A stretch of DNA of 64,000 bases from Selaginella moellendorffii (lineage: Eukaryota; Plantae; Lycopodiophyta). The position numbers and the translations under genes were made by a program. The notes beneath the pieces are model-generated. The model worked only from the letters and a program-made list of their open reading frames with translations, had not been told where the DNA came from and searched no databases. Below, in pieces: positions 1 through 64,000 of the stretch (position 1 is its first letter; the number at the start of each line of letters is the position of its first letter). The stretch covers positions 186,001 through 250,000 of the forward strand of contig NW_003314409.1 in assembly GCF_000143415.4 (NCBI RefSeq), written 5' to 3'.

Positions 1-1449
1 TTGTCGTGGACTTCCATGCTCGCTGCATATGCCCAGGACGGGCATCTTGAAGAGGCTCGCGCGGTCTTTAACAACATGCCCGAGCACGATCTCGTCGCGC
101 TCACCTCAATGCTCACAGTGCACATCCAGTCGGGGGATCTTGAGCAAGCCAAGGCCATCTTCGATCGAATGCCCGACCAGGACATCATCTCCCAGACAGC
201 GATGATCCAGGCCTTCTTGCAAAACGGCCAGCTCCGAGAGGCCGAGCTCATCTTCGAGGAGATGCCCGTCCAGAACATAGTCTCGTGCACGGCACTTCTC
301 TCCTCGTACGCTCAGGGCGGCGATCTGGATCGGGCAAAGCAGATGTTTGACAAGATGCCGCAGCGAGACGCCATCGCCTGGACGTCTCTCGTCGCCGCCT
401 ACGCTCAGAGCAATCACTTCGAGGAGGCCAGGAGCTTGTTCGACCGCATGCCAGTCCACAACTTGGTGCTCGCCACGGCCATCCTGCGAATGTACTCGCA
501 GCTCGGGAGGATTGACGAGGCCGAGGCGGTGTTCGACAAAATGGTGGCGAAAGACATCCTGGCTTGGAACACGATGCTAGCGGCCTACTCGCAGCACGGC
601 TACATCGAAGAACTGCGAACCACTTTCGACGCTATGCCCGAGAGGGATATCGTCTCGTGGAACATCGCTGTGGCGAGCTATGCGCAGCACGGGCACGTCG
701 ACGAAGCTCGAAAGCTCTTCTCCAGCATGCCACAGTGGGACTGCGTTTCCTGGACGATCATGATCGCGGGCTATGCCAGGAACGGGTATATGCGACGGGC
801 GAGGAGCACTTTCGACGCCATGCCACCGGTGTCTTCCGAGCTCGTCTTCTCCAGCGCGATGTTCACGGCTTATGCTCTGGCCGAGAGCTTCTCCGACGCC
901 ATGGAGTTTTTCTACGCCATGAACGCCGAAGGATCACTCCAGCCCGACGATGTCACCTTCACGAGCGTGCTTGGCGGATGCAGCCACGCGGGATTGTTTT
1001 CTCGGGGACTCGGCTACTTCCGATCGATGGTCTTCGACTTCGACGTGGATCCTGTCCGCGAGCACTACAGCTGCGTGGTTGACATCCTGGGCCGGTTTGG
1101 ACAGCTCGAAGAGGCCGAGGAGGTTCTGGATTCTATGCCGTTTGAACCGGATGCCGCGAGCTGGGGGGCTCTTCTCGGTGGCTGCGGGATTCATCGCGAC
1201 GTCCAGCGTGGAGAGCGAGCGGCAGAGAATGCACTCAAGCTGGATCCGAGAGAGGACGGCGCTCGGATGCTCTTAGCCAACATCTATGGAGCTGTTGGTC
1301 GGACGCAGGACATGATCAGGCTCAAAAACACCGTTCGGATGCTGAGAAGCCGCAAGCTCCAACTAGAACGAGAGCGTTCTCGCAAGACAATGGAAAGCTT
1401 CCCTTACCAGCGTGAAGGCTCGACTGCGAGATCAACAGCCTCGTCGTGA
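1..1449 (+). CDS. PLS-class PPR protein with E domain, no DYW; 5' end lies outside the window
   Basis: Tandem ~31-aa motifs (F..MP..D.VSW..M...YAQ.G), terminal HYSCVVDILGR / MPFEPDAASWGALLGGC E-domain signature, no HxE/CxxC deaminase. Confidence 0.92.
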   Translation: MSWTSMLAAYAQDGHLEEARAVFNNMPEHDLVALTSMLTVHIQSGDLEQAKAIFDRMPDQDIISQTAMIQAFLQNGQLREAELIFEEMPVQNIVSCTALLSSYAQGGDLDRAKQMFDKMPQRDAIAWTSLVAAYAQSNHFEEARSLFDRMPVHNLVLATAILRMYSQLGRIDEAEAVFDKMVAKDILAWNTMLAAYSQHGYIEELRTTFDAMPERDIVSWNIAVASYAQHGHVDEARKLFSSMPQWDCVSWTIMIAGYARNGYMRRARSTFDAMPPVSSELVFSSAMFTAYALAESFSDAMEFFYAMNAEGSLQPDDVTFTSVLGGCSHAGLFSRGLGYFRSMVFDFDVDPVREHYSCVVDILGRFGQLEEAEEVLDSMPFEPDAASWGALLGGCGIHRDVQRGERAAENALKLDPREDGARMLLANIYGAVGRTQDMIRLKNTVRMLRSRKLQLERERSRKTMESFPYQREGSTARSTASS

Positions 1450-2906
1450 TCTTGCAACAAGTTTTTCTGCTCAAAACTTTCCGGGTCAGCCTCTCCATCG
1501 ATCATCGGACACTGTTGCTGCTGCTGCTGCCGCTGCTGCTGCGCTGCTGCTTTCTCGGTGTACATGTTGGCGAGAAGCTGATACATCGACTTGTTCTCGG
1601 GGTCCAGCTCCATGAGATGCTGCGCAGCCTGCGCAGCGCGCTTGAAGTCGCCGTGCATTCTACACGAGCTCAAGTAGCTCGTCCAAGCAACAGGTCCTGG
1701 GAAGAATGGCATTTCGTGGAGAAGCTCCTCGGCATGATCCAGCTGCTTTGCTCGGCCCAGGACCTCCACCATGCAGCCGTAGTGATCGAGCTCGGGCCGC
1801 AGTCCATACTGGGTGATCATCGACACGAAGTGCTCGTGAGCTCTCTTCACTTTGCCTCCGCGGTTGCATCCTATCAGTAGACCCACGAAAGTGCTCTCGG
1901 TGGGCTTGAGTCCCTCGAGGTTGAGCTCCCGGAAGAGCTCCACGGCGGTCTTGTACGAGGCATTCTCGGCATAGCCAGCGATGAGCGTGTTCCAGGAGAT
2001 GATATCAAACTCGGGCATCGTCGCGAAGAGCTCTCGGCCTCTGGAGAGATAGCCGGTGTTTGCAAACGCTGTGATCATGGTGTTCCACGACGCGAGCTCC
2101 AGCTGCGGCATCATCTCGAAAGTCCTGCTGGCCTCCGCCAAGCGCCCTCTTTGGGCAAATGCTGCGAGTAAAGCGTTCCACGACACCACGTTCCGGCAAG
2201 GCACGGATTCGAAGAAGTGTAGCGCGTCCTCTGGGCTGGAGTTAACAGCAAATGCCTGGAGCATCAAATTCCACGAGAGATCGTTCTTGAGCGGCATAGT
2301 GTCGAATATAGTAAACGCTTCGCGCAAATGCCCGTGTTGGGCATATGCTGTGACCATGGCGTTCCCTGCGATTGTGTCGTGCTGTGGCATTCTCTGGAAG
2401 ATCGCCTCCGCCTCAGCGATGTGCCCAGACTGGGAGTAGGCCGCGACGACCGCAGTCCAGGAGATGACGTTCCTTGGCCACATTCGATCGAACAAGAGCT
2501 TGGCCCCTTCCAGATCCCCAGACTGGGCATGCGCCTTGAGCATGAGATTCCAGGAAACGGCATCGCGATCCGGCATCCGATCAAAGAGCTCCCGTGCGGA
2601 ATCCAGCTGCCGCTCCTGCGCGTACGCCGACACGATCGCATTCCAGGAGAAGGTGTTGGGAGAATCGAGGCCATCAAACACCGCCCTCGCCTCCTCCAAG
2701 CTCCCGCAACGGGCGTACATTGTGATGAGGAGATTGCCGAGGAATGTGTTGCCGCTGTGCCGGCTGTGGAGGATCCGCGAGTGGCAATCCCGCGCTCGCG
2801 CCAGGCTCCCGATCGCTGCGCACTGCCGGATCGACGCGGCGAAGGCGGAGACATCGCGGGCGGGATCAAAAACCTCAGTGTGGAGCCATCGCCCTAACAC
2901 CCGCAT
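1404..2906 (-). CDS. PLS-class PPR-E protein with polyQ-like tail
   Basis: 500-aa intronless ORF with GNLLITMYARCGSLEEAR, HYGCMVEVLGRA and MPFFPGPVAW; its 3' end overlaps the previous gene by 46 nt. Confidence 0.92.
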   Translation of the reverse strand: MRVLGRWLHTEVFDPARDVSAFAASIRQCAAIGSLARARDCHSRILHSRHSGNTFLGNLLITMYARCGSLEEARAVFDGLDSPNTFSWNAIVSAYAQERQLDSARELFDRMPDRDAVSWNLMLKAHAQSGDLEGAKLLFDRMWPRNVISWTAVVAAYSQSGHIAEAEAIFQRMPQHDTIAGNAMVTAYAQHGHLREAFTIFDTMPLKNDLSWNLMLQAFAVNSSPEDALHFFESVPCRNVVSWNALLAAFAQRGRLAEASRTFEMMPQLELASWNTMITAFANTGYLSRGRELFATMPEFDIISWNTLIAGYAENASYKTAVELFRELNLEGLKPTESTFVGLLIGCNRGGKVKRAHEHFVSMITQYGLRPELDHYGCMVEVLGRAKQLDHAEELLHEMPFFPGPVAWTSYLSSCRMHGDFKRAAQAAQHLMELDPENKSMYQLLANMYTEKAAAQQQRQQQQQQCPMIDGEADPESFEQKNLLQDHDEAVDLAVEPSRW

Positions 2907-3047
2907 ATTCTATTTTGAAAATTCCTTCGTTGCGAATATACTCCTCACAGTTGACGGAATGTTCTGTATGGCTGACTGCATATGCTTTTGCCGTTTGTTT
3001 AAGTTAAACCGCTTCCTCCCTGTTTTTGGGCGCACTCTCTCTCGGCT

Positions 3048-3519
3048 ATGGCGGGACTCCCAGGGCTCAAGACGCTCAAGATCAAGACGGGGACGTGCAA
3101 GCGCGTCCACAAGGAACTCAAATCCTACGAGAAGGAGGTGGAGAGGGAGAGCGCCAAGACGGCGTCCATGCGAGAGAATGGCGCCGATCAATTCGACCTC
3201 AAGCAGCAGGTCTTTTCTTTGATCTCTTCGGGTTCTAGCTCAGGAACTCTAGCATTGTCTCAAACTCCTTGCTTGATCCAGGAGAATGTGCTGGTGGAAT
3301 CGAGAATGATGGTGCCGGATTGCCGCAAGAGGCTCGAGGCTGCTGTGGCCGATCTGGAAGCCCTCATCGTGAGTGATTCACTACTGTTCATCCTCTTACT
3401 CTCGATTCTTTCTCTCTGTGTTCTAGGCCGAAGTTGAGGATGACGAGGCGATGCTTGAGACCGCCGAGCTACAAGCAGCAAAGGAAGTTCTCGCAGATGT
3501 CAAGCCTTGCATTAGTTAG
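3048..3519 (+). CDS. TBCA: Tubulin-folding cofactor A (3 exons: 3048-3209, 3282-3368, 3427-3519)
   Basis: LKIKTGTCKRVHKELKSYEKEVE..ENVLVESRMMVPDC; GT-AG introns keep frame to TAG at 3517-3519. Confidence 0.9.
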
Positions 3520-3602
3520 ACGCAAGAAAAACGGATCTAGAGAGTTGAGCTGTAGACACCACTTACAGATGAAACCAAAGCTCGCAAAAGTTTGATCTTC
3601 GA

Positions 3603-4889
3603 TCACTTCAAAAATGTGCACGCCACCCACAAAAAAACGTACGAGCTCAGCGCAGTGAAGAGCTCGAGGCTGCCTCGCTGCAAGCTTACCGACACGGACA
3701 AGGAGGGAATAACGAGCGAGCCGAGCGTCCATCCAATGAAGAGAGAACCAAGCCTGGAAGAAACACGGGGTTGGATCGAAACCAGCAAATCAAAGATGGA
3801 GAAAAGTCTCTACCCGAGAATGAATGCTCTTGACAAGCTCTTGACGCGGTCATTGATGAAATATATACAGCAGCCAAGCGCTACAAAGACCTGAGTAAAC
3901 ATCGAGACTTCAGTGCTGCCAAGGAAGAAGAAAAGAGAGCTTTTGCTTTACCTGGAAAGCTGGGCCTCCCTCAGCGGCATTCATCACACTCCAAACTCCT
4001 ATGGCAGCGTACAAAGCTGCGCGCTGGAGGATGATGGTCGACTTTGGAGTCTCCACGAAGCTGGCGAGCTTGCGCACCCATGGCGGAGACTCGTCCAGCT
4101 TCTTCTTCAGGTTGGTCTTAAGGTTGATCTTGGATCGCTTGCGAACCCGGAAGCTTTCAAAGATTATCCTATCGTGTGCGTCCTCGATAGCTTCTCGACT
4201 CCTCTCGTGTCTGCCGTATTGACTCAACAGGAAGCTCCGGGCCTCCTCCACCTCCATCTCGGAGGCGTCGTAGCTCACACCCAGCCGCTTGTGAGGATCC
4301 CTTACGTAAATCCTGTTGAAGACAGGAGGTGGCCCTGTTAACCAATTACTCTCATGAGAAAAAAGAAGAGAAAACAAGCATCCAATCCCGCAACAATTGA
4401 GGAGCTTGTCAAGCCCAGGCAAGAAAAACAAACGAAGAACATCAAAGAAAAAATCTTCAAAGTATCACCAAGAAAGTATTTAAGATATCTAGAGAACAAG
4501 AGCTTGGCCAAGGCAACGCAAGAAGAAACAAACGAAGACATCCAAGAAAAACCCTTGAGCTTTGATAGAACGGTATCACCAAGGAATTTAAGCATCTAAG
4601 CCAACAATGCAGCCAAACGAGAGAGAAATACCTGGAATCTCATCCGCGTCCGCTTCGCTCGAAGAGAAGGACGCATCCATAGCCACAAAGCTGGTTCTCC
4701 AGCGAAGCCGGCCATAGAATCGCAAGCTGGAGCTACTGCAACACAAAACTCCGCATTCTAAGAAGAAAATCCACGAAATTTCTCCTACCTGCTGAACAGA
4801 TTCCTGCTAGCGACACGCGAAATCGCCGCTTGCGACGAAGAGCGCCGCAATGGATCACACCACAGAGCGCAAGGCGCTGTGGCAGCCAT
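3603..4889 (-). CDS. CPP1: Chaperone-like protein of POR1 (J-like + DUF3353), multi-exon
   Basis: DPHKRLGVSYDASEMEVEEARSFL..IEDAHDRII..GGPAFQV and C-terminal LELFTALSSYVFLWVACTFLK; start ATG at 4889 is inferred. Confidence 0.8.
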
Positions 4890-5151
4890 GCTCATCCCTG
4901 AAAAACCCTAAATCCTCCATCTAGAAGAGACAGAAAAGGTTAAAATAAATGCGAATTTTTACATCTAAGCAAAATTTACAAAGAACCTCCTGTATGTACA
5001 TTGCAAACCACAGCACATTTTCAAGTAAGAAAGAACGAGAGAAGAGAGATAAAGAACTAGTACAAAAAAAACCACCACCCAGCAGTGTTCCAAAAAAAAT
5101 CCTACCTCTTTTTTTTTTCCAGTTATTTTCGTCGTCGTCCTCCTTGAATCG

Positions 5152-6705
5152 TCAAGAATCTGTGTGACCAACCTGTGATCCTGGCAAGAGCACCAACACC
5201 TCGCGCTCCTCGGAGAACATATGCTTTGGAACCATGATCTCCAGCCCCGCGATCGCCTCGACGTAGTAGGCCTTGAGCTCAGCGTTGTCCGGGATCCGAG
5301 TCGCCAGATCAATCTCTCGCAGGAACTCGCCGGGAGGGCAGTGCTCGGGGCTCAAATCCGTGAGCTTGAAAGTCCTGTCCCCCCTCTTCACGAACGGAGC
5401 TCTCCCAGTGCTCAAGCAGTGGATCTTCACCACGCCGTGAGTGGCCGTGTTCCTCCACGAGACGCGAAGCCTGTGCTTGTCCGTGAATGGTAAGCTCACC
5501 ATGATGAGGTAGCCTTCGTCGTCCTCGTAGATGGTCTTTGCCCCTGTCACTGGCCCGGACGCCTGAGTGATGACACCCGAGAAGCTCGAGTACCAGCTCG
5601 GCTGCGGGCTTCCACCACCGAGCTCCTCCAGCCCGGAGAAGGTGACGATCGGGACGCACGACTCCGCGTCGGTGTTGTTCCTCACCGGCGAGTACGTCTT
5701 CCTCTTGCGCTTGGCGTTGTTGGCGACGCTGCTGCCGTTCCCGTTCATGGTCCCGTTCGTGCTCAAGCCACTGGCACCGGGATCCGAGAGCTGCGTCGAT
5801 AAGTTCAGCGACGTCCCGTTGAGAGGACCGCCACCACCACCACCACACTTCCGGAGCGATCCGTTTGGAGACTTGGTCTGCTGCAGCGGAAGTCCCAGCC
5901 TCTCCAGCTCGTGATCCGGGCTCGGGACCGTCCGCCAGTCGACGAAAGCCTCAGCGTTGTGAGGGATGGTGAAGTTGACGTCCCGGCCGGTAAGTTCCTT
6001 CCACCGCTTCCTGTCCTCCTCGCTCACGAACGCCACGTTCGGCGTCCTGACCACCTCGATCCCGTGGATGCACTGCGGGTTGGACAGCCCCCTGTAATGC
6101 TTCCTCTGCATCCGGTGAGAGCGGATGAATCCCTTCTCCACGCTGAAAGGAAACTGCGGCTCGCGGAACCTCGAGTGGCCGTTCATGTAGCTCCGGAGCT
6201 GCATCTTCCCGAGCGCGTTCTCGGGCTTCTCCTTGAACGCCCACATATACATGTTCTCCATGTCGTGCTGGACGAGGAAGATGTCCAGGCGGAGGTCGGG
6301 CTTGTCCGAGTCGCCACCGAGCAGCCCCTCGCCGCTGAGCTTGGCCTGACACTTATCTTTGATCGCTGGACGAAAGTAATGGTTGAAAAAGAACCAGGCA
6401 CCCCAGATGGTGTCACTGCGACGAAGCCAGCGTCGTCCTTTGGATAGCGGCGAGCTGCTGGGATCCTCCCCGAGAGGAGGAGCCAAACCAACGTCGAGAG
6501 ACTCGAGCTCCTTGGATGGCAGCCACTGGTTGGATGGGATCTCGTCGGAGAATGGCAAGTTGATGTCCGGAGGTTCCACCACCATTTGCATCTGGAGCTG
6601 GCGGCTGCAATCGTCGTGAACGCCAGCGTCCATGGAGAGGATCGTGGACGGAACATCGGTGGCGAAGGATGATAGTAGCGGCTCTGTCAAGCTCCCCGTC
6701 ACCAT
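5152..6705 (-). CDS. SLT1: SLT1-like HSP20-superfamily protein (likely start MVTGSL at 6705)
   Basis: WGAWFFF, DLRLDIFLVQHDMENMYMW, ENALGKMQLRSYMNGHSR and SHRMQRKHYRGLSNPQC motifs; C-terminal ACD-like region. Confidence 0.85.
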   Translation of the reverse strand: MVTGSLTEPLLSSFATDVPSTILSMDAGVHDDCSRQLQMQMVVEPPDINLPFSDEIPSNQWLPSKELESLDVGLAPPLGEDPSSSPLSKGRRWLRRSDTIWGAWFFFNHYFRPAIKDKCQAKLSGEGLLGGDSDKPDLRLDIFLVQHDMENMYMWAFKEKPENALGKMQLRSYMNGHSRFREPQFPFSVEKGFIRSHRMQRKHYRGLSNPQCIHGIEVVRTPNVAFVSEEDRKRWKELTGRDVNFTIPHNAEAFVDWRTVPSPDHELERLGLPLQQTKSPNGSLRKCGGGGGGPLNGTSLNLSTQLSDPGASGLSTNGTMNGNGSSVANNAKRKRKTYSPVRNNTDAESCVPIVTFSGLEELGGGSPQPSWYSSFSGVITQASGPVTGAKTIYEDDEGYLIMVSLPFTDKHRLRVSWRNTATHGVVKIHCLSTGRAPFVKRGDRTFKLTDLSPEHCPPGEFLREIDLATRIPDNAELKAYYVEAIAGLEIMVPKHMFSEEREVLVLLPGSQVGHTDS

Positions 6706-7457
6706 GCTTCCCAGCTGCAAGTACCGCCCTTGCTCGTGAATACTGCTCTCTTCCTCGTCCCTGGATTTGTCAGCCACGTCCAAGCAACCCAGTATCAGGG
6801 GCTCATCCCCAAATTCTTCCAGCGTTCCTGGTTGGATCTTCTTTTTTTTTTTTTTCTTTCTTCTTCCTTGTTTTCCTTCCTTGTTCTTCCTTCTTGTTCT
6901 TCCCTGTGTGTTCTTGTTAGCTCTGTCTCATCCCCACCCAGTGCTCACAGTGCACGCCCCTTCCCTTGCCCCACAGAAGCCAAATTCCACTGCCGGAAGG
7001 AGCGCCGCTTTGACAGTCACCCGGAGAAAATCTATCCCTGGAACCATTGGAGAGGACTGGCGAGCAGTAGCCGATCACAATCCTGGCATCTACGCTCCGA
7101 GCGCTGATAGATCCGAGGCTCCCAGGGCACATGTAACGAAATTACCGTCTGGAAAGCCTCGGATCGCCACGATCGAAACCCTAATCGCTGGGATTGGCGT
7201 CCTGTCCTGGGGAAATCCGCGGCAATGCCGACACTGGAAGAGATTCGGAATATGAATCACATCGATCGAGAGAGAGGGAGGGGGATCGTCTCACCGTGCT
7301 GTCGTCCGGCAATTCGTCGCTACACGGTGCGTTCTTTCCTCTTCCCTAAAGCAGACGAGACGAAGCTCCGGCTATGGCGTCCCAGGTCGTCTACCGTACG
7401 AAATGGCCACGCGGGACATGGCGGCGCTACTGTACGATAGAGGGCGTTGCCGGCCGT

Positions 7458-7465
7458 CCACGTGG
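7458..7465. promoter_or_regulatory. G-box (CCACGTGG) upstream of FBPase
   Basis: Perfect palindromic G-box ~110 nt before the ATG of a light-regulated Calvin-cycle gene. Confidence 0.5.
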
Positions 7466-7575
7466 CTGAGATCCGTTGGAGCCAAGGATGAACACCAAGG
7501 GCAGCCACAGACACCCCACCCAATAATTTCCCACACACTTTAGATGAAGTGAGAAGCAAGCAGTAATTTTGGGCA

Positions 7576-9040
7576 ATGGCGGCATCCTCCGCGACGCAGT
7601 GCTTCGCCAATCGCTCCACCAAGATCATCAATGCGCCCGGCAAGAATCGATGCTCCTCCTCCCTCTCCACCGCCAGCAGGGGTCTTGCCATCGGCAGTAA
7701 TCGGGGTTTCCAGCAGCAGCATTGCAGGAATCTAGGGATTAGAGCGGCCGTGAGCGTCGAATCGACCACAGACAAGAAGAAGAGCGGCAGTAGGAATCAG
7801 TATCAGCTCAACACGCTCACGAATTGGCTGCTCAAGCAAGAACAGGCAGGGATTATCGATGGCGAGCTCACGATCGTGCTGTCGAGCATCGCCGTGGCCT
7901 GCAAGCAAATCGCGGCCCTAGTCCAGCGCGCCGGGATCTCCAATCTCACCGGCGTCCAGGGCGCCGTCAATGTCCAGGGCGAGGATCAAAAGAAGCTCGA
8001 TGTGGTGTCCAACGAGGTGAGTCAGTGGAAAATCTCCTCTCTTTCTCGATCGATCCTCCCACATTTCGTCCGAAATATCGTTTCTTGGTGCTAGGTTTTC
8101 TCGAATTGCCTGCGCTCCAGCGGTAGGACGGGTATCATCGCGTCTGAGGAAGAGGATACGCCTGTGGCCGTGGAGGAGAGCTACTCTGGCAACTACATTG
8201 TGGTGTTTGATCCCCTGGATGGATCATCCAACATCGACGCCGCTGTCTCCACGGGCTCAATCTTTGGAATCTATCACCCAAGCGAAGAATGCCTGGCGGA
8301 TTTCGACTCGGACTCCGACTCAGTAAGTTCTTGGGAATCCTTCGCTCCAATTCATCTATGGAAACTTTTGATGATGATCGCAGCTCACTCCAAGCGAGCA
8401 GAATTGCGTGATGAATGTGTGCCAACCGGGGAAGAACTTGCTATCATCTGGCTACTGCATGTACTCGAGCTCCGTGATCTTCGTTCTCACGGTTGGAACC
8501 GGCGTGTATGGCTTCACGCTGGACCCGATGGTGGGCGAATTCGTGCTCACCCACGACAAGATCAAGATCCCGGACAAGGGAAAGATCTACGCTTTCAACG
8601 AGGGCAACTACGCGCTGTGGGATCCCAATCTCCAGAGCTACATCAACAGCTTGAAGGATCCAGGGCCGGCCGGGAAGCCTTACTCGGCTCGCTACATTGG
8701 GAGCTTGGTGGGCGATTTCCACAGGACGATGCTCTACGGCGGGATCTATGGCTACCCCCGCGACAAGAAGAGCAAGAATGGGAAATTGAGGCTCCTCTAC
8801 GAGTGCGCTCCCATGAGCTTCTTGGTGGAGCAAGCCGGCGGCAAAGGGTCGGATGGATCCGGAAGAATTCTGGACATCAAACCAGAACAGGTTCGATCGA
8901 TCCAATTCTTTCGATTGATTGATCGCGCAAAATGTTCTAATCTTCTCCTTTTTTTCTTGTAGGTTCACCAAAGAGTTCCTTTGTACATAGGAAGCAGGGA
9001 AGAGGTGGAGAAGCTCGAAAAGTATCTCTCGTCAATGTAA
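7576..9040 (+). CDS. cFBP1: Chloroplast fructose-1,6-bisphosphatase (exons 7576-8016, 8095-8322, 8384-8890, 8963-9040)
   Basis: Transit peptide, [31 protein letters not shown]; redox loop with three Cys ([17 protein letters not shown]). Confidence 0.95.
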
Positions 9041-9221
9041 ACACACCTATTCTCAAAATTTTGAATTTCAAATTTTCAAATTCAAAATTTTAAAAGTTTC
9101 GCGCGCTAAGAGGGCGATCGCGTGTTCGATTCCTTATCCCTTCCGAGCGTGTGCCGGGCACTGTGCCACGTAGGGTCTCCGTCAAGGGCATATGGAGAGC
9201 GAGCTCTTGGCGGGGAGGGCA

Positions 9222-10357
9222 ATGGCGATGGCCGCCACCGCAGGAGCGGCAGTGTCTCTCGCTGCGGCCGCGCCAAGATCTCGATCCTTGACGCCGCGAG
9301 CATCGAATCACCAGGTACATTGGCAATCGAGAGTCGAGAGCGCGTCCTAGACTAAGGATTGATCCTTTGTTATTTTAGCTGCGCAACTCGTTCCTGGGAT
9401 CGCCACTTTGTAATTGCGAGGTGCGTCTAAAAGTTTCGCATCCCGGGGCTATCAATTCGACGAGGAAAACTTACAACCCTCTCCAGGTAGCTCACTCAGA
9501 TTTTCCAAGTTTTAGTATCACATTATTGTATTCTCAGGTGGAGGCTAAAACAGCTGCTGGAAAAACGATAGAGGTAGAGGTCGATAAGCCTCTCGGACTT
9601 TCGCTTGGGCAAAAGCCTGGTGGTGGCGTGATCATAACAGTAAGAGCTCCATACGTTCTTCTTTTCTTCCTGGTTCTTTCGCAAAACATTGTACTGTAAT
9701 CGTGCGAAACAGGCAGTGGAAGGAAATGCAGCCAGAGCTGGATTGAAAGTCGGGGATCAGGTGCTCTACACGAGTAGCTTCTTTGGCGATGAATTGTGGC
9801 CGGCTGATAAACTTGGCTTCACAAAGACAGCCATCCAAGCGAAGCCAGAGTCTGTTTATTTTGTTGTTAGCAGGTACTTCATGATCGATTCCTTGTTCTC
9901 AAAATCTGAAGTTTGCTCTTTTCTTCTTCTTCCAGAGGAGCGGATGTAGATGTAAAGCGACTACCTAAGCGGCCAGCGCCACCTCGATTCGGTCGAAAAC
10001 TCACCGAAGCGCAAAAGGTAAGAGCTTTTCTCTAAGGACGAAGCTGTTCTATTCTATATGTTTTCCAGGCAAGAGCTACTCACATTTGTCTCGACTGTGG
10101 ATACGTCTACACGCTCTCCAAACCTTTTGAAGAACAGGTATGAAAAGTTCAGTGTTCTGTAGATGGTGCTCATCTTTTTTCTTCAGCCGGATGGTTTCTT
10201 ATGCCCTCAATGCCGAGCACCAAAGAAGAGGTTCTCCAAATATGATCCGGAAACCGGACGAGCAGTCGGAGGCGGTGCTCTGCCAATCTCCGTGATACTG
10301 GGAGTCTTGGCTGGTGCTCTCGCAGTTGGAGGATTGGTGGTATATGGTCTCCAATAG
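9222..10357 (+). CDS. ENH1: Plastid PDZ + rubredoxin-domain protein, multi-exon
   Basis: IEVEVDKPLGLSL..SSFFGDELWPAD (PDZ), ATHICLDCGYVY and CPQCRAPKKRF (rubredoxin), C-terminal TM helix. Confidence 0.85.
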
Positions 10358-10430
10358 GCTTGTTAAGAAGCTCTTGCAAAATCAAACTCCCAAGGTTGAG
10401 AGTTTATAATCTGTTCCATTACCTAGGTAC

Positions 10431-11426
10431 ATGGCTTCTATTTCTACACCACTTTCTTATCCTTTTCCTTGTGGCCAGGGAACGAAGACAAAGTACAATG
10501 GCCGCAGAATTTTTCTCACGAGAGCTAACTTGGAAGACGCAGAGGGACGAGTTTTGCAACAAGATCTCGAAGCGGCTCAAGCAGCTCTTGCTCCCAGGTT
10601 CAGCAGAAGATTTACAATTGGAATTCTTTCGGCAGCAGGACTGGGAATTGGAGCAAACTTTTTGGGAACTACGAGCTTCGTGCTTGGATTAAACCCGGAA
10701 GTCGCAAGAAGCTTGAGGCTGGACGTCCTGTATCCTGTCCGGGGCTTCTTCAGATGCTTTGACACAGACAAAGGTTTCGGTAAGCACTAGCTAAGTTTCA
10801 TCTTTAAGAAGTGAACGATTTTCTCCAAAGCTAAACAACCGGCTTTCTCGATTGCAGAGTTTATCTATCCTCAAGACTGGTTTGGCGATCAAAAGATCTT
10901 GTACAGGTCCATTGAGAAGGCCGAGAAAGAAAGGCCTCTGGACTTGCCGGCGCTCAAAGAGCAAAGATCGCCAGCGAAAGTTCTAGTGGAGCCTGTCACT
11001 GCTTTCGGACCTCCTGGAACAGATGGCGAAGTTAACGTGAGCGTGATCGTAGCTCCAATCCTCCCTTCTTTCAGGTAAGGAAAGTTTCCATCTCTTGGTT
11101 TGATAGAAAAAAAACGTCTTTGCAGTTTGGAGCAGCTAGGAGATGCCAGAGAAGCTGCTAAACTCATCCTGGACAAGTTCATAGCTCCACCAGGATCGAA
11201 GAAAACGGCAACTCTGGTGGATGCCTCGACTAGAAGAGATGAAAAGGCAGTCTACTACACACTGGACTACTGTGTGGAAGCTCCCACATTCTTTAGACAC
11301 AATGTGGCTGTCTACACTTCTCTCAAAGGCAAGCTCTTCTCTTTGAATGTGCAGACTCCCCAGGCTCAATGGTCACACCAGAGAGAAGAATTCATCCAAA
11401 TTGCAAACTCTTTCAAAGTAATCTAA
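10431..11426 (+). CDS. PsbP domain-containing protein (PPD7-like), 3 exons
   Basis: SRRF twin-arginine-type lumen signal, LDVLYPVRGF, EPVTAFGPPG..EVNVSVIV, FIQIANSFKVI. Confidence 0.8.
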
Positions 11427-11491
11427 AGGGCTAATTAGCATAATTAACATCTATCAGATGGCAGCCTGATTGAGCACCAAATCAAACGACA

Positions 11492-12012
11492 ATGCTCTAC
11501 GTACACCCTTTGAAGACGGGCATGGCCTTCAAAAACTCCAGCCTCCGGCAGCTGGGCTCGAAAGAGATGAAGTTCTCGCCTTTTCAACACCAATGTAACA
11601 AGTGTTTTGCGACTGAAGTACTCTCAGACATTTTTGGTTCTTTCTCCGCTTGCTATCTTCTTCTCTCCAGCTGCAAGGCTCGATATCAATCCGTTCCGGA
11701 AGGATGGTAAGTTACCCGTGTTTTCTTCAGAATTTTGATTTGCAAGGAGTTGGAGATGTTTTGGCTCACAGCAAGTTTTCCTCAAGACTTCTTTGTACTT
11801 TTTAAACAGACGAAGATTTTCCTGAAGCTCTTCAGGAGACTTTCAAAAGTGTAGAAGCAAAGGTAAAAATTGTTTGCAAATTTGAACATTTGTTTTGACA
11901 TTTTTTTTTATATTCTACAAAGGTTGGGTTCAAGCCACAACCTTCTAATAAAGCAAGGTTAGGTTGAAATCTTAAATGAGGTTATCTCTTTGTCATGAGG
12001 AAATTGGTTTAA
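11492..12012 (+). CDS. Possible unannotated small multi-exon gene (~80-90 aa)
   Basis: Series of donor/acceptor sites joining in one open frame (see findings); some introns are only ~40 nt. Confidence 0.35.
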
Positions 12013-12259
12013 GCACACTACTAAATGGGGGAATGCCAAAAAGTTTGGATTTATAGACACTTGGAGTCAAAATTCAGAAAGCGTGGAATTCAGAAGGTGA
12101 GAGGGGAAGCCATCTAACCTGGATTAGAGGCGTTGAACCGCAAAGATTTTACTCCATCGCCCAACATCATAGATTCATAGTATATCCTTTTTGTTAGCTT
12201 AAATGTAGGTAGAATGTGGTCAATAGGGTTTGTGTAGCTCGGGCGATCTCGATCTGAGA

Positions 12260-13566
12260 ATGGTGCTGGGGAAGAAGGAGGGCAGCCTCTTCCGCTCCTC
12301 CTCTCCGTCTTCCAATGACCGCTCCAAGCTCGGGCTGGCGATCCTGGCAGGAATCATGGTGGGAGCGCTGTGGGCGTACTTGCATCCTCACGCATTCATG
12401 AGCGCCTCCGAGGTAAGCGGCCGGAAAATTCGAGTTCCAGAGAGAAACGAGACACTCCAATCGCTCCACAGGGCGGCGATCCGCTGGTGAGCGAGCTGGA
12501 GAAGAAGATCCGAATGCTGGAGCTCCAAGTGACCACGCTGCGGGGCGAGAACAGCGAGATTAAGAGCGCGCTCGATCTGTCCAACCAGGAGAAGAAGTCC
12601 GCGCAGCAGCAGCTCATGGCCTCGCGGAGCCGAGTCAAAGCAGGCAAATTCGGCACAGTGGCCGGCACCACGACCAATCCAGAGATCATCCCGGATAAGT
12701 CCGTCAACCCGGAGCTAGCCCAGCTGCTCGAGAAGATCGCCATCAACCGCGAGGTCATCGTTGGCGTCTCCAACAAGAACGTAGCTCCAATGCTCCAGGT
12801 ATGGTTTGAGAGTATCAAGCAGTCCGGGATCACGAACTACCTCGTCGTCGCGCTGGACGACGAGACTGCCAAGTTTTGCAAGGATCACGACGTCCCGGCG
12901 TACAGGAAGGACGCCACCATACCCAAGAGCTTGGCCGGGACTGGGGACAACCACGCCATCTCCGGAACAAAGTTTCACATCCTGCGAGAGTTCCTCGTGC
13001 TGGGATACAGCGTCTTGCTCTCGGACGTGGACATCGTCTACCTCCAGAACCCGTTCAAGTTCTTGCAGCGCGACTGCGACATCGAGGCCATGACCGACGG
13101 CCACACCAACGCCACCGCCTATGGATACAACGACGTGTTTGACGATCCAAAGATGGGCTGGTCGCGCTATGCGCACACGATGAGGATCTGGGTGTTTAAC
13201 TCGGGGCTGTTCTACTTGCGGCCCACGGTGCCATCGATCGAGCTCCTGGACCGGGTGGCGACGAGGCTGGCGAGAGAGAAGGCGTGGGATCAGGCCGTGA
13301 TCAACGAGGAGCTCTTCTTCCCGTCGCGGCCGGGATACAATGGCTTGCACGCTTCCAAGCGCGTCATGGACAGGTTCCTCTTCATGAACAGCAAGCTACT
13401 CTTCTCGGACATTCGTGGGGATCCATCGCAGTATGCCAACTTCCGGCCGGTTACCATTCACGTCAACTATCATCCGGATAAATACAACCGGATGCTGGCC
13501 ATTGTTGATTACTATGTCAAGGGGAAGAAGGATGCCCTGGCCAAGTTCCCAGTTGGCTCGGAGTGA
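12260..13566 (+). CDS. RRA: GT77 extensin beta-arabinosyltransferase, RRA-like (exons 12260-12412, 12472-13566)
   Basis: Type II TM anchor, coiled coil, [14 protein letters not shown] (DxD), [26 protein letters not shown]. Confidence 0.92.
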
Positions 13567-16449
13567 TGCTGGCCTGGTTGGATCCGACTGATCTTGTGAT
13601 TGATAGATAATTTTTTTTTTAAACTATAAAATGAAGACACTGTTTTTGATTCATCGGTACAGATCATGGTAAGAACATCACATCGGCAGGAGAATGGGAG
13701 GACAAATAGTCTTGACGTTCAGGCCCGGAACAATTTATTTGCTTTATCTTTTACAATCATAAGATAGTGAGTATATGGAGATTTTTTAAACTATTATTGT
13801 AGAATCCTATATTAATTGAGACCATTTGGATCTTTGGTTCATCAAGGATTGTGACTTTTGCTTAATTGAAGAATGCTAATTATGCTGACTATAGTTCTCA
13901 ACTCCTGGTGTCCAGAATATTGTTAATTATATTTTGTGGCATACATGCTATAAGGGACTTTGATTGCATTATAAGAGCTAGACTCTCATTGAAAGTTCTA
14001 TTTGGGTTATGGAATACATAACTCAAATATTCTACTCAACAACTTGGATCTCTGGTAGTGTGTTATCCTGGATAAGTTCCGGGAAAAGAACCTTGAGAAT
14101 CTAATCAACTTCAATGATGGAAGAAACATCTATTTGAAACAAATTGGATGGAAGTAGAGAATGACCATGGGCATTGAAAAGAGTTGCTGCATGGATGCTG
14201 TTAGTGATTGTTGATTTTCCTTTGGCCTAAGTTATCATGCAAGTAACAACAAGATGCCATGGATGTCCCAGGATGATAGAGTTCTTCAGCTTCCCAGATC
14301 CGAGCTACTAGTAGTCCACCATAAGAAAATCTAGTGTGGAAACCACTCCTTACACCAAGATCTTGACATTCCGGTAGATGCCCATAGGAACTATTGAGTG
14401 ATTACCAAACATGTTGAAGATCATAATTGTGCTACTCACCATTTCCAAGCCACTGGAGTATGCCAAGTTGAGGGAGATGATATTGTTCTGGGATCCAAAA
14501 TCAAGTAATGCTTATTGTATCAAGGGTTTATTGCCAATTTGGACCTCTACAAAGAATGCCCCAGGATCATGAGTGGTCTGAGTGTTAATGATATGCACGT
14601 CATGCTAAGGTTCCACAGGGATGTCAAAGAACTTGGCAAAAACCTCTAGGCATGCATCACAAAAGCTCACGAAATGTGATCTGGACTAGAGTGTCAGCAA
14701 TCTAAGCAAGAACCTCTTGTGGGACCCAAGAAAGAGTGGAGGGCAACTAGGAGACCCTACCCTAAAAGTCAGATGAATGTTCAATTGTTAGATTCAAAGT
14801 TGTGGCTAGTGGTGCTGCAAATACTAAAGCATAGGGTAATTTGCACACTATGAGAGATGGTGGAGTTCTGGAAATAAGTGTTGGATCCTACTCATTATCA
14901 ATATCTGCTTCTTGTGCCCTCTAGTCACAACAGCCACTTTATAACCATCCTCTGTAATGTAAATAAAGTGTCCATTGTGCAGTAGAGGAAAATGCAATGC
15001 ACTAAGAACTCTAACTTGTGTGAGAATAGAATATCTAAATGGGATAGCTTCAAATAAAAAGTATCCTCACATAGATTTCCCCAACCAAAATCATTGTTAC
15101 TCTCACAAATGCCAATTTCTTATAAAGTTTAGAAAAATTTAGCAAAGAAAAAGGGAAAAGACACAAAAGATGTTGTGCCACTTGGTAGGATGTGGATATA
15201 TGTTATCACTAAAAAAGTCAAGAAAAGAAACAAAATCAAACTCTAATACTTAAAATGCCTCAAGGGAAAAAAATTTCATATAAAATCTCTTAGCTTTGTG
15301 CACAAAATTGGGTGTGGATAGATTCGTTGGAAAGCTTGGACTCAAACCAAGAGAATGAGACCAAAATCATGAGTTAAGATGCCCAAAATCTCAAAAACAA
15401 TTGACTCAAACATCAAATTCTAAACAAAAAGAAGGAGAATACAAGAAAATGCACTCCCTAGCACAAGAAACACTCACCTTTAGCATTGGCAAAAGATAAT
15501 AACATGGCTATGATAATCTCCATAAGAATGGTGCTTAAAATTCCCCCAAGATCAAGCTAAAAACTTGCAAGTTTGAGCTGTGAAATGCCGCAAGAGAAAA
15601 ATTATTCCGTCTCACGGCCTAGAGAGAATTGACTGCTAAGAAAGGACTCTCTGGAAATCTTGTTTTCAGATCTACATGCCTAGAAGAAGAAATTCCTAAA
15701 TTGGTCCTAGAATTGCGATCTTAGAGCATTAGAAATTTACTATGAAAACGGAAGAGCATGATAGACAAAACTTCATGCATGCAGTTGAATCATCCACAAA
15801 ATAAAGTGCTTTTTAGCTTGTTGGAAAGAGGATGCCAAAGCACACTGACTCAAAGAAAGAAAAACTAGAATTGATACCCCAATCACAAAAAATTGCTAGA
15901 AAACTGAGTAGAAAGAGGGTAATATATAAAACTAATGCAAGAATGAGAAAATCTTTGAGCCTGTGTTTTGGATTTGTGCAACTAGAGACCCTTAGCAATC
16001 CTAGGATCTCTAAAAATACAAATTTAGTCACTAGAACTTGAAATCTCTATCAATTTCCCAAGAAAATTCTCCATTCTTTTAAGAAAATTAAGCTAGCTCG
16101 TCATGCAAGGTTCACCAACTGTTGGGGCATCTCTAAGCCCTAACTGTGGATCCATTCCTTACACACATGCTTGTAAACTTGTAGCTCCAAACTCAAGCAT
16201 AAAAGGAAATGGGAAGGAACTCTATTCTCAAGCTTCTTTTGGGCTTATATACAAGGATGAAAGAATATTCCAAGGATATGGAATATTCTTTGTGCTCTCT
16301 TAAGTCAGAATCTAAGCATGATGTAGGAAGAAGGTGGTGATAAGCTAATGCTATAAAAAAGGATTGGTTTTATGATTTGGAGGATTATTTTCAAATGTTG
16401 CAATTACGAAATTCGAAAGAGGTCCCATATGCAAAACCATATTTAATAA

Positions 16450-17450
16450 ATAATGTTAAATCTTGGTGAAGAATGACAGAGGCAAACAAAGGACCAATGG
16501 CCACTTGAAAAGTGATAAAGGTGACGATTTGAGCAACTTATATTCCCCCAAATGCTACTATGCATCTAAACGATAAACTGAGTAAATTGATGTAAATAAA
16601 AATAATTCAAGAGTATGTGAATGCGTTTATAGTTAAGAAGATTCTTGTCGCGAATACGGGTGATATAGATGCATTCCACGCTTTCATATTAAACTTGTAG
16701 ACTTGGCCTTGGGGTGACTTGATACACTAGAAATACAAAGAAGCATTAGATGTGGTGATCAAGATGCATTTTAATGATAATTTGCAAAAAAAGAATTCAA
16801 TTGGGTCAAAATCCACATTTAATAAGGGATCCAAACCAAGGAAATTTAAGAAGAGTTTCTTTAAGAATGAATCCTCATAGTTTTAGAATGGTAAATCCAA
16901 TGGCTAACAAATAAGCATGTGAGGGAGTTAGGTTAAAAGAGGTAAACCCATCAATAAGAAAGTCAAGTCTGCAAATAGTGTAGGGAATAGCATATATTTT
17001 AATTGCAGTGAGACTAGAAACTTCTTGAGAGAATATTCATAGCTGAAGAGAGCCAGAATGAATATGGCTATTAAGTCAAATGAAATTCAAATGAAAGTAT
17101 ATGATCATATCTCTGGTTCAAAGTTACTTATTACACAAACAACTTTGGTAAAGAGTCACTTACATTTAAGGAAAACTCAAAAGTAACTCTATTAAGATGT
17201 TTATAGACATAAATGTTATGGAAAATTTTGTGGCTGTAGACATAGTTTGGCAAGCTAGATTAACATTGCAGTGGTTTGGAGAACTAAGGATCATAAAGTT
17301 CATTCAAGGTAGCCAAAACACAAATCAAGCACTTTAACAAGCAAGAGTGAAAGTAGAGATATGGAAAGTGGACATGGATTTCACTGTTTTGGATATAACA
17401 TAATTTAATGTAATCTTTGGGAACCTATAAATGGATGGATAACACCCTGT
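16450..17450 (+). mobile_element. Highly degenerate Ty3/gypsy gag-protease relic
   Basis: QEYVNAF gag-like stretch, decayed zinc knuckle (YFNCSETRNFLRE), protease-like MDFTVLD..FNVIFG; many stops. Confidence 0.5.
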
Positions 17451-17844
17451 TACTTGTGCAGTGAATATAGGTTTAACTAAAAACTAGTATAATAGATTTA
17501 AACTTTGGCAAGGGAACTTAATTGAAGCTAAGGCAAAAGTGGTCAAATAGATAAAGTAAGTTAACAAATTAGAAAAGGAAAATTTATAACTTATACATAT
17601 CTAGAACTAAGAGCTTACCTTTGGATGCAATGCTGATATACTCATTTAAAATATAAAACTTATACTAGGTTTCTGAGCCAAAGTATGATCTAACTATAAG
17701 GAGCAATAATTACTTATTTCAAAGAGGTTAAAAATTTAACATGAATTCTTACTTCTATCAATGATATGGAATTTTATAAGAAAATGAAGTGGTGCATGGT
17801 TCTCTATGCAAGGCTCAAGGAGCTCATAACCCTTAAACCAAAAC

Positions 17845-19314
17845 TTTGATGTGAGAATATTTAAGTTTATGTATTCCATAACTCAAATGTAAAAGTTTCA
17901 CTAAGAGTCTAACTCTTATTATGCAATCAAGTCCCTTATAGCATGTATGCCAAAAACATATAATTAACAATATTTATGTTTACCTATAGTTAATGGTTGT
18001 ATATGACCACGAGCACACTAGACACCACAAGCTTTCATAATTGAGAACTATAGTTAGCATAATTAGCATTTTCAATAAAGCAAAAGCCACAATCATTATA
18101 TTGTCTTCATAGTCTTTGATTTAAAGACATATGACTCATCAAAATATGAACCAAGATTCAAATAATAAGTGTTAATCTCAATTAATATAGGATTCTACAA
18201 TAATAGTTTTAATAATTTATTATGCCTTGAATCTAGTAATGCTTGGTCTGCTTAATAGTAATATTATTCCTATTGATCAATCGCTTAGTTTTCTTAATAG
18301 TAGTATTATTCCTGTTGATCAATTGCTTAGTTTTCTTAATAGTAGTATTATTCCTATTGATCAATTGAATTGATCAAATGGAACTTTATAATTATAAACA
18401 TGTTTATAATTTATAAACACACGATTTATCTTATTGAATATCAACTATTAGATGGTAGAATAAACTAAAATATACTAGAAAGTGTTTAAGAAACTTTATA
18501 AATTATAAATATAATATTAATCTAAATAAATAATAACCGTAGATGGTAAGACATCCTAAAATATTTAAGTATATTCTAGATATATCCACTCTTACAGCAA
18601 ATCAAAAATCTAAAAGATAAAGCAATAAATTGGTCTTGTCCTCCCATTCTCCTACTAATGTATGTTTGATGATGTTCTTGCCATGATCTGTACCAATGAA
18701 CGTGTCTTCATTTTATAGTTTGAAAAAAAAAAGTATCTATCAATCACAAGATCAGTCGGATTCAACCAGACCAGCATCATTCCGAGCCAACAGGGAACTT
18801 GGCCAGGGCATCCTTCTATAGTAATCAACAATGGCCAGCATCCAGTTGTACTTATCCGGATCGGAAGTTGGCATAGTGCGTTGGATCTCCATGAACCGAA
18901 GCTTGCTGTTCATGAAGAGGAACCTGTCCATGGCGCGCTTGGAAGCGTGTGAAAGCCATTGTATCCCGGCCGCGACGGGAAGAAGGGCTCCTCGTTGATC
19001 ACGGCCTGATCCCACGCCTTCTCTCTCGCCAGCCTCGTCGCCACCCGGTCCAGGAGCTCGATCGATGGCATCGTGGGCCGCAAGTAGAACAGCCCCGAGT
19101 TAAACACCCAGATCCTCATTGTGTGCGCGTAGCGCGAGCCCATCTTTGGATCGTCGAACACGTCGTTGTATCCATAGGCGGTGGCGTTGGTGTGGCCGTC
19201 GGTCATGGCCTCGATGTCGCAGTCGCGCTGCAAGAACTTGAACGGGTTCTGGAGGTAGAGCAAGACGCTGTATCCCAGCACGAGGAACTCTCGCAGGATG
19301 TGAAACTTTGTTCC
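17845..19314 (-). pseudogene. Inverted copy of the RRA 3' half plus its downstream flank (mirrors ~12964-14040)
   Basis: Reverse complement matches the RRA CDS, 3' UTR and intergenic sequence, with many short indels and a ~370-bp insertion. Confidence 0.9.
18251..18366 (+). repeat. 42-bp tandem repeat, ~2.8 copies
   Basis: cttaatagtartattattcctrttgatcaatygcttagtttt starting at 18251, 18293 and 18335. Confidence 0.9.
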
Positions 19315-19372
19315 TCCGAGGTGAAATCCTGCAAAACTTTTAGACCCGCCACTAAAACTGAACTTCAAACAG

Positions 19373-19607
19373 GACAAATCCTTTGTTGCCACCCTCTGAA
19401 ATCGGGGTGGAGTACACCAAAGAGAAGTATGGAAGTGTTCCTCGTTATTACATCAAAGGGATGCTACCCGTGGCAATGCAAGGTTATCTCTTGGAAAACA
19501 ATCCCCCCAACGGTGTTCTAGAGCTTGCATCTGATCGCAGCCCCTTCTTTTCCACTCCAGATGAGCTTGTAAAGGCACTTGTAAGCATCATAACATCGTT
19601 AAAATGA
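19373..19607 (+). pseudogene. Orphan last exon of a methylesterase (MES/SABP2-like alpha/beta hydrolase)
   Basis: [22 protein letters not shown](R)SPFFS.P; catalytic His replaced by Arg; frameshift near the start; acceptor AG at 19371-19372. Confidence 0.7.
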
Positions 19608-19670
19608 AAACATTCTAGAGACAATGCTAAATGCAAGGAATTGCCATACAATGAAAACCCTGGGAAGAAT

Positions 19671-21908
19671 ATGGACAGAGTCCAGTGCCTAGAACTCATC
19701 CAATCTTGCAAGAGCTTGGCTTTGGCTGAGGATCTGCATGCCAGTAACAGTGCCAAAACTGATGATGTTTTCCTGTGCAACAAGCTCATCGCAATGTACA
19801 CGAGGTGTGGAAGCTCATTGCACGCCAAACGAGTTTTTGATACCATGGTTTCCAGGGATGTCTACTCTTGGGATTTCATGATGAATGCTTACTCGAAGTA
19901 TGGCAGCCTTGAGAATGCAAAGGGATTCTTTGATTCGATGCCCCAGAGAACTACTGTTTCTTGGGTTGCAATGTTAAGCTCATATGCCCGTGCTGGGCAT
20001 CTAGAGGAAGCCGAAAATACCTTTGCAAGGATGCCAGATGCAAATACAGTGGCTTGCAACTGCATGATTGACGCGTACGTTCATCATGGATTTCTTGAAA
20101 AGGCTAAAATTTTGTTCGATAGAATGCCAAGGCAAACATTAGTTGCTTGGAACACTATGCTTGTTGCATATGCCCACAGAGGGCACCTTGTTCTTGCCAA
20201 GAGAATGTTTTACACGATGCCACTACGAGATCTAATCTCTTGGACGGCCATGTTCAACGCATATGTGCAGAACGGGATTGTTGAAATTGCGAAAAATTTT
20301 GTTGATCTCATGCCGGAATGGGATCTCGTATCGTGGACAGCAGTGCTCACTGCGTATGTGAAGAGAGGAAACATTTCTGAAGCCAAGCAAACTTTTGATC
20401 AGATGCCGTTTAGAAACTTGGTGTCATGGACGTGCTTGCTGGACGCATTTTTACAGGTCAAAGACTTACAAGCTGTTAAAGAAACGTTCAGAGCAATGCC
20501 GGAGCACGATCTTGTAGCTTGGAATGCAATGCTCTCTGCATGTGCCCATCTTGGAGATCTGCAAAACGCGGAGATAATCTTTGAAGCTATGCCCGAACGA
20601 ACAATGGCTTCTTGGAATGCAATGCTTTCAGCGTATGTGCATGACGATAAGTTAGAAGAAGCAAGAGTGATTTTTGATAGTGAGCCGAAACACGATCTGG
20701 TTTCATGGACAAGTATACTGTGTGCTTATGCCCAAAACGGGCATCTGGATGAAGCAAAGAATATCTTTGAAATGATGCCACAAAAGACAATAGAGGCGGC
20801 AAATGCAATGCTCTCAGCTCTTGCACAAAATAAGTACCTGTCGGAATTTAGAGAACTTTTTGTAAAGATGCCACAGCATAGTACAATGTCGTGGAATGCT
20901 CTTTTGTCAGCAAATGCACTAAACGGGCACTTGGAGGAAACAAGAATGGTTTTCGACATGATGCCTGGAAAGGACCGGATTTCCTGGAATACAATACTCT
21001 CAATAGAGGCCCAGAAAGGGATGATAAGTAGAGCCAAGGAAATCTTCCAGTATGAAATGCCAGAGTGGGATGTTGTGTCTAGCACTGTAATGATCTCTAC
21101 TTTCTCCAAAAGCGGCAAGTTTGGAGAGGCCAAGCAGCTTTTCGACACAATGCCATTTCAAGATTCAGTCTCTTCAACAGCCATGGTTCTCAACTTTGGC
21201 CAAAATGGACAAGTAGAAGATGCTAAGAGCTTGTTTGAAAGAATCTCTCCGAAAGACAGAGATGTTGTGTGCTGGAATGTGATGTTTGCAACTTATGCCC
21301 AAAATGGACATCTTCTGGATGCAAGGGAAGTGTTCAACGACATGCCACGGAAGGACACAGCCTCCTGGACTGCAATGTTGTCTCTCTATGCTCAAACCGG
21401 CCACCCCTTGCATTGTAGAAAGCTCTTGCTTGAGATGCCCGAGAGGTGCTTGGTCGCTTGGAGCTCGTTGCTAGCCAGCTGTGTTTGTAGTGGTAACTTT
21501 AGTGAAGCATTGGATGCATTTTACAATTTGAGAGACGATTGCTTTCTTCCGGATGAGATTTGCTTCATGTCTGCCCTAGCGGCATGCAGCCAAGTAGGCA
21601 AGGTTTATCTTGGTAGATGCTTGTTTGTGTCTATGAGGGTTGACTATGGGCTGCAAGCATTGAAGCAGCACTACAGTTGCATGATTGATCTCTTGAGCCG
21701 TGCAGGGCATTTGCGTGAGGCTGGCGAGTTGACATCATGCATGCCATTTGTTCCAGAAGTTTTGGAGTGGTGTTGTTTGCTTAATGGGTGTAAAATCTAC
21801 GGCAACCTTGAGTTGGGAGCCTTTGCTGCTAAGCATGTCACAGAGCTGGACCCAAAGCTCAACATGGCATATATTCTCACGGCCAATGCTTTTTCAGTCC
21901 TAGTTTGA
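19671..21908 (+). CDS. Long PLS-class PPR-E protein (~745 aa)
   Basis: Intact intronless ORF with ~19 short PPR motifs, HYSCMIDLLSRAG and MPFVPEVLEW; ATG at 19671. Confidence 0.9.
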   Translation: MDRVQCLELIQSCKSLALAEDLHASNSAKTDDVFLCNKLIAMYTRCGSSLHAKRVFDTMVSRDVYSWDFMMNAYSKYGSLENAKGFFDSMPQRTTVSWVAMLSSYARAGHLEEAENTFARMPDANTVACNCMIDAYVHHGFLEKAKILFDRMPRQTLVAWNTMLVAYAHRGHLVLAKRMFYTMPLRDLISWTAMFNAYVQNGIVEIAKNFVDLMPEWDLVSWTAVLTAYVKRGNISEAKQTFDQMPFRNLVSWTCLLDAFLQVKDLQAVKETFRAMPEHDLVAWNAMLSACAHLGDLQNAEIIFEAMPERTMASWNAMLSAYVHDDKLEEARVIFDSEPKHDLVSWTSILCAYAQNGHLDEAKNIFEMMPQKTIEAANAMLSALAQNKYLSEFRELFVKMPQHSTMSWNALLSANALNGHLEETRMVFDMMPGKDRISWNTILSIEAQKGMISRAKEIFQYEMPEWDVVSSTVMISTFSKSGKFGEAKQLFDTMPFQDSVSSTAMVLNFGQNGQVEDAKSLFERISPKDRDVVCWNVMFATYAQNGHLLDAREVFNDMPRKDTASWTAMLSLYAQTGHPLHCRKLLLEMPERCLVAWSSLLASCVCSGNFSEALDAFYNLRDDCFLPDEICFMSALAACSQVGKVYLGRCLFVSMRVDYGLQALKQHYSCMIDLLSRAGHLREAGELTSCMPFVPEVLEWCCLLNGCKIYGNLELGAFAAKHVTELDPKLNMAYILTANAFSVLV

Positions 21909-21969
21909 TATTATGGCATGATCTGGATCTAAATGGGTGTTCACGTGGAGATTGACCAGACGGTGGTAA

Positions 21970-22300
21970 AGCAATATCCACGTCTGAGAGCAAGAGACTG
22001 TCTTCCAACTCCCTTAACTTTGAACATTGGTGACATGGCGTGACTGTCGCTGGTCCTGGCTCCATATGCCAGGACATCGTGATCTTTCGCTACGACGAAC
22101 TACCCAGAGTGCTTGAAGTTACGTTTTTGTTTGCTTCCAGATCACAATCGTACAAGAAGCGTGGGGCTGACGGACTTATCCAGGACTGGCGCTGGCCACT
22201 GCCGAATTTGCCTCCATGAGCTGCTTGCACGGATTTTTTATAGTTGGACAGATCGAGTGCGCTCTTGTCGAGCCCCCTTATTTCAGCTCACAATCGGTTT
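21970..22300 (-). pseudogene. Second, older, heavily deleted RRA fragment
   Basis: Minus-strand blocks aagagcgcactcgatctgtccaac, gcagctcatgg, aggcaaattcggca, ggataagtccgtca and tcttgctctcagacgtgga are colinear with RRA ~12560-13035. Confidence 0.75.
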
Positions 22301-22544
22301 GCAAAGCTTTTTTCAAAGCAGTGTCGCTACTCTGGTTCAACATGATCTGAGATATTTACTCACTAACAGTGTAAGAAAGTAATGCTCGTTTCCTTTCTCC
22401 GTTTTCTTCTGAATTTTAGACAGATCTCACGCTTAAGTTTTCTATGTGCTGGTGGTGCTGAATGTATACCACAGGTGCTTTTATTTGGTGAGGTGCTCAA
22501 GAGCATGGAATGAATAAGACAGTCCCCTTGCACATGGGACTTAG

Positions 22545-23492
22545 TTAGTTGAAAGGACCACCCCACACATCGTCTGTGTCCCATAGTCCAATATAACCTT
22601 CTTCTACAGATAATCCGGTTGTTATTATGCAATCAGATTGATCTTTGCAGAGGCGCTTTCCTATATCGATTAAAATCAAGTCACCAATCTTTATGGCTGC
22701 ATGAGGATTTATAGTCAACGGGCATGGAGGATCTGTATCAATGGGACTTACATAGGGCATTTCTTTCGTAACTAAGTCATTCAGAATAAATTTGCAATTG
22801 TCTTGTAAATGGGCTTTATAACGTCCGCTCTTAGATTGAAAGGTATATGGTTCGAGAACAAAGGAACCCAAAGATTCAAAGCCACTAATCATACTCATCT
22901 CAAAAGGCCAGCAGTCTTCTAACTCTGAATACCAATCATGAATTACAAAAGTGCTCTTATTAAGACTTCGAGGTTGGATTGAAAAAGTATAAAGAGGAAG
23001 GGCTGCTGAAATATTCCAGTGGTTACTATTAGCATTCAATTCATCATGATCTTTCTTGATAGGCCATGAAATATAATCAATTCCCAAGAGTTTTGAAATA
23101 ACTAACAATGTTCCATAGCCATTTACTCGAGACTCCAGAAAGATAGTTTTGAAGATTTTCATATACTCATCTTTCATGAAATTGGAAGGCAAGGCCATAG
23201 ATGGGTCTGGAGATACTGAACAAGTGACAGAGATCATTGAGGGGGCAATACTAAAGAACCAAAGCCTTATAGAAACTTTATATTTATTAGAAACTGTAGG
23301 ATTGTATGTAAAGCTACGCCCTGTAGAATAGAATGAATTCCTTTTAAGGGACCTGATGACATAAGAAATAGCACTTGTAATCTTTCTTGTTTCTGGTATG
23401 GAGAATCGCCCTGGATGTCTAGCATACCTTATTGTCATGCTAGAAACATGTATGAACATAGTAATAGTTAGGACATATACTAAACTCTTCAT
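22545..23492 (-). CDS. Putative secreted protein: unknown ~210-aa N-terminal domain + GNA/bulb-type lectin domain
   Basis: 315-aa intronless AT-rich ORF; signal-like MKSLVYVLTITMFIHVSS; FQSKSGRYKAHLQDNCKFILND resembles a B-lectin repeat; paralog at 48.4-49.35 kb. Confidence 0.65.
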   Translation of the reverse strand: MKSLVYVLTITMFIHVSSMTIRYARHPGRFSIPETRKITSAISYVIRSLKRNSFYSTGRSFTYNPTVSNKYKVSIRLWFFSIAPSMISVTCSVSPDPSMALPSNFMKDEYMKIFKTIFLESRVNGYGTLLVISKLLGIDYISWPIKKDHDELNANSNHWNISAALPLYTFSIQPRSLNKSTFVIHDWYSELEDCWPFEMSMISGFESLGSFVLEPYTFQSKSGRYKAHLQDNCKFILNDLVTKEMPYVSPIDTDPPCPLTINPHAAIKIGDLILIDIGKRLCKDQSDCIITTGLSVEEGYIGLWDTDDVWGGPFN

Positions 23493-24399
23493 AATCAAGA
23501 TTAAATAAATTTTACTTCTAGCGCTCTCTTTATATACAGCCATAATTCTTATTATACCCTTCCACATGGTAGAAATATAATGTTTTTATAATGGGCTGTA
23601 AATTTGAAGCATGTGTACTCATTCATGTAGGGAATAATTTAAGTTTAAAATAATTTATGCCAAATGGTCCATCATGGGTCCATCATGCAAGTGTAATGCC
23701 AGCACACCAGTTCTACAGCCTCATATTAGTATAGCCATACCCTTGGCATTATCCATTTGGAATCATGACCAAAGGTGAGCCACTCTTCTTGGATTCGAAT
23801 TGAAGTTACATTTCTGTAGTCTAACAAACTAGCCTAATGTAGCCTCTAACACGAGCTATGGCCCTTGAAACATCCTATACATCTAAATAATAGTGTTATG
23901 ACTGTATTGATCATGGTGAAGCCATTAGCACTTGGCTTTGTTAATTGGGGTTTAATTATTTAGCCTCTAAAAAACTATAGAGCCTAATTTTGATGTGCTC
24001 GAAACTAGAAAAGAGGAAATTGGGGGGGGGGGGGGTGTTTAATTATTTAGCCCTTAAAAAACCATGTTCGAAACCGGAAAAGAGCAAATCAAAGGGTTTA
24101 GGGGGGGGGGACAAAGTTGAACTAGAATTGGAGACTGTGTCCATTATGGTTTATGTGGTTGAAGTCCTTGAGAAGGAGTTCAAGGGACTTGGAGAAGTAC
24201 ATGTTCTGTCATTCTTGGACAAGTGCTGCAAAGGTATAGTGGTGGTTTTCATGTCCATTTGTCTTTGTTAGCCTCGCTTTCGTGTCTAAAGAAGGGCCAG
24301 AGAGTTAATTCCTTAGTGATCTTTCCTCATCATTTTATGTTTTGACGTCTTAATTGAGGATATGCCATGCTTTCACGAGTGTTTATCATTCACAGTTAA

Positions 24400-25900
24400 A
24401 CGGTTTGGTGGAATGGCTCATTTGGACATTCAAAGGAATGATTTTGAAGTATATGAACTTTCAGCATTTAGATTGGGATGGTTATTTGTTGTCTTTTTCT
24501 CCAACCTTTATCAACATGTTAAGTTAGGACTTCAATACAATAATCAAGTGCGACAAAACTTTTGAGATTGTTGCCCAAGCCGAGGGATTCTTGTTATTGA
24601 ATATCCTGGCACAATAGGCCTTCCAAATCTTTGCAAGAGTATATCCCTCGAGGACATTAACAAGCTCCTGGTGAAAATATGTAATTTGTGTACATATTTG
24701 ATTAAATTGAACGAACTGGGGGTTTTTGTTATGTCTCAATTTCTAGGCATTTGAGCGTTTGGTCTTCCCTTATAGGAAGCAGCCCCATAGCACTGATTCA
24801 TAGGTTATGGGTGTGCCACTTTAAAAGGTCTATTTGAGAATTGCCATGGAGCCCTCCCAAACTTCTTGTATAGTTAAGCATTCCCATAGGATGTGGCACT
24901 ATATCTCTTTTGCTACACAGAAACTACACATTGTGTTCAAGAGGCGTATTGCCGCAAATGAGGGGAAGCACTCTTACTAGGCAAGCCACATAGAGTATTG
25001 AGTTTTTGTGGACTAGTGGCTTTTCCAAATTTTGTTCACGTGCTATGGATGGTTTTGGGATGGGATTTATTATGCTCTTATTTTCTTGATAAATGTGATT
25101 TGTATTAAGGGGTGAGTGACTCTTCGGCCAAATTTGGTCTCATACTGAAAGAATTATTTACATATGTCCTTCCATTCCCATTCCACCAAATCCCATTTTA
25201 ATTCTTCCATTATTTGGTGGTGGAACCAATAGAGTTTAACACGTGGTTTTGTGGAAGACTATGTTTAGTGTTGGCTTTAGATTGATCTTGTAAAATTTAG
25301 AGGGATCGATTTTTGGATTTAATTAGGGCTAGCAGTAGATGAAGGTAATTCAATGTTACATGTATAGGGTCTCTTCTCCAATACTTACTTTTAAGCTTTT
25401 TTAAATTAAGGATGTTTGCAATATTTCTCTAGTCCCTATGACAAGATTAAAACTCTTTCAAAGATGAGCTAGTGCACTTGTCTCATGTGGGAGGCAAGAT
25501 AGCATGCTCCAGCCTTAAGTTGGAGGAAGTTCACACCTTATATGGAGTTATGAGTTGGAATTCAATCGTGATTGGACATTATTTTAGCACTGGAAGCATG
25601 TTAGTGGTAGTGTGCCCCATGACAAGTCTCGTATGTCACAAGCATAGCAGTTACCTTCAAGTCTTGCATTGGAGTCATCTAGGAGGTAAATAGCCCAAGA
25701 GCAATGTTGTGTGTTCGTGCTTATAATTTTGCTGATTTTTCATTGTGAGAGTGCACTTTTGATGTTGTTTTAGTCCCTATAGGACATGGGGTAATGTACA
25801 TATATGTTCATTGATTCAAGCACTCAAGGTTAGAGAGGAGGTTGCATAGTTAATAGTTAGGTTCGTACTTTGAATTGAGTTGGGCATCTATAAGTTTAAA
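24400..25900 (-). mobile_element. Decayed LINE ORF2 C-terminus
   Basis: zf-RVT-like CSFCVAKEI*CHILWEC (~24880-24940) followed by KIWKAYCARIF; left and right limits approximate. Confidence 0.5.
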
Positions 25901-26076
25901 TTGTTTACTATATTCTTTCTATAAGTGTTTAGAACTTGTGTCCATGAAATAGGATTGTATGTATGTTAAATGGAGTAGTAGTGTTGGCCAAAATATTCTG
26001 TATAAACACCTATAGTCGAATAAAACTACAAGGCTTAATCATCAAGTAGGAAATTTCATTTTACAATAGTGCATTT

Positions 26077-27065
26077 TGTTGCGAATGTGACTTTGGGTAT
26101 CGAAAGTTACCTGTTAGTTAGTCCTTACGGACACTCTTACTTTACTACCACGATGGCAGGAGGTCGGTATTGCTGGACCCTTTATTAGTCCCTCTTGTGC
26201 TAGTGGAGTTAATTGGGCATTTCGAGTGTACTTAGACCGGACGAGCATAAGGACGGAATTTCTACGTGTTATTACTTAGCCTAGTAAGGAGTTCCCGTCT
26301 CGTTATGTCTTGCACTTGCTAGTGACAAGAACCCTTGCGTGTTGAGATTAGTCCCTCAATATCACTGGATGATAGCTTACTGTGTCTACCAAACACTCTC
26401 GCTATCATGCCCTTTGTGTTAGTCTTGTTTCGGTCCCAAATGCTATTTATGGAAAGTGTCTAGATTTGCTCATTTGGCATATCTACGGAATGTAGAGATT
26501 GATTTGAACACAATGGTGTTCGTCCCATGTCCAAATTCACAATTTAGCGCCATTCCATATTTAGTAAGGCATAGCCGACCAACCTGAGGCATAGTCTAGC
26601 TCCTGCTTGCATGCCTGTCCTTGTTCTGCGTCCGGCTTGGGTCTAAGCCTAAGATCCATTCCATGTTAGCTGGTGGAGTACCCATGTCCTTGTGTTAAGC
26701 CACCGATATGCCGAAATAACGCCAGACTCCATTTGGCTCCATTTTGCGTGCTGGTCCTGGCATTGGGATGCTGGTTGCTCTAGGATTGTTCCAAGTCGCT
26801 CCAGGCTTCTGTCCCTTTGCTCCTTGGGTTGTATGCTCGGGAGTTGCTCTGTGGTCCGATTTCGTCACTCCTTGGCTCCATGCTTGGGAGTTTGGCACCG
26901 TTCCTTCGTTCAGTGGCCCAAGGCCCTGAACCTTGGGTTCCACACCACATTCCTTTGGACACATGGCATCTGTCACGTGGCACAAAGAGGGTTTAGGTTC
27001 CGCTTCGTGGTGTTATCCTATGGTAAATCACCATAGGATAAAGGGTCAAAACCATGTGCACTACA
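26077..27065 (+). mobile_element. LTR of family A, followed by a tRNA-Met PBS and ~550 bp of non-coding internal sequence
   Basis: TG...CA termini, TGGTATCAGAG at 27068-27078, homology to 30046-30586, 38848-39212 and 54573-55483. Confidence 0.8.
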
Positions 27066-30045
27066 TTTGGTATCAGAGGATGAGTCTTGATGAGTACTAT
27101 CCAATGAGATTGGGCAACTAGTCTCGTTGCATACGCAGAGATGAAAACGATGATCCAAGTGGGTACACGTTTGGGTGCAAAGACTTCGCAATTGTTCCTT
27201 GGGTATGGATTTGGTAACCTTGTTGTACCTTATGATGTGAGCTTGCTCTTGGGCTCATAAGATGGATTGAGTTGTTCCAGTTGCACAAGTTTCATGAGTG
27301 AGGCATATTAGCAACTCAAGGCTACACTTTAAGTTGGTAGGATTAATGTTAACCTATCAGTGGTTCCATGGGTTGTTCCATGTACCGTGGGTGAAAAGCA
27401 AATCTCCCTGGGTTTGTTATGAGTGGCAAATAGGCTGGTCTGTAGCTGTTTAGCATGGCACTAGTGGATCCTTCTTAGGCGTGATTATAAAAGGATCAAT
27501 AAAGACTGTAGGGATTAGTCTATTGATTCAAGTAGTCATTGCCGTGCTCTCTCATAAACTTTTCTTGGATCAAACTGAAGGCAGTGTGAAAGAAAGCTTG
27601 AGGTTTGGTCAAAGATGAGACCGAAAAGAGAGTTGTCAGGGACGAAGGATCAAACATGTAAATTATTTTTTCCTCTTTGAGAGATGATTTGCAATGAAGT
27701 GTTAACTCATTACTTGTGTTATCAAGGGTCCCTATCTTGATATATGTTGGAGATGATGGTCTTACAATGGTGAGTTGTGGGATGGATAGCAGTGAAGTGC
27801 TGAACCATTTTGTTTAAGCTTGCTATTGGAAGACTTAAGTTATAATGCTCAATTCTTTTCTGGGGAACCTTGCTAATGCTCTTTGAATAGCTTGGTGTTG
27901 GATTAGTGTTGAGTTTTGTCGGAGAGAGAGTGGTATGAGTTTGTTCGTGTTGTGAAAAAAAGTTAGTGATGATCGGTGTTGTAAATCTCCATCAGTGGAG
28001 TGTGGCATTTATGTTGCATTTTGTTGAATCGAGTTGACACTTGATACTCATATAAACCTTTGTAGTAGTGACATGGGCATTACTTATAGTGTCACTTGAT
28101 TGATGATCAAGTCATTGTGATACTTATATCATATTCATGTGATAATGAGCAATGTGTTTACAAAGTTATTTGGTTAAACAATAATCAACCCCAAAGTGGT
28201 TGATGGTGAAGCTAGTCTACTTGCACGTAGTAGCATTGTAAGTAGCTTTGACTGGATTCTCAATAATGGTCCATTATGCTAAGCTTAAGTTGATACGTTG
28301 TTTCTTTGAGAGTTTGCCGTGAGGTGTTGGAAAAGGGTTGTAGCATTCATTTGCTATATCTCATCAGTTAATTTGTTAGCACTTGGAGTAGATTGTTGGA
28401 TGGAGAAGGTGTGTAGTTAAGGCATTGACATCACTAGCACTCATGTTAGTGGAAGTGACATTGTTGTTTGAGTGATGAGGAATTTTTCTTAAAACTTGAT
28501 TTTCCATGTCATTTTTCTTGTTAAGTGTTTTGGCTTCATATTGGATTTTGAAGGTGGTTGAAGAAAGTGTTAGTGTAATATGGATATTCAAAAATGTGGT
28601 CTTTATGGTCAAGCCTTAGATGTTCACTTTGCATTTTGCGGATGTCAATGTTAAATGTCGATTATATGGGCAAAAAGATGTTCAAGGCTTAAGCATACTA
28701 TGGGTCATGAGAATTTGTGTTGAGGTGAACCTATGTGAAGTTGTTAGTAAGAGGAAGTTGGTTAAGTCTTGAAAGTTTGCATTCCTGGACTAAGAGTTAT
28801 TCTTTCTCTAGGATGGCAATTTTTTCACAAATTTTCTTAGACTTATCCAATGGCTGATCTATTGATCACTTTGTTCAAAAACCATTCTGTTTTCGTAAGC
28901 CAATATATACTAGTGAAAAGGTTGGAGTTGACTTCGGTTACCTTAAACCTTAATATGTAGTTTGTATGATATGGCCCGAAAGGGATGTTAACTTTTGGGG
29001 CTAAGGCAATTGCATTGGATAGAGTCTAGAGTTAGTGTAGAAAAGTAGCTATTGCGCTTTTCTAAGAAAGGTGATTCTTATGCCTTTCTTCTGTAGCATT
29101 ATGCTTGGTGGTAGGTTGTATTTTGCATTTCGTTAAACTTTATGAGAGTAGTGAGCTCTCACTGATCTTGACTTGGTCTTGGTGGCCTTGCACCTTGGTT
29201 GAGGATGGTGATGTTCAACTTAGTTGTTTGAAGTTAAGATGTTGGTACCCGTACTATAGCTTTGTCTATGAGGAGGTTGTGTACTGATATAAATCCATCT
29301 CATGGTCTTCACTTTAGTTTTGACTGAGTGTTGATCATGCATAGCTAGCCTCTTCAAGGCATGCTCAAAGCTATTGATTAGATGCATTGGTGAGCTTATA
29401 GCGATTGAGTTGGATTCGAGTGGTCATTTAGTTTATGCCTGTCTATGAACCTTTATTTCGTACCTCGGGTATTACATTCATTACCGCATTCATTCTGTTC
29501 TATTAATTATTGTTTGGGTTAGTTCTGATAGATTGGGATATTATTTCTTTTGGGTGATACATTTGCAAACATTGTGCTTGTCAGTCAATGATACTTTGTG
29601 TTCTTTGAGTTAACTTTAGTAAGTTGTTTGGCATACTATCTGCCATCTTCAGTAGTTCAGTTTTATTATTGAGTTTTCTTGATGATACGCTGGCTATTGA
29701 ATTTTGTAGGATGGTGAATCCTATGTTTTCCAATGGTGATGATCTTGGTGGTTCCTATACTATCATATTAGTTTATCGGATGATAACTTACTTGGAATAC
29801 TTTTGTGTTTTCATCTAAGATTTATTCATTGATAATTAAGTCTCTAAGATATCATTGTCTAATGACTTTGATATTGTCCATATATTAATCTTTGAGTTTG
29901 GGCTGGTATTGTGCATGGTGAAATCTTTAGTCATGGGGTAGCTACTGTCGACTGGTCATATCACCTACCTCTCTGTCGATGTTTCTTATTTCGTTAAAAA
30001 GGCATGACCATGTAAACAACTCTAACTACCTATTTACAGTAGAGA

Positions 30046-30850
30046 CTTTAGTATCAAAAGTTAGTCTCTAGGACAAGCTCGAAACTTACTAAATATGGAA
30101 TGGCACTAAATTGCGAATTTGGACACAGGACGAACACCATTGTGTTCAGATCAATCTCTACATTCCGTAGATATGCCAAATGAGCAAATCTGGAGACTTT
30201 CCATAAATAGCATTTGAGACCGAAACGAGACTAACACAAAGGGCATGATAGCGAGGGTGTTTGGTAGACACAGTAAGCTATCATCCAGCGATATTGAGGG
30301 ACTAATCTCAACACGCGAGGGTTCTTGTCACTAGCAAATGCAAGACACAACGAGACGGGAACTCCTTACCGGGCTAAATATGCTTAGCTAATAACACGTA
30401 GGAATTCCGTCCTTATGTTCATTCGGTCTAAGTACACTCAAATTGCCTAGTTAACTCCACTAGCACAAGAGGGACTAATAAAGGGTCCAGCAATACTGAC
30501 CTCTTGCCATCGTGACAGTAAAGTAAGAGTGTCCATAAGGACTAGCCGACAGGTAACTTTTGATACCCGAAGTCACATTCACGACACTCTCCCCCCCTAG
30601 GGAAGATCGACGTCCTCGTCGATGCATACTCGAGTCTAGAATACCGCCAAGGAAACAACTCAAGAAAAAGTTCACAGTATTCACACAATGTGAGAAATGC
30701 ACCAACTTAAATGAGTTAGGAGGCAACCTCTTTGTCTAACACGGATGCGCTACCAGCTCAGACACCTTCCGGCCCTCGCCAACATGGAAATGACCAATGG
30801 AGTCAACCACCTTTGTTGCTCTGGGTGTCACCCAGCTTACAAAAGTGTGA
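30046..30850 (-). mobile_element. Family A internal 3' end + PPT + 5' half of an LTR (inverted)
   Basis: Minus strand reads GGGGGGGAGAG|TGTCGTGAATGTGAC at 30586; matches ~54950-55720. Confidence 0.8.
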
Positions 30851-31193
30851 TACGCCCTTGCCTGTAGGAACATAAAGAAAGAAGCTAAAGGCCCTAACCC
30901 TCCTGAGCAAAGAAACCAAACCCATCAGTAAGGTTTAGATAGAGATACTAAAGGAGGCTTAAGGTGAAAGCCCAAAGCGTGTGTTCCTCGGGGGGGGGGG
31001 GGGGGGGGGGGTTTGGGGTGGGGTTTTGGGGGGTTCCCAATGTATAATAAGGATAATGGGTAAGTCGGGCATGGCCCACCAACCTGAGGGATGGGCTAAC
31101 TCCCCCTTGGGGGCCTGTCTTTTTTCTGGGTTTGGGTTGGGGCTAAACCCAAACTCCACACCATAATAGCTGGTGGAGTACCCATGTCCTTGC

Positions 31194-34100
31194 TGTGAGA
31201 CACAAAATCCCTAGGCCCCAAAGTGGAGCCGGAAGGGCGCCACATGGTAGTGGCCGAAGCGAGAGCCAAACGAGCGTAACACGTTTGGACCAAAAGCTCC
31301 GACTTGAAAAGTCAAGAGCGGGAGTGGAACTCCCAACGAAGTGCTCGAGGAACGAGCACGAAGCGAGCAAAAAGCAAGGCTCCAAAAAGGGACCCAAAAG
31401 GACCAACACATGACACGTGGAAGTGTCCGAGATGGACTCGAGTTGGAGTCCGAAGTGGAGTCCGAGATGGACTCGCGTTGGAGTCCGAAGTGGAGTCCGA
31501 GATGGACTTGAGTTGGAGTCCGAAGTGGAGTCCGAGATGGACCCGAGTTGGAGTCCGAAGTGGAGTCCGAGATGGACCCGAGTTGGAGTCCGAAGTGGAG
31601 TCCGAGATGGACCCGAGTTGGAGTCCGAAGTGGAGTCCGAGATGGACCCGAGTTGGAGTCCGAAGTGGAGTCCGAGCTGGACCCGAGTTGGAGTCCGAAG
31701 TGGAGTCCGAGATGGACCCGAGTTGGAGTCCGAAGTGGAGTCCGAGATGGACCCGAGTTGGAGTCCGAAGTGGAGTCCGAGATGGACCCGAGATGGAGTC
31801 CGAGATGGAGTCCGAGATGGAGTCCGAAGTCGAGACCGAGACCGGGACCGAGACCGAGACCGAGACCGAGATCGAGATCGGGACCGAGAATGAGACCGAG
31901 GCCGAGGCCGAGACCGAGCCCGAGCCCGAGTCCGAGTCCAAGTCCGAGTCCGAGTCCGAGTCCGAGTCCGAGTCCGAGTTCGAGTCTGAGAGGGTGAAAG
32001 CCCAAAGCGTTCGTCTCCCAGACCCTGGGGGGTTTGGTGAGCTCCAAAAGTATAGTAGGGGGAGGACTGCAGTGGAGCCAGTTTGGCCAGGAAAGGCCAG
32101 TTTGGCCCAGGAAGGCCGGACCCAGTGTTGGGTGATGAGCTGCCCACTGGGAAGTCCAAGACTAGAGTGAACACAGACCGACAAGCGGGGTAGCTTGGTG
32201 AAGTGTTCAAGAGCCGGCTCTAGTTCCCCCGGGAGATCGACTGGCCGATGCTCCCAGTCCAAGTGTGGGTGGCACTACCTACTTGGATACCTGGTGTGGC
32301 TCAACGGAACCCGCTCTAAGCCCATGGCTAGAGCACCCAAGGGCAGAAGGCGAGGAGAGTACCCAGGTGGCTCGCGTAAGGCCACGGTGTTCCGAAATGT
32401 TGTCCCAAAGGCCCAGACTGTGGAAAGGAAGAGGAGCAGTCCTCTGGGGTAGTGACCAAGGACACAGTCGTGTGGTGAGGAAGTCCCAGAGGACCGTGGG
32501 ACTTAGTGGTCGGGCCTGTGGGTCTCGATCCAGTGGCAGTGTTGGCAAACACGGCCAGGGGCAGAAAGGGACTTAGTGGGGACTGACAGAGGGATATTGG
32601 GGAAGGCTATTCCCCTTGTCGGTGGGCATCCTAAGGATGCTAAGGAGTGGATCTGAGATGACCATTCACGGATGGTTTTCCTAGTCTTGGAGAGCCAAGA
32701 CGGTGATGCAAGTGGTATTGGACTACCAGTGTGGCAAAGGTGATTGGGCATGGCCTTAGCGTAACGGGCTGCTATGTCGGTGGTACCTTTGAGTGTCGGT
32801 CATGGGATCGGACACGTGGAGCACTTGGACCAAGTGCAAATGTTGAGTGGCATGGATGCCATTCTCGGGGCTAGCAAGTCCCAAGTCCTGGATTGGACTT
32901 ATGGAGGTTGTGAATGAGACTCCTCCAAGTGGTCAGAGGTGTGGTTAAGTGACTAAAGTAGAATGGAAAATTTAGTCGCTTACAATTTGGTATCGGAGCC
33001 GTTCCTTAGTCCGACTTTTATTGGTGCTCAAGTATATCACCACTGGTGTTAGCAAGGAAGGTCCGAGAAGAGGGCCTATCCTTGAGGAGTAGCAGGTCGG
33101 GAAGATATGGCTCTCCATTACAGTTCATGTGTGAACTTGTAGACAAGGTGGTGGATAGAAAAGGGCCAATAATGGAACGACTTTGGGATCTTGGGGACAG
33201 TATATGGTTTTCCTCAAAGAGTTGAGGATGTGATCCAGATGAGCGTTTGACTTAGCAAACAGGCTAATGTAGTTGTGGTAAACAACTACAGTTGGGATCA
33301 CGGGAAAGATAGAGACTCCAAAAACAATAAAGGAGTCACAAGTTTATCCTCACCTGGTTGAGGCTGGTGCTCATGAAGGTGAGACCGGAATGGATGACCG
33401 TGAGAGGTCAAATACGGAAGAGGACTCAAGTCCTTGAAAAGGTAGCCGGGGCTACCTCTAATAAATGCTGGAACAACCCAAGGAGTTGGGGGTGTATTAA
33501 GTGGATGAGTTGGTGTTCTCATCACATGGACAAGTAGTCCTAAGGGGCAAAGGTTGCCCCCAGAGAACAAAATCAAGTGTCAGAGTAACACTTGTGAAAA
33601 TAGTCCTTTTGAGTAGGACAGGAATGCAAGAAGTGTATTCCAGTGAGCTAGTGCCTCACAAGTAGGACCTTACGGGTCTGTGGATTAACCAAGTCCAAAA
33701 CTGCTGGATGACTCAAGTAGAGTCAACGAATGGTCCTAAAAGGACTGATGGAAGCATTTGGACTGAGGTGTGTTGTACCCCACAAAGGATGGGGGGGGGG
33801 GGGATCATAGGATCCAAGGATGAGAACAGAGGGTATCTCATCGATGGCAAAATGTGCCATGCTAAAGTTATGGGAAAGGTGTTCCCAGAAGAAAACAACT
33901 TTGACATAAAGTTGTGTGTGACTTCTATGGTGCAGTGCTAACGGATGGTTGGCATGAGAAAGAGTGGTGTTGGTCTTGGCAAAGACATAAACACGAAGGG
34001 GAAATGTCATAGAGGTAGGCTCGTGGAGCCGATGGTGTGGAGACACCAAATGTGCCAAGGTGTGATACCTTAAGGCTATGTTGGTGGGTTCATGAGAACC

Positions 34101-37100
34101 CCTTGCAAAAGGAATCCCAATGGAAATGGGAATGGCATAGCCTAAGCTGCAGAGCATGCAGTTGGAGTGTGGTGACCTAGATAATGATGGAGGTGTGAAA
34201 GCACCAAACAATGAGTTGTAGGACTTGACAATTATGAGGCAACTAAGCAAGAGGTGCAAAATAACTGGTTGAACGGGTAGAAGGTAGCTACCCAAGACTT
34301 CTTAATAGCATAGGGAAGTCGAATACACCCTTACGGGGGATAAGTTGCTTGTGTTGCGATATAGTAAGTCAATGTCATAAAAGGAAATACTCATTGTCAA
34401 GAAAGCCATCATTGGGACACCCGAACACTCTAGAACACCAGAAGGTGGTGTTTGATGTCGCGAGGGCAATGGATAAGGCCCAAGGGACTAAGTCCCTAGC
34501 GAATGATGGATAGAAGGTGCTATCCAAATGTCCAAGGTTGCGGAGACAGGAGAAGACTATCTGCCCGAGTTGGACAAAGCCAAAAATAGAACTTTGGCAA
34601 GGCTAGTGATGGGCATGTAAAGGCCCATAAGCAACAATGTAATCCCAGTGTGTGGGGTTACAAGGTGAGCATACCCGGATTGAGGAACCACTCCCTGGGC
34701 TATTGGGTTGGTTCGTCCTTAGGAATCCTTGCTAAGGCATGATAGAAAGTGCAAAGCTATCCTCCTGGTCTGGAGGAGAATGACCAAAGGAAAGGTGTGA
34801 AGCCAAAAAGCAAGAAGTAAGGGGATAGAACCGAACCGTAGGAATCAAAGGGCATAACCAAGGTTGGTTATGCCAGCTGGGAGTGGAGAATCAAGTGGGG
34901 GCTCGAGGGTGTTGCTGCTAGCAACCGTGATGCCATGGAGAGTCTAAAATATGGAATTGTCCATGTTAGACTATGTGGCATTTGGAAGGCTTGCAAAAAG
35001 GGAGGCCTTAGCAAGCTGAGGGACAGAGTTCCTTCAAGGTTCCCAAAGATGATTCTAGGTAGTTTAGTACCTAGAAAGGCCAAGTGTAAATGGTTCATGG
35101 AACGCGTGAAATCGGAGTGGCGCAGCAGAAGCGTGGTCTTGAAGCTTGCCATGAGGCAAGGCTATCAAGGTTAGGGAAGTAGTTCCCGAGTGTTCAAAGA
35201 GAGGGCTTTGAACGAAAGTCGATGATCAAGGACTTTCACGCTTATGCAGGAACCATGTTACAATGGTCGAAGGACTTGCCAAGCGAGATTGGCACGTCGG
35301 GGGAACAAATACCCTAGTTGAAGGTGATAACTTCAAAAAGGGTGGGCCATGGGGCCGAGCATGGAGGAGTCCATGCATGATCACAGACATGTCAAGTGAG
35401 AGGACTTGGCAGTGTGGAGGAACTAGGTTCTTAAACTGTGATCTGTAGCGCGCTTTAAAAATAAGTTGGTGCACCGGCGTGGGGAGTCACGCCAGGCATC
35501 TTGTGTGATGCCGTCCGTAGATGCATATACGGAGGTTGGGTTCGAGTCCCGACCCTCTAGTGCTTGGGTTCGAGTCCCAAATCACTAGGGCGTGGTGATG
35601 GTTTGGAATATGAGGACACTCATATTTCGGTGGTCATGGACTCTCAGTGTGGAGACTGGTTTGGGCACACCGCCAAGCGAGGGATGCCTCGGAGTCGTGA
35701 TGCACGGTTAGATTGCTTAGTGTGAAAGCTTAGCATATCTAACTTGAACGCTTTGGTGCAAGTGGCACCAAGGTCGTGGTGAGTGAGATGGGGACACCTA
35801 ATCTCAGTTGCTATGAACCCTTGGCCGTAAGGGCTGGCTTGGGTGCACCGCCAAGTGTGGGGGATGCCCCCGGGGTTATAGTCAACAACTTGGAGGTCTA
35901 GAAGACCAAGTACCTCTTGGCAACTCTGTTAAGGTGCCAAGGTGAGATCACTAGGTGATCTTATGGCCAGATAAGGACAAGGTCCTTGGTTGGCTAAGGA
36001 ATGAAGTTCCTGGTTCAAAATGTTGAAATTGAACTGTTTAAGGTGGTGTGGCTTGGTCGTGATGACCAAGTGGGAAGAGCACCTAAGGGAAATAAACTAT
36101 GTCCGTGCGATGGCATAGTGAGTCCGAGGAAAGTAGTCTCTATAAAAGACCCATGGGAGGGTCACGAAGTTGGGCCGTGGATAGAGCCCATAGCAGAAGA
36201 TGCTAAAGAGACGTACTAGGGGTGAACATCCTCCGGACTTGGCAAAGAAGAGTCTTTGCTATGGAACCGAAATAATACCTCAAGAAGGGAGGTAGAGATT
36301 CGATGTTGCTTGGTGCAACAATCAACGGATAGGAACAAAAGATGAGTGGCCAAGATAGGGCCGTGGAATCCCTTGGAAGGAATCCAAGTGACAAAGTTAG
36401 GTGAGGAACACTAATGTGTTGGACGCTAACAAGTTGCGGGAAAGGAAGTGTGTTTCCAAGGAAGGATTCCGAAATGTTCCGATTTGGCGAAAGTGGAAGC
36501 TCCAAGGGAGGGAGCGGTAAGGTAGCCAAATGATAGGGCCATGAACAGCCCTAGCACAAAGTATGATAACCGGAACTTCAGCACGAAATAGAAGAGAGGA
36601 TGATGGTGCCCTCGAGTAGAGAACTTCCTAGGATGGGAAGTGGAGTTGCACAAAAGGTGCAAGGCAAGGTGTCGAAGACACCTAGGAAATTGACTCCAAG
36701 AAGTCAAAATTCAAAGTTCCAAAGTGCAAAGGTTATATCGATGGAAAGTGAGACTACTCGAGAAGGAGTAGTGGGATTGACTTAGAGAAGGGTCTCTAAG
36801 AGGTTTAGCGAGAACTAAACCAATAAAAGGAGAGAACCACTATATGTGGTCCAATCAGTCTTTAAGTTGGAGAGACTACCCTCCTTAGAGGATATGCAAA
36901 ATGCATGGTGAGCCTTCAATGTCACACCATTGACAAATATTGGCTACGCGCCAAGGATGGAAATGGTAACACATGCGGGTGTTACTTTATAAAATGGTTC
37001 ACCGTTCGATGAGGACATCGAACTTCGTCTATGGGTGGTGGAGTTGTGAGACACAAAATCCCTAGGCCCCAAAGTGGAGCCGGAAGGGCGCCACATGGTA

Positions 37101-38842
37101 GTGGCCGAAGCGAGAGCCAAACGAGCGTAACACGTTTGGACCAAAAGCTCCGACTTGAAAAGTCAAGAGCGGGAGTGGAACTCCCAACGAAGTGCTCGAG
37201 GAACGAGCACGAAGCGAGCAAAAAGCAAGGCTCCAAAAAGGGACCCAAAAGGACCAACACATGACACGTGGAAGTGTCCGAGATGGACTCGAGTTGGAGT
37301 CCGAAGTGGAGTCCGAGATGGACTCGCGTTGGAGTCCGAAGTGGAGTCCGAGATGGACTTGAGTTGGAGTCCGAAGTGGAGTCCGAGATGGACCCGAGTT
37401 GGAGTCCGAAGTGGAGTCCGAGATGGACCCGAGTTGGAGTCCGAAGTGGAGTCCGAGATGGACCCGAGTTGGAGTCCGAAGTGGAGTCCGAGATGGACCC
37501 GAGTTGGAGTCCGAAGTGGAGTCCGAGCTGGACCCGAGTTGGAGTCCGAAGTGGAGTCCGAGATGGACCCGAGTTGGAGTCCGAAGTGGAGTCCGAGATG
37601 GACCCGAGTTGGAGTCCGAAGTGGAGTCTGAGATGGACCCGAGATGGAGTCCGAGATGGAGTCCGAGATGGAGTCCGAAGTCGAGACCGAGACCGGGACC
37701 GAGACCGAGACCGAGACCGAGATCGAGATCGGGACCGAGAATGAGACCGAGGCCGAGGCCGAGACCGAGGCCGAGGCCGAGACCGAGCCCGAGCCCGAGT
37801 CCGAGTCCGAGTCCGAGTCCGAGTCCGAGTCCGAGTTCGAGTCTGAGAGGGTGAAAGCCCAAAGCGTTCGTCTCCCAGACCCTGGGGGGTTTGGTGAGCT
37901 CCAAAAGTATAGTAGGGGGAGGACTGCAGTGGAGCCAGTTTGGCCAGGAAAGGCCAGTTTGGCCCAGGAAGGCCGGACCCAGTGTTGGGTGATGAGCTGC
38001 CCACTGGGAAGTCCAAGACTAGAGTGAACACAGACCGACAAGCGGGGTAGCTTGGTGAAGTGTTCAAGAGCCGGCTCTAGTTCCCCCGGGAGATCGATTG
38101 GCCGATGCTCCCAGTCCAAGTGTGGGTGGCACTACCTACTTGGATACCTGGTGTGGCTCAACGGAACCCGCTCTAAGCCCATGGCTAGAGCACCCAAGGG
38201 CAGAAGGCGAGGAGAGTACCCAGGTGGCTCGCGTAAGGCCACGGTGTTCCGAAATGTTGTCCCAAAGGCCCAGACTGTGGAAAGGAAGAGGAGCAGTCCT
38301 CTGGGGTAGTGACCAAGGACACAGTCGTGTGGTGAGGAAGTCCCAGAGGACCGTGGGACTTAGTGGTCGGGCCTGTGGGTCTCGATCCAGTGGCAGTGTT
38401 GGCAAACACCGCCAGGGGCAGAAAGGGACTTAGTGGGGACTGACAGAGGGATATTGGGGAAGGCTATTCCCCTTGTCGGTGGGCATCCTAAGGATGCTAA
38501 GGAGTGGATCTGAGATGACCACTCACGGATGGTTTGCCTAAGTCTTGGAGAGCCAAGACGGTGATGCAAGTGGTATTGGACTACCAGTGTGGCAAAGGTG
38601 ATTGGGCATGGCCTTAGCGTAACGGGCTGCTATGTCGGTGGTACCTTTGAGTGTCGGTCATGGGATCGGACACGTGGAGCACTTGGACCAAGTGCAAATG
38701 TTGAGTGGCATGGATGCCATTCTCGGGGCTAGCAAGTCCCAAGTCCTGGATTGGACTTATGGAGGTTGTGAATGAGACTCCTTCAAGTGGTCAGAGGTGT
38801 GGTTAAGTGACTAAAGTAGAATGGAAAATTTAGTCGCTTACA
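31194..38842 (+). mobile_element. Intact, young, non-coding LTR retrotransposon (LARD-like, family B): LTRs 31194-32984 and 37045-38842
   Basis: TG..CA LTRs differing at only ~10 sites, TSD CTTGC on both sides, PBS TGGTATCGGAGCC at 32988, PPT-like tract 37031-37044; 4-kb internal region has no gag/pol ORF. Confidence 0.95.
31425..31986 (+). repeat. LTR-internal minisatellite: 35-bp unit x ~10, then 6-bp GAGACC/GAGTCC arrays
   Basis: Unit gatggacccgagttggagtccgaagtggagtccga; the same array is in the second LTR (~37276-37843). Confidence 0.95.
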
Positions 38843-39312
38843 CTTGCGTTAGGGTATGCCGAAATAGCACTAGACTCCGTTTGGCTTCGTTTTGCGTGCT
38901 GGTCCTAGCATTGGGATGCTGATTGCTTTAGGATTGTTCCAAGTCGCTCCGGGCTCCTATCCCTTCGCTCCTTGGGCTGTATGCTCGGGAGTTGCTCCGT
39001 GGTCTGGTTCCGTCACTCCTTGGCTCCATGCTTGGGAGTTTGGCACCGTTCCTTTGTTCAGTGGCCCAAGGCCTTGAACCTCGGGTCCACACCACATTCC
39101 TTTGGACACGTGGCATCTGTCATGTGGCATAAAGAGGGTTTAGGTTCTGCTTCGTGGTGTTATCCTATGGTAAATCACCATAGGATAAAGGGTCAAAACC
39201 ATGTGCGCTACAATTTTCAAATCTTGACAAATTCTAGATGCTTATGCTACCAATTAAGGAAAATAAATAACCCCAACATTAAGTGTGAATAGAATGTAAA
39301 TTCTTTTTTGGA

Positions 39313-40812
39313 TGTAAAACACAAATCCCTAAACCCTAAAGTGGAGCTGAAATTGGGCCAAATGATAGTGGCTAAAATAAAAGTTCAATGAGCATGATAT
39401 GTTTAAATCAAAAACTCTAATTGGGAAAGTTGAAAGTGGGAGTGGAACTCCCAAAGAAGTGCTTTAGGAACAAGTATGAAATTTCATATGATTTGATCCA
39501 TCAATGTAATTAAGAATGCAACCAACCCACCATGTGGGTGTAGCCTTCTTAAATCATACTAACCTTTTTTGGCCAAACTAATTCCACTGAAGTCCTCCTC
39601 TTATTATGGACTTACCAAACCCTTTATAGTCTAGGAGACAATTGCTTTGGGGTTTCACCTTTGGACTTGAACTCAGACTCAGACATGGACTTAGTCTCAG
39701 TCTCGAACTCGAACTTAATCTTAGTCTTGGACTTGAACTCAGTCTTAATCTTGGACTTGGACTCGGGCTTGGACTTGGTCTTGCTCTCAGCCTTGGTCTT
39801 GATCTTGGCCTTAGTCTCGGTTTCAGTCTTGGTCTCAGGCTCGAATTCCATTTCAAACCAAATCTTGAACTCCATCTCAAACTCAGCTTCTGCCTCCATC
39901 TCAGATCCGATCTCGGACTTAGTCTCAGAATTGGTCTTGAACTAGGTCTCGGACTCAATCTCGGATTCAATCTTAAACTCGGTCCTAACACTTTTATATA
40001 TCATAACACTTGCTATGTGTTGGTCCTTCTTATATCCCTCTTTAAAGTTACTTATCAATCCAAACTTAGTAAAGTGAAACATTTAACCACTAAAGAGTCC
40101 AAGGCTAAAATGAATATAGATGGATAAGTGGGGTGACTTGATGACCTTGTATGGCTTATTAGAATCTCATTCTAGCCACATGGTTGGGGCACTCTAATGG
40201 CAAAAGGTGGGAGGAGTATCTATGAGGCTTGTATTAGGCTTCAATATTTCAAAATATCATTCTAAAGTACTAGATTATAGAAGAATTATCCTTTTACTTA
40301 GTGACCAAAAGTATAGTTATGTTAAGGAAGTCCCAAAAGTTAATAAAACTTAGTGGTTAGTGTTTAGGCCTTTGGGCCTAACCCAATGGTGGTGTTAACA
40401 AGCACTGTCGTGGATGAAGAGAGACTTGGTGGGACTGAAGAAAAGACTAAAGGAGAGATATTAGATGGTGTTTTAGGGATGCTAAGTTGTGGTCATGGGA
40501 TGACTATACATGGACAGATGGCCCAATCTTGGGAAGGCAGGACTGTGGTACAAGTGGTCTTAGATTACTAATCAGATAATATGAATGGACATAGGTTTAT
40601 TGTCAATGGCACCTTTGTATGTCTGAAGTGGGATTAGACATGTAAAGCACTTGGATTATGTGCAAAATTGGTATGGTTTAGAAATCACATCTGAGGGATA
40701 ACAAATACCCCATGATAGATGAGGACCTATGAAGGTTGTAAGTGAAACTCCTCAAAGGAGTCAAGGGTTTGATTAAGTGACTAAAGTAGAATGACAAATT
40801 TAATCATTTACA
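39313..40812 (+). mobile_element. Old solo LTR related to family B, with an internal inversion (~39575-40040)
   Basis: Starts TGTAAAACACAAATCCC and ends TTTAATCATTTACA like the family B LTR; middle part, including the satellite, is reverse-complemented; strong C>T/G>A decay. Confidence 0.8.
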
Positions 40813-42092
40813 TTAGGTTGCATTTTAGTGGTTGTTCTATGGCTTTATGTGGGTAAAATTAATATGATCTATTGAATAAAGGCTTATCTAACACTTTTGC
40901 AAAACTTAGGGAGCTAAGAACACTTAATCATCCTATATCTTTATAAGTGCAAATTAGATTTCGATGAGTATTTTTACATCTAGTGCTAGATCTATCCCAT
41001 CTATTGGTTAAGTTCTAGAAAAATAGTCTCTCTCTATAATGAGATGGTGAGGTTTCTTCCATGTGAATTGTAGTTAAGACAAGGGGTAAAAGAGTTTAAG
41101 AAATTTAGTAATTCCATTAGGAGTTCGTCATAAAGAGTCTTTTCACACAAGGAAGATAATTAGCTATGCCTCTTTTAGGATTCTATGTTTGTATGCTTTT
41201 TTTGCATTTCCTTGTATCAAATCTTTTTGGAACATAAATTCATATGCCAATTTCATCCAACAATAGATGCATTTTCATCATTTGGCTGATCCAAGCCCAT
41301 AACTAACCACACTGCTACTTAGCACCCCTTACTAGACCCAAAAAGCAGATGCAGTCAAGTTTGACTTATTCTGCCTTGGACCAACCATTTTGGGGTTGAT
41401 ACCATTAACCCTACCAACTCTAGCATGGTGCAACCACATGTCCAAGCTTATATTTGTAGCTCTTAACTTCATTGATGTTGTATGGTTGCACCATCTTGTT
41501 GTACAACTGTTTTTCTGATGGCAACTATCATCTAGAGGCAAGACTCAACTAGATTAGGCTTTAAGCAAGATGGTTGGATCCAACACTAACTTCCAACATA
41601 CACTTCTTGTCTTACTTCAATCTGTTACAACCCCTATAGTCTTTAGTTGCTTCTCTAAACCTTCTAAACTAAGTCATGGTGAAGGCTATCAACATAAAAA
41701 AGGACAATTTACAGCCCTTCTCCACAAGTTGCACAATCTCAAACAAATTCCAAAGGAGAACCTTATGATCTTAGTGGAATAAAATTTTGTAAAAGAGAGT
41801 AGCCACACAACTTAAGCATTTGTTGCCACTTTGTAAATTGGTAGTCTTCCATATCAAACAGTTTCATCTCTATGGGCTCTTATCTAGACCCATACAACTT
41901 TACTAACAATTGTAAGAGCTTTCATGAACATTGGTGGAGGTGATGAAAGAAGATATTTGGAGATGATGATAAACTTGATGGAGACCTAACCCTGGAGATA
42001 GAGGGCAGCCATTTGTGGACCCATATAAATAGATGGACCTTAAAAGTTTCCTTATCTCTCACTTGTTTATTCCATGTTAGAGGACCACCACA

Positions 42093-42232
42093 TCTGGAAC
42101 TAAGAGATTGCCTTTGGATGCAATGCTGATATACTCATAAACAATATGAAACTTATGTTAGTTTTCTGAGCCAAAGTATGATCTAACTATAAGCAGAAAT
42201 AATTACTTATTTTAAAGAGGTTAAACATTTAC
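42093..42232 (+). repeat. ~140-bp dispersed direct repeat of 17600-17740
   Basis: Shared gaactaagag..cctttggatgcaatgctgatatactcat..tttctgagccaaagtatgatctaactataag..aaagaggttaaa. Confidence 0.85.
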
Positions 42233-42831
42233 TGCTAATAGCACACCATCTCTGCATGCTTTGTGCCTTGAGAGAAAGAGAGAGGAGAGGGATTCCCCTA
42301 ACTCCTAATTTTTATAATTTTTAAGTAGGACTTAAAGAAAGAATATTGAAAAACTAAAAGAGAAAACTTAGGCTAGAATCACTCCACACTCCATGCTCTA
42401 AATACTCTGTGTTGTGAGGGGCTCTTTCTTATATAGTCCTTGGATTATGTTTTATATTTTATTATTGATATTATAAACTATTAGTGTCAGCCTTGCCACG
42501 GCTGTGGGCAGACTTTCCAATTATTCTTGAATGCATAGGTTACACAAGAAAATATTTTTAAATGGTGGCAAAAATCTTTACAAGGTGGAGGGTATACTTA
42601 AATGTAAGAGTTATATAAAAAATCATTTTATAAAGGTTGTGGAAGATAAAGTTTGTGATACAGTAAGATGGATGGGTAATAAGAAAAATACAAGATATAA
42701 AAAGGAGAAAGTAGTTTTGAAAGAATTTAGTTTGTTTTGTTTTTTACTTTGATTTCAAATATCAGGTCATAGAAAAAAAGTGGTTGTAGAATAGTAAAGT
42801 GGTAAGGATAGAGGTATAAGGGGATGGTTTT

Positions 42832-42953
<122 letters not shown>

Positions 42954-43654
42954 ATATATACACACCTCTATATATTTATATATATATAGAGATTCCTAAT
43001 CATACATACACACACTCACTCACTCACGTACTCTCTATCTCTATCTTAATGTACTTACTGCTTGTTTTATCCATCTCCACAGACAATCACTTTGTGTTTT
43101 TCCCCCTCTATCTATATATATATATGGATTTGTACATATATATACACACACACTCACACTCACACACACAGATACTCTCGCACTCACACACACACTCACA
43201 CACACTCAATCACTCTTTTATTCACTCACGCGCGCACTCACACATTCGTGAACAAATGAGAGAGAGAGTTCGTTCTTTCACACAGGGGCGCGCCCACAGA
43301 GTAGTGCGGTATACATACACACTCCCTCTAATAATAAGAGAAACAAAAATAGAGGTAGCAAGCTATTTATCTTTAATAGAAAGAACCGAACAGCTTGCCA
43401 AAACTGAAGATTCCATCCTAATGTTGGTATTTTTTTAAAAAAATTTTGCCAAGGGTTTAGGCCAAAGGGTTCCCCATTAAACTTTCCTACCCTTAAAGAC
43501 CAGCCCGGATGTCAATCACCATGTGGTTGGATTCCTTAAGCCAACCAACAGAGTCAGACCCAAGAAGGTAATACCATCTAAACCCATTTGAATTAAGAGT
43601 ATCATCCATTTGATCTCCCAGAAGGGCTAAAGCTAGCTCTTGAATACTTATGTT

Positions 43655-44928
43655 TCTACCTTTGCCACGTTAATCCGGCAGTGTGCAGCAATTGGGAGCC
43701 TGGTGCGAGCGCGGGATTGCCACTCACGGATCCTCCACAGCCAGCACAGCGGCAACACATTCCTAGGCAATCTCCTCATCACAATGTATGCCTGTTGTGG
43801 GAGGTTGGAGGAGGCAAGGGCAGTGTTTGATGGCCTCGACTTCCCCAATACCTTCTCCTGGAACGCAGTTGTGTCAGCATACACGCAGGAGCGGCAGCTG
43901 AATCGGGAGCTCTTTGATGGGATGCTGGATCACGATGCCGTTTCCTGTAATCTCATAGCCAAGGCGCATGCCCAGTCTGGGGATCTGGAATCGGCCAAGC
44001 TCTTGTTCGATCACCAAGGAACGTCATCTCTTGGACTGCGATCGTCGCGGACTACTCCCACTCCGGGCACATCGCTGAGGCAGAGGCGATCTTCCAGAGA
44101 ATGCTCCACGACACAATCGCCGGGAACGCCATGGTCACAGCACATGCCCATCACTGGCATTTGCGCGAAGCGTTCACTATCTTCGACACCATGCCGGTCA
44201 AGAACGATCTCTCATGGAATTTGATGCTCCAGGCATTCACTGTGAACTCCAGCCCAGAGGACGCGCCACATTTCTTCGAATCTGTGCCTTGCCGGAACGT
44301 TGTGTCGTGGAACGCTTTACTCGCAGCAGTTGCCCAAAGAAGGCGCTTCGCGGAGGCCAGCAGGACTTTCGAGATGATGCCACAGCTGGAGCTCGCGTCG
44401 TGGAACACCATTATCACCTCCTGGAACACGCTCATCGCTGGCTATGCCGAGAATGGCTCGTACAAAACCGCCGTGGAGCTCTTCCGGGAGCTCAACCTCG
44501 AGGGACTCAAGCCTACGGAGAGCACTTTCGTGGCTCTACTGTGCAACTGCGGAGAGCTCACGAGCACTTCGTGTTGATGATCACCCAGTATGGACTGCGG
44601 CCAGAGCTCGATCACTACGGCTGCATGGTGGAGGTCCTGGGCCGAGCAAAGCAGCTGGATCATGCCGACGAAATGCCATTCTTCCCAGGACCTGTTGCTT
44701 GGACGAGCTACTTGAGCTGCGCAGCATCTCATGGAGCTGGACCCCGAGAACAAGTCGATGTATCAGCTTCTCTCCAGCACGTACACCGAGAAAGCAGCAG
44801 CGCAGCAGCAGCAGCAACAGTGCTCGATGATCGATGGAGAGGTTGTCCCGGAAAGTTTTGAGCAGAAAAACTTGTTGCAAAGTCACGACGAGGCTGTTGA
44901 TCCCGCAGTCGAGCCTTTACGCTGGTAA
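43655..44928 (+). pseudogene. Inverted pseudogene copy of PPR 1404-2906
   Basis: Colinear, high identity, multiple deletions and frameshifts. Confidence 0.92.
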
Positions 44929-46830
44929 GGGAAGCTTTCCATTGTCTTGTGAAAACGCTCTCGTTCTAGTTGGAGCTTCCGGCTTCTCAGCATCCGAACG
45001 GTGTTTTTGAGCCTGATCATGTCCTGCGTCCTACCAACAGCTTTATAGATGTTGGCCAAGAGCATCCGAGCGCCGTCCTCGCTCGGATCCAGCTTGAGTG
45101 CATTCTCTGCCGCTCGCTCTCCACGCTGGACGTCGCGGTGAATCCCACAGCCACCGAGAAGAGCCCCCCAGCTCGCAGCATCCAGTTCAAACGGGATAGA
45201 ACCCAGAAGCACCTCGGCCTCTTCGAGCTGTCCGGACCGGCCGAGGATATCAACCACGCAGCTGTAGTGCTCGCGGACAGGATCCACGTCGAAGAAAACA
45301 ATCCCGCGTGGCTGCATCTGCCGAGCACGCTCGTGAAGGTGACTGGAGTGATCCTTCGGCGTTCATGGCGTAGAAAAACTGCATGGCGTCGGAGAAGCTC
45401 TCGGCCAGAGTGTAAGCCGTGAACATCGCGCTGGAGAAGACGACCTCGGAAGACACCGGTGGCATGGCGTCGAAAGTGTCTCATATACCCGTTCCAGGCA
45501 TAGCCCGCGATCATGATCGTCCAGGAAACGCAGTCTTACTGTGGCATGCTGGAGAAGAGCTTTCGAGCTTCGTCGACGTGCCCGTGCAGTCGCCACTGCG
45601 ATGTTCCACGAGACGATATCCCTCTCCGGCATAGCGTCGAAAGTGTTCCGTAGTTCAGCCATGCTGCGAGTGAGCCGCCAACATCGTGTTCCAGGCCAGG
45701 ATGTCTTTCACCACCACTTTGTCGAACACCGCCTCGGCCTCGTCGATTCTCCCGAGCTTACAGTATTGGCCGTGGTGAGCACCAAGTTGTGGACTGGCAT
45801 GCGGTCAAGCAAGCTCCTGGGCTCCTCCAAGTGATTGCTCTGAGCGTAGGCGGCGACGAGAGACGTCCAGCAATGGCGTCCCGCTGCGGCATCTTGTCAA
45901 ACATCTGTTTTGCTCGGTCCAGATCGCCGCTCTGAGCATACGAGGAGAGAAGAGCTGTGCACAAGACGATGTTCTGGACGGGCATCTCCTCGAAGATGAG
46001 CCGACCTCTCGGAGCTGGCCGTTTTGCGAGAGGGCCTGGATCATCGCTGTCTGGGAGATGATGTCCTGGTCGGGCATTCGGGCGAAGATGGCCTTGGCTT
46101 GCTCGAGATCCCCCGACTGGATGTGCACTGTGAGCATTGAGGTGAACGCGACGAGATCGTGCTCCGGCATGTTGCGAAACACCGCGCGAGCTTCTTCAAG
46201 CTGCCCGTTCTGGGCACATGCAGCGAGCATGGAAGTCCATGGCAAGAGGTTGCTCTCTGGGATTTTGTTGAAGATCCCAACTGCTACATGGACGCGGGAG
46301 TTTTCGCCATAGGCTTGGATCATTGTAGTCTCAGTGATCGCATTCCTCTCAGGCATCAAAGAGAAGAGCTTACCTGCGTCCTCCAAATGCCCGTTCCGAC
46401 CAAGCGCCTGGATCATGACAGTCCACGAGACGACGTCGTGCTGGGGCATGGAATCAAACAGAGGCTTCGCCTCATCCACGCTGCCGCCGCGAGAACTCGC
46501 CGTGATCATTGCGTTCCAGGCCCGGGGCATCCGGTGGAACGTTTCCCGGGCCTGATCCAAGCGGCCGTTGTGAGCGTAAGCCTGGAGCAAGATGTTCCAG
46601 GAGTAGCCTCGGCTCCTGGATAGCATCGAAACCATACCTGGCATCGCGCACGCCCCCGCATTTGCCATACATCTCCACGCAGAAATTGGCGAGGAGCTTG
46701 TCGTGGCGGCACTCAGCGCTGGCCAAGATCCGAGCGTGGAGCCGCCCCGCCTGCTCCAATTCCCTGCACGATCGAAGAAGCGCCAAGAACTGCGAGGAAG
46801 GATCGCTCTCCCTCCTCGCATTCTCCATCA
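44883..46830 (-). pseudogene. Inverted pseudogene copy of PPR 1-1449, including the 5' part missing from the window
   Basis: Colinear with 1-1449, frameshifted; continues to MENARRESDPSSQFLALLRSC..EMYGKCG. Confidence 0.92.
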
Positions 46831-48399
46831 AGAGCCCTAGAACAAGATCAAAGCTTTCTTCTCGACGATTGCAGGCTGATAGAAGCACAATTAGCATGCT
46901 TGAGATGTTAAGAAAAGAGCACTGGCGCCTTTCCCAGGATCATCAACTTTGTTCTTTGTTTGCTCCAAAAAGGCCAACAATCTTCCAAAATCTGAACACC
47001 ATTTCTATTATAGATAATTTGAGAATCATGAGAAAAGAGATTCCCAGAAGCATTTAATTCACTGTGACCACAGGAGTTTGGAAATGGCCATTTTTTCCAA
47101 TATAATTTTTAAAGATAAGATAGTATGACAGTCTGAACAATATTAGAAATGAAATTGTTTCCCTAATTATCAGTTTATTGAATATATTGTCACTTTAACT
47201 CTTAAAGTAATTTAAATCTTGAGGAAATCCTAAGGAAAGTATGGGTTGGACAAGGCCATCACTGTAACATTGAATGATGGGCAATTCAAACCTTCTTTTC
47301 TTTTTTTTTTCCTTACTTCAATGTTAAGGAGTAGGATCAGTGGGTGGGATGCCAAGTTTTCAAGAAAGTTAAAGGCCAGAAATCCAACTTGAAGTCATGC
47401 CATGCTTGTTGGTGGAATACATATTACTGGCATACTGAAATTGTGAAACTATGGCATTAGGATTTAAAATGCTTTGGTTGTTTTGTGTTTATGTTCTTTC
47501 ACTTTTTATTTAGTCCAACTATCTATATTATCTAATCTATGCTCTTAAGAAAGACTCAAATGTAACTGGATGACCTTGGATGGATGGAGTGAGAATAAGC
47601 ATCTTGTATTGCAAAGTTTAAGCTTGACTAGCTTCTTTTTGCCACCGCCTAACACTATATCTTGATGAGGAACACTTTCAAGTTTCTTCCACGCTCACAC
47701 ACTCAATATAAACCATCTGTATGTGATTTAACATTACTTTAACAAAGGAGCATATGGAAAAATAGATTGAGTGTCTACATATACTACAGTGAAGCTGGTG
47801 TAATCTACTGAGGACCCACATGTTCTTATGTATTCTACATCAAGACCTACTCAAATTTGAGAAAATTTTAGATGTATGACTTTCAAGTCACCAACTTTGC
47901 TTCTTGTTTGATTGGAATCTCATTTTCCACCACAATTTATTTGCTGTAGCTCTTCATAGGAACTTACAAAAGGCTTTGAAAACCCTTCTAGCATCATTAT
48001 GTATTTATTCTTTGAAAGCTTTGCTCCTGTTTAAGCATCTTCTCAAATCAAGCCTTCATCTTGGTGCTAATGACATGGTTATTAATATTTATGACTTGAA
48101 GAGTGGTCTCCTTTAGTTTTCTAAGCTCGAACTTGTGGCTTTATTTGTTTGCAATCTTTGGTACAACTTGGAATGCATGTAGATCATTTATCTCAAAATC
48201 ACTTTTTAAATCTTACTACTTCATGAATCATAATTGCCATTATCGCTTATGGAAAATTCTTCTACCACCCTTGCAAGATTTTATTGCACAATTATCTTGA
48301 CTCACTTCTTTTCATCGTGTCATCTATATTCTCTCTACCATAAAAACCTATAGTAATGTGCTTTGAGAGTCTTTTAATACTTAATGAGGAGCTTTCCAT

Positions 48400-49354
48400 A
48401 AAGCTGCTTGTAAGTCTGTCGACCATAATATAATATAACCATCATTTTCTACTACAAGCCCAACTGTTTTTATACAATCAGGTTTTATTTTACAATATTT
48501 GAAGCCTTAACAAAAATCTTGTCCCCAATATATACATCTGAGTTGTAAAGAATATTGATTGGGCATGGAGAATGTGTATAAATGCCAGATTCATATAACA
48601 CTCTTTCTCCATCTAGCATATCGTATAGGACAAAATTGCAATCTACCTGTATGATAAATCGATACCTAGCATTCTTGGATTGAAAGATATATGGATCACT
48701 AACAAATGATCCCAAGGATTTAAAACCACTAATTATGATTGTTTCAAAAGGCCTACAATCTTCTAAATCTGAATACCAATCTTGGATTTGATAATAACTC
48801 TTGTTATGAGTAATTTAGGGCTGGATTGAAGGAGTATAAGGAGGAAAGGGACTTGAAATATTCCAATAGTTATTATAAGTGTTTAATTCATTATGTTCAC
48901 TTTTGTCAATAGGCCATGAAACATAATCAATTCCTAAGAGTTTAGATATAACTAACATTGTTCCATAACCATTCACCCGTGCTTGGGGGATGATGATTTT
49001 AAGAATTTGCATATATTCATATCTCATAATATTAGAAGATAGTGCAATAGACTCGTCAGGAGACACTGAACAAGTGATGGCTATCATTGAAGGAGCAATA
49101 CTGAAGAACCAAAGATGTATAGTAACATAATAATTATCTGTGATTGCAATATTATATCTAAAGCTTCACCCCGCAGAGTAAAAAGCAAATTTTTGAAGAG
49201 AATTGATAAAAGAAGAAATAGCACTTGTGACTTTCCTTGTTTCCAATTGGGAAAATTGCCCAGGATGTCAAGCATCCAGGATTGTCATGCTAGAGATATG
49301 CAAGAAAAATCCTATTAATATAATGATAGTTAAAGCATACACCAGACTCCTCAT
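48400..49354 (-). pseudogene. Pseudogene paralog of the secreted GNA-lectin fusion gene
   Basis: MRSLVYALTII.., WFFSIAPSMIAITCSVSPD, RVNGYGTMLVISKLLGIDY, QVDCNFVLY; three in-frame stops and a 3' frameshift. Confidence 0.85.
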
Positions 49355-52300
49355 TATTAACAACTTTATTATGAAAATGTGGAAACCAATTAATCACAAA
49401 ATTAATCAATAGGAGAGCTCACCTTTTTTATCAAAGCTCAATATAATGAAAAAATATATGTTGGTTGGTTCTACATAGCTTGTGTAGATCTAATTTTTTT
49501 CCCAGCCAAAAGAGATTGGTAGTGGACGAAAAATACCTTAATTTGTATCACTTTTCAAAATGTTTGAACTATTCCTTGGAGAATTGCTTTATGTAGAAGT
49601 GGGCCATTTTTCATCAGTTTGTATCAACATGTTAACTTGTGGAGCCTTTGAAAATGTTAGCTATCAATAAGTAGACAGAAGGATTGCTAAGGGTTACAAG
49701 CCCAATGCCATAGCCTGTAACAATAGAGAAAAAATTCTATTGTGTACTTTATTTAATGAAATGAGAAAATTAAAAACTAACACTCAATTGATATTATGGT
49801 ATGGCTTTTGTTTGTGATTTGTTTATAATAGAGTAGTATTGCCTAGTAAATTCTGAATAAGTACAAAAATTAATAATTTTATACACTTTTGATCTTTCTC
49901 TCTCTCTCTAGACACACTATATAGCATAGACCATATATTTAGAATATTAATATATTCCTAAAGTGACTATATAAATATTATTGATAAATATATTAATAAA
50001 AGTAATACCTGGGAATGTGAATATATTTAGAACACTAAGATTTTAAAATTCTTAATAACCAACCAAAAAGAAAGTAAAATAAAAATTTCTAATATTAATT
50101 TTTTATAGCTATTAGAATATGAATATATTTAGTACACTCCAGACCAAAAATATAAAAGAATAATTACTAAAACAGAATTTTACTAATTAGATGTTACATG
50201 TAAAGTATGTTTTCTTGGGATATAAGAATCCTAAAATGTTAAGAAAACTAATATATTACTACCTAGACTAAAAAAACAGTAAATAAAAATTAATAGGATT
50301 AATTATCATTAATTTGGGAATCATTATTTAATTTTTATTTGTTTACTTAGAATATGAATAAAAATATAACTAAAATTCTAAGAACATTAATATATTACTC
50401 AGACCCAAAAAAGTGAACCTAGAAATAAAACAATTGTATATACTCTTGAACTCAAGCACCTAGAAAGAGAATATAAATAAATTTACTTAATATTTAATTA
50501 ATATAGATATTAGCAAAGAATTACTATGCCATATGCTTTACTTAGAATATAGAACAATAAAATTGTAAGAACACTAATATTACTACCCAGACCTAGGTAA
50601 AACTAAGACAAAAATATAAAAAATAATTGTTATAAATTATATTCCATAGTACTAATAAACTATGTTTGTAGTTATTCAAAAGATTTATAAAGGTTATAAA
50701 GACTAAGCTAAACCTTGAGCATTAACCTCATGTTAAAATGTAAGTCTCATGCCTAGAGAGAGGCAATCCATATAGAATTGTTGTGATTTCCCAATCAATA
50801 CAACAGTACAAACAAGGAATTTCCTTATCAATTAGTGAGGTATCTATCAATCATATACATAAAGAAGAAAAATGTATAACAGGCTATCTTAATTATATTT
50901 ACTAATTGAGTTAAGTTTAAGTTAAAATGAATTTTAATCATAGTATCCAAGCTAGGAAACAATATTCTTGACCCAATGGTTTTGCAACCTGAGCAACATC
51001 TACTGCACAATCACTAGTAGACTTGGTAGCCATGTCCTATAGGAACCCCAAGAGCTCTTGTTCTTGTGCTTACACAATCCCTTATATGAGGAGTTTTCCA
51101 AGAGAAAACAAAAATTGATAAGTATGCAAGAGGGCTATAGACCTATAGTAGGCAACATTTTTTGTCACTTGCAATCCATGGTTGTGCCTCAACAATTCTC
51201 TGCCCTAGCATCTAATCTCCTAGATCTACATCTATATAGCATACTTGAATTTGAAGCTAAACTCTAAACTTATTGTGCTATAATACGAGGGTCTAATACA
51301 CACTCAATATCCTTTTATAAACATTAACTCTTTATATCTAGCTCTTGTATGTAAAGCAATGTCAAATGATATCTAGTACAATTTTGGCATACTAATGGCT
51401 TAACATGAGGGGTACTATTGACTATAGTACCATGGAGTTTAGGGTTAAACCCAAATTAGACTTAGAATAAGGAATGACACAACCCAGTGGAAGACAAATT
51501 AATGTGTTAAATGCTCTACCATACTTCTAACCACTATCTTTATTACATTTAAAACTCCCCACAATGCCCTAGTTCTAAAAGTTAGTTTCAAAGACAAGCT
51601 TGAAAACTTATTAAATATAAAATAAAACTAGATTGTGAATCAAGATGTGAGAACAATACTATAGTTAACAAATGAGTTTCTTTAATCAGGTCAAATGTGT
51701 TTGACTAATAGCATTTAGGAATTTCATCTTTATGCTTATTTGGTCAAGTGCACATGTGATAACTAATTTCTCAATTAGTTTACAAAAGGAATCAACAATA
51801 CTAATCTCTTGCTTGTAAGCTTCTGAATTTAAACTTCTTGAGAGGTCATTCAACTCAATACTATTCAAACTTAAAGATGGTTAACAATAAATGTCCCAAA
51901 ACTATTAATCAATTTAAAAAGGGGGTACACTTTGTTCATGTGCCCTTTCCTTTTATATTTGAACCCTTATAGATAGTTTCTCAAGTTGTTTTCTTTGATT
52001 ATTTATATTGCCACTATAGTAATAAGGAGAGAATATTGATAAGGATTAACCAAAAAATATTTTTTGATACCAAAAATCACATTCACAACAGCCCACAAAT
52101 CCACATGGTTCAAACTAAGTGCCAATCACAAATTAGATCAATCAATTTCCCAAGACACTTAGTTGCTAGATAGCACTACTTATGGCACTCCATTACTCTA
52201 GAGTGCTGGCCATAGTGCTCCATTATTAATCCAGCCCTAGGGAAATTTGCAAAAGGATGGATAAGACTTTAGAGACAACATCCAAGTGCTGCAGATTACA

Positions 52301-53144
52301 ATCTCTCCTCCATTTGCAGTGTCAATGAATGTGATTCCTTTCACAATTCTAACCATGACTCCAACAGTTTAACTCTACTTGCTATTCAGTGAGTGTAGCA
52401 AGATTTTAGTTGCAGATAATTCATTTTCCCTACTACAAAGAATTCTAACAATCAAATAATAAAATTTTGTTGATTTTGATGCAAATATTATTTTCTTTAA
52501 TGTTTCTTTTCTTGGAGATGGCTTTGCTTGCTATTCTAGTGCTTGCTACTCACTAGACTAATCAAGCCTTAGAGGACTATGCCAGACTCAGTGATTAGGG
52601 TGTGAACATCCAGCAATAGATCTTTGTTTGTTAAAATTGATGGTTTGATTGAATTTTTACTTTGAATTGAACAATCTAGATTTTTTGATAAAAAAATAGG
52701 GAATTCATATGGCTCATGTGTGGATGACACAAACTATAATGAATATCATCCAAATATCATGTTCATTGTTCATTACCTATTTATGATCTATGAAACCAAT
52801 GATTGATTGTGAAATTTACATAAAATCATACAAATCCAATTCTATTCATAGACTATGAAATCCTCTTTTTCCTATGATTTTGGCATAAAGAAAATCACAT
52901 TATTTTCAACTTAAGTTATTTCCTTATATCAATGAGTGTACATACTTCAAACTTACATAGTTTTTATTATACCCTTCTACGTATAGTCTTTCAATTTTAA
53001 TTTGATAAAAAAAATGATGTTTTTATAATAGGCTATCCAACCTAGCTGTATATAAAGTAGTAAATTTTATTTAATATTTACCTCTTGTTAAGTAAAATCA
53101 TATTTGCTTTCCTTACTATACAAATTATGTTTCTTAGTTTTTTA

Positions 53145-53741
53145 AACACATTCATCAAGTGCTTGGAATACTCCTCTAGCATCTCATTATAGATTAGGAT
53201 ATCATCAATTTAGACAACAATAAAGTGATTTAAATAGGGTACAAAGATTTGATACATTAATGCCGAGAATGTTGTTATTTAATGAACTTTCAATAGTAGT
53301 TGTATAGCCCTAAAAATGCCCTTAACTCGTATATGTTCAATAGTCATTGTATCATTTAAACCTTCTTAGGATCCACTTTAAGCCTGTCCTTGCTTACCAT
53401 ATGCTCAAAAGATTTTACCTTTTGTTGGTTGAAGTTACATTTGCTCTCTATAGCATATAACTTGTGTTCCCTTAGTTTCTCAAACATGTTCATCAGGTGT
53501 TTAGCATATTTCTTTAATGTCTCACTATAGATTAAGATATCGTTAATGTAAATGACCACAAAATGATCCAAATAAGGTACAAAGATGTATTTCTACATTG
53601 ACGACCATAAAATGATCCAAATAAGGTACAAAGATGTATTTTTGCATTGACGACCACAAAATGATCCAAATAAGGTACAAAGATGTATTTTATCAACATC
53701 GAGAACATCATTGGTGCATTAGATAGCCATAAGGGCATCAC
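53145..53741 (-). mobile_element. Ty3/gypsy RT fragments with a 49-bp triplication (53554-53690)
   Basis: MPLWLSNAP..YLDHFVVIYINDILIYS..KLREHKLYA. Confidence 0.8.
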
Positions 53742-53797
53742 TCAAACAAGAGTGCACCCCCTTTTCCAATCGGTTAAGGGTCTTGGGATATTTGGGA

Positions 53798-53851
53798 TTA
53801 AGTGTCCTTCGGTGTGAATAGTACTGGGCTGGGTGACCTCCCGGGAAGTCC
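53798..53851 (+). pseudogene. 5S rRNA-derived fragment (internal Pol III promoter region)
   Basis: ttaagtgtccttcggtgtgaatagtactgggctgggtgacctcccgggaagtcc aligns without gaps to the 3' half of plant 5S rRNA as recalled from memory. Confidence 0.75.
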
Positions 53852-54059
53852 AAACTCAGGAGCTTACAGTTTTAACAACTCACTACACAAGCAATGGAGC
53901 GCTAGCCATTCAACCACAAATTCCTAAATTCTCTCCCAATCCCCTTCCCCAAATTAAACTAAATTTAAGGTTTGGCTACACTCCCCATAAACACAAGAAA
54001 TTAAGCATATTAAGCTTCCAAGTTTCTAACATTCATTGGTATAACAAAATTTAATCATG

Positions 54060-54520
54060 AGACCCTCTAAATCCCAAGCCATAAGTGCAACACTTGCTTT
54101 GAGACACTGGGTGGAAACACTATGGCTTAACGGCCCAATATGGGTACCCCTACTCCCCTATTTTCATCCCGAAGGAAAGGCCTAAGCCCTTAGGAAGGGT
54201 GAGGACTAATGAGCCGCAAGGTACTCAAGTGGGGCACCACTCCACTTGAGCCGGAAGCACTACAATCGATTTCCCTTTTGGGAGTGGGAGCTACTTTTGA
54301 GCACTTCCTTGGGTGGTCCCTCCAGCACCACCTAAGTCCATGCTCACTCCCACCCAAGGCCCCTAAGCTCTAGCCTCAACCTCAAGTCAGTTTAGAAGCA
54401 TCATTAAAGAGTTCCTTCAAGATTGGTTTTTGGACCTCATTATCTCTACTATACTTTTGGAACCCCTTGCAACCCTTCTCCCCCCCCGAGAGACACATGC
54501 TTTAGGCTTTTGCCCATGAC
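54060..54520 (-). mobile_element. Diverged fragment homologous to the 3' half of the family B LTR
   Basis: Colinear blocks aaagcctaaagc, ccaaaagtatagtag, gaagtgctcaa, atcgattg, gtaccca, gccatagtgtttcc. Confidence 0.55.
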
Positions 54521-54572
54521 TTGTATTAGTATTCAGAATAGGAATCGCTGAGACAATTCCTCTGATACCAAA

Positions 54573-55483
54573 TGTAACGCACATGAATTTGGAGCCAAAC
54601 TCCAAGCCCGTTGCGCTACAAAACAAGGGTCTGGTACAATCCCATGAGCACCAGCTCCTTGTATCCAGCACCTGCATGCAAAATGGTGTCAGACGGAGTC
54701 TGGCACAATTTTAGCATACCGGTGGCCTAACGCAAGGAGGATGGTACCCCACAGACTAAAGGAGTGTAAAGCTTAGGCTTAAACCCAAGCCGGACGTAGA
54801 ACAAGGAGTGACACAGCCCAACAGGAGCTAAACTAATGTCTCAGGTGGTCGGACATACATTCTAACCACTATCCCTACTATACATTTGGAACCCCCCCAC
54901 CTCCTTGAGGAAGACACGCTTTGGGCTTTCACCCCAAGCCTCCCTTAGTACTAGGAGTTAGTCTCTGGGACAAGCTCGAAACTTACTAAATATAGAATGG
55001 CGCTAGATTGCGAATTTGGACACGGGACGAACACCATTGTGTTCAGGCCAACCTCTATATTCTGTAGATATACATATGAGCGAATCTAGACACTTTCCAT
55101 AAATAACATTTGGGACCGAAATGAGACTAACACAAAGGGCGTGATAGCGAGGGTGTTTGGAAAACACAGTATGCTCTCATCCGGCGATATTGAGGGACTA
55201 GTCTCAATACGCGAGGGTTCTTGCCAAGCCAGTGCAAAACAGAGCAAAAGAGAATTAACAAGCCGGGCCAAGTATGCTTGGCTAAATAGACATTTATGAA
55301 TTCCTTCCTTATGCTCATCCGGCCAAGTACAAATGCTAGGTCCAATTTATTAACACTTGGACAAGAGGGGCTAATAAAGGAAACCAGCAGTACCAACCTC
55401 CTGCCGTCGTGGTAATAAGGAAAGAGTGCCCGTAAGGACTAGCCGACAAATATCTTTCAATACCTGAAGTCACATTCATGACA
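54573..55483 (-). mobile_element. Complete family A LTR flanked by a PPT (55484-55494) and a PBS (54560-54570)
   Basis: Minus strand GGGGGGGAGAG|TGTCATG...GTTACA|TTTGGTATCAGAG. Confidence 0.85.
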
Positions 55484-56257
55484 CTCTCCCCCCCTTGGGG
55501 AAGATCAACATCCTCGTCGATACATACCCGAGTCTAGCAAATTGTCAAGGAAACAATTCTGAAAGTTAACGGAAAGCACACTATGTGGGAAACGCACCGA
55601 CTTAAATGAGTTATAGAATGACCTCTCCTCTACGTCCAAAGACGTTAAGACTCAGACACCCTCTAGCCATCACCGACAAAGAAATAACTAACGGAGTTAG
55701 CCACCTTTGCTGCTCCGATATAGCACACCTTATCTCTCTCCCTTTAAGCCAACTAAAAAAGAGGCAATTGTTTGATGAGAGAGCCCTTAGTGCTATTTTA
55801 TCCCCATTTATCCCCCAAGGTTCCAAGGATCCACGGTGACAGTATATCTAAATCTCATCCCATGATCACATGTGCTACATCCGAGTACCACTCGACTTAC
55901 AAAGGAATGATACATCCCTGCTCGCAGGGACATAGGGAGAAAGCCAGAGGCCCAACTTCCCCTGAGCAAGAAATCAACCCCGTCAGGAAGATTTAGACAA
56001 CTACTATAAACTGGCAGATTAAGTTGTTTACACGACCATGCCCCTTTTTTAAAATGAGTCATCGAGAGAGAGACAGGGACTTGTGATCAGTCTATAATAG
56101 TTATCCCCATGGTTATGGATTGAACCCATGCACTGAAGTGCCGAAGTCAACCTGTTAAAACTGACCCAAGTACTAATGAATGAAAGAAACGACACTTTGA
56201 TGTATAAAAATATATTACTTTATTAATTTGCAAGATTTATTACAAGGTTTACAAAAG

Positions 56258-59200
56258 CTAATCTTTATTACAATTCTCATACTCTGTGACAAGCTCACGA
56301 GCATGTGTAAGATTACTAAGAGGCTCCCAAATTGATTCACAAGATGGGTAACCTTTCCACTTAATTAGATACTCTCGATATTTGGCATGCTTAAGCCAGT
56401 GTGTACCCAAAATAGCTTCCAATTCATATTTAGGTTCACCATCCACAACTTTTGGTGGTGGACGAATCTCCACTTGACGTGCATCATCCATAGTGTATGG
56501 AGCCAAGAGATTGGCATGAAATACATTATGAATATTAGACATCTCCGCAAGAAGATCCAACAATAGGATACATTACCAATGCGCCTCAACACCCGATAAA
56601 GTCCAACATATCTCAATAACAGCTTCCGAGATAAAGATCCCTTAATGTTCAAGTTCTGGAAAGATAGCCACACCTGATCTCCCACTTGATAGGATACATC
56701 TCGACGATGCTGATCCTTATCACGTTGATACCTATCCTGAGCTTTGCCCATTGCCTCAGTAACTCTAGACCAACCTTGGCATAGCTGCTCCGCATAAGTC
56801 TCAACGGCTGGGACCAACACTTCGAACATTGATTTCGGTATAACAATCTATTGAGGCACTCCACGAGCATTTCCTTGCAGTATCTCCCACGGGGAACAGC
56901 CAATAGTGCTATGAAATGTGTTGTTTTAACAAATTTTTGCTGTATTCAAATACTCAACCCAATCGTGTTGGTCCGCCGCGACATAGTACCACAGATAATC
57001 CTCAACTTGAGCATTCACGCGTTTGGTCTGCCCATCAGTTTGAGGATGATAAGCCGTATTGAATTTCAGCTTGGTACAAAACAACTGGAACAGTGTGCCC
57101 CAAAACTTCCCCATAAACCTTGAATCTCTATTCGAGATCATCTCTTCGGGAAGACCACAAAGTCACACTACTTCATGGAAAAAGAGTTTTGCTGCTTGTT
57201 TCGCATTCATTGTTCCCACAGTTGGAATGAAGTGTGCAATCTTCGACAACCGATCCACAACCACCATCAAAGTATCATAACCCTTAGACTTCAACAAGCA
57301 TGTGACGAAATCAAATGTCACACTCTGAAACAGCCATGCCGGTGTTGGAATGCACTACAACTTTCCAGCCTGCTTCTTAGCTCTACATTTACATTGCTGA
57401 CATATAGGGCAGAAACAGACATAGTCCGCTACATCACCTTCTATACCAGACCAGAAAAATCCCTTTTTCAATGAAGCTAGAGTCTTTTGCTTTCCACCAT
57501 GCCCTGCTGCCGAAACATCATGATGTTCCTATAGAAACAACTGCTGCAAATCCTTAGAGGGAAGATACAATCTTTCTTGCTTATAGAATATAAGCCCATC
57601 CCGAACTGAGAAGTGAAGCTTTGCATTAGTGCGGTTAGCAACTTTCACTGCCTCGCTACTAGAGTTCTTCTTCGACAACTCCACATGGTATAAGATTGCC
57701 TTCGCCAACGGATCACTTCCATACGAAGCCCAAACGTCCTCCAACCAGTCCGAACTGATTGCTGATATTGCCCGGAATTGAGCCTGACGACTCAATGCAT
57801 CCGGAACAATATTAGCTTTACCAGGTTTATATATGATTTCAATATCATATCTAGTAAGCTTCTTTTGCGAACGAGCCTACTTTGGCATAAGTTTAGGCTG
57901 CGTAGCAAAGTAGCTTAGTGTGTTACTATCCGTATAAACCTTGGTGTGTCCACCCAAGTAGTGTTCCAATATTCCAAGGCCGACACTATAGCAAACATCT
58001 CTTTCTCATGCGTTGGCCATCTTCATTGGGTCTCATCCAATTTCTTGGAATAGAATGCAACGGGACAACCATGTCGCCTTAGCGTAGCACCAACCGCTTT
58101 GTCACAATCTTTCTGCAACACGGCACTAATAGCAAAGCCAGATGCATCACAATGCACTTCAAAGGGTTTATCAAGATCTGGGATCTTGAGAACATGAACG
58201 ATAGTCAAGATCTCCTTCAACCGTACAAAAGCACGCTAACAAGTTGGTGTCCAATGAAATGGAATGTTACTCTTCGTCAACTCAGTCAACGAAAGAGCAA
58301 TTCTTGCAAAATTGCGGACAAACTTGCAATAGTATCCTGCCAAACCAAGAAAGGAACGAACATTTGATACAGTGGTCGGGACATCCTAGGACTTCACTGC
58401 TTCCACCTTCTTTGGATCAACTTCAATCACGCCACCACCAACTATATGTCTGAGAAAGTTTATGTGCAATTGACTAAAAGCGCATTTACTTTCTTTAGCA
58501 TACAGTTTGTGTTCGCGCAACTTCTGAAACACCAGCTCCAAGTGTTTCAAATGATCCTCCAACGTTTCACTAAAGACTAGAACATCGTCAATATACAGGA
58601 CAACAAATGCATCAAAATAATCTCTGAATATTCTATCCATCATAGTGCTGAACATTGCCGGAGCATTGCATAACCCGAATAGCATCACAAGGAACTCATA
58701 AGATTCGTACCGAGTCTTAAAGGCTGTTTTCTCCACATCTTGATCTACCACCTGTATCTGATGATACCCGAATTGCAAATCAAGTCGCATAAAATACTTA
58801 GCCTTTAAGAGTTGGTCAAACAAGCCATCAATGTGAGGCAAAGGATAACTGTTTTTAACCGTGATCTTGTTAAGTGCCTGATAGTCAATGCACATCCTCA
58901 TGGTTCCATCCTTTTTCATAACAAAAAGGACTGATACTCCATAAGGTGACTTGCTTGGTCAGATATGACCTTTGTCAAGAAGCTTTGTGAGTTGCTTCTT
59001 GAGTTCAGCCATCTCCTTAATGTTCAATCGATATGGAGCCTTTGTAGGTGGTTTAGAACCCGGAATAACCTCAATCTGATGATCAACCTCACGGCTAGGA
59101 GGTAACCCTGGCGGCAAATCCTTTGGGAAGATATCCTGATTCCTCACCAACAACTCTAATATCTTTTTTGGTACAGGATCAACCCTATCACCAATTCGAA

Positions 59201-60250
59201 TTGAGTCACCAACACCCTTAGCTTCTATCACTTGAACCCAAAAGGTCTGACATCCCCTTTTAGCTGCTTTTTGAGCGGCCCTCGCAGTCAGAAACTTTGC
59301 ATCCCAATCCTTTGAGGAACGCTTTTGCAACTGGAAGGACACATCGGGATGTCCTTCGGACTTCAACGTGATACGATTTTGTTTAGCACCATAAATCCCT
59401 TTTATATATTTGTTAAAGAAGTCCATACCAAACACCATCTGAAAATTTAGTATCTTCAACACAACCAAGTCCATTCTTTCTTTCCACTTGGATATCTTTA
59501 TTAGAACATCACTCACAAACTTTCTGGCTACTTGCCCACCTTCCGCAAACCGAAAGTGCATAGGCGACATTTGCTCAGTATTCAATCCTAGCAACTTAAC
59601 TAGGTCTTCGGATATCACGCTGTGCGTAGCTCCCGTGTCAACCATCACTCGGATTCGGTGTCCACGGACAAAGCCTACCAGATACATTAACAAATCAGTG
59701 TTTGCATTGACTGCAAGAAAAACTTGAGGAAAGCAATGAAAGTTACTCACCTCCTCTTCCTCATAGTCTACATTGACCAACTCGTCAACCCCTTTAACTT
59801 CATCACCACCGTCTTCCCTCATAATATTAACACGAGACTTTGTCTTATGCTTGTTGGGACATTCCAAGGACCTATGTCCTGACTCTCCACAATAGAAGCA
59901 ATGACCCACACTACCCGTTCCACTAGGAGCAGGTTTTGTAGGTTGCTGCTACTTATACCCACCAGGAGGAGGAACATAGGGCCTAGGACCAAAAGAAACT
60001 GTTGGTGGTCTCCAACCACCACCACCACCTTTGTTAACCATTGTTTGTGAGCCCCCAAAGTGGAACCTGCCTTCCACCCTCTGTTTCCGATCACCTTGTT
60101 TATTCCCAGAATTCTTATTCTTATCCGAGTTACCAGCATACGGTTGCTGATATTGTTCCATGAGCGAGTGACTAAAGGCAACTTACTGCACTGCCTCCTT
60201 ACACTCCAAGTATGTTTTCAGCTTAAACTTCAAAATCTCATTGCAAGAAA
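56258..60250 (-). mobile_element. Decayed Ty3/gypsy chromovirus: gag(CCHC)-PR-RT-RH-INT-chromodomain
   Basis: CFYCGESGHRSLEC, VDTGATHS, VLYIDDVLVFS, HCDASGFA, AYHPQTDGQT, YELEAIL..YLIKWKGYP..WEP; stops and frameshifts. Confidence 0.93.
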
Positions 60251-60389
60251 ATGAACTTAAACCCTCTAGAAAATAACTCCAAGCATCTGGTTTATATGCC
60301 CAAAAAGTGCGTAGTCCTTTTGTTCAGTTAACTCTATGATGTCTACCACCTATGCACTCATACACAAAGTTGACTATGAAAAATCACAT

Positions 60390-61752
60390 GGAATAACCAA
60401 GTGAATTGAGCTCCACATATCTGCAAGTTAAAACTATGAGAAACATCAACATGTGACCATGTATATACCTCATCTCGATGTCTCCAGAGACAATCACCAA
60501 GATGCATAATCACTCTCTCGTCCCCATTAGTTTGGTTAGCTGCCATTATAGCCAGGTTTTCCTGCCATTCTTCGAGCATTCCTTCTGCGTCCTGCAAGTC
60601 AACATGCACTCCTTAAGCAAGAGAGTAGCTTGATAAAAGTATTTCACCTGTGTTGCACCATCTACAGCAGACGCTGGAACCGGTTGAGGTTGAAGCGCTG
60701 TTACATTCGACAAATTAGTGTTCCCTACAAACACTCCGGCATGTTGACCAGCATAAAGAAGAGTTAGAGTCCAGAGGGGAAACCCTGGTTGAAACTGACA
60801 TTGAGCCATCTCCGCTATAGTGTCAGTGTAGAACTATTAAAAACCACAAGACCATCACTAACAGTCTATACATCAAAGCTACAAGACAAGGTACCTTCTC
60901 TCCCAGCTGCCGGGCCATAAGAAGAGCACATCCCCAAAGTTGCCCGTCTTGAGCAGCCCGTAAAGCCTCTTTCTGCTTTCCGGCAATCAGTAGCCTTTTC
61001 ACCTCAAATGCAGTTGCCTGTCGCCAGAAAGTCTTCGTTTGTATCAACTCAAGAGAAAAAGACTGCCCAACCTGCATTTGCTGTTCGGTTGGAGTTGTCT
61101 GTAGACAGCGAGAGCCAAAAGCCCATGACTCTACATCGCGCTCCTCCTTTATGTTCTCAAACAAAGCCTCGGCTTCATTCAAATGCCCTTTCCTGGCAAA
61201 TGCTGTGACGAGGACAGTCTGCGCAACGATCGTCTTCACGGGCATCCGATCAAACAAATCCTTGACAGAAGCTATCTTTCCACTGCGGATGCAAAGCGTG
61301 ATCATCACATTCCAAGAGATCTCGTTCTTCTCTGGAGCCAATTCGAAAACCTCTCGCGCTTTATCAAGATGCCCGTTGTCGGCATATGCCGTGACGATCG
61401 AGTTCCACGTCGAGGCATCTCGCCGGAGCATCCCATCGAACGTTCTGCGCGCTCGATTTAGATCTTTCGCCTGTGCGTAGGCCCGGATCGTGATGTTGGA
61501 GGAGAAGAGCTTAGGATTCTCTATGGATTCGAAGATTGCACGGGCGTCATCGACGCTGCCGCATTTGCCATACATCTGGACGAGCAGATTCGCGAGGTAT
61601 TTGTTGCGGCGGTGCTCGCTCTGCGCAATGCGGGCGTGGATTTGCGTCCCCTGTGACAGATCCCGGCAGTTCTTGAGCAGTGCTCCCCAGGAGAGCAAGC
61701 AATCCTCTGAGGTGTCTGTGGAAATCACGAAATTGGGGAAGAGCAATGCCAT
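60390..61752 (-). pseudogene. Chimera: N-terminal PPR motifs fused in frame to internal Sec16 exons; 3' end lost next to the chromovirus
   Basis: PPR up to ERDVESW (~61125), then CLQTTPTEQQMQ | ATAFEVKRLLIAGKQKEALRAAQDGQLWGCAL | FYTDTIAEMA | MLEEWQENLAIMAANQT..HLGDCLW, with GT-AG introns. Confidence 0.75.
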
Positions 61753-62023
61753 AAACTTTGCTGGATCTCACACGCATTCGCGATTCGCGAGGTATTCTTT
61801 GCGAGAATCCGGGCGCGACCTCCACAGCTCTTGAGAATCCTGGACGGAGAAAGAACATTCCAATCTGGAGATCACAGCTAAGAAGAAGAAGATAATCCAT
61901 CTTGCCTTGCAAGAACAAGGACACCCTGGAAGAAGCAAAGATTTTACTCTCTGGTGAGAATTCCTCTACTCCACTACTCCACTGGGCTTATAAGATTGGC
62001 TCTCTCCTCCATTCTCTATAGCA

Positions 62024-63733
62024 ATGAATTTCCATCTCTCTTTCTTGCTCCTCGAGATACTAGTGTTCTTGAGAGCTGTCGCCCTAAATTCGCCCCCACC
62101 GCTCACTCTCCGCCCAATTCCCTCATGGCGCAAGCTCCAGTTCCACTCGCGCCGCCTCTCGATGTTCTTCCACTTCGGCGTCAACACATTCACGGACTCG
62201 GAGCGTGGATCCGGCCACGAATCGCCCTCCATCTTCAACCCGGAGCGATTGAATGCGTCGCAGTGGATGGAAGCGGCCCAATCCGCGGGCGCGCAGCTCG
62301 TGATCCTCACGGTCAAGCACCACGACGGGTTCTGCCTGTGGCCCTCGGCCTACACCAATTTCTCCGTGGCTAGCAGCTCTTGGCGAGGAGGGAAGGGGGA
62401 TGTGGTGGCCGAGTTCGTGGCCGCCGCCAGGGAGCGTGGATTGGACGTGGGCTTTTATCTCTCGCCATGGGATTTGCACGAGAGCTGCTATGGCGACACT
62501 CTTCTCTACAACGAGTTCTACTTGGCTCAGCTCCGAGAGCTTCTTACTGGGTGAGTGAGACATTCTTTGCTTCTTCTTCACGCATTTTTCTTGGTGGCAT
62601 GATCACTGTGTGATATGTTTGCATTTGCTCCAGCCCATCAAACGGTTTTAGCATTAGGAACTCGCGAGCTTGTGGGCTTTTGTAGTTTTCATCTCTAGCA
62701 GCAGATGCCTTGACGCGGCATTTTGTTTTGGCCTGCAGATATGGGCCGATCTCCGAGGTGTGGCTGGATGGTGCGAAATCACCCACTGCAGTGAACATGA
62801 GCTACGATTTTGAGCTCTGGTTTGACACGATTCATCAGCTGCAACCCGGTGCCAACATCTTTTCCGACGCTGGCCCTGACATCCGATGGGTTGGGAACGA
62901 GTATGGCGAGGCCGGACAACCATGCTGGGCGATGGCGAACAGATCTTCCATTACGATAGGCAGGAGCGATGGCCAGTACGTAAATTCCATCCTTGCATGA
63001 AACTTTTGTTCTCGTGAAACTCGATCCAATTCGCAACATCAACAGGTACTTGATGTCTGGAGAGAGTGCTGGAACCGACTGGCTCCCTCCGGAGTGCGAT
63101 ATGTCCATCAGGCCCGGTTGGTTTTGGCACAGGAACGAGGCTCCAAAATCCCTGGAGCAGCTGCTCGACGTTTTCTACAAATCATCCGCCAGGAACTGCT
63201 TGCTCCTGCTCAACGTCCCTCCAAACTCGTCGGGACTGATCGACGAATCCGACTTCCAGACGCTGGAGCGGTTTAGCTCCGCCATAGATTCCATCTTCAG
63301 CGTCAACTTAGCAGCGAATCCCTTGTCCGTGACAGCAAGCAGCGTTCGCAGCTCTTCGTTCGGGCCGAAGCAAATCCTTGACGAGCGTATGGAAACTTTC
63401 TGGGCTCCAATGCAAGGGGAGTCGACTGGCTGGATCGAGCTTGATCTTGGCAAGGTCTCAAAGTTCAACGCACTGGAGATCCGAGAGCCAGTAAACATGG
63501 GACAAAGGGTAAAGGAATATCATGTCGAGGCATGGGACAGCGAGCTGGGCTGGTACCTGGTGAGCAACGGTAGCACCATTGGTTACAGGAAAGTGGATCG
63601 ACTGGAAGAGGATCAAGAATGTGCTGCTCGGCTCGTTCGACTGCTGATTGACGCGTCGCGGGGAGATCCATTGATCTGCTTCTTTGGTTTGTACTTCGAT
63701 ATGTACAACCTCAGGCACTTGTCTTCTATTTAG
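62024..63733 (+). CDS. FUC1: Alpha-L-fucosidase, GH29 (exons 62024-62550, 62739-62975, 63046-63733)
   Basis: Signal peptide, MFFHFGVNTF, KHHDGFCLWPS, EVWLDGA nucleophile motif, ECDMSIRPGWFW, C-terminal F5/8-like domain. Confidence 0.93.
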
Positions 63734-64000
63734 AAGAGAAACTACAAGAGGATATGTATATTTCTTTTCAGGTATGAGAAACATAGCTTTGGGTTGGAAA
63801 TCCCTGGCCTGATCAATAACAGTCTCTTTGCATCACTCCTAACAGATTGGAGCCTAGAGAACAACCAAAGAAAATCAAGAGCTAGCCCTCTACCCTTTGA
63901 GCTCGTGGAAAGTACCCTTGCATGGAGGTGGCAGCTGGTTAAACTTGAGAAGTTAGCTTGTCTGGAGGACCTCCTGTTGCTCCTGCTTCCTTGCCACAAA

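Follow-up and report, generated by a model that had tools for sequence, protein, structure and literature searches.

A dense array of short hairpins in a young, non-coding LTR retrotransposon of Selaginella moellendorffii

Large plant genomes can consist to a considerable extent of protein-free, non-autonomous LTR elements, which raises the question of how they outcompete the autonomous partners on which they depend. The element studied here bears on this question; it lies in a window of 64,000 nucleotides of Selaginella moellendorffii contig NW_003314409.1, the whole of which was analysed, and positions are counted from the first letter of that window. The original prediction had read it as a near-continuous chain of short hairpins, and the question is whether this array is real and whether its pairing is maintained or has accumulated as a by-product of copying. 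The evidence suggests, short of proof, that a folded RNA keeps this protein-free element mobile.

A young LTR element without coding capacity

The element spans 31194–38842 (7.65 kb), and these outer coordinates are confirmed by direct-repeat families and by the sequence itself. Its LTRs of about 1.8 kb stand in direct orientation, and each was identified by direct-repeat pairing with the other: the 5' LTR (31194–32984, + strand, 1791 nt) has TG...CA ends, and the 3' LTR (37045–38842, + strand, 1798 nt) was also placed by LTR alignment. An identical 5-bp target-site duplication, cttgc, which has no strand, can be read on the left (31189–31193) and right (38843–38847) flanks. The two LTRs differ by 11 substitutions over 1791 nt and two indel events (0.6% divergence), with 5 substitutions over the 1205 nt outside the tandem part, which bears out the prediction of near-identical LTRs and a perfect target-site duplication. 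The tandem part of the 5' LTR (31425–31978, + strand; Tandem Repeats Finder and sequence) consists of 11.3 copies of a 35-nt unit, able to form its own 6-bp hairpin, followed by 32 copies of CCGAGA. A TATA-like promoter module (ccaaaagtatagtaggg, 31992–32060, + strand) probably marks the U3/R border; near 54.9 and 54.5 kb the minus strand carries similar modules.

The 5' LTR closes with ...TTACA at 32984, and a terminal U5 hairpin (32947–32981, + strand), one of the examples in the original prediction, stands directly before the PBS; its 11-bp stem includes a single G-T pair, and its loop measures 13 nt. The PBS is of the tRNA-iMet type (tggtatcggagcc, 32988–33000, + strand), and matches the usual plant TGGTATCAGAGC PBS. 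At the other end of the 4.06-kb internal domain (32985–37044, + strand), a PPT-like purine-rich run (gggtggtggag, 37031–37044, + strand, with the purine-rich letters at 37033–37043) adjoins the 3' LTR, in agreement with the predicted PPT.

The longest + strand stop-free stretch of the interior is 110 aa. Pfam gave no match better than E 0.1 for 20 stop-free translations (the longest on both strands), none of which matched Gag or a zinc knuckle, and neither a spurious ORF of the interior nor an ORF of the LTR had relatives in the protein database. Similarly, an Rfam scan of the element at E up to 1 returned sub-threshold chance matches only, with neither a hammerhead ribozyme nor a 5S rRNA, and ARAGORN found no tRNA in the interior. 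With its LTRs, target-site duplication, PBS and PPT present and no protein match, the element is a recently inserted, non-coding, LARD-type non-autonomous LTR retrotransposon, as had been predicted. TRIM identity was rejected on the 7.65-kb length and 1.8-kb LTRs, as opposed to a miniature size (from about 1 kb or less to a few kb) and short LTRs, and TR-GAG identity would need a single Gag ORF, for which no match was found. Cassandra TRIMs and retrozymes are likewise protein-free LTR elements in which RNA structure is thought to be important; however, their cargo is a 5S rRNA or a hammerhead ribozyme, and the present element, which is far larger, was rejected as a cargo element of this type on the Rfam result. 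The Ty3/gypsy fragment at 56–60 kb has no LTR in common with the hairpin-rich element.

LARDs such as Sukkula of the Triticeae resemble the element in their long LTRs and in a multi-kilobase interior that has a PBS and a PPT and lacks gag and pol, and they are also non-autonomous, abundant and rich in solo LTRs; the likeness to Sukkula, whose LTRs measure about 4.4 kb as opposed to 1.8 kb here, is one of description. According to a passage of PMC7215508 that cites Kalendar et al. 2004, LARD interiors specify conserved RNA secondary structures. What that passage describes is conserved folds, whereas an element-wide, 10–25-fold excess of short perfect hairpins with 4–6-nt loops is the property of the present element.

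In one DNA run, 138,473 contigs matched the family at an identity of at least 90% (a read-level count), and the depth of the LTR was about twice that of the interior. In addition, a 2.6-kb contig from a second DNA run differed from the present copy by about 1.6%. The family is thus very abundant in DNA runs and its interior is conserved among copies at read level. It is almost silent in two RNA-seq runs (5 and 11 reads per 9.2 million records each), and metagenome contigs yielded no match to transition-tolerant patterns taken from the interior and from the LTR.

Size, location and geometry of the hairpin excess

The internal domain forms the hairpin-rich core, as defined by stem counts, folding and the negative Pfam and Rfam results. 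Counting perfect stems with 3–10-nt loops against dinucleotide shuffles, the interior holds 55 stems of at least 6 bp where shuffles hold 6.2±1.9 (z≈26), and 25 of at least 7 bp where shuffles hold 1.2, so that short perfect hairpins exceed the composition-based expectation about 10–25-fold. The excess extends over the entire element, since z lies between 4 and 17 in all 1-kb bins between 31 and 39 kb, and it includes the 5' LTR outside the tandem part (z 5.3 at 31990–32982, z 7.6 at 31194–31410). None of the remaining 56 bins of the window rises above z 3.3, and the Ty3/gypsy control at 56–60 kb has no comparable excess in stem counts per 1-kb bin. Density relative to shuffled sequence and to a coding LTR element had been set beforehand as a refuting test, and the excess survives both comparisons.

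Folding energies agree with the stem counts. In the sliding-window comparison that the original prediction had proposed, the mean MFE z over 100-nt windows was −1.8 for the + strand, −2.2 for the minus strand and −0.1 to −0.4 in the controls, and one 300-nt stretch reached −4.6 (+) and −6.3 (−). The example hairpins that had been quoted were all found at or near their positions. The near-continuous chain is partly an impression, as 60% of bases are paired in the real sequence and about 57% in shuffles. Local folding of the interior yields 142 hairpins; those above chance comprise some 60 with perfect stems and some 30 with imperfect ones, fewer than the well over 100 that had been estimated, at a density of about one per 45 nt, with stems of 5–10 bp and loops mostly of 4–6 nt.

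Since weak hairpins can be strung together in a drawing of any sequence, as the paired fraction of the shuffles illustrates, chance or base composition might seem sufficient, and an assembly error might also be considered. These explanations are effectively refuted: the shuffles all fell far short of the observed count, the remaining 56 kb of the window lie at background, and 50–73% of sampled interior 31-mers are present in independent public runs of several studies.

The geometry of the excess is narrow. It exists only at arm spacings of 3–8 nt, reaching 13–30-fold at 4–6 nt, and neither direct repeats (30 within 36 nt, 32.6 expected) nor long-range inverted repeats are enriched. The longest perfect stems measure about 10–11 bp, and R-U5 and the interior contain no inverted repeat of at least 20 nt, the best being 18–19 nt with 78–83% complementarity. 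Pairing is correspondingly local, with a median span of 17 nt as against 30 nt in shuffles.

The stems themselves are about 90 palindromes of unrelated sequence, which share one modest, strand-specific recurring motif only, and CpG is strongly depleted in them (observed/expected 0.14 versus 0.61 outside stems). This depletion, together with the strand symmetry described below, would fit a role at the level of DNA, with interrupted palindromes that are bound by proteins, prone to cruciform formation or read as a chromatin signal, rather than folding as single strands. Such a role is nevertheless very improbable, because so many unrelated palindromes cannot serve one factor, and the sole recurring motif is both modest and confined to one strand. 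Stable cruciforms need longer arms than the 5–8 bp available here. A faster loss of CpG-bearing stems can account for the CpG depletion, which is genuine, and for this reason the depletion was not used as evidence of selection either.

Strand symmetry, with template switching or maintained pairing as possible explanations

As repeats, the stems are of Watson-Crick type and symmetric between strands; most are perfect, and their ends are fairly sharp. A predominance of G-U among the non-Watson-Crick pairs of the + strand, as claimed in the original prediction, is contradicted by the single mismatches within stems, which comprise 7 G:T, 2 A:C and 16 others. Moreover, G-U pairs are fewer than in shuffles on both strands, and no significant + strand enrichment was found in the pairs beyond stem ends, in single internal mismatches or in the share of MFE pairs. 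An arm asymmetry of G against C (p=0.03 at stems of at least 6 bp) disappears at stems of at least 5 bp. The purine-rich loops noted in the original prediction mostly reflect base composition, as folded shuffles have a similar loop composition. Nothing therefore ties the hairpin signal to the sense RNA, because it is strand-symmetric, carries no G-U signature and folds at least as stably on the minus strand, and the use of wobble pairs to identify the sense RNA as the strand that folds finds no support.

Strand-symmetric, mostly perfect stems with fairly sharp ends are also what a functionless mutational by-product would leave, in which fold-back template switching makes or perfects short inverted repeats that go unselected in a non-coding element. 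The excess is sharply confined to spacings of 3–8 nt even though RNA hairpin loops of 3 to 9 nt differ little in energy, and this too favours a copying origin. Furthermore, copies differ at some clustered or neighbouring positions that jointly make or break a stem (for example at 36579/36580), a pattern expected from template switching. Template switching is a known maker and maintainer of hairpins that mimics compensatory change (PMC8794818), and fold-back hairpins of minus-strand DNA are extended by reverse transcriptase (PMC6088434). The hairpins described by Mönttinen and Löytynoja (PMC8794818) resemble the present ones in their perfect short inverted repeats, short spacers and compensatory-looking multi-base changes, although they arise in DNA replication at scattered sites of cellular genomes and do not saturate a retroelement. 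Random overwriting at the present density should, however, leave A-A'-A overlaps and extra direct repeats, neither of which is seen, and one-directional copying of a purine-rich background should produce an arm asymmetry, which is lacking. The Ty3/gypsy element of the same window has no comparable excess, though coding constraint could explain this. On balance, a pure by-product is a possible account of the hairpins, but not one that we consider probable.

The only diverged comparator is a solo LTR (39313–40812, + strand; blastn and alignment) that is old and decayed and belongs to a related family, which is 67–73% identical to the young LTR at both LTR ends by blastn, in agreement with the alignment, and which retains no CpG at 38% GC. 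It shows no hairpin excess in 1-kb bins, so that the signal is a property of the active lineage. Of eight hairpins in the young LTR, six were found in it in decayed form, and one of these keeps its pairing through two both-sided changes; hairpins that persist for so long while remaining perfect in the active lineage argue for maintained pairing and speak against an unselected by-product. On the other hand, stems are no more conserved than non-stems between the old and young LTRs (64% versus 65%, p=0.9, in one comparison).

An internal duplication offers a second comparison. Module A (35591–35705, + strand) contains three hairpins, and module B (35765–35885, + strand), with which it aligns, has hairpins at matching places with changed stem sequences; the Smith-Waterman score of the A/B core is 34, compared with 15.1±2.2 in shuffles. 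That homologous modules keep matching hairpins with different stems, including one in-register A-T to G-C exchange, supports maintained pairing. The retention is achieved partly by register shifts rather than by clean in-register compensation, however, which is in line with copying. At sites where the family majority departs from the present copy, the majority base is slightly more stabilising (mean −0.44 kcal/mol over 16 sites), which again favours maintenance. Differences from another copy fall inside stems in 4 of 40 cases, where 25% would be expected (p=0.03), but this test is biased since stems were defined as perfect in the present copy, and on an unbiased subset the avoidance of stems is not significant.

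Overall, we favour the explanation that pairing has been kept in the active lineage for dense local folding, most plausibly as a Gag/nucleocapsid platform, and give it a probability of roughly 0.4. It draws on the large and element-specific excess, its restriction to 3–8-nt spacings with no direct or long-range inverted counterpart, the absence of A-A'-A overlaps and the abundance of the family with its twofold LTR depth, on the conserved folds reported for LARDs and the liking of retroviral nucleocapsid proteins for unpaired G, in addition to the hints from the duplicated module and the old decayed LTR, which are suggestive. Weighing against it are the strand-symmetric signal with loops explained by base composition, the near absence of transcripts in two RNA-seq runs, and the clustered stem-making or stem-breaking differences that template switching would also produce. 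The analysis establishes the anatomy and youth of the copy, its want of coding capacity, and the size, geometry and confinement to the element of the excess; selection on the pairing, and what the pairing does, we infer from this body of evidence.

Possible roles of the pairing

Under maintained pairing, the transcribed body (U3, R-U5 and the 4-kb protein-free interior) would form a dense array of short local hairpins, and the genomic RNA, possibly also the single-stranded cDNA, would gain from this folding. The favoured role is that of a many-sited stem-loop platform with unpaired loop G, which would compete for the Gag/nucleocapsid of an autonomous partner; as a side benefit, the RNA would stay locally folded without long duplex. 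The probable sources of new hairpins are short fold-back or template-switch copying and the duplication in place of existing hairpin modules. Known packaging signals comprise a few hairpins within some 100–400 nt near the 5' end, whereas the excess here extends across the whole 7.6 kb. They may nevertheless be alike in need, as an element without protein of its own depends on packaging in trans. In form, the comparison is with the Psi stem-loops bound by nucleocapsid and with the 5' structured domain of Ty1, and retroviral nucleocapsid proteins favour unpaired G in stem-loops (PMC6088434).

Alternatively, the pairing may be selected for shielding the non-translated RNA from silencing or decay rather than for Gag capture, with dense folding that conceals the RNA from RISC as well as from RNA-dependent RNA polymerases, and with duplexes that stay below Dicer length. 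The idea that every duplex is too short for Dicer fits the stem lengths, in that the longest perfect stems and the lack of any inverted repeat of at least 20 nt keep pairing short, as does the short median span, and local folding of both strands would also slow sense-antisense annealing. The absence of long duplexes could equally be a chance outcome, however, and a family that is nearly silent shows no obvious escape from silencing, which leaves shielding an unlikely role. The broader proposal of an evolved payload made of RNA alone, in which the hairpin chain is a kilobase-scale array of independent stem-loops, either a superior competitor for the Gag/nucleocapsid of a partner or a shield against RNA silencing, and that it explains the abundance of the family, is tentative and in our view rather doubtful.

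The 10–25-fold hairpin excess is the only measurable property of the interior, and it offers a concrete, mutable handle on the success of such elements: no protein is affected when stems are disrupted and then rebuilt, which makes effects on packaging, stability and silencing separable. If the hairpins were instead a footprint of template switching, they would be an unusually clean record of reverse transcription shaping unconstrained sequence, and a warning for claims of function based on structure. Immediately upstream of module A, two tandem 28-nt units at 35534–35591 (+ strand) each form a hairpin resembling a tRNA T-arm or B box, with the loop TTCGAGT.

Structure and classification of the element

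A direct-repeat search delimited an LTR pair (31194-32984 and 37045-38842) that bounds a complete LTR element within the window, and the sequence exhibits TG...CA LTR termini, a 5-bp target-site duplication (cttgc, 31189-31193 and 38843-38847), a tRNA-iMet-type primer binding site (tggtatcggagcc, 32988-33000) and a purine-rich run immediately 5' of the 3' LTR. Both LTRs contain tandem repeats, comprising a CCGAGA array and a 35-nt unit present in 11 copies. Over 1791 nt the LTRs are separated by 11 substitutions, and over the 1205 nt that lie outside the tandem arrays by 5, and therefore this copy is young; at a substitution rate like that of grasses its age would be around 10^5 years. The 4060-nt interior (32985-37044) has no long sense-strand ORF, its longest stop-free stretch on that strand being 110 aa, and it gave no Pfam match for its 20 longest stop-free translated stretches on both strands, no Rfam hit at a permissive threshold and no ARAGORN hit. 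The young, ORF-less LTR element of the original prediction is hence retained and, judged by its structure, is classified as a LARD-type non-autonomous LTR retrotransposon. A G homopolymer of 12 nt is found within the interior at 33793-33804.

LARDs are a known class, for which conserved RNA secondary structures have been reported, according to a passage in PMC7215508 that cites Kalendar 2004. In the literature searched, no account of an excess of short hairpins spanning a whole element was found.

Size, geometry and symmetry of the hairpin excess

The element had been described as a chain of short hairpins, and counts of maximal perfect Watson-Crick stems with loops of 3-10 nt, compared with dinucleotide shuffles, demonstrate that this chain is real. 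Stems of 6 bp or more number 55 in the interior versus 6.2±1.9 in shuffled sequence (z≈26), and those of 7 bp or more number 25 versus 1.2. For the 6-bp threshold, seven of eight 4-kb control regions gave z-scores of -0.7 to 2.9, including the 56-60 kb region. A Ty3/gypsy fragment located there (56365-59909, minus strand), which encodes a zinc knuckle, protease, reverse transcriptase and Tf2-type SH3 domain and for which no LTR pair was detected, served as a coding control and lacks a comparable excess (z 1.7). The high score of the eighth region (40-44 kb) is due solely to a low-complexity repeat, which drives naive counts up and was filtered out before the analysis in 1-kb bins, where z was 4-17 in all bins of 31-39 kb and at most 3.3 in the remaining 56. 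Sliding-window folding agrees on both strands, as the mean folding-energy z in 100-nt windows was -1.8 (plus) and -2.2 (minus) in the element versus -0.1 to -0.4 in the controls, and reached -4.6 (plus) and -6.3 (minus) at 35900-36199; the gypsy element scored -2.2 over 300 nt of its reverse-transcriptase-coding sequence. Perfect stems in the interior number 37 versus 12.1 expected at 5 bp, 18 versus 2.6 at 6 bp, 15 versus 0.6 at 7 bp and 7 versus 0.25 at 8 bp or more, and enrichment is 2-9-fold for stems that carry a single mismatch or a single bulge. These class-wise counts therefore leave the interior with about 60 perfect hairpins and 30 imperfect ones beyond chance expectation, or roughly 1 per 45 nt.

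The inverted-repeat excess is confined to arm spacings of 3-8 nt, with a peak of 13-30-fold at 4-6 nt, and is absent at 0-1 nt and at 14 nt or more, while no enrichment is seen for direct repeats within 36 nt (30 versus 32.6). Therefore, the structures are fold-back hairpins whose arms are not reused, and not a decayed tandem array. In 200-nt folds the median pair span is 17 nt versus 30 nt in shuffled sequence, and inverted repeats of 20 nt or longer are absent from R-U5 plus the interior. The near-continuous appearance of the chain was overstated, since shuffles pair nearly as many bases (about 57% versus 60%); what is unusual is the quality and locality of the stems.

The hairpin signal is strand-symmetric and Watson-Crick. 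G-U pairs, initially taken as a mark of folding in the sense RNA, do not bear this out: single stem mismatches are G:T in 7, A:C in 2 and other in 16 of 25 cases, G:T directly flanking perfect stems occurs at the rate predicted by composition, G-U pairs are fewer than in shuffles on either strand, and folding is no weaker on the minus strand than on the plus strand. No arm asymmetry was found in the stems. Nor are purine-rich loops a signal, as shuffled sequence folds with nearly identical loop composition; the purine-rich, C-poor loops mostly reflect a 60%-purine, C-poor base composition.

Selective maintenance versus mutational origin

We tentatively favor, with a probability of about 0.4-0.45, that selection acting on the element in its single-stranded forms maintains the pairing; fold-back copying and module duplication would provide the raw material. 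A purely mutational origin of the hairpins is somewhat less probable, and the evidence is divided. An old, decayed solo LTR that belongs to a related family is found in parallel orientation at 39313-40812, 470 bp 3' of the element; it retains 67-73% identity to the young LTR at both ends around an unalignable middle, has zero CpG left and 38% GC, and shows no hairpin excess. Nevertheless, 6 of 8 hairpins of the young LTR's 3' part are still visible in it, although decayed, one with full pairing kept across two both-sided changes, which speaks for maintained pairing. These hairpins are therefore older than the split, and perfect solely in the active lineage. By contrast, when the old LTR is compared with the young one, conservation is no higher in stems than in non-stems. 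In the interior, the significantly homologous paralogous modules A (35591-35705) and B (35765-35885) keep hairpins at matching places despite altered stems, including an A-T to G-C exchange, which again speaks for maintenance, but this conservation is achieved partly by register shift. Where this copy and the family majority differ, the majority base is slightly more stabilizing, whereas some between-copy differences are adjacent and jointly make or break one stem, as template switching does (PMC8794818).

CpG observed/expected is 0.14 in perfect stems of the interior (8 seen versus 58 expected from base frequencies) and 0.61 outside, and TG and CA are elevated in stems; the deficit can be explained by faster loss of CpG-bearing stems.

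If pairing is indeed selected, the most likely candidate role would be multivalent capture of a partner's Gag/nucleocapsid. Nucleocapsid proteins favor unpaired G in stem-loops (PMC6088434). A role of the hairpins as a shield against silencing is considerably less probable.

Family copies, motifs and neighboring features

Of the sampled words of the interior, 50-73% are present in an air metagenome and in public DNA runs from this organism, and 138,473 contigs of one DNA run match over 5.25 kb at 90% identity or more. In that run, the LTR has about twice the depth of the interior, a ratio that numerous solo LTRs would produce, and transitions dominate the between-copy differences. The family is essentially silent in the two RNA-seq runs checked (5 and 11 reads, each from 9.2 million records). 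A 2.6-kb public contig of moderate depth, from a run only guessed to be RNA, fuses the LTR end (32985) to 35290, so that the PBS and the initial 2.3 kb of the interior are missing, and is a deletion derivative of the family.

Two tandem 28-nt units at 35534-35591 each form a hairpin with a 5-bp stem and the loop TTCGAGT that matches the tRNA T-arm/Pol III B-box consensus; the ARAGORN tRNA search was negative here, and the units may derive from captured tRNA fragments or represent TFIIIC-type sites. The motif CCAAGGT(G), which is similar to the 5' splice-site consensus, is over-represented in the interior in a strand-specific manner (CCAAGG, 11 versus 2.1 expected; CAAGGT, 11 versus 2.0; reverse complements, 0-3).

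A TATA-like module (gaaagcccaaagcg ... ccaaaagtatagtaggg) at 31992-32060 recurs on the minus strand at ~54960-54880 and 54530-54450, with an LTR end and PBS (gttaca tt tggtatcagagg) near 54585-54565 on the same strand, and the promoter module seems to be common to other LTR families in the window. Host genes adjoin the transposon cluster, namely a PPR-repeat ORF (60823-61752, minus strand) and ORFs with alpha-L-fucosidase and F5/8 type C domains (62024-63733, plus strand).
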